NCBI RefSeq assembly: GCF_030028105.1
Contig: NC_092377.1
Span: 33,290,782-33,354,781 of the forward strand
Direction: 5' to 3'
Source of the DNA: Mobula birostris
Taxonomy: Eukaryota
DNA length: 64,000 nt
Position numbers and translations under genes: made by a program. Of this stretch, positions 1 through 64,000 are shown one piece after another. The notes under the pieces were generated by a model. It was not told where the DNA came from. It did not search any database and was given only the letters and a program-made list of their open reading frames with translations. Within the stretch, counting starts at the first letter, position 1; the number at the start of each line of letters is the position of its first letter.

Positions 1-634
1 AAAAAAATTTGTTTCTGGACCATCTTCTGTGGAAATGTTTTTAAAACATTATTCGTTATGCTAACAGGATGTTTTGTGGACTGAGAATGTTTTTTTTGTC
101 TCAGATACAATAACAAGTTATCAATAGGTAAGATTTCCTGCAGAAGTCCCACAGCTTTGATTCTACCATAGTTTTGCTGAACTTGGGTGCTGTTAAGAAC
201 ATAATATTTGGTCTGGTGCAAAGAGCAGGAAACCAGCCAGGGAAAGGGCATGAATAAAGTGGATTGAATGGTGCTCTGTTTATGAATAGCAAGGAGGTAT
301 TACAACTTGCAAAGAAAAAAGGATCCATGGTACAACTAGATGAGGTCAGTAGATACCCATGAAATTATACATCAACACAGAATCATAGCTTGCTTATCTT
401 CTTTGAAAGTTAAAATAAATTGCCGCTCCCAAGTGCATGTCTTATTTCAGCTGCTGGATGAGTTGAAATGTTATTAGCTATATTGTAGCTCATTGCCACT
501 TCTGCAAATATTTCCACTTCACTGCTCTTGATTCTATAATCTCCTGTGATTTACATTTCAGGCAAATGCAGAAGTACAGAACTTGGGAAGAACTTAGCCT
601 CCTCCCCATGTTTATGTTGGTCTTAAAAAGTTCT

Positions 635-760
635 TTTCCAGTTTTGATGAAGAGTTCTTAAACTGAAAGGTTGACTTTGTTTCTCTCCCTATGGGTGTTC
701 CCTGAGCTGCTGAATCCTACCGGCATTTTTGATTTGTTTCAGACTTCCAGAACTTGCAAC
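635..760 (+). mobile_element. Old degenerate Penelope-derived hammerhead repeat
   Basis: cagt-TTGATGA-agagttcttaaact-GAAA-ggttgact followed by the family tail (...gctgctga...cattttt...ttcagacttccag). Confidence 0.6.
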
Positions 761-1571
761 GATTCTGGTCTAAGCACAGTGGGACACACCAGGCTTGGTA
801 TATTTTGGCCAAATTAAGTGGATGCCCCAATTAGCAGAAGTATATTGGAAATAGTTAAATGATATAAAAAAAAAGACAAACTACCATTTAACTGTGTAAA
901 ACGTCAGCTGTAATAGGTGAATCGGCTCGGGCCAAATGCAGTGTTAGATCCTTGGACCTTGGAAACGGATGGGGAAGTGGGCACCACTGGTAAGTGCAAA
1001 GGTTTCATTTTGATGTAGGCATCCAAGGTGGATGGGGTTGTCAGGGAGCAGGGTGTAGTTACTGGATACAGAGTTAATTAAAGTGCATTTGTAAATAACT
1101 TGGAGATATTTCCAGGAGATAAGATACTGGAATTAAATGAGACATCAGAGAGAAAGGTAAAGGAAGAATAAAGCTGAGAGTCCAGTGTGTGATCTGGTGA
1201 TCAATACTGCATCATCATCAGAGTTCAGGACAACTGTTCCAAAGTAGGCAGAATGTACTCGTTGGTTTAGGCAGGTGGGTAGCTTGTGAAATAGCCTGCT
1301 GCTTCGCCCATGATACTGATTTCTTCCACTGTTTGGCCATGAGGCGCTCAGTACGGTGCCAGATGCTGCTTCGCCACTGGTTGTGGAGCAGAGATTCCCG
1401 GGATTCAGCTGGAACGGGATTCGCTGGTGGGGAGAGTTCAGTAATTTTATGAGGAGCCGCCATCTATAATCCAAGTATTAGTAAACTCCAAAAGTTTTGC
1501 TTTCGTTCGTTTTCTACATTACTGACAAGTATAGCTTTGTTTTTTATCCTTAACTGAACAACCTTTTTCAG

Positions 1572-1638
1572 ATGTTGCAGAAATCATTGAAAGAAACAAA
1601 AAACATGGGCTATTCAAGTCTGGTTCTATTACAAGCCG
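1572..1638 (+). CDS. CAMKMT: CAMKMT internal coding exon (phase 1 to phase 2): (N)VAEIIERNKKHGLFKSGSITS(R)
   Basis: Acceptor ctttttcag|AT and donor CG|gtaag; 67 nt. Peptide resembles the vertebrate CAMKMT segment [22 protein letters not shown]. The terminal CG joins C at 35229 to give CGC (Arg), in frame. Confidence 0.9.
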
Positions 1639-2699
1639 GTAAGATGCATTTTATTTTATTTATGTTACAGTTAACAAATTATCTGCTGTTTATTAATCCC
1701 ATAAAAGTGAGCATTGTGCTATGTGAGGCACCATTTAAGATTTATCAAAAAAACGACCATTTGATATAGAGAATATTTAAAATAGAATTCAATATATATG
1801 TGAAAGTGAGAGAAAATAATGACTGAAATAAAATGAGTACTTTTGACAAAAGAGGAGATATGATAGAGAGATGAGAAGCATTGAACTAAACTGGACCAAA
1901 CTGGGAAACCTGTTTTCTTGTGTGCCAGTATATGGTAGATATTGTCATTTCAGGAGGGGAAAGTAGAAAGTAAGGTTAATGTTCCAATTAGTTTCAACAG
2001 GAGGTTAACAAAGTATGATAGATTTCATCATTTTTTTCTGAAATTACAGTGGATTCAGATCCTTCCTTGAATTTTAAAGAGGAAAATGCTAAGACTGTGC
2101 ACCAAACGTTCATCAGTACATGCCAAGGCAGATTAATCCATTGCTGTGCAGTGTCCCAGTGACTTTTATGATAATCTGGGATCCTGATCAGCAGTCATCA
2201 AGGCCCAATTTATGCTGGATAGTCCTTGCATAAGCATTAGGTCTTTTACTTCATTGTCACAGCACAGGATATTCAAAGGAAAAGAAGGTGAATCTGGTGA
2301 CCAGAGAACCATGCAGGACAGAAATATGGAACAAGGAGTAATTGTGGATCTTTGGGAAAGGTTAAGATATGGGGTGCAGAGTGAGGTTTGAAGCTTGTAA
2401 TTGGAGATGGAAGAGCGTCCAATTGCCGCTTGGGGTTTGAGAACTCAGGGTTGCTGAATGAAACCAGGTAAATAAATAATTAAATGAATAAGCACGATTG
2501 GGAGGGCGAAAACTTAATACTGTATAAAAGAAAAGGTCTGATTTTTTTTTTACCCAAGCCTGCTACTGAATCCAGCAATGGAGTCTTGCAGGTTAGTCAC
2601 CCTTCTCAGCAGGGAGGGCTGCAGCATTTCAGTCAGGTGACCTTAATAAGAAATCAATATATTTCTCCATAAAGCTCTCAGAGATGGTAAGAGATAGTC

Positions 2700-3470
2700 C
2701 CAGTGCTGTCATCATCTGTGGCAGGGCTTAGATACCATAATGGGTCACAAAACAAAGTCAGGTAGAAATTCCAACAACAGCACAGCCATTCCAGATGAGC
2801 TTATAACATTCTATGCACATTTTGAACAGAAGGGACTGGGTTTGTCACCACCCACCCTAACAGACACAGGTGTACCTGAATCTTCACTCATCACCGCATA
2901 TGTAAGATCAATCTTCCAGTGGGGAAAACTGCAGAAACTATAAGACCTGGATGGTGTCTGTCACCATGTCCTTAGATCCTGTGTGGATCAAACTGGCAGG
3001 AGTATAGTCAGACTTTTTAAACCTCTCCCTGCTTCAGGCCGTAGTTCCCCTCTGCCTCTAAGAAGACCAATAACCAAAAAATCAAGACTACCGCCCAATG
3101 AGTCTAACATTTACCATCATGAAGTGCTTCAAGAGGCTGGTTATAACACTCATCAACTCCAGCTTTCCAGATAACCTTGACCCACTGCAATTTGCCTATT
3201 GTCAAAGCAGATCTATGACAGATGCCATCTCCCTGTCCTTAAACTCTCCTCTGAAGCATCTTGACAGTAAAGACACATAGATCAGACTACTGTTTATTGA
3301 CTACAGTTCTGCCTTCAATACTATTTTTCCAAGCAAACTCTTCACCAAAGTCTGGATCCTGGGAGTTGATGCTTCGCTCTGCAGCCAGATCCTTGACCTT
3401 CTGCCCAACAGACTGGAAACGGTAATGATAGACAGCGACACCTCCGCCATAACCTATTTGACTCTTGCCC
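2700..3470 (+). mobile_element. Rex-Babar (Rex1-like) LINE fragment, RT region
   Basis: Frameshifted peptides MKCFKRLV, LDPLQFAY, RSMTDAIS, RLLFIDYSSAFNTI. Confidence 0.85.
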
Positions 3471-3477
3471 TGGAGCA

Positions 3478-4200
3478 ACAACACAAAATGCTGGAGGAAC
3501 CCAGCAGGTCAGGCAGTATCTACCGAGAGAAATGAACGGTTGATGTTTTGGGCCAAGCGCCTTTATCAGGACTGAAGAGGAAGGTCAGAAGCCCAAATAG
3601 AAGGGTGGCAAGAGTGGGAGAAGCATGAGGTGGCAGGTAGTAGGTGAATCCATTTGAGAGTAAGAAAGTATAAAGAAAGGGAAGGGAGAAGAAGAGCAAA
3701 TGACGTCAGATGCTAGGAGGTGATACGTGGAAGAGGCTAATGGCTGAAGAAGAGGGAATCTGATAGGAGAGGACAGTAGACCATAGAATAATGGGAAGGA
3801 GGTGAGGAACCAAAGGAAAGAAGATGTAGGTGATGGGCGACTGGAAAGAGAAAGGGCGATGGGGTCAGAAGGAAGTAGAAAGGGTTTGGTTTGGGGAGAG
3901 AGGGGATGGTTACCAGAAGTTAGAGAAATCAATATTGATGCTGTCAATTTGGACACTACCAAGAAAGAATATGAGGTGTTTTTCTTCGAATCTGCATGTC
4001 TTTTCCTGCCCTCCCCTCACCTGGATTCAGCTATCAGCTGCCAGCTTGTGCTCCTCCCCCTCCCCCTCCATTTTTTTCTGGTTCCTACTCTCTTTCTTTC
4101 CAGTTCTGATGAAGGGTCTCAGCCCAACATGTAGACGGTTCATTTCCCTCCATAAATGTGATCTGACTGGTGTCTTCCAACATCTTCAGTACATGAGTTT
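3478..4200. mobile_element. Penelope-like element remnant, inverted (head-to-head) arrangement
   Basis: Minus arm about 3478-3995: family tail, decayed hammerhead CTGATAA..AAAACATC, purine-rich UTR, GIY-YIG C-terminal remnant. Plus arm about 3998-4200 has CTGATGA at 4106-4112 with GAAA lost. Confidence 0.75.
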
Positions 4201-6358
4201 TCTTGTTTGACTCTTACTCTGGGTGCCCATTTTCATTGGTATTAGATCCCACTGTCAGCTGAAGATGCGTAATACCCAAACCTATCTGCAACCCATCACT
4301 TAAGGGAAGCGCTGCTTCATATCTGGCCCACTAGCTGAAATTGTAGTTCTTGTGGAGATCCCCCAAAGAAATTGTTCCATGATTCGAGATCAGGCCCTAA
4401 GATGAGGTTACAGTGAAAACTGCTAGAAAATGTAAATGACATCAGGTTAACTCAGGACCTAGCTCAATATAATGGGCCAGTTAATGAATAATTAGCTAAT
4501 AGTCACTAGTTAGATGTTAGGTGAATGTCCACTGCAGTCTCCTTCATTGTGCCTTGAGGAAAAAAATGTAAGGAGAAAGCATGACTACGGCCAAGAAATA
4601 GAACGATTATTGATGCTAGAAAAAGATTCTAATCCAAGTAACTCAAATCTCAAGTTTAGGAGCATTATTTTGATTAACTTCTTGTACCAATGATTAAATT
4701 TTTTGTGTATATGCAGGGAAAAAATAGCTGATTACAATGTTTTAATCAGTTAAACAGGTTTTGATATCTGTGATAGCTTTAATACAATAGAGTTAGTAAT
4801 CTACTGGATAAATGCTTGACAGAGATAAAAAGTAATATCTTTAATCTCCTTTTACAGGCTTAATACCTGTCAAAAAGGATTTAATATTCAAAAGCCATTT
4901 TAATGTTTTAAATTTTATTCATATTAGCTCCTTGTTAGTGAATTGAACTGTGGAAATATCATTTTATGAAATTTTACTGCCTCATTAATTTAATCAGTGA
5001 TTTCTTTTTAAAAAGCAATCCAGTCCACACAGTTTTCTCCGATAAAATGATCTGTCTAGTTTCATATCAGTCAGATTAGTATCATTTAAAGCTGTGCCGA
5101 TTAAAACGGATACTGAATGCAGGATTTCTAGATAATCCACAGTAGATTATTCATCAATAGACCTGCAATAACACGGCTGTGCTTGCGTGAATAGTATCAT
5201 GGAATAACAATGCACTAAATTGTGATGTCTGTACTGAGAAATCTGTTGCACGCACCAGAAACTCCCTGGCATGGTTGAAACTCCCTACAACAGATCATAT
5301 AACTTGTGTCTTCAAATGCATAGATATTAGAGAGTGATTTTATATGCACAATCCTGGTCCAGTTTTGTTGTGAAGATTATTGGTAGCGAGCGTACCAATA
5401 CTTTGGATATTGTCTTCCAATCCACCAGAATTTCTTCAGAACTAATTACTTGATTTGACACCCAGATCAATATGTAGTCATATTGTTACTGAGCTGGTCA
5501 CGGAGGAATCTAACTACACAAAAATTTGGGGCAATGTATGCCAGCCGTTTTAGTCTGCGGATGGCAGGAGAACCAGAGGGAGATGACGGATATGAGAGAG
5601 GAAACAAGCTACTGGAAGAGGATTGAGTGTATTCTCTGAGTCAGCATATACACAGAGGGCTGAATGGTTTCCTGTTTTTATGAAAAATGGGAAAATACAC
5701 ACTATATCACTTAAGTCCATTAGTTTCTCACATTTTTGTCAGTAATTGTACTTCCTTGGTCTGATGGTATTGTATTAGTACGAATATTTTAAAAGTCACA
5801 GTAGGATACAGTGAGAGGGAGTTGAACATTTCTTGCAGAGTGATGGTTTCCCAGCAAAGCAGCTGAGGAGAAAAAGGAGCTAGTAAGTTCTCATTAGGAC
5901 TTGATATTCGGTTTATTGGCAGAGATGATGAATAAAGGGCACAACAAAATACAATCCTGTACTTCAAGGAAGGTTGGGGAATAATTTAATACAAAGTTGC
6001 ATAGTGAAGATGAAGGGTGAGGGAATATTTTGGATTTTGCTTGATACTTTTTCCAGGATAGAGATCATATCACAAACGTTTCTAGCATTGAACAGAGTGG
6101 GTTAGAAACCATAGTAAGGACTGGAAATCCAAGTGTGCTCAGATTAAGTGCAAGATGGGCTCTGTGCTAGTGGGCATAATAGTCATGGGTTTCTCACTAC
6201 GGGCAGAATAGCCAATCCATTCTTTAGGGAATAAAATCGTGCTCTCTGTGACTGAAGTGTGGAGAAATGGAGGTAAGGGACTGAATTAAAGATTGTTTAT
6301 TTTCATTCTTCAGTGCACAAGTTTAAGGAGAACGAAATGATTCAGAGCAGGACTTCAT

Positions 6359-6530
6359 AGCGGTTAACATAATGCAGTGATAGTGCCCGTGACCCATTTT
6401 AATTTCCCTCGCTCTCTGTAATGAGTTTGCCCATTCTCAGTGTGACCAGTTTCCTCCCACATTAGGTTAATAGGTTATTTGGTCACCTGGGTGTAATTGG
6501 GCCTGTTACCATGCTGTATCTCTATATAAA
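6359..6530 (+). mobile_element. Degenerate V-SINE (HE1-like)
   Basis: V-domain-like gagtttgcccattctc...gtttcctcccaca, then a short tail ending in ctgtatctctatataaa. Confidence 0.6.
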
Positions 6531-7277
6531 CAGCTGGGTGTGATGAAGACAATCAGGTTGTGTGGCTAGAGTGTGATCAATTATGTGAGAGGCTTTGTTG
6601 GGGTAACAGGCAAGTAATGTGGATGCAGGGTGTGTAGTTTGAGATTTAATCTACAAATGGACAGGGAAGTTCTGGCAAAAGCAGAGATCAGGTAAGTGTT
6701 GGTAATCATGCAAATACTGGGGATTGTGTGCAGGGAGTCACATTTGAGTAAGAGTCATGAGATGGTGTGCAAGTTGAAGCCTCTGTTGGCAGCCGTGGCA
6801 TTTGGAAAGTTGCTGAGCATTAGTACGTTGCTGGGCCATTTAAATCAAGATAAGAAATCGATGGTCTAGTGGTGGGTTTAGGAGAGTCAGGCTGAAGTTT
6901 GGGTTGTTGCTTGGACTATCTGAAGGCTTTGGGTGATAATTGGCATCTTGGAGCACTCAGGGATTGAAGTGCTTTGAAGATGGAAATTTTGTTAACTGGA
7001 GAGGAGAGGTTGGTGTGTAACCTTGCGAATGAAAGGTTAGGGGTTAGGCCTTAGCCAGCAGAATTCTGAATCAGTGTCAGTTGAAGCAGTCAATGGACAA
7101 GAAAGGAGACTCAGTATAGTGGAGTGGAGGGATGGAATGAAGGAAGCTAAGTACAGAGCATCGTTTGATACAGTCCCAGTTCAATCCTGCTCTGTGAAGA
7201 CCAACTTGCCCCAGAGTTGTCCAGTGGTTGTGGTTGCCACGACAAATTGGTCAGGATTGCTAATAAAAAATTACACA

Positions 7278-7325
7278 AATATATTCAGCACAGAGCTGTT
7301 GAATATATTCAGCACGGAGTTGCTG
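7278..7325 (+). repeat. 24-bp tandem duplication
   Basis: aatatattcagcacagagctgttg followed by aatatattcagcacggagttgctg. Confidence 0.85.
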
Positions 7326-9229
7326 AGTTGGCCAACGTTTTGCACTTTTGTTTCCTTATTTGATTAATATTTGACATAGAAATTGCTTCAGATGTGAAAG
7401 CTTGACAAAGGCAGGGAGTGTCGTCCTGAGTATTTGAAATGGTGAAGATGGTATGAAAATGGTCAATTTTTGCATTTCACTCTGTGGTTAAGTCTGCTCA
7501 TAATTGCTTACCACGGAAATAAATAATGCTTTGAATAGTATTTGAACAAGGTCTACATAATTTGCAGATTAAATATATCTTTGTAAGCTGTTTAATTAAT
7601 TGCCGTATATTATTTTACATATCACTCAGCAAATAATGATACAATTTCTTTGTATTGGTATGATACTGAAATATATTCTGATTTGTTCTTGAACTTCATG
7701 AATCATTTTGTTCCAAGTGGAAGACGTTAGTGTGTAAAAACAGAAATGCATTCCTATTTAAAGGATGAAAAGATCTAATTTTTTTCTTGTCGTAGTTGAT
7801 TTGTACCTTTTGATCCAATGTCCAACACAGACTCTGGATTCATGTAGAAAAACTTCTGAGTATCTGGAAGTGAATTCTCTTCACAGCTATAGAACAGTGG
7901 TTGTTTGAAGGAAGACAAAGTGTCCCAAGTATTACAGCACAATGCTGAGCACTCTGTTGCCCAGCAAAATGCAGCATTTTGCAGATGAGTGAAGTTGGTG
8001 ATAAATAACCAGTGATTATTAACACTCAGTACACAGAATTATGTCTTGTGGAAGCACTATTTCTCAACAATTTTCTTTTCTCGGTATGAGGTTGAAATGT
8101 ATTATTCACCAGTGCCAAATATTTAAATATTCTATCACGCTCATGTAACCTTAAACATTGGAAATCAATGTCAGGGAAAAAGCTGTTTAATAAAAAAGGA
8201 AGAATCAGCATGCTACAGAGTAATTATATGTTTACTTTCCCAGTTTATTCAAATGTGCATAATCAACAATTTCATTTTAGATCATTTCACTCAGAAATCA
8301 TTTGCAAGAATTTTTTCCTAATTCTGTTTCAGAGTAAATTGTGCATCCTGCCACAATGTGACTGTTTAGCCAACAGAATTTGAGGCAATGAAATGAACAT
8401 AATTGAAAAAATGAAATTCTTTCAATGTCAGTTTTAGGAAACGTTAACAGTATGCAAGTTATCTAGAGCACTCTAGAGAGTTTACTCAATTTTGCTGGTA
8501 AGTACAGATAATTCTGCATGGAGGTGCCAGCATTTCTCAGTAAATGTGCTGTTATGTTTTGGAACAAATGCGCTTCTCGTGGAGTCCAGTGGCAAGCTAT
8601 GACTTGCTGGGGAATTGGATCATATTGGATTGTTGTGACATAAAAGTTGGCCATTCTGCCCATTTAGTTTTTGCTGCTGCTTTTTAGATCAATTCCATCA
8701 GTCCTGAAAATTAGATTTTCAAATGCCTATCCAATTCCCTTTTGAAACTCCTGATTAACTCTGTTGCACCATCTATCTAGGTAATAAGTTCAAGTAAAGT
8801 TTTTCCTGACATCCTTCTTGCCTATTTTGCCCAAGATTTTGAATTTGTGCCCTTAATCTTTGAACCATCTGCTAGTCCATAACTGTCAACATATCAGTCA
8901 TGCTCCTGCATCCATCTATCAAATATTGTCTCAGTCTTCTTTGCTTCAAGAGGAGCTAGCCTCGTTCAGTCTATCCCTATTGCTGAATTTCCTTATCCCT
9001 GGAACTCCAATATAAATCTTTCCTTCACTGTCTCCAGGACCTCTCCATCTTCATGAAATAAAGAGACAGTAACTGGATGGAATACGTCTGTTGTGGTTTT
9101 ACTACTGTTTCATATGGGTTCAACATAACTTGCTTGATTTTTCTACTTGCATGATTCCCAGGAACCCAATAAAGTCAAGGGAAAAACATATAATTGTTGA
9201 TTTCATAAGCAAGACAAAAGAACATGGTT

Positions 9230-10010
9230 CTGGTTGTTAGAGGGCAAACATTCCAATGTCAGGGTGTCACTACCAGAGTTCCATAAGACAGTGTCCTAGA
9301 CCCAGCTATTTTCAGCTGTTTTATCGATGGCCCTTTTGCATCAAAGATCAAGAGTGGGGCTGCTTGCTGACTATGCAATGTTTGATTATATTTGCAAATC
9401 CATGCCTGCATGCAATAAGGCTTAAATTCAGGCTTGAGCAGATAAGTAGAAAATAACATCTGTACCATAGATGGCAGATAATGACAGCCCTGACAAGAGG
9501 GTTTAACCACCTTTCTTTAATAATCAATGGTATTATCATAGTCAAGACCTCTGCCATCATCATCCAAAGGGCCATCACTGGTCAGAAATCCAACCTGCAG
9601 CATTCACCTGAGTAAGTGTGGCTCCATGAGCAAGTCAGAGGTGGACTGTCTTGTGGTGAGCGATTAATTTCCTGATACCTCCAATGTTTTCCCAACATCA
9701 GCACGACAAAAGTGATGGAGTATTCTCGACTTTTGCAATAAGTGGTCTTCCAACAACACTTAAGAAGCTCAACAACACCCAGGACACTTGATGTTGCACC
9801 ACTCATCACCCCAAATGTTCATTGTGTCCATTACCATCCATCGTTACTTGCATAAGCTTCTCTGACATCACCTCTGGAAAAGCTGGAGAGATTAAGAATC
9901 AAGTGGAGGGCAAGAACAGCAGGTGCAGAGTGATATACCTGCAGGTTCCCTTCCTGACAGAAGTATTTCTTTATTATTGCTGTAATTAATTCCTGATGCT
10001 CCCCCTCCAT
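9230..10010 (+). mobile_element. Old non-LTR retrotransposon 3' fragment (clade not assigned)
   Basis: Decayed RT-like GVP(Q)GSVLGP region near 9280 and downstream sequence shared in opposite orientation with about 30400-31035. Confidence 0.5.
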
Positions 10011-10068
10011 CATTTATGTTTCGAAAGTCCCAGGCAATGACAAAAGACACCTTCCTTTGATATTTAAC

Positions 10069-10753
10069 TGTAGCCCCCTGGTAAGCCTCCGGCTCGCTTT
10101 CGTCGAGGGAGAGCAGCCTTCGGCCCTGCCAAACTGGGTAATCAAGTTTGTGTGGATGCTGTGTGATGTACCCCACTCCGCTAAATAACAGACAATACAC
10201 CATGTGCAATTAAATGATTACTCTTTATAGATCTTACTGGAACTATGTAATTAATAGAGATAAAATATAAAAGGAAAGTTAAAAAGTGCCAAACTTATCA
10301 ATGTTCAACCACTTCGTGCACACGGTTGGAGCCCAATTAACAGAGTCTTCTTTCCACCATTCAAACCCCTCCGATCTCCTTGACCCGCCACCTGGGACCA
10401 ACCACAGTGGTCGACCAGACGCTCCGCACTAGTCTGTCTTAGTCTCCTGTCCTCACCGAAGACCCTGGGCCTCAGACTCCCGCTCGGGGTCCGTCCTGCC
10501 GCCCAGCTTACAGCATCGCGTCTCCTCTCTCTGTCTCCATTGCCGTCTGCCCCAAAGCCCGCGAAACAATAGCTTACAGACACACTGGAGAGAATAACAT
10601 CTATCCCAATTGGTTAACAAATGAATACAATGCTCTTATCAGTAAAATAACACAAACAAGCTGCAAAAGAGAAGCACTTTCTCAGCAGTTAACATAACAA
10701 AGAAGCCATTTTTGTTAGCCTTAGCAGTAACATAAAAGAAGAAACCTCTTACA
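10069..10753 (-). mobile_element. Solo LTR (about 685 bp, Gypsy/ERV-type)
   Basis: TGTA...TACA termini, flanked by TAAC/TAAT (4-bp TSD, 1 mismatch). CpG-rich interior in AT-rich surroundings, CCAAT motifs, no coding remnant. Orientation is inferred. Confidence 0.8.
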
Positions 10754-10759
10754 TAATAA

Positions 10760-12350
10760 TATAAGAATATAATAAATAAGAGTAAGGATAGGCTATTTGG
10801 CCCTTTCAGCTCTCCCTATCATTCAGAGCCCTCTGGGTTAAAAAAAATATTTGCAACCCTCTAAATGAAGAAATTTCCACTCATCTCTCTGTTTGATGGC
10901 CTACCTTGGCCAACTATGTTTCTGCATCCACCCTACTGAGCTCTGTAGGAATTTTATTCACTTCTCTTCACATTCTTCGAAATTTGAATGAATGAAGGTC
11001 TTGTGTCTTTCTTCTCTTCACATACACCTAACGTGGATTCCAGAAATCATTCTGTGAATCTTCATTGCAACTCTCTCTCTATGACAGGTGTATCCATTTT
11101 TTGGTAAGGAGACTAAAACTGCACACAATTCTTTAGGTGCCACCTCACCAAGTTGCTGTATTATTGTACATTTACTCAAGCTCTCTCATAACAAAGGCTA
11201 ACATACCCTTTGCTTTACTGAGTTTAAAGTTTGATTTTCAATGATTTGTTTACATCAACAACTCCATCCATTGAACAGTCTATCACATTTTTAAAAAATC
11301 AGCTTTTCTGTTTGGTGTCCCAAGTAGTTGACATTACATTTGTTTGAAATTGTATTCCATCTGAGATATTCTTATCTACTCATTCAGCTTGTCAAAGTCC
11401 TTGAGCACTCTTTACATCCTTCTTACTCATCACATGCCTACTTTTGTATCATCAGCAAACTTGGAAACAAGGTATTTGTTTCTCTTAGTCAAATGTAAAT
11501 TGACTGTAGATTTTGAATAGTGAGGCTTGAACCTACTAATCTCAGCCTGCCAACCTGAGAAAGATCTGTTTACTCCCATGCTTTGTTTTCTATTTCTGAA
11601 CCAATTCTCATTCGACCCCAGTATATTACCCCAAATTCATGTGCTGTAACCTTTTTGATGACTTCTTTTGTGCAATCTAAAAGATTATTTTGAATGAAAA
11701 TGTACACCACATCCACTGGTTTCTCCTTATCTATTTTAACTGTCACATCCTTAATGAACTCCAGTAATCAGTTGAATATGATTTCTCTTTCATAGATCTA
11801 TGGTGGCTCTACCTTCTATTATTCTTCAGTAGATATTATCATATTCTTCATTATAGTTTCCCACAATTTCTTTCCTACTTATATTAGGCTAACAAGTTGT
11901 TATTCCTAGTTTTCTCTCTCCCTCCTTTCTTAAATAGAGAAGTCACATTTAGTAACCTCCAATCAGCGGGATCCATTGTGGAACCTAAAAAAAAATTAAC
12001 TACGATAAGCATCCGCTATCTCTGGAATTATGAATTTTAAGAACTCTGGATTGTTGATCGTCAGATCCTTAGGACTTGTCTGTTTTCAGTCTCACCATCT
12101 CCTCTTGGACTTTTTATTTAAACTAATAACAATAATCTTCAGTTCCTCTTCCTAGAGATGCTGCCTGGCCTGCTGCATTCACCAGCAACTTTGATGTGTG
12201 TTTCTTCAGTTCCTTGTTCTTGCTGGGTACTTGGTTTCATAGATTTTTTTCTGACAGGACTTTTGTTAAATTTTGTGAAGACAGGCGCAAAATATTTGTT
12301 TTGCTCTTGCTAGTCTTCTTCACAAACTTTAGAAGCTTCTACAAACAAGT
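10760..12350 (-). mobile_element. Old CR1 LINE, 3' part of ORF2 plus tail
   Basis: CR1-type tail at the left end and decayed RT motifs, e.g. KFADDTK as the reverse complement of ttttgtatcatcagcaaactt at about 11442-11462. Confidence 0.75.
12148..12202 (+). mobile_element. 55-bp truncated insertion of the hammerhead-family tail
   Basis: 12-bp TSD TCTTCAGTTCCT (12136-12147 / 12203-12214). Insert is identical to part of 25029-25084. Confidence 0.9.
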
Positions 12351-14166
12351 CTCTTACCATCAGTAGCTTCACTGGAACAACTGCAGTGGTTGAAGAAAGT
12401 GTGTCAAGGGCAATTTGTTATGGGCATAAATGCTGACCCTGCCAACAATGCCCGCAAACTAAGAAAAATAATACAAAAAAAAGTGCCCTGCCTCTTTCAA
12501 ATGTTATGTGTATATACACATAGTCTGTTCTTGTGCACCCTTTAAAGTTGTCACCATTTGGTCCATATTATTTCTCATTGTTCTTTTTGCCAAACTCCTC
12601 TCTGCATTGAATTTCACCTGCCATTTGTTGTACAGTCTGCCAGATTAGCAAGGTCCTCTTTCAGCCTATTACCCTGATCTCTGTTGACTACACTTTCCAA
12701 GTTTGTGTGACCTCCAAATATGGACATGTTACCCTGCCCTCCCATGATTACACCTGACATAGGACCCACAATATGTACCTTTGACTTGCATGGAAATTAT
12801 AGGGTTGCAAGGAAGAAAGGTCTTTTTTTTATTTGTGGTGGATTGATATTGCTAATTAAAATGTTGAGTTGAAAGACTACTTAATTAAAAAGGAATTTAA
12901 TTATCTATCTTATTTTTAATAGTCTTTAAATGGTTCTGAATGTCAGAGACATGCGGAAACATTTAAAGTTCCTTTCAGCTTTGACAGATGACCAAGTTGG
13001 GGTGTGATTTTGCTGGCTGTCAAATGCTTCCAGAGGAATTTATGAGCGGGGCTTGTTCTGGCCCCCACAACACTCCATTGCATCGAATGAGCCCATGCAT
13101 CCACTCGAGATACTGTCGCGTGACTCCAGGACAACGTGGCCAATCAAGGTCAGTCTTTCTGATCTGGCTACGGTAAGTTCAGGTGAGTGGTGACAGTGGG
13201 TGGCAATGTAACTTGGTGGCAGTAAGATCTGGACCTTTGTCTCAGTGAATGAATCCTGATGTAATTAGTTCACATTGTGAGTGTTCCTCCTACTCCTGTG
13301 GAAATTCATTGTCATGACATTGTGCAGATTGATACTGCTCTAAATGCTAGACGGTGCCTTCTACCTAATTTTGTTTTTGCTATTATAATAACTGCATTAA
13401 AATGTGAAAAATATTGTAGCATTCAAGTTTCTTTCATGGTGTCACAATGAAACTTAAATAATTTAATGTTCTGCTCATAAACTTATCTTCTCTTAGTTCT
13501 TGGCTCCTGTTACTGCACTGATTCCAGCAGAACACTATTTCTCAAGTAATTCACCACGTGTAACTGTAGGTTCTAACAGAATATGGTCAAGACTGAGGAT
13601 GCTAGATATTTTCTTCTGCTAAATCCATGTGCAAAGAACCTTGTCAGTAATTGGTTAGTCTAGCAAATACTATATATCGGTTTTACCTGGCACAGAGGAA
13701 CAAGTAACACTTCATACTGTATATATAAGCAAAATCTAAAAGTCTCATCATTTCTCTCAAGAATTGTCAAGAGACTTATTTTCATTCTCCCCCTACTTGT
13801 TGCTGAGTAGTTTCTTTGAATATTTTTTTTATTTGTATCAAACATATTTTTATCCAATTTCACACCAACATATTTGGAAGTTATTTTAAAAACTATTAAA
13901 AGCAGGGGATATCCATTTTGATCAATTGTTTTGTCATCAATCTACACTTAATCATCATCAGAATGATGGAAGACATCAAAAATAATTCTGATCTCTCCCT
14001 AAAATATGAGCTGACTTCCAGGGGCCAGATGACTTAAATTGCTGTGGGATTAAGAAGCTCCAGTAAAATTGAGGAGAATAAGAAACAAGAGGAGAACTCT
14101 CCGCTGGCTGATGCCATATCTGTTGGCAAGGGGGATAGAAGGGAATGTTTGTTGGAGGCTCTAGAA

Positions 14167-14233
14167 CAGGGTTTCCCAACTCCTTTTATGTCATGGACCG
14201 ATACCATTAAGCAAGACATCCATGGAACCACTG
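14167..14233. mobile_element. hAT (Charlie-type) MITE, internally deleted
   Basis: CAGGGTTTCCCAAC...GGAACCACTG termini; flanks CTCTAGAA / CTCTAGTG fit the NTCTAGAN target preference. Same family as 47763-47845. Confidence 0.8.
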
Positions 14234-14591
14234 CTCTAGTGCCATTCTGCAGTGGGTTTTCTGGGCCCAAAGACATTGCCTTCTCCACATTATAAGTTTG
14301 AAATGAAGATGCTGTCTTATGAATTAATAGTGTTCAGTCTGATTTGCAATGCCCCATAAAATGAAGCGGTCTATGCCCACCTGCATCAAGGCTGAGAAAC
14401 TTCAGATGGAGATAATGAGTTGCAAATAACATTGAGTCATGAATGTGCCAGATACTGATCATCTCCAACAAGTCTAAGATGTCAACTTTATTTGACAAAT
14501 TCTGCTGCACATTCTTGACTGAGAACTGAGCAGCCACAAAAATACTTGCGTCACATTGTCAGGTCAGACAGTGGCTGTATATTCTGTGATA

Positions 14592-15107
14592 TTGGAGTGC
14601 TTCCACATAAGCTGCCAACAGCGCATCCTGGGAATTATCTGGCGTGAGCAGGTGCCTCACACTGAAATACTTGTAAAGACCAACTGCAGAAGAATTGAGG
14701 CCGGGATCACCCAGCGCCAGCTGCAGTGGCTGGGGCACGTGATAAGTATGCCCCCATGTCGGCTACCTTGCAGAGTATTATACGGCCAGCTACATCATGG
14801 TTGACGCTCAGCTGGAGGGCTGAAGAAGCGCTATGTGGATCAGATGAAGAATGCTTTCAGGAAGTGCAAGATCAGACCCGAGGACCTGGAGGATGTTGCT
14901 GCTGACCGTACCACTTGGCGACAGCTATGTAGGGACGGGGTTCGTATTTGGAGATGGGAGAAATGCAGCCATGGTTGCCGCCACCACCACATATACATGT
15001 CCCACCTGCAATAGAGCTTGTGGGTCCAGGATAGGACTTTATAGTCATCAAAGGTCTCACCGTTAAAGGAGTGGACGTCGTCATCGGATTTCGATGGACA
15101 ACCGAAG
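14592..15107 (+). mobile_element. 5'-truncated RTE-clade LINE with C-terminal C2H2 zinc finger
   Basis: Peptides QRQLQWLGHVISMP..RLPCRVLYGQL and CPTCNRACGSRIGLYSHQRSH. Perfect 11-bp TSD ATTCTGTGATA (14581-14591 / 15108-15118). Confidence 0.92.
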
Positions 15108-15221
15108 ATTCTGTGATAAGTGACACTTCTTAACTTCCTGTACCCTGTCCATTATTTACAAGACACAAGTCAAGAATGTGAATGAATTCTCTCCACTTTG
15201 ACTCAACAAATGCAGCTTCAA

Positions 15222-16200
15222 CAATCAGGATCAGAATCAGGTTTAATATCATCGCACATGTTGTGAAATTTGTTAACTGTTTCTGAATTGCTGAGTGTGT
15301 GCCTTCAGGCTTCTGTACTCTTTTTCCTGATGGTAACAATGAGAAGAGGGTACGTCTTGATTGATAGGGGTCCCTAATAATGGATGCCACTTTTCTGAGG
15401 CACCATTCCTTGAAGATATCTTGGATACTATGGAGGCTAGTACCCATGATGGAGCTGACTAGTTTTACAACTTTTTGTAGCTTCTTTTGATCCTGTGCAG
15501 TAGCCCACTCACTCCCAGACCAGACATTGATGCAGCCTGTCAGAATGCTCTCCATGGTATGCTTATAGAAGATTTTGAATGTTTTGGATGTTAAAACAAT
15601 TCTCTTCAAATTTCCAATGAAATATAGCCACTGCGTGCCTTCTTTATAGCTACATCGATATGGTGGGACCAGGTTAGAACCTCAGAGATCTTGACACCCA
15701 GGAACTTGAAACTGATCTTTCCACCTCAGATCACTCTATGAGGATTGGTTCACATTCCCTCATCTTACCCTTTCTGATGTCCACAATCAGCTCCTTGGTC
15801 TTACTGACATAGAGTACAAGGTTGTTGCTGTGACAGTATTCAACTAGTGGGTATATCTTGCTCCTGTATGCTCTTTCATCTCCATCTGAGATTCTGCCAA
15901 CACTGATTGTATCACCATCAAATTTATTGATAGCATTTGAACTGTGCCTAGCCACAGAGTGATGGGTTACAGAGGGTAGAGCTGTGGGCTAAGTGCACAT
16001 CCCTGAGGTGTGCCAGAGTTGATCTTCAGCGAGGAGGACATACTTATTATCAATCTGTACAGATTGTGATCTTCCAGTTAGGAAGTCAAGGATCCAGTTG
16101 CAGAGGGTTCTACAGAGGCCCAGTTTCTGTAGCTTGTCGATCAGTACTGTAGGAATGATGGTGTTAAACACTGAGCGGTAGTCAATGAACAGCACTCTGA
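15222..16200 (-). mobile_element. Rex-Babar LINE 3' fragment
   Basis: [21 protein letters not shown] (decayed FADDT), SKTKELIVD, ESILTGCI; (TCTGAT)n-type tail at the left end. Confidence 0.88.
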
Positions 16201-16204
16201 CAAG

Positions 16205-16268
16205 GAGCTGGGCACCTTACCCAATTTCCCTCGGGATCAATAAAGTATATCTATCTATCTACCTACCT
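16205..16268 (+). mobile_element. 3' tip of an (ATCT)n-tailed Rex-Babar family
   Basis: aatttccctcgggatcaataaagtatatctatctatct matches the reverse complement of about 59881-59927. Confidence 0.75.
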
Positions 16269-16377
16269 TATAAAATAAAACTATGAAGTTGATTGACACT
16301 TGTTAACCTGAAAGCTGTGTACCATTCCCACTCATGGAGTATGGCTGCTCCTTGTGGCAACAGCAAACTTCTCTTTC

Positions 16378-17250
16378 AAGTTTCAGGATTCATTTCTTAT
16401 TAAAGAATGTATAGATCATACAACTTTAAGATTTGCTTGTTCACAGTAGACAAAAGCAAGAAAGCTGAAAGAACCCAGTTAATGAAAAAATAAAAGACCA
16501 ACACTCAGTGCACAAGAGAAGGAAAAAAATAAGTAAAAATCATGCAAACAAGAGCAACATTCCAAACCAAAATTGAGTCCTCAGATCTGAACCGCGGAGC
16601 AACCAGGAGTAGGCCAAAGCCTCGCTTATCAGTTCATTGTATTAGCAGGCATGGAGCACAGCAGCTGGGGCAATCTTGATAGCCTCAGCACCATGCAGAG
16701 TGGAGTGACCATCACGGAGAGCATGTGAAATCAGCTCTCGGGTCTCAGATCCCGACACCCTGTCTTTTCATTCTATCTGGGCCGACATTTAAATGGAACA
16801 GCGAAAGGCTCTGTGCCCTAGATAGAGGAGAGAACATCACAGAGAGCGAGTGAAATGGGCTCTGGCCTCCGATCTGGGCTGGCATTTAAATTGTCTAAAC
16901 AGTGAATTGTATCTCGCACTAGGACCCGGCAACTGCAAAGGATTCAGGGCCTACACCACACCACCCAGCGACTTGCACCGGGCCAAGATTCCATTACCCA
17001 GCCCGAAGCCGCTCTCAAGCTCTTCAAATCAGCTCGGCACCCAGATCAATCCAACTTCACACCTGGGCCAGTTGTACAGGCACTGAATCTTCTCAGCCCG
17101 GGCCCCAACTTCTTCCGGCACCCAGAGTGATCCAGCCTTGCTCCCGGGCCCGTTGTACAGGCATTGGAACTCCTAAGGTTTCTTTGCCAACACCTCCCAT
17201 ACAGAACTTCTATCTCCAAGAAAGACAACAACATTATCTTTAAATTCCTC
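16378..17250 (-). mobile_element. Unclassified non-autonomous interspersed repeat with internal direct repeats
   Basis: GC/CpG-rich body with an A-rich end, similar in architecture to 19617-20235. Internal repeats gggcc(a/c)gttgtacaggca at about 17064 and 17146, and catcac(g/a)gagagc..gtgaaat at about 16710 and 16836. Confidence 0.45.
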
Positions 17251-18108
17251 TCGAATAACCAACAGCATCCTAACTTTGACATATCCTGAGGCGGCTCAGG
17301 TTCAGAAATGTGTTACGTTACAGTACACTAGTGTCTTCTGCATGTGACTTTCTGACCTTTTCTCAAAGCCAGTTAAGAAGGGCATTAAATGCTGGTCTTG
17401 GTGATGATATTAATGTCTATTGAGTGAATAATATAGAGGCAAATGGAGAAGAAATGTTATATCAATGCATTGACTTAATCCGGCAAGGATACCTTTCTCA
17501 GCAAAACACAAACTGTCGGAGGCACTTAGTGAGCAAAGCAGCACGTGTGGAGACAGAGATCCTTGATGTTTTGGGTCATGGCCCTGCGTCAGGTCAGGAC
17601 TAAGAGTGTAGAAGAGAGAGAGTCAAATGAAGGGAGTAGAGGGGTCGTGTGTGGAGTTGTAGGAGCTGGCAGGTGATAGGTGGAACCAGGTGAAGAGGGT
17701 GATGATGGGCAGAGGGAGCCGGGAAAAGAGAGGGAAGGATGGAGATAATCGGAGGCTGGAACTTGTTGAATGGGTCCAACAAAGGTGGGGAATTCCAAAA
17801 TTATGGGATCTAATAAGGAAGGAGGTGATAAATTGAATGAGATCAGGGGGGAATAATGGGCAGATGCAGCCAGTAGGAGAGAGGATTGGAGACCCACTGG
17901 TTTAAGTGTGTGGGAGATGAACAGATACAACTTGGTGGGAGTGGAGAAGTAAGTTGGGTGGCAGGTGGGCTTTGGGAGTTAATGGAAAAAAAGAAGGGAT
18001 TTGAGAAAAGCTGAGAGAGAAATGAATGTAGATGGTGTAAAATACAAAGTTCAGCCCATTGGGTAGTCAGCAACTCAAGCAGAATATGATGTACCCATTG
18101 AATGTTTA

Positions 18109-19040
18109 CACAAAATACTCTGCAGATGCTGGGGTCAAAGCAACACTCACAAATGCTAGAGGAACTTAACAGGTCGGGCAGCATCCGTGGAAACGATCAG
18201 TCAACGTTTTGGGCTGGAACCCTTCATCAGGACTGAGGAGGGAAGGGGCAGAGGCCCTATAAAGAAGGTGGGGGGAGGGTAGGAGGAGAAGGCTGGTAGG
18301 TGACAGGGGAAAGATAAAGGGGTGGGGGAGGGGAAGCAGGGAGGAGATAGGCAGGAAAGGTGGAGAAGGAATAGGGGAAAGCACAATAGGTAGTAGGAGG
18401 CGGAAGCATGAGGGAGGTGATAGGCAGCTGGGGGAGGGGGCAGAGTGAAACTGGGATGGGGGAGAGGGGAGGGGGAAGGAATTACTGGAAGTTGGAGAAT
18501 TCAATGTTCATACCAAGGGGCTGGAGACTACCCAGACAGTATATGAGGCGTTACTGCTCCAACCTGAGTTTAGCCTCATCATGGCAGTAGAGGAGGCCAT
18601 GTATGGACATATCCAAATGGGAACATGAAGCAGAGTTGAAGTGGGTGGCAACCAGGAGATCCTGTCTGTTGTGGCGGACGGAGTGGAGGTGCTCGACGAA
18701 GTGGTCCCCCAATCTGTGTTGGGTTTCACCGATGTAGAGGAGGCCGCACCAGGAGCACCAGATGACACAAATGTGAAGTGTTGCCTCACCTGGAAGGACT
18801 GTTTGGGGCCCTGAATGGTGACAAGAGAGGAGGTGAGGGACAGGTGTAGCACTTACGCTTACAGGATAAGTGCCAGGTGGGAGATCCGTAGGGAGGGACG
18901 TGTGGACCAGGGAGTCGCAGAGGGAATGATCCCTGCGGAAAGCGGAGATGGGTGGAGAGGGAAAGATGTGCTTAGTGGTGGGGTCCTGTTGAAGGTGCGG
19001 AGGATAATGTGCTGGATCCAGAGGCTGGTGGGGTGGTAGG
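18109..19040 (-). mobile_element. Penelope-like element 3' fragment: GIY-YIG endonuclease remnant, 3' UTR and hammerhead
   Basis: Minus-strand peptide TIQGPKQSFQVRQHFT...WCSWCGLLYIGETQHRLGDHFVEHLH...VATHFNS...GMNIEFSNFQ* (stop 18482-18484; the GIY part is deleted). 10-bp TSD TGAATGTTTA (18099-18108 / 19041-19050). Confidence 0.92.
18198..18235 (-). ncRNA. Minimal type I hammerhead ribozyme, decayed (G12->A)
   Basis: CAGTC-CTGATGA-A-GGG-TTCCAG-CCC-AAAA-CGTT-GACTG. Perfect 5-bp stem I; both deviations from consensus are CpG-type transitions. Confidence 0.75.
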
Positions 19041-19616
19041 TGAATGTTTAAATTTTAGGTGACCATAACCATCTGTGTTCATTTCTCTCCTGATCCACCC
19101 AGATTCTCTCAAATGCTTCCCACTCCTTTCTAAGTGCTCTTCTGCCCCAAAGATCCTATATGACCATCTGCCATCCCTTATGGGGTTCCATATCAGATTC
19201 CAGAATCTGAAGCCCTTTGATCTCCGCACTTAATTACCATCCAGTTACTTCCATTCTTACCCACTCTCCTCCTGGCTCCATCTATCCATCAGCCTCCTTG
19301 TCACCTGGTTCCACCAATTGCCTTCCAGCTCCCACCTCACGCTTTCTCCTTATTTCTTTATACTACCTAGGGGTACTACTAATGTGTACCCCTTTACTTC
19401 CCTCTGCTTTCACAGATACTGTTTGACCCACTGATTTCTTTCAGAAATTTGGCTTTTGCTCCAAATTCCCAGCATCTGTAGCCTCTTGTACGTTCATGCT
19501 TTCTACAGGATAGTTGAGAAAAGAAATTCAGCAGATTCCTGTACTTATAATTAGAGATGGTGTAGAAAGCTGCTAAACTATAATTTTTCTCCAAATTTCT
19601 CCAAATTCAGGGATTT

Positions 19617-20235
19617 TTTTTAGATTATGAAGACACTCAGTCCTCTTTTATTGTCATTTAGAAATGATACAATATTTCCTCCGGTGTGATATCACAAAAC
19701 ACAGGACAGTCCAAGACTGAAATAAAAACTAACAAAACCACATAATTATAACATATAGTTACAACAGTGCAACAATACCATAACTTGCTGAAGAAGTCCA
19801 TGAGCACAGTAAAAGTTCAAAGTCACTCAAATGTCCCACATCTCACGCAGACGGAGAGAAGGAAGAAAAACTCTCCCTGCCATACCCGACCACAGTCCGA
19901 CTCTGAGTCATCCGAACACTTCAAGCTTTGATCAGCTCTCTGACACCGAGTGCTGAGCACCATCTCTATCTGAACGATTCGACCTCCTTCTCGGGCGCCA
20001 AAAGCAGACAAGGCCGGGGATCTTGAGGCCTTCCCTCCGAAAGGTTCCCGACCGTGCAGTAATGACAACAGCGAACGAGCGTTTCAGAAATGTTTCCAGA
20101 TGTTCCTCTGTGCTTTCATGTCCGTCTCCATCAAATCAGAATTGTCCACGGCCCCTATTTAACAGAGACGATATCATTTTTCATCGGAGGGCTGCGCACA
20201 CACGGCGTGCTGCTCTCTCTCCTCCCGCCTCTCTT
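19617..20235 (-). mobile_element. Non-autonomous about 0.6-kb retroposon (copy 1)
   Basis: Homologous to 23875-24541 at both ends; 3' end AATAAAAGAGGACTGAGTGTCTTCATAATCTAAAA. TSD GATTT (19612-19616 / 20236-20240). Confidence 0.85.
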
Positions 20236-20575
20236 GATTTGGAGAGGAGTTCATAAGCATTCTCAAAAAAAGGAAGTTCTTCAGGATTAGAACATGTCAT
20301 GTACTTAAGAAGCAGCTTCACTCTTTGGAACAAGAAGATTATATCAGAAAGAACAAAATGATTAAGATGCATACAGGAATTTAAAAGAAACTTTGCACTG
20401 CAAAAAGCAGTAAAAAGGGCTAGAGAGAAGCTGGCAGTCATCAAAAACAAAGTGCAGAAAGGCTATTGGAAACTTTACGGTGAATAGTCAGATTTTACTC
20501 GGAATACCATATTCAGTTTTAAGACCTCTATTTTATAAAATGTGTACAGGCCATGTGGGGTGCAAATAATGATGT

Positions 20576-21018
20576 CATTATCATCATCAGGTGCCATGCC
20601 CAGTTTGAGCTTTGACTACCATGGCGCACACACTCCTGTTTTGGGTCAAGTGGATCAATTCATTGGTATTCATTTCCAGTTCTCTGGCTGCTGTCTCCAT
20701 CATCATTTGTCTTTGCCTTCCTCTTGCTTTCTTCCCTTCAATCTTTACCATAATTACCATGCATTCTAACTCCTCCTTCCTAATCACATGTCCAATGAAG
20801 TTACGTTGCGTTTTCATGATCTCATACATTACTTCTCTTTTGTGTGCTTGCTCTGTTCATGACATCCTCGTTAGATATTCGTTTCGTCCATATATTCTTT
20901 GCATCCTCCTCAAAAACCACATTTCTGCTGCTACAATTTGTTTCCTCATGTTACTAGATATTGTCCAACATTCTGAGCCATATAACATAACTGGATAAAC
21001 GTAACAAAATAAATAAAT
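20576..21018 (-). mobile_element. 5'-truncated RTE (BovB-like) LINE with (GAT)n tail
   Basis: Peptide FIGHVIRKEELEC..KIEGKKARGRQR and tail TGATGATGATAATG. 12-bp TSD AAATAATGATGT (20564-20575 / 21019-21030). Confidence 0.92.
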
Positions 21019-21364
21019 AAATAATGATGTACCAGAACGATAATCTGTGATGAAAGTACTTAGCTGTTATGAGAAAGACATACACTCAGGCTACGTTCTT
21101 CAGTTGTGATGATTTTAAGAGCTAATCCGATTGTGGTAAAGGGATTTAGTGGTATAGACATCCTTTCCTCTATAATGAGGGAATCTAGAACAAGGTTACT
21201 TAATCTTTAAAGTCGTTTTTTGGTAGGAACAGGAAGAATATCTTCATGCAGTGGCTGTGGAAATACAGTGTGCAGGACAAAAATCAAGTTTTTAAAATAG
21301 AAGCAGCTGCTTATTTACAAAATACAATTATTGAAACACCCAGGCCAAAAAAACAATGGAATAC

Positions 21365-21890
21365 ACCATTGAGTGTCCTGACCAGCTGCATCACTGTCTG
21401 GTATGGGAATTGCAAGGCATTTGACCGTGGGTCCCTCTGAAGGATTCTGAAGACTGCTGAGAGGATCATCGGGGTCTCTCTTCCACCCATCAGAGATATT
21501 TATCAGGGCCCTTAGCATGGTCAATGATCTTTCCCATCTATCCGACAATCTTTTTGACCTCCTACCATCAGTCAGGAGGTTCCATGGCATCAGGACAAGA
21601 ACTGTTAGGATGAGAAACAGCATCTTCCCCCAGGTCGTAAGACTACTGAGCTCCTGCCACCACCTGGATTTCATCATGCATGAAGTGCTAGTAGTGTTAT
21701 ACTGTTTAATTTGTGTTGTAAATGCACCTTATTATTTGTTAATTTACTAGTGGTAACATTACTTCATGTGTTATGTAGGTGAGTTATATGTACTGTTTTG
21801 TATACCTTGGTCTGGGGAAACATTTATTCATTTGGTGGTATACATGTGTATGGTTGAATGACAGTAAACTGAACTTGATCTTGAACTTGC
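21365..21890 (+). mobile_element. Rex-Babar LINE 3' fragment
   Basis: SVLTSCITVWYGNC, LFDLLPS..RTVRMRNSIFPQVVRLL; (AACTTG)n-type tail. Confidence 0.85.
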
Positions 21891-22014
21891 ACTACTGACT
21901 AAAAGTGCAGGAGATGGAGCAAATATTTTTTGTTGTTTTTGCTCGTGATGCTTACGTACCAAAAACGTGAAGAGGACATAGATTTCTTCCTTTCTTCGAA
22001 CAGATGGTCAATCT

Positions 22015-22320
22015 TAAGACCATAAGACAGAGGAGCAGAATTAAGCTACTCAGCCCATCGAGTCTGCTCCACTATTCAATCATGGCCAATTTATTTTCCC
22101 TCTAAACCCCATTCTTCTGTCTTCTCTCCATAACCTTTGACGCCCTTACTAATCAAGAACCTATCAACCTCTGCTATAAGTATACCCAATGACTTGGCCT
22201 CCACAGCCATCTGTGGCAATGAATTCCACAGATTCACCGCCCTCTGGCTAAAGAGTTTCTCTGTTTTAAAGGAATGTTCTTCTATTCTGAGACTGTGTCC
22301 ACTGGTCCGAGGTCACCCTC
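22015..22320 (-). mobile_element. CR1 3' tail fragment
   Basis: taagaccataagacagaggagcagaatta..., the same tail as at 52944 and 38735. Confidence 0.8.
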
Positions 22321-22989
22321 CATTGTGGCATTGTGGCACCCTCCCCGCAACATCTGTCCAGTTTAGATGTGAGCAGTGTCTCAACAGTACATTCACTCTC
22401 CTCTATAAGCACCACGTTTCTATTCACTCACCATTCCAGATCATTACAAATCCTCTGCATGAATGCATGCAGTGGCTGTCCTTAGCACTCATTTCCTTAC
22501 CACCTAGATCTTTTCTTTGATCTCGATGTTAATGGTTGATAAAGACTGTCTTTAATCCAGTGTCCTTCCTCTCCCTTTTAAAACTCTCATTATCATTCTC
22601 CTTCTGAAAATCCTGTTCCTCTACCAGTCAAATCTTTCCCACTCCTGCACTAGGTCTATGTACATTTTGCAAGAGTGCACTTCATTCTCTCCCAGCTCTT
22701 ATGTTCGCCTTTTGCAAATTTTAGTACTGAGGCTCCCTCCTTGTATCTTCAGTTCCTTTGACAGCCACAACAACCCTTGCTGGACAAAAGCGAGGCCTCT
22801 AATAATGTTGCAGATCCATTTTCCTGGTTCTGCATCCTCCATTTCTCTGGCTGAGATTAGACTGCTCTCTAAATGGGGAGCAGATTCAGTAAATTGGAGA
22901 TGGAAGTTGACTTGGGAAGTCTTAGTGTAGGATTCCTTAAAAGTTAACTTGTCAGGAACCATAAAGGTGGCTTGACCCAAGCACAGAAG

Positions 22990-23662
22990 AGAGGAGTTGG
23001 TTGTAAGGGAAGCAACTGGAATGTTAGCATTCATTTCGAGAAGGCTGGAATATAAAAGCAGAGGTGTAATGCTGAGGCTTTATAAAGCATAGGCCAAACC
23101 ACATTTGGAGTATTGTAAACAATTTTGAGCCCCTTATCTCAGAAAGGATGTGCTGGTATTGGATGGTTCAGAGCAGGTTCACAAGAATGATCCCAGGGAT
23201 GAAAGCATTAATGTATGAGTAGCATTTGATGGCTCTTGGCTTGGACTTGCTGAAGTTTCAAAGAACAAATGGGGATCTCATTGAAACCTATTGACTATTG
23301 AAAGGACTAGATAGAAAGGACATAGAGAGGATGTTTCTATTAGTGGGAGGATCTGGGACCAGAGGCCACAGCTTCTGAATACAAGGACATCCCTTTAGAA
23401 CAGAGGCAAGAAGGTATTTCTTTAGCCAGAATGTGTTGAGTCAGTGGAATTAATTGCCATAGACGGCAGCGGAGGCCAGGTCATTGGATATATTTAAAGC
23501 GGAGGTTGATAGATTCTTGATTACTAAGGGGGTCAAACATTATGGGGAGAAGGCAGGAAAATGGTGTTGAGAAGGATAATAAATTAGCCATGATGGAATG
23601 TCAGAAACAGACTCAATGGGCTGAATGGCATTGATTCCGCCCCCATGTCTTATTATCTTATA
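22990..23662 (+). mobile_element. CR1 LINE 3' fragment
   Basis: MLAFISRRLEYKS..PHLEYC..F(W)APYLRKDV motif, ending in ...atgtcttattatcttatag. Confidence 0.85.
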
Positions 23663-23874
23663 GTTTTCTCCTCTCATCCCCTTACATACTATTTGAGTAT
23701 GTTATATAGAATTGCAATGAAAACATCTTCTGTTTGAAAAGAGTATGAAAAATATATGGCACTCGCCAAAGATTTTGAATAGTGAAGTGGATTCATGAGT
23801 TATGCTGCTCAGCTCTTTGAAGGAGTTCTTCAGCACTGCTGTACAATGTGATAATAACTTTATCTCAGTACTAT

Positions 23875-24541
23875 CTCAGGAGGAGGAGAAGATGGCGGCG
23901 TGACGCAGCGCGCGCGGCCTCTCCGGTGATTGATATCTGTAATCTGTCAAGTAGGGGACCGTGCACAATTCTGATTTGATGGAGACAGACGTGAGAGTAC
24001 GGAGGAACATCTGGAGAAACTTCTGAAAAGCCCGCTTTGCTGCCGCTGCTACTGTGTGGTAATCGGAATCTCCGGAGCAGAAGGCCCCGAAGCATCGACT
24101 TTGCCTATTTCGGTGGCCAGGGCTAGGTCGAAGGCGCTCGGCAGAGGATGGCACTCGGGAGGCTGTATCAGAGGGGTTGGTCGGAGGCTCGAAGTTTTCC
24201 GATGGACGGACTTGGTGTCGGCTGCTTCCAAGGCATCGGCAGTTGTTGGTGCCTGGAGGTTTATGGCAGGGAGTTTCTCCCTTTTGCCGCCTGCTCTCGG
24301 GGACTCGGGAGTTGATCGGGACTTGACACTTCTTTACCGTGCCGATGCTCTGTTCTTTATCAAATTATGGTATTGTTTTGTACTGCTGTAACTATATGTT
24401 ATAATTATGTGGTTCTGTCAGTGTTAGTCTTTGGTTTGTCCTGTTTTCTGTGATATCACTCTGGAGGAACATTGTATCATTTCTTAATGCATGTATGTAT
24501 TTCTAAATGATAATAAAAGAGGACTGAGTATTCTCATAATC
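23875..24541 (+). mobile_element. Non-autonomous about 0.67-kb retroposon (copy 2)
   Basis: Starts ctcaggaggaggagAAGATGGCGGCG, CpG-rich, ends AATAAAAGAGGACTGAGTATTCTCATAATC. TSD TACTAT (23869-23874 / 24542-24547). Confidence 0.85.
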
Positions 24542-24900
24542 TACTATATTCCTTTTCTCTCCTCATAATCCTTAATGCTTTTTGTATCCAGAAGTCCAGC
24601 CATCAATTGCTTGTCCCTACAAATGTCTATAGCAGTGAGTTCCACACTTTCAATACTCACTTGGTGGAGATATTTCTCTCTCAGTCCTAAGTGTATTTGC
24701 TTGCACTCTGGTTATGAACTTTCCAGCTGGGGAGCATCCAACCATTCAGAATTTCAGAATTTTCCTAACATTTTCTGAATTGCAGTGAATACAGTCAGTC
24801 CCTGTTCACATGATGGTCCAGTTAATCAGTCTGTGTTCCCGTCATAGGAAGTATATCTTTTCTCAGGTCAGGAAACCAAAACTGCACACTATATTCCAGA

Positions 24901-25121
24901 AACACACATCAAAGTTGCTGGTGAACGCAGCAGGCCAGGCAGCATCTCTAGGAAGAGGTACAGTCGATGTTTCAGTCCGAGACCCTTCATCCTGACGAAC
25001 GGTCTCGGCCTGAAACATCTACTGTACCTCTTCCTAGAGATGCTGCCTGGCCTGCTGCATTCACCAGCAACTTTGATGTGTGTTGCTTGAATTTCCAGCA
25101 TCTGCAGAATTCCTCGTGTTT
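24901..25121. mobile_element. Palindromic (fold-back) hammerhead-family insertion, 221 bp
   Basis: 15-bp perfect TSD ACACTATATTCCAGA (24886-24900 / 25122-25136). Arms of about 90 bp (24901-24991 vs 24994-25084) are near-perfect inverted repeats joined at the CTGANGA core. Confidence 0.93.
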
Positions 25122-25814
25122 ACACTATATTCCAGACATGGTTCTGCCAAATCACCACAAGTTGTTTGGGTGTGACCTATAGAGCTAATTTTATTATAAA
25201 CATAGAAAATGTAAAACAGTGTACCACAAGAATAGACCCTATTGCTTACAGTGTCTGTGTTGACCATGATGCCAAATTAAACGATTCTCATGTGCTTGCC
25301 CCTGGACTGTGTTCCTCTATTGTCTGCCTTTTCGAGTGGCCATCTAAATGCTGCTTAAATGTTACTGTTATATCTGCTTTTACCGTCTCCCTTGGTAGCA
25401 CGTTCCAGGCATCTACCATTTTCTTTGCCTTACAAATCTCCTTTCAACATTTCGCCTCTCACCTCAACCTTCTGCTGTCCAGTGCAGAGCGGCCAGTGAA
25501 GGAGTGGAGCTTTGAGGCTTTGGCTCAAGAAGTTTTGGCAGTTGGATTGTGCAATCAAGTCAATCAGCATTTGAATAGCTCAGACTCAGTAGAAAGCAGT
25601 TGATTGAGCAAACGACAATTGAAAAGCTCAAACAAATAAAAAGAGGGGTAGCTCAAGCAGAGCGGCCACTGAGTGAGTGGGCCAGTGAAGGAGTGGAGCT
25701 TTGAGGCTTTGGCTCGAGAGACTTTGGTGGGCAGAGGTTGAGGACGAGCTTACTCCCAGTGAGGTAAGACCGGGTAATTTTCTTTAATTAATTTAATTAA
25801 CTTAGGAGTTGGTA

Positions 25815-26733
25815 ATGGAGGCAGTAGATAGGGCAGTCCAGTGCTCCAGTTGTAAGATGAGGGAAGTCAGGGGCAGCACAATTGTGTCTGCTGACTACAC
25901 CTGCATCCAGCTGCAGCTCCTGTGAAACTGAGTTAGGGAACTGGAGCTGGATGAACTTCGGATCATTCAGTTGGCAGTGGCAGTAATAGATCGGAGTTTC
26001 AGGGAGACAGTCACACCTAAAAGTCAGGAGACAGGTAACTGGGTGACTGTCAGGAGAGAGAAGGGGAAAAGACAGAAGGAGCAGGGCACCCCTGTGGCCG
26101 TTCCCATCAACAATAAATATACTGTTTTGGATACTGTTGGTGGGGACGACCTACCAGGGACAAGTTGTAGTGGTTGTGTCTCTGGCACCGAGACTGGACC
26201 CTCAGCTCAGAAAGGAAGGAGGGAAAAGAGGAGAGCAGTAGTGATAGGGGATTCGATAGGGGGACAGATAAGAGGTTCTGTGGGAGAGATCGAGAATCCC
26301 GGATGGTCTGTTGCCTCCCTGGTGCCGGGGTCCGTGATATCTTGGATCGAGTTCTCGGTATTCTCAGGAGGGTGAGCAGCCAGATGTCGTGGTCCACGTG
26401 GGGACCAATGACACAGATAGGAGTAGGGATGAGGTCCTGAAGAAGGAATATAGGGAGTTAGGAAAGAAGTTAAGAAGCAGGACCTCAAGGGTGGTAATCT
26501 CGGGATTGCTGCCTGTGCCACGAGACAGAGAGGGTAGGAACAGGAAGTTATGGCAGATGAACGCGTGGCTGAAGAGTTGGTGCCGGGGGCAGGGGTTCAG
26601 ATTTCTGGATCATTGGGATCTCTTCTGGGGAAGGTCTGACCTGTACAAAAAGGACAGGCTGCACCTGAACTGGAAAGGGACCAATATCCTGGCGGGCAGG
26701 TTTGCTAGAGCTGTTGGGGAGGGTTTAACCTAG
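25815..26733 (+). pseudogene. CR1 ORF1: zinc finger/leucine zipper plus SGNH esterase (disrupted)
   Basis: MEAVDRAVQCSSCKM..YTC; esterase blocks VVIGDS, HVGTND, DRLHLN. Confidence 0.9.
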
Positions 26734-26734
26734 T

Positions 26735-29649
26735 TTGGCGGGGGTTGGGGATCAGAATGTGAGTGCAGAGGTTAGGGTAAAAGGACAAGGGCATGATGTT
26801 ATGTGTTCTGAGTTGGTGAGGAAGGACAGGCAGGGGACAAAATATAAATGTAGCCGGTTAGAGGGGTTGAAATGTGTCTATTTCAACACTAGGAGTATTA
26901 GGAATAAAGGGGATGAACTTAGAGCATCGATCAGTACGTGGAACTATGATGTTGTGGCCATTACTGAAACTTGGCTGGAGGAAGGGCAGGATTGGCTGAT
27001 GCAGGTACCGGGGTTTAGGTGTTTTAAAAGGAATAGGATGGGAGGTAGAAAAGGGGGGGGAGGAGCATTACTGGTCAGGGATAGTATCACGGCTATAGAA
27101 AGGGAGGACGCTGCAGAGGGAGTGTCCACTGAGTCGTTGTGGATGGAAGTCAGATATAGGAAGAGATCAATCATTGTGCTGGGAGTAGTCTATAGGCCCC
27201 CAAATAGCCCTCGGGACACCGAGGAGCAGATAAGTAGGCAGATTTTAGAATGGTGCAGGAAATACAGGGTTGTAGTTATGGGTGATTTCAACTTCCCTCA
27301 TATTGACTGGCACCTCCTGACTGCAAGGGGGATAGATGGGGCTGAATTTGTCAGGTGTGTTCAAGGAGGATTCCTGACACAGTATGTGGACCAGCTGACG
27401 AGAGGAGAGGCCATACTGGATCTGGTTCTGGGTAATGAACCTGTTCAGGTGGCAGACCTCTTGGTGGGGGAGCATTTTGGTAAGAGTGACCACAACTCCC
27501 TTAGCTTCAGCATAGCTATGGAAAAGGATAAAAACAGACAAAATGGGAAAGTACTTAACTGGGGAAGGGCTAACTATGAAGTGATGAGGCAGGAACTAGC
27601 GAGAGTAAATTGGAAACATGTTCAAGGGTGAAAGCACAGAGATAATGTGGAGGAAGTTTAGGGACCACTTGTGCTGGGCTCAGGACAGGTTTGTCTCACT
27701 GAGACAAGGAAAAAATGGTAGGAAAAGGGAACCGTGGCTGACGAAACACGTGAGGCAACCCGTCAAGAGGAAGAAGGAAGCATATGTTAGATATAAGAAA
27801 GGGGAAGCAGGAGGGGCTCATGAGAAATATAGGATAGCCAGGAAGGAGCATAAGAAAGGACTTAGGAGAGCTCAAAGGGGGTATGAGAAGATCTTGGCAC
27901 GTAGGATTGAGGAGAACCCCAAGGTGTTCTAAGTGTATGTGAAGAACAGAAGGATGACAAGAATGAAGGTGGGGCCGCTAAAGGATAAAGAAGGCAACAT
28001 GTGCCTGGAGGCGGAGAAGGTTGGGGAGGTTCTAAATGAATACTTTGCTTCAGTATTCACAAGTGAAAAGGACCTTGATCAGGGTGAGGTCGAAATAGAA
28101 CAGGCCTATGTGTTGGACAATGTGGAGGTTAAGGAAGAAGAAGTGTTGGATCTTCTTAAAAACATCAAGATTGATAAGTCCCCAGGGCCGGATGTGATAT
28201 ACCCCAGGTTGCTGTGGGAAGTGAGAGAAGAGATCGCTGGAGCAGTAGCTATGATCTTTCAATCCTCTTTGGCTGCAGGGGAGGTGCCAGAGGATTGGAG
28301 AATGGCAAATGTAGTTCCCTCGTTTAAAAAACGTAATAGGGAGAATCCTGGGAACTGTAGACCGGTGAGTCTTATGTCAGTGGTCTGAAAACTATAGGAA
28401 AGGATTCTTAAGGATAGGATCTATGAGCATTTGGAGAAGTACAGTCTACTCAAGGATAGTCAACATGGCTTTGTGAAGGGAAGGTCATGCCTCGTGTGCC
28501 TAATTGAGTTTTTTGAAGAGGTAACAAAAGAAATTGATGAGGGTAGGGCGGTAGATGTGGTCTACATGGGTTTTAGCAAGGCATTTGACAAGGTCCCCCA
28601 CGAGAGGCTCATCCAGAAAGTCATGAGGCATGGGATCAGTGGAACCTCGGCTGTTTGGATAAAAAAAATTGGCTTGCAGGAAGAAAGCAGAGGGTAGTAG
28701 TGGAAGGAAAGTATTCTGCCTGGAGGTCGGTGACTAGTGGAGTTCCGCAAAAGCCTGGGACCCCTGCTCTTTGTGATTTTTATAAATGACCTGGATGAAG
28801 AGGCGGGAGGATGGGTAAGTTTGCAGATGACACGGAGATTGGAGGAGTTGTAGATGGAGCTGTAGGTGTCGAAGGTTAAAGAGGATACAGACAGGATGCA
28901 GAGTTGGGCAGAAAAGTGGCAGATGGAGTTCAATCTGGATAAGTGTGAGGTGTTGCATTTTGAAAGGACAAACCAGAAGGCTGAGTACAGGGTTAATGGT
29001 CAGTTACTTAAGAGTGTGGATGAACAGAGGGACCTTGGGGTTCAGATCCATATGTCCCTCAAGGTCGCTGGACAGGTTGATAGGATAGTTAAGAAGGCCT
29101 CTGGGATGCTAGGCTTCATTAATAGGGGGATTGAGTTCAAGAGTAGAGAGATCATGTTTGCAACTCTACAAATTTCTGGTGAGACCACACTTAGAGTATT
29201 GTGTTCAGTTCTGGTCACCTTATTTATGGAAGGATGTGGAAGCTATGGAGAGGGTGCAGAAGAGATTTACCAGGATGTTGCCTGGATTGGAAATCAAGTT
29301 TTATGAGGCAAGGTTAACAGAGCTGGAACTTTTCTCTTTGGAGTGTAGAAGGATGTGAGGGGACTTGATAGAGGTCTACAAGATTATGAGAGGCATAGAT
29401 AGGGTGGATAGCCAGTAACTGTTTCCCAGGGCATGAATAGCAAACACCAGAAGGCATATGTACAAAGTTAAGGGAGGGAAGTTTAGGGGAGACATCAGGG
29501 TTAAGTTTTTTACACAGAAGGTTGTGGGTGCCTGGAATGACTTGACAGGGATGGTGGTGGAGGCTAAAACATTAGGGGTATTTAAGAGCCTCTTGGACAG
29601 GCACATGGATAAAAGAAAAATAGAGGGTTACGGGGTAGTGTGGGTTTAG
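26735..29649 (+). pseudogene. CR1 ORF2: apurinic endonuclease plus reverse transcriptase (disrupted)
   Basis: ITETWL, VYRPP, MGDFNFP, LDLVL, SDHN; KSPGPD, RPVSL, QHGFVKGRSC, FSKAFDKVPH, KFADDT (about 28817-28833), RPHLEYCVQFWSP. Confidence 0.95.
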
Positions 29650-30156
29650 TACTTTTTGTTTTTTTTTTAAGGGATATATGGATCGGCACAACATCGAGGG
29701 CTGAAGGGCCTGTACTGTGCTGTAGTATTCTAGTGTCTAGTATATGACGCTTTCACTAAGGTTGCTGTTAGGAATGGGTGGATGAATGATGGTAGAGAAG
29801 GTCACAGTTGAAGGGTGAAAGTACCTTCATTTTTGAGGGGCTGCAAAGACAGGCTTGGGAACTATTGCAGTGAGTCTAACATGAGAGGAAATCTGTTTGG
29901 AGAAATTTGGAGAGACAGGACCTACCTGAATTTGGAAAGGCAAAAGTACCTTGGGATAATGTAATGCACATGGGAAATTATGTCTTGTCAATTTGAGCTT
30001 TTTGAAGAGATAACCCAGAGGGTTGAAGAGGGCTAGACAGTGGACTTTAGCAAGGCCTTTGACAAGGTCTTGCACGGTAGACTGCTCAGCAGAGCCAACT
30101 TGATGGGCCTCATGTTCCAATTCTGCTCCACTGATTTAAAGTCTGCATTTGGAACT

Positions 30157-30930
30157 TTGCCTGGTCTCTAAACTTTGTGGTGTCCAGTGTTCTCAGGTGT
30201 TTATTGATATTGCATACTGTAAGTCCAATCGAATGAAGACCCGCATCTGTGATGATGGGGGCCTCAGGAGGAAGTTACCATGCGCTCCTGGCTGAACAAC
30301 TGTGCAAGTGCTTCAGCCCTGCCCTTACCAATTCCATGGAGATGGTCGGAGTGGGGGCAGGTGTGGGAGGGCTTCCTCCTTCCTGTTACAGTCTAATTGT
30401 CTATTGCCATGTACAACTTCATGTGATGAGACTATAGTATCACTTATCTCTGCTTATTGCATTGTGTTCTCGATTATTTTAGCTTATTTGTAGCCCTATG
30501 TTGTAGCTTCTCCAGGTTAGAATGTTAAGTGTGCCCAATGCTGCTCCCCTGGGCTTTTTTCCATTTCTCAATAAACCAGCACTGATCCCTTGACATATTG
30601 TAATGGTAGAGTGAAAGAAGTTATGCCATGAGATTGTAGGTTATGGTGGTGTACGTTTCTTTTGTGTTGATGGTCCACAGCACATTGTGGATGCCTATGT
30701 TTGAGCTGCCAGAATATTCAGTGTATACCATTCAGCATGATGGTTGTGCCGCTCGATACATGGAAAATACTGTGCTTCAGGATGAAGAATGGGATTTTGT
30801 TTCCACCAGAACTCTGCTTGCCTAGTCTCTAAGCTTTATGGTACCCAGTGTTCTCAGGTGTTCCTTGATAATGTACACTGTAGGTCCAATTGAATGAAGA
30901 CCCATTTGTGTGATGATGAGGTCCTTGGGA
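30157..30930 (+). repeat. Dispersed direct repeat of about 113 bp (30157-30270 and 30818-30930)
   Basis: Both copies read ttgcct(g/a)gtctctaa..ccagtgttctcaggtgtt..ctgta(a/g)gtccaat(c/t)gaatgaagaccc..tgtgatgatg. Confidence 0.85.
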
Positions 30931-31282
30931 TGAAACTGAATCAGTTACACCTACCACAGATAGATTGGTGAGGCTGAGGTCAAATTGCTAGTGTGGATTT
31001 ACCCCATATTGTAGACCATATCTGGCAGCCATGTCCTTCAGGGCTCAGCCACCCACTTCATTTCACCAATGCCTCCTGACCTGTTTGGTGTTTCAAATAT
31101 TTTCTGTTTTATTTCAGATTTCTAACATCTGCATTAATTCTGTAAATTTTGATTTAAAATGATTACATGCAATATTGAACATAACAATGCAGGGAAGGCA
31201 AAGTATTACACTATTGAATCATTTTCATCACAGATCACTCCATTTAATGTTTGGTGCAAATTGAATGTCTTTACTCAATTAT

Positions 31283-31655
31283 CTGTTCGTAATGTGCCGT
31301 GTCATATGATGTGGGTAATCTTGGGCTTTCCATGACCATGATCATTCTTGGCAAATTTTTCTACAGAAGGCATTTGCCATTGCCTTCTTCTGGCAGTGTC
31401 TTTAAAAGACAGGTGACCCCAGCCATCATCAATACTCTTCAGAGATTGTCATCCTGGCATCAGTGGTTGCATAACCAGAACTTGTGATATGCACCATCTG
31501 TTTATACGACTATCCACCACCTGCTCCATGGCTTCACGTGACCCCGGTTGGGGCTAAGCAAGGGCTACACCTTACCCAAGGATGGCCTGCAGGGGAGCGA
31601 AGGGAAGAAGTGCCTTGTACCTCCTTTGTTAGAGACATATCTCCACCCTGCCACC
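31283..31655 (-). mobile_element. Non-autonomous bipartite RTE-derived element (Bov-A-like)
   Basis: Minus strand has GAAGAAGGCAATGGCAAA..TTGCC, like the BovB/RTE 5' motif GGAGAAGGCAATGGCAACCCAC, followed by a 3' end GACACGGCAC similar to the RTE end at 20590. Confidence 0.65.
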
Positions 31656-33439
31656 CTTTTTACTCAATAGAGTATCTACACAGAAAAGAGTCTTGAATAA
31701 ACTTCTTTTTTCAATGACAGCATCAAAAGAGTCTGAATTGTTTATTTATCATTGACGTAAAAACAAGGGATTAAGTTTTAAGAAGAGACACAATTTTATA
31801 ACAGTTTACAAAAACTAGGTTCTGAACTCTGTGCTCAGGGGTAACTGCACTGTTCAACGTGATGTTCAGCCATACAGATCAATAAAGGTCCCATTTTACG
31901 TGACAACAGTTGGGATCCTGACTACGTTCATTAGTGGAGATTGTAAGAATTAGGTGAATTACAAGAAAGGTGAGCAGTAATTACAGAACTATATTTAGGA
32001 CGTTAGTGCAATCAGGAGATAAGTGCAGTGGTAGTGGGGGGAATGAAGAAAAGCGATTAAGGCCTAGGATAAATAATCAGATTCAAATAGAAACTTAATT
32101 CTTTAAATAGGCAAAGTTTTAAGACCTCAACTTTTTACTGAGTTGCCAATATTTCTATATATCTTGTTCTAAAATAATAAATAACTTTGTGCGCAATTTG
32201 GTTGAATTAGAAAATGAAAGGCGTCTTTGAATAATGAAGCACAGGGTAGTCACTCCTTCTGTTGGACTTGTAGTTAGTTGTATCGGTTCAGAGAATTTTA
32301 GCTTTGAGTCACTTGAAATAATAACTATCTTAAAGAAACTTGAGATTCAATCTGGCAGCTTCAGAAGCAAGTCCTGAGGCTCTGTTCTAATCAGTGTGCA
32401 TCCATCTGAGTTTAAGAGGAAAAAAAGAACATACGTGTTCCACGGCCAGTTCTAATGTTGTGTTTTGTTATAAACTGTACAAACTTTGATGTTTCATTTA
32501 TACACAAACTGCATCTCTGTTTGAATAGAGCTTCTCTCCTGGTGGGTAAATTTGAAGTACTTGAAAGAGTGTAGGCAGCAGGAGTACCTGACACCTTTTA
32601 AAACCTGCTTTGACACCACACTGGAGTTGCATTGCAGTGGTGTTTGAATCTAAGCAGAGTGAATTGATACCCCTGGAGGGCATCTCATTCTGCTTCTCTC
32701 ACTTGGGTCAGGAGCTCCTGACTCCACAAGTGTACATTTACTTTATTTTTGCAGTGATGTGATTTCTTCTCAGCAGGAATGCCAAAGTTGAACGTAGAGT
32801 TTTCATTTTGAACTCTGGTGTCCATGCTGACCTTTCTCAGACTAACAGAAACATGACTACTTTGTTTTAAGCTTGTTTTTGAACTTAGCGATAAGATGAC
32901 CAAACCAGTTTACCTGGAATTTAAATGTGAAATTTAGAGGCATGCACATTTAAAAAAATATTGTCATTTTATGGTAATCTAACCTATCCTCATTTTGATT
33001 TTAAAAATACAAACTAGTTTCATGTTATGTAACAAATATGCCATTAGGAGTTTCTCTAGAGAGCAGGATGGGGGATTTGAGTTGTGAAGCTGAGACATTG
33101 CATGAATAGAAAGCTGACTGGGGTGAATAATATGTGGGCATGTAGGATGAGATAAGAAATGTTGGCATACAACATGACAATATAAAGTGGAGTGTAAGCA
33201 TAAGATTTTTGATCAAATTGCCTGGAATTGGAAGTTCATTGAGTTGATTAGATAATGGTATGGAATGGTTAGTGTTGGAGTAGGATAAGTGTTAAATATC
33301 AAGCATGAGTATCATTCATTTTGACCTTGTTGAAAAGGAGGGCTAATGAGAGAGCTTTATTTGGTGGGTTTGCCACTTGAGGACAATGACTGTACTCTGT
33401 GAAGACCCTTTATTTAAACATGGAATAACTCTCAAAGGA

Positions 33440-34335
33440 CTGTAGTGAATCTTTGGAATTCACCACACTAGAGGTTTGTTGAGGCTCAATAGTTGAGTTC
33501 ATTCAAGACAGTGATCATAGAAGTGCAGAGCCACACAGCACAGAAACAGGTTCCTCAGCTTCCTGATCTTCGAGAACTCATCTAATCCCACTACCACCAT
33601 TTACTCCATAGGCTACTATGCCTCGTTGTTTCAAATGCCCGTTGTGAGACTACCTGCCTCCAATACAGGATGTGATTAAGCAATGGGTTGCAGAAAAGAT
33701 CCACAAAGATGTTCCTGAATTGGAGGGCTTGAATTTTCAGGAAAGATTGGATAGGCTGGTCTGTTTTCCAAGGGGCAAAGGTGACTGAGAGGTTTATACA
33801 ATAATGTGATCGTAGCTAGGGTAGGTGGCCAGAGTTCTTGTTCCCACAGGAGGGGTGACTGAAACCAAAGGTTATATGCTTAAGGTGAGAGGTTTAAAGG
33901 GAAATCTAAGGGATACATCTTTCACACAAAGAGTTAGTTGGTGTCTGGAATGAACTGTTAGAAGAGGTGGTGGAGGCAGAAACACTAACAACGTTTTAAG
34001 AGGCATCTGGACAGGCATTCGAATGAGCAAGACGTAGAGGCATATGGGATTATTGTAGGCTAGTGGGATTAGGATAGATAGACATGGTGATTGACGTAGG
34101 TGTGGTAGGCTGAAGGACCTGTTTCTATGCTGTACGGTATCATTCTGTAGAACATAGAAAAGTACCGCACAGGAATAGACCCGTCGGCTCACAACGACTA
34201 TGACCTTATTGGATCAATAGATTTTTAAATGTTCAGGAACTGAGGAAATGGTATGAGTGCAGGTGGTAAATGATTAGTCAAAATCCTATGGAATAATGGA
34301 GCAGGTTCAAGGAATTGAATGGCCCACTCTAGCTT
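33440..34335. mobile_element. Cluster of old CR1 3' fragments
   Basis: QKRSTKMFLNW.., KVRG..FKGNLRDTSFTQRV..WN, and tails in both orientations. Confidence 0.7.
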
Positions 34336-35228
34336 CTCATTTTGTTTATGTAAGCAGCTTATCATCCACCTTACCAAAAATTACTCACAAGATATTGACA
34401 TTTAAGTGAAATCTTCATTAAGTAGGAGTAAATCTTGGTGAACAATTGGAGCAGGGACCCCAGACTTAATTCAGTACCCATTAAGAACTCTCACATTCTG
34501 CTTAAGTTTTCTGTTTCTATAAGGACTGTAGTCAGAAATTCCTTTGAGCTTTTCCTACTTGGTGGAACTTAGTCTGCAGTGTAGTAGGGATTACTCATAA
34601 ACAAATAAATGGAGCTTTTATGACTTCCCTGGTGAAGTTAGTGTCAGAACAGATTTGGGACCAAGACAATTTCAGATCACTTAAAAACAAATGTGTCGCA
34701 CTTTTACTTATTCTTTCAAAGTTTCTTGTGGATTGGATGAAGTATCAGTTCTCTGCTAACACTTAACTGCATTCCCCAGTGTCTTGATACATAAATGGGA
34801 TGTTGGGTGTATCGTTAAAACAGTCCCAGATTGCTATTTGCTGTCTGGATTGTGCTACGTACTTTCAAGCAGAATTACATTCGCAGTAATCCAGTGAGCC
34901 TCAGAACTGGTGTTCAGGATAAAAAAGTTAAACATGACTCCCAGTGTTTGGTAATTGTCTTGTGACTCCTTCAATGTGCAATCTGGGTGAGGCTAGAATT
35001 AATCTTAGCTTTAATTAAGTTTTAAAAAGTAAAGGATGCATTTGATTTAGACAAGGAAAAAAAAAACAGCCTCATACACCAGGAACCAGATAGTCAGGCC
35101 TTGTGGATCTGTGCATCAGCAGGAGTCACAGAGACAATTGATAAAGAAATACACATTGCTAATAGACGCATGCAGGCTACATGAATAAAGTGATGTAACC
35201 TGATTATGTTTTGCTACTTCCACCATAG

Positions 35229-35303
35229 CATAATGCGATGGGATAATGAGGTGGATGTGTCTCTTCTCGAAGGACATTTTGATGTCATTATCTGTGCTGA
35301 TTG
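35229..35303 (+). CDS. CAMKMT: CAMKMT internal coding exon: [24 protein letters not shown](C)
   Basis: Acceptor cttccaccatag|C and donor TG|gtgag; 75 nt. Contains the class I methyltransferase motif FDVIICADC; recalled human sequence is [25 protein letters not shown]. Confidence 0.97.
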
Positions 35304-37041
35304 GTGAGTATCTACATTTTATATAAATAAAATATTATAAATATTATTTTGTGACATGCAACATATTCTAGGGATAATTTTTCATGCTTTGTATTTTTTT
35401 TGGAAAAGAAAGATTACTTACCAAAAATCCTAAAGCAAATGGATAAAGTGTGGAATAACATAACGGTGACAAATTAATATGCAGCTTCATGTGACAGCTA
35501 TCAAGTAGTGGTCTATCAGACAGTAACTTCTACCACATTATTTCCAAAGATTGATTTTAAGAGGCATTCCATTTTCTGAAATTGCCTCTTTTTCATGCTT
35601 GATGTACCAGTAAATGGACAACTTAGGCAAATTGCTAATAATTATGACTCAGTGAGAAGCAGTCGGAGAAAGCAAATGTATCAACATAAACAGCTCTTTC
35701 TGAAGATTAAAAAGGAATCAGTTGCTCCTTTCTCTCTTCGAAAACAAATATTTGACCAGCAGTGCAGTATTAATTCTAGATACAAATAAATAGCTTCAAA
35801 ATTCTGCTTTTTTTCTATAACTTTATCAGGCAGAGATATTTCTTTGATACCATCTACAAATTTATTGTACTAGGTACTTGTGAAATTATTTTCGATTGTT
35901 TGATTATGAATTGTTCGTGGACACGCTATCCCATATGAAATTCTCGTACAGGTGCATTTATTTTTGTTCTTCTTTTGTTTCCTTTAATTATTCTAGTTGA
36001 AGTCAATGTACATTTTGATCCTAGATCAGCACAGTCAGCTAATTTCAATATGGGTGCTCACCAGCACTGCACAGTTAGCCTATCCACATCCATTGCTGGC
36101 AGCGATAATTCTTGCCACAAAGTCCTCAAGTATAGATATAACAATTCAAGCAACGTTGTGCGTGTACCAAAACTCCTTCTATGTTAAACAACTAACTCAT
36201 GTCCAAGTTCACATGGCAATAACTGACAGCTGACAGCTTGGATACATGAAGTCCTCTCTGACAGCGGCCAGGATCCTCAACAAAAAATGAAACAAAAAAA
36301 AAGTTATTAGAAAGAGGAAATCCAATAAATAATGCATGCACAAACTCTATCCCTTTTGGTTTTAATGCAAATAAATTAGATAGACTGCATTAGTACTTTA
36401 GCAGTGATGATATAAACCAGGGTTGTATACTCTGAATCAGACAAAGAGCTGAGCGACACCATATGATTTCAGTAAGTAATTTAGCAAATGTCATCTTCAC
36501 CTAATATTAGAGTGGATACTTCAGGTTTCATTGCAAGGATAAAGATAATGCCATAGGATTAGATCAGATTAAAAATGAAGGCGGTCAGGAGAACCAGAGA
36601 AGAAGAACCTGCAGACTCCTTGGAAGCTTATGCATAGCTCACATATAGACTTTCCACAGATTAAATAGATGAAGCGGGGTCTGGCCAAAAGATTTAACAT
36701 TTTAAATATTTTCTTTGTGCCAGAACAAAAGCAGCCTGCTTGGTATTTTTTTCTACCATAGCTTATTTTGAAATAAACTGGACGGGTAAGAAATAAGGTA
36801 TGACATAAATCAATTCAGTTTGAAAATGTATATTTATAAATCCTAGCCATCTATCAAACACTGGCCTGCAGCTGAATAAAGACTATGTAAAGGAAGTGAG
36901 AAAAATATTTAGATTTTGCATAAACCCTTCTCTAACAGATTACTTTGGTGGATAATTGAAATCAGTATTTTCTGTTAATATCTTAGACTTATGCAAGATG
37001 CCTTGAAAATCCTCCTCTTGTTTCTCTCCCCTCAATATCAG

Positions 37042-37105
37042 CTTGTTTTTGGACCAGTACAGAGTCAGCCTTGTTGATGCAATAAAGAGATTACTCAAAC
37101 CCAAT
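37042..37105 (+). CDS. CAMKMT: CAMKMT internal coding exon: [21 protein letters not shown]
   Basis: Pyrimidine tract plus atatcag|C, donor AAT|gtaag; 64 nt. TG+C gives Cys. Near-identical to recalled human [21 protein letters not shown]. Confidence 0.97.
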
Positions 37106-37569
37106 GTAAGTATGTTTCAGTTTTCGCTGATGGTGAGCTTTGGAATAATTAGTTCCCCTACACAATGATTGAGAATGTAGTGGAATGGCATGATTAATGT
37201 CAATGTAATACTTTAATACTTATTAGGTCCAACTTCAATTGAGACATCTTATCTGCTTGACTCTTGCATAAACTAGAAAACTTCTCTATTTAGCTGACAG
37301 ATATGATACACAGTTTGAAGCTAAATGAATGAAATTGCTCCAAGGATTCATGAGATTATTTTTTAATCGAAGTCTATTTCAAGTTATCAAAACCAATTAT
37401 GATTTTTCTTCCATTAGTGTTAAACTAAGTACTAAATTATTTGCTTACTTTGAGCTTGTGATTTTTCAAAATTCTTTTAAGGTAAGATAGGGAGAATTCA
37501 GTGCCAATGTGTTCCTCAAGAGCAAGGCTGGCAAGATTAGGGAACACTAGCTGTTTAAGGATTTTGGGT

Positions 37570-40385
37570 TCTAGTCAGGAAAAAGAAGGCAGCATATGTC
37601 AGGTATAAGTATCTGGGATGAAGCAAATTCTTTAAGGAGTTTGAGTTTGCACGTGCTTTTCAGAAGGAAATCAGGAGGGCAAAAAGGGGATCTGAGATAC
37701 AGCATATTTGGTAGCAGTGACATCGGCTGGTGGTGCACTGACATCAACGCTGGGCTCCGGATCGAAGGTTCCCGAGTTCGAATCCAGTCGGGCGGCTCCC
37801 GGGCACGCTTTCCGTCCATGCCGGGTTGAGTGTCGAGCTCGCATCTCGGCCTCGTAAAAAAAACTGCACTGTGAGAAGGACGTGGGGGCCACTCACAGAA
37901 TCTTTCCTCCAAGACAACCACTTGAAAAAAAAGTGGTTGCAGAGTATGGCACACAAAAAAAAAATTGGTAGATAATGTAAAGGAGAATTGTAGGAGACTC
38001 TATAAGAATATTAAGAAGAAAAAAAAAACTAAAAAGAGAATAGGTCTCCGTGAGGATCAGTGTGATCCCCCATGTGTGGAGGCACAGGAGGTGATGAGGT
38101 CTTGAATGGGTACTTCGTGCCTGTATTTCCCATGAAGCAGGATATGGAAGCTGGTTAGTTCGGGAAGGGAACAGCGATGTTCTGAAACCTATCGGTTTTA
38201 TGAAAGGGAAGGTGTTGGTGTTCTTGAGGCGCATAAGGGTAAATAAAGGGTAAATACATCCCTATTGCGGAAAATAAGGGGAGAAATTGCTGGGATTCTG
38301 GCAGAGATTTTTCTGTCCTCCTGAGCCACGAGGGAGGATGCATTTATTTAAGAGCTGCAAAGACGAGCCAGGGATCAAGAAGCCGGTGACTCGAACAGCA
38401 TCAATAGTGGGGAAAATACTGGAGGATATTCTGAGAGACAGAATTTATCTACATTTGGAGAGGCAAAGTCTGATTAGGGATAGTCTGCCTTGAGATGTGA
38501 AATTATGTTTCACAAATTTGATTATGTTTTTGAAGATATGACAAAGGGGAAAGGGCAGTAGACAACTGCATGAACTTTAGCAAGGCTTTTGGTAAGAACC
38601 AAATGGCTGACTGGTCTGTAAAGTGAGATCACTTGGGATCTAGGCTGAGCCAGCCAGCTGAATACAGAATTTGTACGGTGGAAGGAATCAGAAGGTGGTA
38701 GGCCACAGGGATCAGTGTTGCCCAATAAGCCCTTGGGATATAGGAGCAGAATTAGGCCATTTGTCCCATTGAGTCTGCTCTGCTATTCCATGATAGCTCA
38801 TTTATTATTCCCTCTTCACTCCATTCTCCTGTCTCCTTCCCCATCAATCCTTGAAGACCTTACTAATCAGGAACTTTTCAACTGCTACTTAAAATAAGTC
38901 TTCTCCTCGACAGCTATCTATGGAAATGAATCCCACAGATTCACCGCCCGCTGGCTAAGGAAATTCCTCCTCATCTCTTATCTAAGTGGACGTCCTTTGG
39001 ATCTGAGGCTGTACCCTCACGCTCCAGACTCCCCCACGACTGGAAACATCCTCTCCACATCTGCTCTTCCAGGCCTTTCAATATTCAGCAGATTTCAATG
39101 AGATCCCCCTTCATCCTTCTAAACTCTAGCGAGTACAGACCCAGAGTCATCAAATACCCCTCATAGATTAACCCTTTCGTCTCCTAGATAACTTCTGTAA
39201 ACCTCTTCTGGCCCCTCTCCAATACCAGCACATCTTTCCATAGATATGAGTGATGTGAAATTGCTCACAATACTCCAGATGTGGTCTGCCCAACATCATA
39301 TAAAGCTTCAGCATACATTCTTGCTTTTGTATTCTATTTCTCTTGAAATAAATGTTAATGTCTCATTTACCTTCCTTACTCTCAATTCAACCTACAAGTT
39401 AACCTTTAGGGAATACTGCACCCATGACTCTCATGCCCATAGCCACCTCCAATTTCTGAATTATTTTCCAGCTAGAAAAAAGTCTACACTTGGAAGAATA
39501 AGGGATGATCTCATTAAAACCTACCAAATATTGAAAGGCCTAGAAAGAATGGACATGGAGAAGATATTTCCCATAGTGGGGTAGTCTATGACCAGAGGGT
39601 ACAGACTCAGAATACAAGGACATCCCTTTCTTTAGCCAAAGGGCGGTGAATCTGTGGAATACATTGCTACAAATGCCGTGGAGGCCAAGTCATTGGGATA
39701 TTTAAAGTGGAGTTTGATAGGTTCTTGATTAGTAAGGGTGCCAAAGATTACAAGGAGGAGTTTATTGTTGAGAGGGATAATAAATTAGCCATAATGGAAT
39801 GGCAGAGCAGACTCGATGAGCCAAATGGCATAATTCTGCTATTTCTTATGGTCTTACGATCTTTATTCTTTCCACCAAGGTGTTTGACCATATACTTCCC
39901 CATGCTGTATGCTGTCTGCCACATCTTTGCTCATTCTGCTAACCTGGTCAAGCTGTACTGCAGACTCCGCACTACAACTCAAGAACTCATGCTTTTCAAC
40001 ATTACCTACCCCTCCACCTTTCTTTGTATCATTTACAAACTTGACCACAAAGCCATCAATTCTTTCATCCAAATCCTTAGCGTTTGACATAAGAAGTAGT
40101 TGACCCAACAGAACACCACTAGTCAACAGCAGCCGGCCAGAAAAGGCCCCCTCTATTCCCACTCTTTGCCTTCCACTAGCCAGCCAGTTTTTTGTCATTC
40201 TCATTCTGTTTGTCTGCCATTTCCTCGTTCCTCTGTTGTTTCCCATCTATATTAATGATTTAGATGAGAATGTTGGTGACATGATTAAAAATATGATGAT
40301 GACATCAATTTGTTAGTGTGATGAACAGTGAAGAAGGTTGCCCGGGATTACAAAAAGGTCTAGATCAAATGAATAGGTGAGCAAT
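37570..40385. mobile_element. Nested old CR1 fragments in both orientations
   Basis: + strand RT remnants (VGKILEDILRDRIYLHLE), a minus-strand CR1 at about 38735-40200 (KFVNDTK), and a + strand 3' piece at about 39490-39860 inside it. Confidence 0.75.
37715..37964 (+). mobile_element. tRNA-headed SINE (tail type A)
   Basis: A-box-like TGGTGCACTGA, B-box GTTCGAATCC, body GGGTTGAGTGTCGAGCTCGCATCTCGGCCTCGTAAAAA, poly-A end. TSD TTGGTAG (37708-37714 / 37965-37971) inside a CR1 remnant. Confidence 0.85.
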
Positions 40386-40633
40386 GAATCAGAATCAGGT
40401 TTATTATCATTGGCACTTTTCATGAAATATTGTTGCTTGTGGCAGCAGTACAGTGAAAGATTTAATAAATTATTATAAATTCAAATGAGAAATAAAATAT
40501 ATAATAGTGCAAATGTGGAATAGAACATAGAAATCTGCAGCACATTACAGGCCCTTTGGCCCACAATGTAACCTACTCTAGAAACCACCTAGAATTTCCC
40601 TACCGCATAGCCCTCTATTTTTCTAAGCTCCAT

Positions 40634-42565
40634 AAAGAAAAGAACATAGAATAGTACGGCACAGTACAAGCCCTTTGGCCCACAATGTTGTGCCGACCCT
40701 CAAACCCTGCCTCCCATATAACACCCCCCCACCTTAAATTCCTCCATATACCTGTCTAGTAGTCTCTTAAATTTCACTAGTGTATCTGCCTCCACCACTG
40801 ACTCAGGCAGTGCATTCCATGCACCAACCACTCTCTGAGTCAAAAACCTTCCTCTAATATCCCCCTTGAAATTTCCACCCCTTACCTTAAAGCCATGCCC
40901 TCTTGTATTGAGCAGTGGTGCCCTGGGGAAGAGGCACTGGCTGTCCACTCTATCTATTCCTCTTAATATCTTGTATACCTGTATCATGTCTCCTCTCATC
41001 CTCCTCCTCTCCAAAGAGTAAAGCCCTAGCTCCTGTAATCTCTGATCATAATCTATACTTTCTAAACCAGACAGCATCCTGGTAAACCTCCTCTGTACCC
41101 TTTCCAATGCTTCCACATCCTTCCTATAGTGAGGCGACCAGAACTGGACACAGTACTCCAAGTGTGGCCTAACCAGAGTTTTATAGAGCTGCATCATTAC
41201 CCTGCGACTCTTAAACTCTATCCCTCGACTTATGAAAGCTAACACTCCTTAAGCTTTCTTAACTGCCCTATCCACCTCTGAGGCAACTTTCAGGCATCTG
41301 TGGACATGTACCCCCAGATCCCTCTGCTCCTCCACACTACCAAGTATCCTGCCATTTACTATGTACTCTGCCTTGGAGTTTATCCTTCCAAAGTGTACCA
41401 CCTCACACTTCTCTGGGTTGAACTCCATCTGCCACTTCTCAGCCCACTTCTGCATCCTATGAATGTCTCTCTGCAATCTTCGACAATCCTCTACACTATG
41501 TACAACACCACCAACCTTTGTGTCATCTGCAAACTTGCCAACCCACCCCTGTACCCCCATATCCAGGTCGTTAATAAAAATCACGAAAAGTAGAGGTCCC
41601 AGAACAGATCCTTGTGGGACACCACTAGTCACAATCCTCCAATCTGAATGTACTCCCTCCACTACGACCCTCTGCCTTCTGCAGGCAGACCAATTCTGAA
41701 TCCACCTGGCCAAACTTCCCTGGATCCCATGCCTTCTGACTTTCTAAATAAGCCTACCATGTGGAACCTTGTCAAATGCCTTACTAAAATCCATATAGCT
41801 CACATCCACTGCGCTACCCTCATCTATATGCCTGGTCACCTCCTCAAAGAACTCTATCAGGCTTGTTAGACGCGATCTGCCCTTCACAAAACCATGCTGA
41901 CTGTCCCTGATCAGACCATGATTCTCTAAATGCCCATAGCTCTAAGAATCTTTTCCAACAGCTTTCCCACCACAGACGTAAGGCTCACTGGTCTATAATC
42001 ACCCGGACTATCCCTACTACCTTTTTTGAACGAGGGGACAACATTTGCCTCCCTCCAATCCTCCAGTACCATTCCCGTGGACAACGAGGACATAAAGATC
42101 CTAGCCAGAGGCTCAGCAATCTCTTCCCTTGCCTCGTGGAGCAGCCTGGGGAATATTCCGTCAGGCCCCGGGGACTTATCCGTCCTAATGTATTTTAACA
42201 AATCCAACACCTCCTCTCCCTTAATATCAACATGCTCCAGAACATCAACCTCACTCATATTGTCCTCACCGTCATCAAGTTCCCTCTCATTGAATACCAA
42301 AGAGAAGTATTCATTGAGGACCTCGCTCACTTCCACAGCCTCCAGGCACATCTTCCCACCTTTATCTCTAATCGGTCCTACCTTCACTCCTGTCATCCTT
42401 TTTTTCTTCACATAATTGAAGAATGCCTTGGGGTTTTCCTTTACCCAACTCACCAAGGCCTTCTCATGCCCCCTTCTTGCTCTTCTCAGCCCCTTCTTAA
42501 GCTCCTTTCTTGCTACCCTATATTCCTCAATAGAGCCATCTGATCCTTGCTTCTGAAACCTCATG
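40634..42565 (-). mobile_element. Young 5'-truncated CR1 (RT to tail), nested in another CR1 3' end (about 40520-43070)
   Basis: ORFs 41926-42564, 41249-41713 and 40700-41245 carry KSPGPDGIFPR, GVPQGSVLGPLLF, KFADDTK and RPHLEYCVQFWSP with few lesions. The host CR1 tail resumes at about 42570. Confidence 0.93.
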
Positions 42566-43626
42566 TATGCTGCCTATCCAGGAGTCTCTTAAAAGACCCT
42601 ATTACATCTGCCTCCACCACTGTCGCTGGCAGTACATTCCACGCACCCCCACCCTCTGTGTGAAAAACTTACCTCTGACATCCCCCTTGTACGTACTTCC
42701 AAGCACCTTAAAACTGTGCCCCCTCGTGTTAGTCATTTCAGCCCTGGGAAAAAGCTTCTGGCTATCCACACGATCAATGCCTCTCATCATCGTGTACACC
42801 TCTATCGAGTCACCTCTCATCCTCCATCGCTCCAAGGAGAAAAGGCCAAGTTCACTCAACCTGTTTTCATAAGGCACACCCTCCAATCCAGGCAACATCC
42901 TTTTAAATTTCCTCTGCTCTTCTCTATAGTATCCACATACTTCCTGTAAAGAAGTGACCAGAACTGAACACAGTACTCCAAGTGGGGTCTGACCAAGGTC
43001 TTGTATAGCTGTAACATTACCTCACGGGTCTTGAACTCAATCCAACAGTTGATGAATGCCAACACACCACACTCAGTCGTGACACCTTCTGAATAGTGAC
43101 ATAGAGTCCATGGGTTCGTGGACCATTCGGAAATCTGATGGTGGAGGGGAAGGACCTATTCCTGAAATGTTGAGTGTGCATGTCTTCAGGTTCCTGTACC
43201 ACTTCCCTGATAATGGAGGCCTGCAGGCTCCTGTACTCCTTCCCTGATCGTGGAGGAATGGAATGGAAGATGGAATTTAATTCCAACAAATGTAAAATGG
43301 TGTATTTTGTGAAGTATAAACAGGTAGGATACATACAGTGAATGTCGGGGGGAGTGTTGTAGAACAGAGAGAACTAGGTATATGAGTACGTAGTTTTTCT
43401 GAAAGCAGACACATGTAGACAAGCTGGTGAAGGAGGCATATGGCATGCCTATATTAATTGAATGAAGCACCAAGTCCAAATGCTGGGACATTATAGTACA
43501 GCTCTACAAGACATGATGAGGCTGAACCCAGAATGTTGTTACAGTTCTGGTCACCATACAATAGGAAGGATGTGAATAAATAGGGAGGGTGCAGAAAAGA
43601 TTCACAAAGATTTGCTGGAACTCAGG

Positions 43627-43730
43627 ACAAACGAGAAAATCTGCAGATGCTGGAAATCCAAGCAATACACATAAAGTGCTGGAGGAACTCAGCAGGCCAG
43701 GCAGCATCTATGGATGAAAGTATGGTCAAC
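43627..43730 (-). mobile_element. Hammerhead-family insertion truncated next to the cleavage triplet
   Basis: 12-bp TSD CTGGAACTCAGG (43615-43626 / 43731-43742) inside a CR1 remnant. The insert begins GTT-GACC on the minus strand. Confidence 0.88.
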
Positions 43731-44173
43731 CTGGAACTCAGGGACTTGATCTATATGGAGTGACTGGATAGGGTGGGGCTATTATTCCTATAGAGAAGGA
43801 AGCTAAGGGATGATCTAATTGAACCCGGGTCACTGGTACTGTAAAGGGTTGTCCTAGCCGCTACACTCCATGCCTCCTGTTTGCTTGGTCATCTATGTTG
43901 CTTATTTCAAATGATTAGATAATTGAAAATTATAAAGTAAAAGACAATTTATAGTTATCAGGAGTAATGTGTACAATTTTTATGGCATATAATAACAATT
44001 GCATTTAATTCCAAACATTGAGACTAATCTGTTTTAAATGAGATGTATATGCAATTTAGCAGATTAATCCATGGTTTTGTGCTTAGCCATGAAACATTAT
44101 TTTAAATGGCTGCCAGGACTTAAATATTTGTCTCAATAATCACTAACTGTTAATTACTATCTTTTCTTTTCAG

Positions 44174-44305
44174 GGAAAAGTGCTTGTATTTGCCCCTCAG
44201 AGAGGCAGTACTCTAAACCAGTTCTGCAGCCTTGCAGAAAAAGCCTGTTTAACTGCCCAGAGGCTTGTGAATTACGACGACCATGTTTGGAACTTTCACC
44301 TCAAG
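44174..44305 (+). CDS. CAMKMT: CAMKMT penultimate coding exon: [44 protein letters not shown]
   Basis: Acceptor cttttcttttcag|GGA and donor AAG|gtcag; 132 nt, phase 0-0. Matches recalled human [26 protein letters not shown]...ENYDEHISNFHSK. The terminal exon was not found in the window. Confidence 0.97.
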
Positions 44306-45382
44306 GTCAGAACTCTCCCAATATTAGGGAAGCATCACAATCCGTTTTGCATTAGGAAAGGATCACAAGAGTTTTTTGACAGATACCTTAAATGCCTCTG
44401 ACTGCATTATACCCCCTGGCATCTCCTCCTGTATTATATTAATTATGTTCTTGTGCAGCAAATCCTCTCAGACTACCTTGCCTGAAGCTGTTCATTACAG
44501 GAAATGCTTATTAACACTTTATATGCACTCTTTAGGATGACAATTCCAGTTTTTTGAATTTTACTCTAATTTGTACCATATTGGTTATCTTTTACCTGTG
44601 CCAAGTCTAACTGCTTGGCACGTGATCAAGCGATCTCTTCCCTTCTCTTCCTCGGGAGCTATTAGAGTGTCTCTGCCAATAATCATTTGTTTAGAATATA
44701 CAGGCATTTGACTCTGTCTGCTTAAGCCCATACAATTTATTAAATAATCTACTCTCTTCTTCCAAAGGACTGGCTGTTGCTGGGTGCTGGTTGCCCTCGG
44801 ATACATGCTCCAAATTTTCATACTTTAATGTTTGTAGTTAAATTTGAGAACATGTTCAACTACATTTAGATCATTATGGCAGACCCCAATCTGATTCCAA
44901 GGCAATGTTTGCAATTGCAGCTGTTCAGGACTAATAACTGAACAGCAATGAGCAATAGAATACAGGCTGGTTTTTCTTTGCATATTTGCTCTACCCAGGA
45001 GGGTATTGCTAATGACATTTTTCCATACAAACTGAAAGCACAGAAGAGAAAGCTATTCCCAACCATCTTTACACCACCCCACCCAGCCTTCAAAAAAAAA
45101 GTTATCTGTATTTAATAGCAACCCATAAGCCACAGGAGTAGCTTTAGGCCCATTGGGTCTGCTCTGCCATTTCATCATGGCTGATCCATTTCCCCGCCTA
45201 ACCCCACTCTCCTGCCTTCTGTGCTTACATTTTTTTGGAATATTAATCTGTGTGTCAAAACCAAACTTGGACACACACTTTTCTGTTCCATCGTCATTAA
45301 TAAACGTGACAACTATTCCCAACGTAATTCCAGGACACCACTGTGGATATCTGAACAATTTGAATACCTATCTACATGTTCT

Positions 45383-45700
45383 GAATTAGGATCAGATTTA
45401 CTATCACTGGCATATATCGTGACATTTGTTGTTTTGTGCCAGCAGTACAGTGCAATCCATACTAAAGATAACTGTAAATTACAATAAATAGTGCTAAAAT
45501 CGAATATCAAGGTAGTGTTTGTGGGTTCATAGACTGTTAATAAATCCGGTGGTAGAGAGGAAGAAGCTGTTCCTAAAGCTTTCAGTGAGTGTCTTCGGGC
45601 TCGTGTATCTCCTTCCTGATGGTAGAAGTGAGAAGCAGGCATGTCCTAGATGGTGAGGGTCTTTAATGATAGATGCCACCTTCTTGAGGCATCGCCTTTC
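45383..45700 (-). mobile_element. Rex-Babar 3' fragment
   Basis: Same 3' UTR and tail as 15222 and 59533. Confidence 0.8.
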
Positions 45701-47762
45701 TCCCAGACTCTCCCAATTTCCTAGCCAGGATTAATCAATTCCCTCTATTTATACAGCACTTTACTTAGTATATAATAGGCTCTTACAAGAGCCTTCATTA
45801 AATGCCCTTTAGAAGTTTATATAAATAAAATCCAAATATATATTCCTGTATTCAACATTTGAAAAATTAACTTTCTATAAATCCATGCTGGCTCAAACTG
45901 ATCTGAAATTTTCAAGTTGTTCATATGTTCAGTGCTTGTAAACTCTAGTAATTTCTTGACAATAGATTTTAGTTGTAATGGAATATTATTTCCAGGTTTT
46001 CCCTGCTCAACCCCAAAAACAGTACAATAGGATGTTTAATATTCCGATCTAGAAACATTCTTGGAACCTTTTTACGGTATAAACTGGTTTAGCATTGCAT
46101 CAATATTTTTGAACCTCACCCACAGAACTACTGTCATTGCATCCATTAAAAGATTTGCGAGCTTTTATTCATGTACTCCCTGATTGTATGGAGGTAGGCC
46201 TGAGCCAAACTTAACACCTTAATAGCTGGTTTATATCACTTTCTTTTGAAAGCTTTAATGAACTTCATTATATTATAAATGTTATTAGTTAACTGTTAAC
46301 CTAATGTTAGTTAAACCTGAGCTTCCTTTCAAAACTAAATCTAATAAAGATTTTTGATTGTGGGACATATTATTCCAACAAAACAGTTTTGAACACATTC
46401 CAAAAAATCGCTACCTTTCAGGCATAAGCTAGTGTGCTTTCTGCAATCTAATATGGAAGTTAAATCATCCCTCGAAGCCACTCTGCCCCTGCCTCATGCT
46501 TGACTAATTTCTGCAATTATGCATTCTATCGTTTAACAGTTGCTACCAGGGCAGAGTATATACAATTCCCAGTCCAGTCTTAATTCCTTTTCTGTCTATT
46601 AGTTCAACCTGGTGAGTGTCCGCTGCCCACTTACAAATGTCTGTACTTTCCTGCTATCATCTTTTCATCAGTGAAGTGATTTCCCCTTTAATCACCGAGG
46701 CTGCACTATTTCCTCGATATTTCATGTAAGTTTGTAACCTGGTATATTTAGTTTGCAGTCTTGATCACTTTACAGCAATATCTCAGTGATGGCTACAACA
46801 TCAAGCCTTCCAAATTGAATTTACACTTGCAATTAATACATTTTGTTCCTTTTACTTTGTGTGCAGTAACACAAGTGCTAATTCAAGCCATAAACTCTAA
46901 CCCAGCCCTCTACTCTAATGTTTTACTTACATGTTTCAATTTTCTCTCTCCTGGTTAAATTATATCCTTTAGGTTTAACCTTTAGCTGAGTACGTAAAGT
47001 TCAGTTTCGGAATACATGACCATTCTCTTCCTTTTAATTTGTTTTAGAACTAATTTAATCGCTTTGCGACCACTCTCCTTAATCTTTCTGCTGGGAGTTT
47101 GGTCTCAGTCCAGTTCAGCTCCTTCCTTCCTCTGCTCTAAAAGCAGTCTCCGTCTTTCCCACACCAGGGAAACATTTATCTGAAAACTGTATTTTTCTTG
47201 GCCAATTTGCATACAGATTTGCTAATAGTTTAAAACTTGAGGAAATTTTTTTTTTTTGATTTAGCTTTTAAAAATTATTTTGCTCCAAGCAGGTTCCTTA
47301 GCCTGCAACTTCCCAACATGGATTATCCTTGCCCTTTTGCTCTATACTGTCAATCACACTAATCACACACTGATCCTCTACTTACAGTATTTACTGAAGT
47401 CTAGGGCAAACTGTGCAAATACTTCTTCCTCTTCCCTATGTATTAGTTTCTCTCCAACTCGATGACTACATGCCAAAGAAAATTCAATGTTGAGATAGCA
47501 GTTGTTTCAGGATACTGTACAGAGCTGCTTTAAAATAACTATCTATTTCACACTAGAATCTGTTTTCATGTAGTTAGAGCAACAATCTAAGTAATAGAAC
47601 ATGGAACAAAAGTAAACATGAAGAAATAAATTACTTGATACCAATAATGCTTCTAATGTAGATGTGAATGTGAAATGAGTACTGATTGACCAGGTAATTA
47701 TTTGCTGGTGTTTGGTCTTGACTTTTACAAGTACTTAATTAAGTGGAAGTTTTCATCTAGAG

Positions 47763-47845
47763 CAGGGGTTCCCAACTTTTGTTTTAATGCCATGAACTCC
47801 TACCATTAACCAAGGGGTCCATGGACCCTAGGTTGGGCGTCCCTG
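47763..47845. mobile_element. hAT (Charlie-type) MITE, 83 bp
   Basis: Terminal inverted repeats CAGGGGTTCCCAAC / GTTGGGCGTCCCTG; 8-bp flanks ATCTAGAG / CTCCAGAG. Confidence 0.85.
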
Positions 47846-48798
47846 CTCCAGAGAATCATTAATCCCTCTGGTGTGCATTTAGAACATTTTCATTTAATAC
47901 TTAAAACTATTCGATCTTCAAATGTACAGTAACTAGTTAGAATAATACAGGGATAATATTCTTAAAGCCTTTGGAGCCATGTCCTATTACAAAACACACT
48001 TATATAATGTGGGGAAGAAAATTAGGAAAGAAATATAGTTAACCATTTAAGGGCTACTCCAAAACGTCAATGGATGTAGACATTATGCAATGTGCAGTTT
48101 TGAGATCTCTGTGGCCCTGGGGTCCTACAGTTGGTTCCTGGACCTTGCTGAGTTAGTAGCAAGGGTTGCCCTAATGTCAGACAAGGACAGAATAACCCTT
48201 AAAACAACCCTGTAGCTCTCAAGGAAGGGAACTTGTATAACGTTTTGGAGATCCACTGATGGCATTTCTGAATAAAATTTAATTTAAAAGCAGTGGGAAG
48301 TAAATCTGGGTTTAAAAACTAGGTACCTTTTACCTTGTAATTATTCCTAGAGTTTCACAATATGGCATTTCCTCTTAAGATGTTGTGTGAATCTGCATTT
48401 GACTACAAGGAAATAAAATGTACAAGGTATAATTTGCTGAAAACTCCCAGGTGACGAGGCTCTATTTCTTGACATTGTGTCAGTCTCAAATTCCAAATAG
48501 TTAAAGTTCCAACAGCTGTGACAGTAAACACCGGTGTCAGATACCACAAGTTTTTGGTTAGCAGTGATATTTCCCACTATGCCTTCTAGGTCAATGACGT
48601 TTTTGATTAAAATACTTCATCAGTCAGCAAATTCCTTATGCTTATTATTATTGACAGCTAATTGCCAATAGATTCCGACTTATTGATTAAACAAAGTCTA
48701 AACAGTCACTTTGATCTGCAACTAGGCACACAATCACCACCAATCTGTTTGGCTCTTCCTACATGCTTTCGTCTACTGTTGTAGGGTACTCCATATAT

Positions 48799-48953
48799 AA
48801 ACAAGAGAAAACCTGGAGATGCTGGGAATCAAAATGCTGGAGGAACTCAGCAGACCCTTCATCATGAAGGGCCTCGGTCTGAAATGTCGGCTGTTAACTC
48901 TTTTCCATAGATGCTGCATAGTCTGCTGAGTTCCTCTAGCATTTTGTGTGTAT
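48799..48953. mobile_element. Older palindromic hammerhead-family insertion
   Basis: Centre CCCTTCAT-C-ATGAAGGG (48855-48871). TSD TACTCCATATAT / TACTCTGTATAT (48787-48798 / 48954-48965). Confidence 0.88.
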
Positions 48954-51386
48954 TACTCTGTATATCATTTTGTAGTATTTTGCAGAGAAGGATATACTTA
49001 TTTTTACTACTCAGGAATTGCTGTCATGTTCTGTTGAAGTGGCCTTAATAGACAAATTCATGAAACTGACAATAGAGTAGGAGTAGGCTATCAAATTTAC
49101 TTAAAACTGATTTTTGCTGCATGAAATGTATGCAAATGTTTAATAATATGTCATCTTCTTAGTGGCATTACAGCATGAAATACTACAATCACAACATTTT
49201 GAGCCCTGATGCATTAAAGAGCTTATATGTGCAATTGTTTCAATTAAACCTATTTTATTTTATTTATCTACTTTTCATGTGCTGTTCAGTATTTATTGGC
49301 TATGAAGATTGTTAGGCAGGTAGGTGGCTTACCACCAGGGGTCTGCCCTCGTGTTCATTATCCACATCTCTGAGCTGTGAGAAGGCTGCTTTGCTCTGAC
49401 TCTTATTCCCCTGTTTTTTTTTCATTCATGGGTGAGAATGTCACAATTTCTGTGGCCAACTAAATATGTGAAATCTTTCTTTAAATAAAGCCCCAGACTA
49501 TTAGTCCAGTTTTACTATCTGTGACTGAAATTGGACTAGTTGAATTCCGCAGTGAGTTCAATTGTACAATTGCCAATGCATTCTGTAGATTATTTGATCA
49601 TGAATGTCTATCCTTAACATAGATTTCATTCCATTCCTTGAATGTTTTTATTTTGTCACACTTGTAGCCGGCAATTGGCACAACTAGCTGCTTTTATTTG
49701 GGTGCTTATCCCAGTTATACATTACTCAGTGGGATTTATGATTCTAATCTGTAGTTTTTCCTGAGGCATGCTATTTTTTTTTTACTCCATCCACTGTGAT
49801 CATAGTTCAAAATCAAAACTGTGCTTTCATGTATTCCTGCATCCCTGAATTAAAAGATTTGGAACAGTGGCTGTTCTCCATCATTTGTCAAATGAAAATG
49901 AGTTAATTTCTTTGAATATCTCTTACCTTTATGGAATTCGAAATCCTAATCTTAAGGCTTCCAGTGCATTTTTGCAAGTGTAATGTCTAGAATTGCCTAT
50001 GGTGTATTAAATGTGAGTTTTGTTCGCTTACTTAAGTAACATGAAATGCTTTGACATACAATCAGGCAAATGTGAGCTGCAAATGATTGCATGACTACCT
50101 TGTCTGTTAAAAGATTCATATTGACTGAATACTTTCAATGGTCAATAATCACAGGCATCACCTTTTTCCAATTAACCTCATTTTATTGGCTCTGGAGCAT
50201 GCCACTTAGTTAGGCTTTCTTCATCACCCTTCAACTCAAAACATTTTTGCATTGAAAATTGCTGGATGTGTGATCCGATAATGGGGTTTCTAGGACCTTG
50301 ATGATGGGACAAAGCACATATCTCAGCCAACGAAATGTCAAAAATAATTTATATGGCATTTATGATGTAATAAAACACAAGGCTGAGGAGAAAATTTTCT
50401 GAGGTAAATTAGTTTGATCAGGTATGAAAAAAGCTGAACAATAGCTAAAAAATAATTAAAATAAGACAGGACGAGAAGAAATGTGAAAGTAAGAAAATAA
50501 CCTTTTTAAATCTACAAAAATAATTTCAGACGTGGCATTTTCTGGGCCAGCGAGTCATGTCATGATGTACATATTATCAGGAAAAGGTCCTTTGTGATAT
50601 TAACTACGAGTCGTAGTTACTTATCGTGAGTTTGGTTTATTTCAGCACTGTAAATGCAACAATTTCTTGAAAACTGTGAATTGTTAACTGGAAGATGGTA
50701 TGTTGGCTAAAATTAATAATGAAGCAATGCAAATCATTCAGCAGTTATTGGTGAGCGCAAATTTATAGGGCACCTATAGGAGGTGCACAGGAGTGAGATA
50801 GATCAGCTGGTTGAGTGGTGTTGCAACAAAAATGATTGTGAACTTCAGGAAGGGGAAATTGGGGGAACTCACACCAGTCCTCATCGAGGGATCAGCAGTG
50901 GAAAGTGTGAGCAGTTTCAAGTTCCTGGGTGTCAATACCTCTGAAGATCACGGCCCAAACATACAATAAAACAAAGAAGGTATGACAGTGGATATATTTC
51001 ATTAGAAGTTTGAAGAGACTTGGTATGTCACCAAAGACTTGCAAATTTCTAAAGATATACTGTACCGTGCAGAGCAATCTGGCTGAGTACATTGCTGTCT
51101 ACTAAAGAGGGGCCAAAGCACAGAATTGGAAAAAAGCTGCAGAAAGTTGTAAGCTCTGCAGTTCCATCATGGGCTCCAGCCTTCCCAGCATCCAGGACAT
51201 CTTCAAAAGGCAATGCCTCAATTTGTCATTAAGGACCCCCATCACCCATGTCATGCCTTCTTCTCATTGCTACCATCAATGGAGGAACAGGAGCCTGAAA
51301 GCGCACACTCAACATTTCAGGAACAGCTCCTTTCCCTCCTCCATCAGATTCCTGAATGGACAATGAACCCATGAACACTACCTCAC

Positions 51387-51507
51387 AAAATGCTGGAGGA
51401 ACGCAACAGGTCAGGCAGCATCCATGGAAATGAATAAACGGTCGATGTTTTGGGCCCAGACCCTTCATCAGGATTTCTAGCATCTGCGGAATCTCTTGTG
51501 TTTATGT
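51387..51507. mobile_element. Hammerhead-family insertion with inversion just 5' of the core
   Basis: TSD ACACTACCTCAC / ACATTACCTCAC (51375-51386 / 51508-51519). Minus arm CTGATGA..CCC-AAAA-CATC, then the family 3' tip on the + strand. Confidence 0.87.
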
Positions 51508-51554
51508 ACATTACCTCACTGTTTTTGCTTTGCTTTCTTTTTGCACTACTTAAT

Positions 51555-51578
51555 TGTATGTATGTGTGTGTGTATGTA

Positions 51579-51611
<33 letters not shown>

Positions 51612-51618
51612 GTATATA
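51555..51618. repeat. Compound (TG)n/(TATG)n/(TA)n microsatellite
   Basis: Read directly from the sequence. Confidence 0.95.
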
Positions 51619-52779
51619 AAATTAAAAACTATAAATTACAATGAGAAATATATATTTATTGCATTGCAATGTACTGCTGCTGCAAAACAACAGATTTCAC
51701 AACATATGCCAGTGATATTAAACCAGCTGATTGCTGGACGATGTGTACACAAATTGTCATTGGAAACATTAAACTCTCATTCATTTTCCCAGAAAATTCT
51801 GATCTTGTATATGGACTCTTAAATGTAACAGTCTGTTTCCCGGAGAATTGATTTAATTGCTGCTGTTGATGTGAAGCTTACATAGACCATGATGATCATT
51901 CACCCTCTTCCTCCCTATCATAAAAAAACACCCATTCAAAAAATCATCAAGGAAGTGCAGAAAATCCCATTCTGGGAGTTGGTCCAGTTCCTGAAGTCCA
52001 AGCAACAAGTACCGAGGAATTTATTTTGAATGAGAGACATCTTCCACAGTATTCTCCGACCCTCTATGAATGGATATGTTGATATTGATCAGGATCTTGT
52101 CCGGAATATTTGTAGTGAATTCAGTCACTGAAGGTTGGGTACTTCTATAAGTCCTCAAACTCTCTTGAAAAAATACTATTCCAATCACCTGATCTAGCCC
52201 TAGCTTTTGTGATTTACAATCATGTGCTCTCAATCTCTATTTCCTTGTGAAGCCACCATCTATGTGGTTTGATCGTTTTTCTTTTGTTATTTTAAAGTCC
52301 ATAGTTTTTCAGAATAAAAAAAGTAGTTCCAGAAGTTTATTCTGGGTAACTAAGAACCTTCAAAATACTGGTCCTCCCCCTGAATCTTTCTCAGACCTCC
52401 ATTATTACGTAATACATTATGGGTTGAATACCTCAAGACACTTTCTGTCAAATGAGGCCTAATCAAAGTCTTGTATGAAGTCTGTACAATATTGTGTTTT
52501 ATATTTGCTCCCCCTTGCACATAGAACTAAATAGCACAGAATCAAGTCCTTCTGTCCATGAACTTCTGCTGAACTAATTAAATTAGTAAACATCCAACTA
52601 AATGAATCCTTTCTGCCTACATAATGTCCATATCTTTCCATTTCCTTCACTTTCATGTGTCTATCAAAGTGTCTCTTGAATACCTCTATCATATCTGTCT
52701 CAACCACCACTCTTAGTGGCACATTGCAGGCACTCATCACTCTCTGTGTAAAAAAAAAAAAGACTTGCCCTGCACATCT

Positions 52780-52943
52780 TTCGACTTGCCCTCAGAGTTT
52801 GGAGTTCAATTTTGCCACCATTCTCTAAGGAATCTCTATACATCTTCCCCATGGAATGCATGGGATTTCCCCAGGTGCACATGCTTCCTCCCACAGTCCA
52901 AAGATGTACCAGGTATTTGGTCATTGTATGTTGTCCCATGATT
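52780..52943 (+). mobile_element. V-SINE remnant next to a CR1 tail (about 52515-52780)
   Basis: GAGTTCAATT B-box-like motif and V-domain ...tgggatttccccaggtgc...cttcctcccacagtccaaagatgt. Confidence 0.7.
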
Positions 52944-55900
52944 AGACCATAAGACATAGGAGCAGAATTAGGCCATTCAGGCCATCATGTGTGCTTTGCC
53001 ATTCCATCATGGCTGATCCTGGATCCCACTCAACCTCATACACCTGCCTTCTCACCATATCCTTTGATGCCCTGACCAATCAGGAAACTATTAACTTCTG
53101 CTTTAAATGTACCCATGGACTTGGCCTCTGCCATAGTCTGTGATAGAGCATTCCACAGATTCACTACTCTCTGGCTTCAAAAAATTCATCCTTACCTCTG
53201 TTCTAAAAGGTTGCCCCTCAATTTTGAGGCTGTGCCCTATAGTTCTGGACACCCCCACCATATGAAACATCCTCTCCACATTCACCTTATCTAGTCCTTA
53301 CAACATTCAATAGATTTCAATGAGACCCCCCCCCCCCCGTTGCCAAACGCTCCTCATATGTTAACCCTTTATTCCTGGAATCATCCTCATGAACCTCCTC
53401 TGGATTCTCTCTAATGATAGCACATCCTTTCTGATTTGTGGGGCCCAAAACTGTTGACTCCATGTGCAGCCTGAATACTGTTTATAAAGCCTTAGCATTA
53501 GCTCCTTGCTTTTATGTTCTACTCCCCTTGAAATAAATGTCAGCATTGCATTTGCCTTCTTCACCACAAACTCAACCTGTAAGTGAACCTTCTGGGAGTC
53601 TTGCATGAGGACTCCCAAGCTCTGCACCTCTGCTGTGTGAATTTTCTCCCCATTTAGGTAATAGCCTGCACTATTGTTCCTTTTATCAAAATGCATTTTT
53701 TGTATATTTCCCGACACTTTATTCCATCTGCCACTTTTTTGCCCATTCTTCTAATTTGTCTAAGTCCTGCTGCAATTGCATTGCTTTCTCAGCACTACCT
53801 ACCCCTCCACCTGTCTTCATATCATCCACAAATTTTGCCACAAAGCAATCAATTCCATTATCAAAATCATTGACAAACAATAAAAAAGTAGTGGTCCCAA
53901 TACTGACCCCTGAGGAACGCCACTAGTCACTGGCAGCCAACCAGAAAAGACCTCCTGCATCCTGCCTGTCAGCCATTCCTCTATCCATCCCAGTGTCTTT
54001 CCTGTAATGCCATAGGATTTTATCTTGTTAAGCAGCCTCATGTGTGGCACCTTATCAAATGCCTTCTGAAAATCCAAGTGACATCCACTGCCTCTCCTTT
54101 GTCCACCCTGCTTGTTACTTCCTCTAAGAGCCCTTAACAGCTTTGTCAGGCAAGATTTCCCTTTACAGCAACCATGCTGACTTAGACTTATTTTGTCATT
54201 GGTCTCCAAGTACCCTGAAACTTCACCCTTAATAATAGATTCCAACACTTTCCCAACCACTAAGGATAACTGGCCTATAATTTCCTTTCTTTTGCCTTCC
54301 TCCTTTCTTAAAGAGTGGAGTGACATTTGCAATTTTCCGGTCCTCTGGGACCATGCCAGGATCAAGTGATTCTTGAAAGATCATGACCAATGCATCCGTT
54401 ATCTTTTCAGCAACCTCTCTTCGGACTCTGGGATGTAGTCCATCTGCCCCAATTGACTTATCCACTTAGGACCTTTCAGTTTGCCTCATACTTTTTCCTT
54501 CAAAATAGCAATGGCACTCACTCCTGTTCCTTGACACTCACAGACCTCTGGCACACTACTAGTATCTTCCACAGTGAAGACTGTTGCAAAGTATGCATTA
54601 AGTTCATCTGCCATTTCTTTGTCCCCATTACTATCTCACCAGCATCATTTTCCAGTGGTCCAATATCAACACTCACCTCCCTTTTACTCTTTATGTAACT
54701 GAAAAAAATTTAAGTAACTTGCTTTATATTATTGGCTAATTTGCCCTCATTTTAATCTTTTCCCTTCTTGTAGCTCTTTTTAGTTGCCTTCTGTTGGATT
54801 TTAAAAGCTTCCTAATCACTCACTTTTGCTATCTTATATGCCCTTTCCTTGGCTTTTATGCAGTCCTTAACTCCCTTGTCAGCCATGGTTGCCTAGCCCT
54901 GCCATTTGAGAACAACTTCTTCTGTGGAACATATCTATCCTGCATCTTGTGAACTATTCCTGGAGCATCTGTGCTCTGCCATCATCCCCACCAGTATCCT
55001 CCTCCAATCCACCTGGGCAAGCTTCTCTCTCATGCCTCTGTAATTCCTTTATTCCATTGCGATACTGATACATTATGACTTGTGCTTCTCCCTCTCAAAT
55101 TGCAGTATGAATTCAATCATATTATGATCACTGCCTCTTAAGGGTTCCTTTACATTAAGCACCCTAGTAAGATCTGGGTTATTATACAACATCCTGTCCA
55201 AGGTTGCTTTTCCCTTAGTAGGCTCAAGCACAAGCTGCTCTAAAAAGTCATCTTGTAGGCTATCAACAAATTCCTTCTCCTGCAATCTGACACCAACTTG
55301 ATTTTCCCAACCCCTTGCATATCGAAGTCCCCCCAGTACAATTGTGACATTACCCTTATTACATGCCCTTCCCAGCTCCCTTTGCAATCTCAATCCCACA
55401 TATTGGCTACTATTTGGAGGCCTATATATGATTCCCATAATGGTTTTTTAACTCCACCCACAAAGATTCAACGTTCTCTGATCCTATGTCACCTCTTTCT
55501 AAAGATGTAGTTCCATCTCTCACCAACAGAACGAAACCACCACCTTTGCCTTCCTGCCTGTCCTTTCGATACATTGATGTTAAGCTCCTAACTATGACCT
55601 TCTTTCATCCACGACTCAGTGATGCCCACAGCTTCATACTGACCGATCTCTAATTGCGCCATGAGTTCATCCACCTCATTCTGAATGCTACGCACATTTA
55701 AGTACAGCACCTTCAGTCCTGCATTGTTCACACACTCAATCCCAAGCTTACTACCCTTGAGGTTCTGCTTCTCAGCTTCCTTCCTAACTCCCCACATTCT
55801 GTTTTCAGGATCTCCTCCCTTTTTCTACCTATGGCATTGGTACCAATATGTACCACAACTTCAGGCTACTCACCCTCCCTTTTCAGGATATTGTGGATGT

Positions 55901-56925
55901 GTTCAGAAATATCACGGACCCTGGCACCTGGGAACCGGCTGGTGGCATAGTGGCATTAGCGCTGGACTTTGGAGCGAAGGCTCCTGAGTTCCAATCCAGC
56001 CAGCCCCCTTGCACGCTTTCCATCTGTGCTGGGTTGAGCGTTGAGCTAGCAACTCAGCCTTGTAAAAACAAGAAAGCCTGCTAAAAAAATGCCGTCATGA
56101 CAGCGTCCCGATGACTCCACTCGGAGTTAAGGGCTTTCTTCTTCTTCTTCTGGGAGGCAAGCTGCCATCCATGTTTCTTTTTTGCGTCCACAGAATCACC
56201 TCTCTGTCTCCCTGACTATAGAGTCCTCTATTACTGCTGCTGTTCTCTTCAGTTCCCTACCCTTCTGAGCCACAGGGCCAGTTTCAGTGCCAGAGGCATG
56301 GCCGCTGTTGCTTCCCCCGGGTAGGTCGTACCTAACAAAAGTATTCAAAATGGAGTAATTATTGTTGAGGGGCATGGCCACAAGGGTACACTCCACTATC
56401 TGTCATTCTCCCTTACCTCTCCTGATAGTCACCTGTCTATCTGTCTCCTGTAGCCTTGGGGTGATTACCTCCCTGTACCTCCTGTCTATCACTGCTTCAC
56501 TTTCCCTAACAAGGCAAAGGTCATCGAGCTGCAGTTCCAGTTCCTTCACACGGTCTCTAAAGAGCTGCATTTCGATGCACCTGGTGCAGATGTGGCCATT
56601 GAGGAGGCTGATTCTTCCCTGAAAATCTCACATCTGACATCCAGAACAGAACACTTGCCCTGTAGACATACCCCTGTTCTCCCAAGTTAAATTAGAAATA
56701 AGGAACGAACTTACCTGCTTACCTGTCTCTGCCTGTTCTCTCCGAAGCCCACCTACCACTCTGACTCAGACCACTCCGCCAACAACCACTCTGCTAGACG
56801 GTACTCTTCTTTTGTGGAGACTGGGTTTTTAAAGCTCTTTGCCGGACTTGCGCAAGAACACTTCCACTGCATCTACGCAGTACTCCAATCAAAGCCTCTT
56901 GTTGAAAAAAACTTGCTGCTTTTTA
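52944..56925 (-). mobile_element. Near full-length older CR1 LINE, second subfamily
   Basis: ORF1 start at 56669: MSTGQVFCSGCQM*D..HICTRCIEMQL..ELELQLDDL. Also ITESW, IYRPPN, SDHNM, QHGCCKGKSC, DFQKAFDKVPH, GVPQGSVLGPLLF; tail at 52944. Has internal deletions. Confidence 0.92.
55934..56149 (+). mobile_element. tRNA-headed SINE (tail type B, (TTC)n)
   Basis: A-box TGGCATAGTGG, B-box GTTCCAATCC, same body as 37715, different 3' end with (TTC)n. TSD CTGGGA (55928-55933 / 56150-56155). Confidence 0.9.
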
Positions 56926-56980
56926 CATCAAAGTTGCTGGTGGACGCAGCAGGCCAAGCAGCATCTGTAGGAAGAGGTAT

Positions 56981-57016
56981 AGTCGACGTTTCAGGCCGAG
57001 ACACTTCGTCAGGACC
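56981..57016 (-). ncRNA. Minimal hammerhead ribozyme, intact core, one stem II mismatch
   Basis: GGTC-CTGACGA-AGTGTCTCGGCCT-GAAA-CGTC-GACT. Confidence 0.75.
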
Positions 57017-57028
57017 CTTCTCTCATTA

Positions 57029-57064
57029 AGTCCTGACGAAGGGTCTCGGCCTGAAACGTCGACT
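57029..57064 (+). ncRNA. Minimal type I hammerhead ribozyme, intact
   Basis: AGTC (57029-32) CTGACGA (57033-39) AGGGTCTCGGCCT GAAA (57053-56) CGTC^ GACT (57061-64). Stem I is AGTC/GACT; stem III is the palindromic ACGT; predicted cut after 57060. Confidence 0.85.
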
Positions 57065-57833
57065 ATAGGCATTAGGATGGAGTTGCAGGAGTTTACAGGG
57101 CCAGGTGATAACTGTCTCAGGCTTCCAGTTTAGTCTCTGATACATTGTAACCAAAAATTTTGATAGTGAGGATGATTGTACCATTGACGAAAGTCAATGT
57201 GAGATGTTTGGTTTACTTGGAGTGAGGAAAGTTCTGCAATAGTTAAACTTGATGACATGGTACATGAATGTAGCAGCTGTGAAGGTGAAGTGAGTTCAAA
57301 TTGGACAAGTTCCGAAGATGGAAGAGGAAGAAACTTTTGCATTCAGTTTGTGTATGTGGTGTTCAGTTCATGTATGTGGTGCTTGGTACAGATCTGGCTG
57401 AGAAGAGTTATAATGGCAGCAGAAGGAATGGGCAGCAGAGCTGAGGGGGCTAATTTGATTGATTCAATGATAATGGGAGGGGACATAATGCAAGGCTGGA
57501 GTCATTTTACACTCAGTGGTCACTTTATTTTGTACACCTGGGCACTACTTGTTATCGCAAATATCTGATATGCCAATCATGTGGCAGCAACTCAATACAC
57601 AACAGCATTCAGACACGGTGAACAGGTTCAGTTATTGTTCAGACTAAAAGCAGAATGGGGAACAAATATGATATTAGTGACTGTCGACGGCAGACAGTGT
57701 GGTTTGAATATCACAGAAACTGATGATTTCCTGGGATTTTCACGCACAATCAGTCTCTAGAGTTTATAGAGAATGGTGTGAAAAACAATGAGTGGCAATG
57801 TTGTGGGTAAAAATGCATTCTTAATGAGAAAAG

Positions 57834-57869
57834 GGTCCTGACGAAGGGTCTGGGCCTGAAACGTCGACT
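57834..57869 (+). ncRNA. Minimal type I hammerhead ribozyme, intact core
   Basis: GGTC CTGACGA (57838-44) AGGGTCTGGGCCT GAAA (57858-61) CGTC^ GACT; predicted cut after 57865. Confidence 0.82.
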
Positions 57870-57966
57870 GTACCTCTTCCTAGAGATGCTGCCTGGCCTG
57901 CTGCGTACACCAGCAACTTTGATGTGTGTTGCTTGAATTTCCAGCATCTGCAGAATTCCTCGTGTT
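57834..57966 (+). mobile_element. Young hammerhead-family insertion (133 bp) inside the Tc1 element
   Basis: TSD TGCATTCTTAATGAGA(A/G)AAG (57814-57833 / 57967-57986; 16 bp perfect, 20 bp with 1 mismatch). The insert starts at stem I of the ribozyme. Confidence 0.93.
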
Positions 57967-58545
57967 TGCATTCTTAATGAGAGAAGTCAGAGGAGAAGGG
58001 CCAGAATGGTTCAAGCTGACAAGAAGACAACAGTAACTCAAATGACTTCACATTGCAAAGGAGTTGTGCAGAAGAGCATCTCTGAATGTGTAACACATTG
58101 AACCATAAAGTGGATCAGCCACAGCAGTAGAAGACCAGAAGCATCCACACAGTGGCCACTTTATTAGGTTCAGAGATACCAAATAAAGTGGCCAATGAGT
58201 GTACAAAGCCACAGGAAACTTTGGCTTATTCAAGACTTAAAACTAAGCCCTGCTTGTAGATAATGTTGTTTATGGCTTAATTGGAGGACATACTGTTAAA
58301 GGCCTTAAGGCATGAGACGATCCATAAGACAGTGGCTCCAATTAATAGATTATGGCAAGGAAAATAGACCGTTAAGTTATATAGAAAGCTCCTTAGAGGT
58401 TGTGATTTCAAGCCATGGTTGCAATTTGTTGGTAATTTATGGATCTGATCAGAACGGTCTGTTTCTTATAAGTATATTAGCATTTTGATTGGAGGGATTT
58501 AGTTGGAAAATTGCCTTATAAAGCTACCAACTACATCTTAAAGGT

Positions 58546-58669
58546 GCCAGCCGGTGGTGTAGTGGCATCCACACCGAAGTCTGAGGCAAATGTTCCTGGG
58601 TTCAAATCTGGCCAGCTCCATGCATGCTTTCCACCCGTGCTGGGTTGAGCGTCGAGCTAGCAACTTGGC
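58546..58669 (+). mobile_element. tRNA-headed SINE, same family, lacking its tail
   Basis: TGGTGTAGTGG, GGTTCAAATCT, GGGTTGAGCGTCGAGCTAGCAACTTGGC; flanked by AAGGT at 58541 and 58670. Confidence 0.8.
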
Positions 58670-59532
58670 AAGGTTGCCATCTAATGCGCCACAAGCTGCG
58701 GAAAGGAACAACATAATAAAGGTGGAAAAGATAAGTTCAGAATTAGGACAGTAGTTTGAAAAGGTAAAGCAATCAAACATAGGATTTTTAAGAGAGCAGT
58801 TGCTGATACTGATTTCAGTGGAAATGTTACCCGATGGTAGAAATAATCAACTGCTGAACCTGTGATAGGTGATCTGTTTGTGTTTACGGAGTGTGCTGTT
58901 CTGCTTTTGTGCAACGTCTGTTCTGCACAGTTTGACTTCTGCTAGCATTTCTTGCCATGTTGTAGTCACTCCCTTTGCAACTGAACCAATGCATCTAAAG
59001 GGTGACAGAAGCACTTTGTTTTCTGTAGGCTGCATGTTATCCTCTTATCCCTACTGTTTTAGCATAGCATATAACCAGCTGGAGAACTATAAGGCTGATA
59101 ATGCAAGTTATTTTCTTCTGCCTCATCTTAATCTTGTTACACAAATGATTGTGAAGGGATTCATGAATTTTAATTTTGTGCTCTGCATTAGTCCTTCATG
59201 TCATGCGCCCCACTTGCCCTCTACAGGAAATGGCAATCCCAGCCTCAAACTTTTGGGGGAGAAAATTGATTATGATCTTGGTAGTTATGCAAGAAAAAGG
59301 GACTTACCAACCACCCATGAAGATGATTAACACTGATCAGGAGGAAAAGCTTTGCCTCTTAAACTTATCACCTCCATGTGAATATCACATATTTTGTCCT
59401 TTGTTATCCAGTGATTTCAGTAGCACTGGTTCACAATATACTGGCAAAATAAAATTACTATGCTAGTCCTGACATTTCTGTTCAACGATGCATTTGTCTG
59501 AAAAACTATTCTTTATACCATTCTGCTAGTTT

Positions 59533-62500
59533 TAATCAGGTTTAGTATCACCGGCATATGTTGTGAAATTTATGAACTTTACAGCAGCAGTACAATGAAA
59601 CACATGGTAAATAAGTATAGAGAAAAGGAAAACCGAATTGCAGTGAATGTATACCATATGTGTCTACTAAATAGTTAAGTTAAAATAAGTAGTGTAAAAA
59701 AACAAATAAAAACGTAGTGAGGCAGTTTTCATGGGCTCAATATCCATTCAGGAATCGGATAGCAGAGGGGAAGGAGCTGTTCCTGAATCGCTGAGTGTGT
59801 GCCTTCAGGCTCCTGTACCTCCTTCTCAATGGTAATAATGAGAAAAGGGCATGTCCTGCGTAGTGGGGGTCTTTAATGATAGATAGATAGATAGATGGAT
59901 ATACTTTATTAATCCCGAGGGAAATTTGGTTTCGTTACAGCCGCACCAACCAAGAATAGAGCGTAAATATAGCAATACAAAAAACCCCAACAATCAAACA
60001 ACAAAATGCAAAACTATGCCAGATGGAAAATAAGTCCAGGGCCAGTCTATTGGCTCAGGGTGTCTGACCCTCAAAGGGAGGAGCTGCACATTCGATGGCC
60101 ACAGGCAGGAACGACCTCCCGTGCCGCCAAGTGTTGAATCTCGGTGGAATGTGGCCGAAGTCCAACAGTAAAAAGTTCAATATCCAGTCTGCAAACACGT
60201 TCCTCGATCGTAATATACCCTGGATTGCACCATCTGTTGTTAGCCAGATCAGTAAGCACCCCACTCCTTCACGCTTACCGCTCTCGGTGCACTTCCGATC
60301 AGGCGGAACGGTATTACCCACCGAACTCCTCTTCTCCATAAGTCTCTGTTGTCTCGACCAGGTCCTCTTTCCTCGGCTTTGTGATCCCCCATTATGTGTT
60401 TTCCTCTGGATTTCAGCAGGAGTGTCTGCTGCTCTGTTCGCTAAGCCGACCGGAATTTGCGAGTCCGTTGAACACACAATGCGACCTTGCTTCTGTCCCG
60501 CGTGTCGGGATGTAACCATTTCCAGCGCTAAAGAAAACCCAAATAAAACTCTCTCTACCAGCATATTAGAGAGGGTGCAGCTTCGACGTGTTACCGTGAG
60601 AAAAAAATACAAAAAATAACGTAAATTAAAAAGTAAGAAGAAGAGAAAGTAAAAGAATAGGATGCCGCTTTCCTGAGACACTGCTCCTTGAAGATATCCT
60701 GAATACTATGGAAGCTAGTACCCATGATGGAGCTGACTAATTTAACATGTTTCTGCAACTTACTTTGATCTTGTGCAGTAGCAACACCCCGCCCCCCAAT
60801 ACCAGATGGTGAAGGAGCCAGTCAGAATACTCTCCATGGTCCATTTGTAGAAGTTTTCGAGTGTTTAAGTTGACAAACTAAATCTCCTCAAACTCCTAAT
60901 GAAATATAGCTGTTGTCTTGCCTTCTTTATAGCTGCATCAATATATTACGTCCGGGTTACGTCCTCAGAGACATCGACACACGGGAACTTGAAATTGCTC
61001 ATTCTCTCCACTTCTGATCCAATCCTATCAGAACGAATCCAATGAGGATTGGTTCATGTTCCCTTGTCTCACCCTTTCTGAAGTCCGTGATCAGCTCTTT
61101 GGTCTTGCTGATGTTGAATGCAAGGTTGTTGCTGTGACATCACCCAGCTAACTGGTATATCTCTCTCCCGTACACTCTTTCATCACCATCTGAAATTCTG
61201 CCTACAGTGGTTGTATCATCACCAAACTTATAGAAGGCATTTGAGTCATGCCTAGCCGCACAGTCTTGGGGGTAGAGAGGGTACACATCCCTGTTGTGTG
61301 CCAGTGTTGATTGTCAGTGAGGTGGAGATGTTATTTCTGATCCACACAGATTGTGGTCTTCCAGTTAGTATCCAGTTGCAGAAGGGGGCACAGAGGTCTA
61401 GGTTCTGTAGCTTTATGATCAGGACTGTAGGAATGATGGTGTTAAATGATGAGCTATAGTCAATAAACAGCATTCAGACATATATATTTGCATTGTCCAG
61501 GAGATTCAAGGCTGCGTAGTGAACCATTGAGATCATGTCTGCTGTAGACCTATTGTGGTGATGGGCAAATTGCACTGGGTCCAGGTCCTTCCTGAGACAG
61601 GTGTTGGTTCTAGCTATGACCAACCTCTCAAAGCATTTCATCAAAGTAGACGTGAGTGTAACTGGACGATTCTTGTTAAGGCAGCTCATGCTGCTCTTCT
61701 TGGGCACTGGTATAATTGTTGCCCTTTTGAAGCAGGTGGGAACTACTGATCGTAGGCAATGAGAGATTGAAGATGTCTTTGAATGCCCTCGCCAGTTGGT
61801 TGGCACAGGTTTTCACAGCCCTACCAGGTACTCCGTCAAGCCCTACCACCTTGCAAGGGTTCATCCTTCTGAAAGACAGCCTCTGAGACAGAGGTCACAG
61901 GGTCACAGGATGCTGCAGGGATCCTCATAGCTGTGGTTTTATTCTCCCTTTCAAAGTGAGCATAAACGGCCTTGAGCTCATCTGGTCGCAAAGCATCATT
62001 GCCATTCACGATGTTGGGTTTTGCTTTGTAGGAGCTAATGGCCTGCAAACCCTGCCAAAGTTGATGTGCATCCGATGTCACCCCCAACCTCGCTCGGAAT
62101 TGTTTCTTGGCTCTTGAAGTAGCTCTCCGCAAATCCTACCTGGTTTTCTGATACAGACCTGCATCACTAGACTTAAATGCCACAGGTCTAGCCCTCAGCA
62201 GACTACGAACCTCCTGGTTTATCCATGGCTTTTGGCTTGGATGAACCAGGAGGCACACACTCATCTACACAGGTTTTAATGAAGTTGGTGACCACTCTGG
62301 CATGCTCATCCAGACTCAAAAATGACTTCCTGAATACAGTCCATTCCACCGATTCAAAGCAGTCCTGTAGGCGCTCCTGTGCTTCCCTTGTCCAAACATT
62401 CTTGGTCCTCACTGCTGGTGCTGTGGTCTTCAGTCTCTGCCTATACTCAGGTGATCAGACTTTCCAAAGTGTGGGCATGGGGTAGCACGGTAGGCATTCT

Positions 62501-62714
62501 TGATCTTACTGAAACAGTGGTCTAATGTGTTGTTTCCTCTAGTACTACAAGCGATTTGTTGATAATTATTTAGTAACTTTTTCAAACTGGCCTGGTTAAA
62601 ATCCCCCAAAATGATGGGAAAAGCATCAGGATGTGCTGTTTCATGCCCGTTGCTTGCATCACTCAGTTCGTCTAGAACCGCTTTTACATTAACCTCAGGT
62701 GGAATGTACACCAC
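59533..62714 (-). mobile_element. Long Rex-Babar LINE (APE C-terminal half, RT, 3' UTR), 5'-truncated and interrupted
   Basis: [61 protein letters not shown]. Confidence 0.93.
59881..60659 (-). mobile_element. Internally deleted Rex-Babar element with (ATCT)n tail, nested in another Rex-Babar
   Basis: 5' region plus endonuclease piece (CTESGKR..NNRWCNPGYITIEERVCRLDIELFTVGLRP) fused to the C-terminal RSFLPVAI, 3' UTR and (ATCT)n. The host reads continuously as ...ctttaatgat|(g)gatgccgct... Confidence 0.85.
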
Positions 62715-64000
62715 TATTTGTTTCCCTATTTTCCATGCCCCTGCTTCTCTCCCTTACATTCTTCACATTCAGGTTTGGATTGGAAAGTGGCTGCTTTCTG
62801 GTAATGGTGGTATGTTCTCCATGTATGAACCCAAGCACTGTCAATCTTCCTTTGGAGGACTTTTACCCTGGCCTGACCTGTCAATTTCCTTTGATTTTAA
62901 TATTTTGCCTTGCTCACAGGACCAATCTGATAGGTCCTGTGAGCAAGGCTATGTCTGTTTTGACATTTTACTTGCCTTGCAAAGAATGGAGGCTGAACTT
63001 GGCTTTATAATAATACACAGACCATAGAAGGTAGACAGACAGCACAGTACAGGGACAGAGACTTTGGCCCATGATGTTGGGCTGAACTAATTAAATTATT
63101 AATCAGAGGCACAACTAAACTAATCCTATTGCTCACACAATGTCCATATCCTTCCAGTTCCTGCACACGTGTATGCCTTTCTAAGAACCTCTTGAATACT
63201 TCTATCATATTATCTTTTGCTACTACTCCACACCATGCATCCAGCCACCCACCACTCTCTGTGTAAAAATATTGTCCAGAACATCTCCTTTAAACTTGCC
63301 CCCTCACCCTAAATGCATGCTCTCTGGTATTAGACATTTCAACCATGGGAAAATGATATTTGATTTCTGCTCTATCTATTCCTCTTATAATCTGATAAAG
63401 CTCTTCAATTCTCCCCTCAGCCTCCACTTCTGCAGAAAAAGCAAGTCATGTTTGTCCAACCTCTTCTTACAGCACATGCCCTCTGATCCATGTAAACCTC
63501 TTCTGCACCCTCTTCAAAGCCTCAATATCCTTCCTATAATGGGGTGTCCAAAATTGAATGCAATACTTCAGATACAGCCTAACTGGAGTTTTATAAAATA
63601 CAACAAAACTTCCCGGCTGTTGAACTCAGTCCTTTGGCTAATAAAGACAAGCATGCCATTTGCCTACTTTACCATTCTGTCCACCTGTGCAGCCATTTAG
63701 AGGGAGCTGTGGATGTGGACCCAAAGATCCCTCCACACATCAACACTTAACGGTCTTGCCATAACAATCTACTGTTTCTTTACATTCGACCTCCTGAAAT
63801 GCAACACTTCACATTTGTCTATGTTAAACACCATCCTCCATTTCTTTGCCCATATCTGCAGCTGATCTATATCTCACTGTATATATATCTTTGCAGAACA
63901 CCATTAATCACAGACATTCAACCCTTCACCCAGAATAAGTCTCATCAACCACTACCCCGTCTTTTACAAGTGAGCCAATTCAAAATCTAAACAGCCAACT
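62715..64000 (-). mobile_element. CR1 fragments (APE remnant, then tail and 3' RT region running off the window edge)
   Basis: CR1 tail at about 63020, followed by decayed C-terminal ORF2 on the minus strand. Confidence 0.75.

Follow-up and report, generated by a model that had tools for sequence, protein, structure and literature searches.

A young head-to-head Penelope-like insertion in Mobula birostris whose loop was probably copied from the junction of a neighbouring copy

EN+ Penelope-like elements are described as leaving inverted, 5′-truncated copies with a 30-40-bp tail (PMC8557442; PMC11167929), and the passage that treats the origin of these inverted ends calls it undefined (PMC8557442). 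In vitro, a Penelope-like protein cleaves both strands and extends each of them, using two internal starts, and the relevant passages of that study leave the steps after priming unvalidated (PMC11167929). For L1, pairing of the cDNA with nearby homologous DNA has been proposed, and the passages on L1 templated insertions give templates of less than 250 bp that typically lie no more than 15 bp from the site (10.1101/2024.08.27.596794, with Gilbert et al. 2005 as its reference for the pairing). Local inversions and inverted duplications from remodelled break ends have also been reported at L1 sites, in passages of a further study (10.1101/2024.12.14.628481). In titles, abstract openings and passages from a mainly open-access literature, we found no report of host DNA within the loops of inverted Penelope-like insertions. 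Here, we describe what is, on its sequence, likely a new young insertion whose loose DNA end briefly copied the junction of a neighbour, leaving a rare fossil trace of how the element is completed.

The window, by which we mean the whole 64,000-nt stretch of DNA that was analysed, contains two copies of the same element 0.8 kb apart, named A (57834-57966, forward strand) and B (56925-57067); element positions are numbered from 57834. A is a 133-nt pLTR end with its tail and belongs to an older subfamily (G37, T38, G50 and C60, with CG at positions 128-129). It is flanked by a 20-nt target-site duplication (TSD), whose left copy (57814-57833, forward strand) differs from the right copy (57967-57986, forward strand) only by a later G>A change at 57830, and the first 1-3 bases of this duplication may be microhomology with the element end. 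A lies within a short element that is bounded by TA and bears terminal inverted repeats (57510-58201; 15 related copies), which we take to be Tc1/mariner-like. The right end of this host transposon (58146-58201) carries a 24-bp palindrome and an Rfam match to mir-9256 far below the gathering score.

B had been read in the first-pass annotation as a single inverted copy, which missed a second, direct arm; it is a hairpin, and the 14-mer lies in its loop. The long arm (56925-57015, reverse strand) holds positions 2-92 of a young-subfamily element (A37, C50, T60) in inverted orientation, and the loop (57016-57030, reverse strand) consists of A's extra junction G and 14 nt of A's target-site DNA, also inverted. 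The short arm (57030-57067, forward strand) holds positions 2-39, including the minimal hammerhead motif and the allele A37, and base 57030 is common to the loop and the short arm. No TSD was found at the junction where the short arm ends. B can be assigned to the head-to-head Penelope-like pLTR insertions, ordinary in form, with a loop that corresponds to the 5′ junction of A, and the locus itself, 143 nt long, is dead and shows no sign of function. Elsewhere in the window, at 24887-25137, there is a plain head-to-head insertion of the same family, with arms to about 99 and 133 and a 15-nt target-site duplication.

A and B are assigned to the truncated pLTR ends of an EN+ Penelope-like retrotransposon with a minimal hammerhead motif, because longer copies extend upstream into a coding frame with RT and GIY-YIG. 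One copy of the B subfamily (L214) has an 809-aa frame with a YIDD motif, whose RVT_1 match (E 5.4e-6, 26.7 bits) lies under the 29.6 cut-off, and the translation of another copy (L137) matches GIY-YIG (PF01541, E 3.5e-5, 24.4 bits) over the 22.6 cut-off and contains GVIYCVRCSQCGLLYIG. Two shorter pieces gave no family in the domain search. The repeats probably resemble those of cartilaginous fish. L214 (230-3338, G000:C9) is itself a long young-subfamily copy, with a frameshifted GIY-YIG part beside its RT frame. By eye, a minimal type I hammerhead motif is recognisable at 57030-57065, with the CUGANGA and GAAA core, stems I and II and an NUH site. The Rfam search returned no hammerhead match at E up to 1, and the predicted folds were no stabler than shuffles (z-scores of -0.06 to -0.85), which is uninformative; helix III is described as usually missing from PLE hammerheads in the source passage (PMC6155905). 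The earlier label "hammerhead copy" is therefore apt for the motif and misplaced as a name for the element, since the element is a Penelope-like pLTR end. A non-LTR retrozyme was also considered and rejected: A is single, B is head-to-head, longer copies enter the RT-EN frame, and there are no tandem non-coding hammerhead units.

The head-to-head form is common in this family, with 663 exact hairpins with 8-30-nt loops genome-wide. Among 53 hairpins examined, 36 reached a TSD score of at least 11 (against 1 of 309 null pairs), 36 had a long arm ending at 127-134 and 27 a short arm ending at 94-105; some of the failures were older subfamilies where arm calling broke down. The family thus shows inverted 5′-truncated copies with a 30-40-nt tail on one end, as given by arm ends of 127-134 and 94-105. 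These arm ends and the TSDs fit both the inverted copies with such a tail and the two internal priming sites described in passages of the literature (PMC8557442; PMC11167929).

The junction common to A and B was then examined at the level of single bases. The reported match between the reverse complement of 57001-57030 and 57820-57849 was confirmed at 28 of 30 bases, with mismatches at 57830 and 57847, and the alignment extends to 106 nt with 7 differences (57820-57925 against the reverse complement of 56925-57030; 93% identity). The first 14 nt are, as had been stated, host target-site DNA and not part of the element: the 14-mer of B is identical to 57973-57986 in the right target-site copy and one base off the left copy of A. 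Two extra bases at the left junction of A are present in B and absent from A's right TSD. The claim that B contains the unique insertion junction of A also held, as the junction pattern TTAATGAGARAAGGGTCCTGA gave exactly two matches, A and B, in 4,014,635,230 bases, and the control gave 0, so that the leader cannot be a subfamily consensus. By chance, an in-register match of at least 13 of 14 bases is expected at 2.6e-7, or at 4e-5 with four bases discounted as stutter. An assembly artefact is unlikely, because 7 sites distinguish A from B and because Logan contigs of organism A (runs X1 and X4, one sample, possibly the assembled one) cross the right junction of B with 0 differences over 57038-57601; none of the Logan contigs listed spans the loop itself.

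The bodies of the two copies come from different subfamilies. At the diagnostic sites, B has A37/C50/T60 (with A37 on both arms) and A has G/G/C, and positions 128-129 are GT in full young-subfamily copies and CG in A. The A37/C50 pattern has 67 exact matches genome-wide, 44 of them with T60 as counted from the listing, B included; the G37 pattern has 38,655 matches, and T60 occurs in none among the 100 matches listed. The long arm of B differs at 2 of 91 positions from a copy on another contig (L124) and at 6 of 91 from A, its short arm does not differ from L124 at all, and A and B have no derived base in common. Since B carries the young-subfamily marks and sits closer to L124 than to A, its body is best read as the product of a young RNA and not of A, and A is required as a template only for the last 15 or so bases of the long arm. 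The proposed local origin from A's junction is accordingly kept for the 14-nt leader, which was likely copied there, and dropped for the body of B. Divergence is 0.71% in B's class (6 of 849 sites, 10 copies) and 3.65% in A's class (49 of 1343 sites, 16 copies including A). These class ages favour the insertion of A before that of B, though A itself is off the family majority at only 2 of 85 sites and so is not proven older than B. Five of the 67 A37/C50 matches fall within 2.2 Mb (G000:C3, 240.8-243.0 Mb), four of them with T60 and two forming the arms of one palindrome; this cluster possibly reflects local hopping or the proximity of a source copy. In 33 of 43 single hairpins, the two arms carry matching bases at the diagnostic sites. 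That each hairpin as a rule takes two RNAs is not claimed, as the 10 of 43 hairpins with discordant arms are about what point mutation and locus selection would give. The hairpins L096/L111 and L130, whose arms differ at two diagnostic sites, could stem from two RNAs and lie within the same range.

B interrupts an old LINE (52944-56924, reverse strand; RVT_1 E 1.1e-13), presumably CR1-like, whose 5′ region it cuts off. Nearest copies of the LINE 5′ region are 73-80% identical, and 13 of 29 copies continue past 56924. B as a 5′ extra of the LINE insertion was ruled out, because the LINE 5′ region is about 20% from its nearest copies, those 13 of 29 copies run on, and a second organism (organism B; contigs of runs X5 and X7, one sample) carries the flank of the LINE but not B. 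Single-copy-depth contigs of this organism match 56821-56925 and then continue with 45 unmatched bases, and on the other side, at the right junction of B (57067/57068), match from 57068 after 221 unmatched bases. B is absent from organism B, which holds about 220 or more other bases at the site; unmatched bases on both sides indicate that host DNA was lost where B inserted. The flanks differ at 13 of about 950 bases between the organisms, in line with the age of the young subfamily. Organism B also has 23 extra bases at window position 57088. Two related SINE-like copies lie at 55936-56150 and 58547-58665, one of them within the LINE.

We propose, at a probability of roughly 0.7, that B is a young-subfamily head-to-head insertion in which a free cDNA end annealed to A, grew by 15 bases into the flank of A and was then joined to the second arm. 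On the architecture of the family and the in vitro work, the element endonuclease would have cut the LINE 5′ region, with both broken ends priming reverse transcription and the left end doing so at about position 92, close to the family's internal start (94-105). The long arm, in which young-subfamily sequence is observed, would have been made from young-subfamily RNA. At position 2, the usual cDNA stop of the family, the 3′ end may have annealed to the top strand of A, which offers the best homology nearby (up to 90 nt, 0.8 kb off), and would there have been extended over the junction G and 14 target bases. A's DNA probably served as the template, the alternative being a nascent transcript through A. 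After its release, the cDNA would have been connected to the second arm either by a 2-nt AG microhomology or by folding back on the CTT/AAG termini of the 14-mer. The right junction lacks about 220 or more host bases and any target-site duplication, which may have been lost at insertion or later. Extension of the cDNA across A's junction would explain why the two extra junction bases are found in B and not in A's right TSD. A point against this path is that the loop of B retains the ancestral G of position 57830, which is now A in the left TSD of A, so that this change must postdate B.

Other routes to the same loop were weighed against this one. The first-pass annotation had offered the same reverse-transcription event, re-insertion of A with its flank, or an inverted duplication, all of which make B a copy of A that changed later. 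The identical junction and the 93% identity over 106 nt would suit such a copy. The subfamily marks speak against all three routes: three changes would be needed that jointly recreate a subfamily with about 0.1% of the exact matches, or else conversion by such a rare donor, and no derived base is common to A and B, so that we regard this origin as highly improbable. A and B might instead have been inserted together by particles with RNAs of two subfamilies, the cDNA of B having paired for a short time with the open left end of A or with its new second strand, as an aborted inversion of the 0.8 kb between them. The loop of B does preserve the TSD as it was before the change at 57830, private changes are similarly few in A and B, and synchronous L1 events exchanging ends are described in a passage on L1 (10.1101/2024.08.27.596794). 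Synchrony nevertheless seems unlikely given that divergence in A's class is about five times that in B's, that two subfamilies would have to cut 0.9 kb apart simultaneously, and that the arms of most single hairpins (33 of 43) are concordant. Capture from a distant copy of the host transposon was rejected, as the GAAG variant occurs in only 1 of 15 other copies and the junction in none.

Also against the homology-guided step is a stutter, GGAC-CCTTC, which mimics four of the junction bases and occurs without a neighbour. It was seen at 11 loci, B included, among the 100 matches listed, and in 6 of 54 fetched hairpins, an enriched sample. The cDNA of B could have stuttered to ...GGACCCTTC, paired over 4 nt with GAAG of A's right TSD and copied 10 bases, leaving the long homology unused. 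This would agree with the identity of the loop to the right TSD, with the existence of such stutters at other loci and with the capture of other loops without long homology. We hold it to be less probable again than synchrony, since only about 10 other loci among the matches listed stand against 663 hairpins, and since this GAAG would have to be chosen among many nearby, bypassing an adjacent 90-nt homologue. With slightly lower probability still, reverse transcriptase may have left the young RNA and continued on a nascent transcript through A by way of their common 5′ sequence. The sequence so predicted is the same as under pairing with A's DNA, and insertion without hammerhead cleavage is possible in vitro according to the passages of that study (PMC11167929); against it, the local sources of loops lie in both orientations, which DNA explains more simply.

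We further asked how general such copying is. Among 48 neighbour pairs with non-element leaders, only A and B have their leader in common (14 of 15); the next three pairs (12, 10 and 9) were judged by eye to share upstream sequence of older subfamilies, and capture of a neighbour's junction was found in 0 of the 47 other pairs. A first survey found 0 of 20 other short loops over the null, with low power at 10-14 nt. Then 44 other hairpins with unusual loops, chosen from the matches listed, and B, together an enriched sample, were compared with their own 10 kb and with each other's 10 kb. Four of these 45 selected loops (B, L250, L292 and L295) are locally templated, and for 41 of 45 no convincing local source was found. 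L250, L292 and L295 exceeded the null maximum. The loop of L250 matches its source at 31 of 32 nt, 0.34 kb from the insertion end, with the TSD intact; this 34-nt loop (4984-5017, G000:C29), with unique source DNA right of the intact insertion (5453-5484), is the cleanest case of local templating. In L295, 15 nt match exactly a unique, inverted source 1.6 kb away (about 6622-6636, G000:C19), and in L292, 36 of 42 nt (4983-5024 against 4315-4356, G000:C16) match in direct orientation 0.5 kb away, the source being a repeat with other copies at 78-80%. L195, at 13 against a null of 12, is marginal and was not counted. In B, L250, L292 and L295 a short host sequence is copied and its source remains, as in L1-type templated insertions.

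In the masked test B stayed under the null maximum, because the mask hid the right TSD; unmasked, it scored 13 against a null maximum of 12, and the strength of its loop match lies in the in-register position. Five loops (L223, L251, L253, L254 and L255) are element-derived. The 34-nt non-element loop of L249 (4985-5018, G000:C4) lacks a source within 15 kb, and the genome holds no second copy of its central 21-mer. Templating of loops from nearby DNA is thus recurrent, and copying of a neighbour's junction was observed in a single instance. Support for the homology-guided step comes from this one case, because 0 of the 47 other neighbour pairs show capture and the sources of L250, L292 and L295 adjoin no family copy. 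As the tested sample was enriched, locally templated loops likely make up less than a few percent of hairpins genome-wide.

Taken together, these loops suggest a wider picture, for which we see somewhat less than even chances: during Penelope-like integration, the two cDNA ends may be free to sample DNA up to about 2 kb away and to be extended on it before joining, and an older neighbour copy may capture such an end by homology. The loops of head-to-head insertions would then preserve traces of local strand invasion. Where an invasion ran to completion, the DNA between neighbouring copies would be inverted or deleted, which may open a way to local rearrangement in a genome that holds tens of thousands of family copies. 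In B, subfamily marks separate the RNA-derived body from the neighbour-derived junction, which is rarely possible, and B and the three further loops offer a countable, testable signature of the joining step in Penelope-like integration.

The comparisons with known systems that follow are limited to what the cited passages describe. The family resembles EN+ Penelope-like elements in the order of RT and then GIY-YIG, in the minimal pLTR hammerhead and in head-to-head arms that differ by a tail of about 35 nt. In those described elements no host DNA lies between the arms, whereas the loop of B is a neighbour's junction, and B has neither tail nor TSD. Non-LTR retrozymes (10.64898/2026.07.22.740005) have a type I hammerhead related to PLE pLTRs, as is the case here, but they are tandem non-autonomous repeats, whereas A and B are truncated ends of a coding element. 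As at L1 sites with break-end inversions, free resected ends yield inverted copies of DNA up to about 0.9 kb off together with deletions; there the host end folds on itself, whereas the inverted host piece of B lies inside the element, on a cDNA end. L1 templated insertions likewise involve a cDNA end that takes up a short piece of genomic sequence by copying in the course of integration, a process compared to synthesis-dependent strand annealing. In contrast to their templates within 15 bp, the sources here lie 0.3-1.6 kb away and the copies lie between two cDNA arms, and in B, unlike in L1, the template is a neighbour of the same family.
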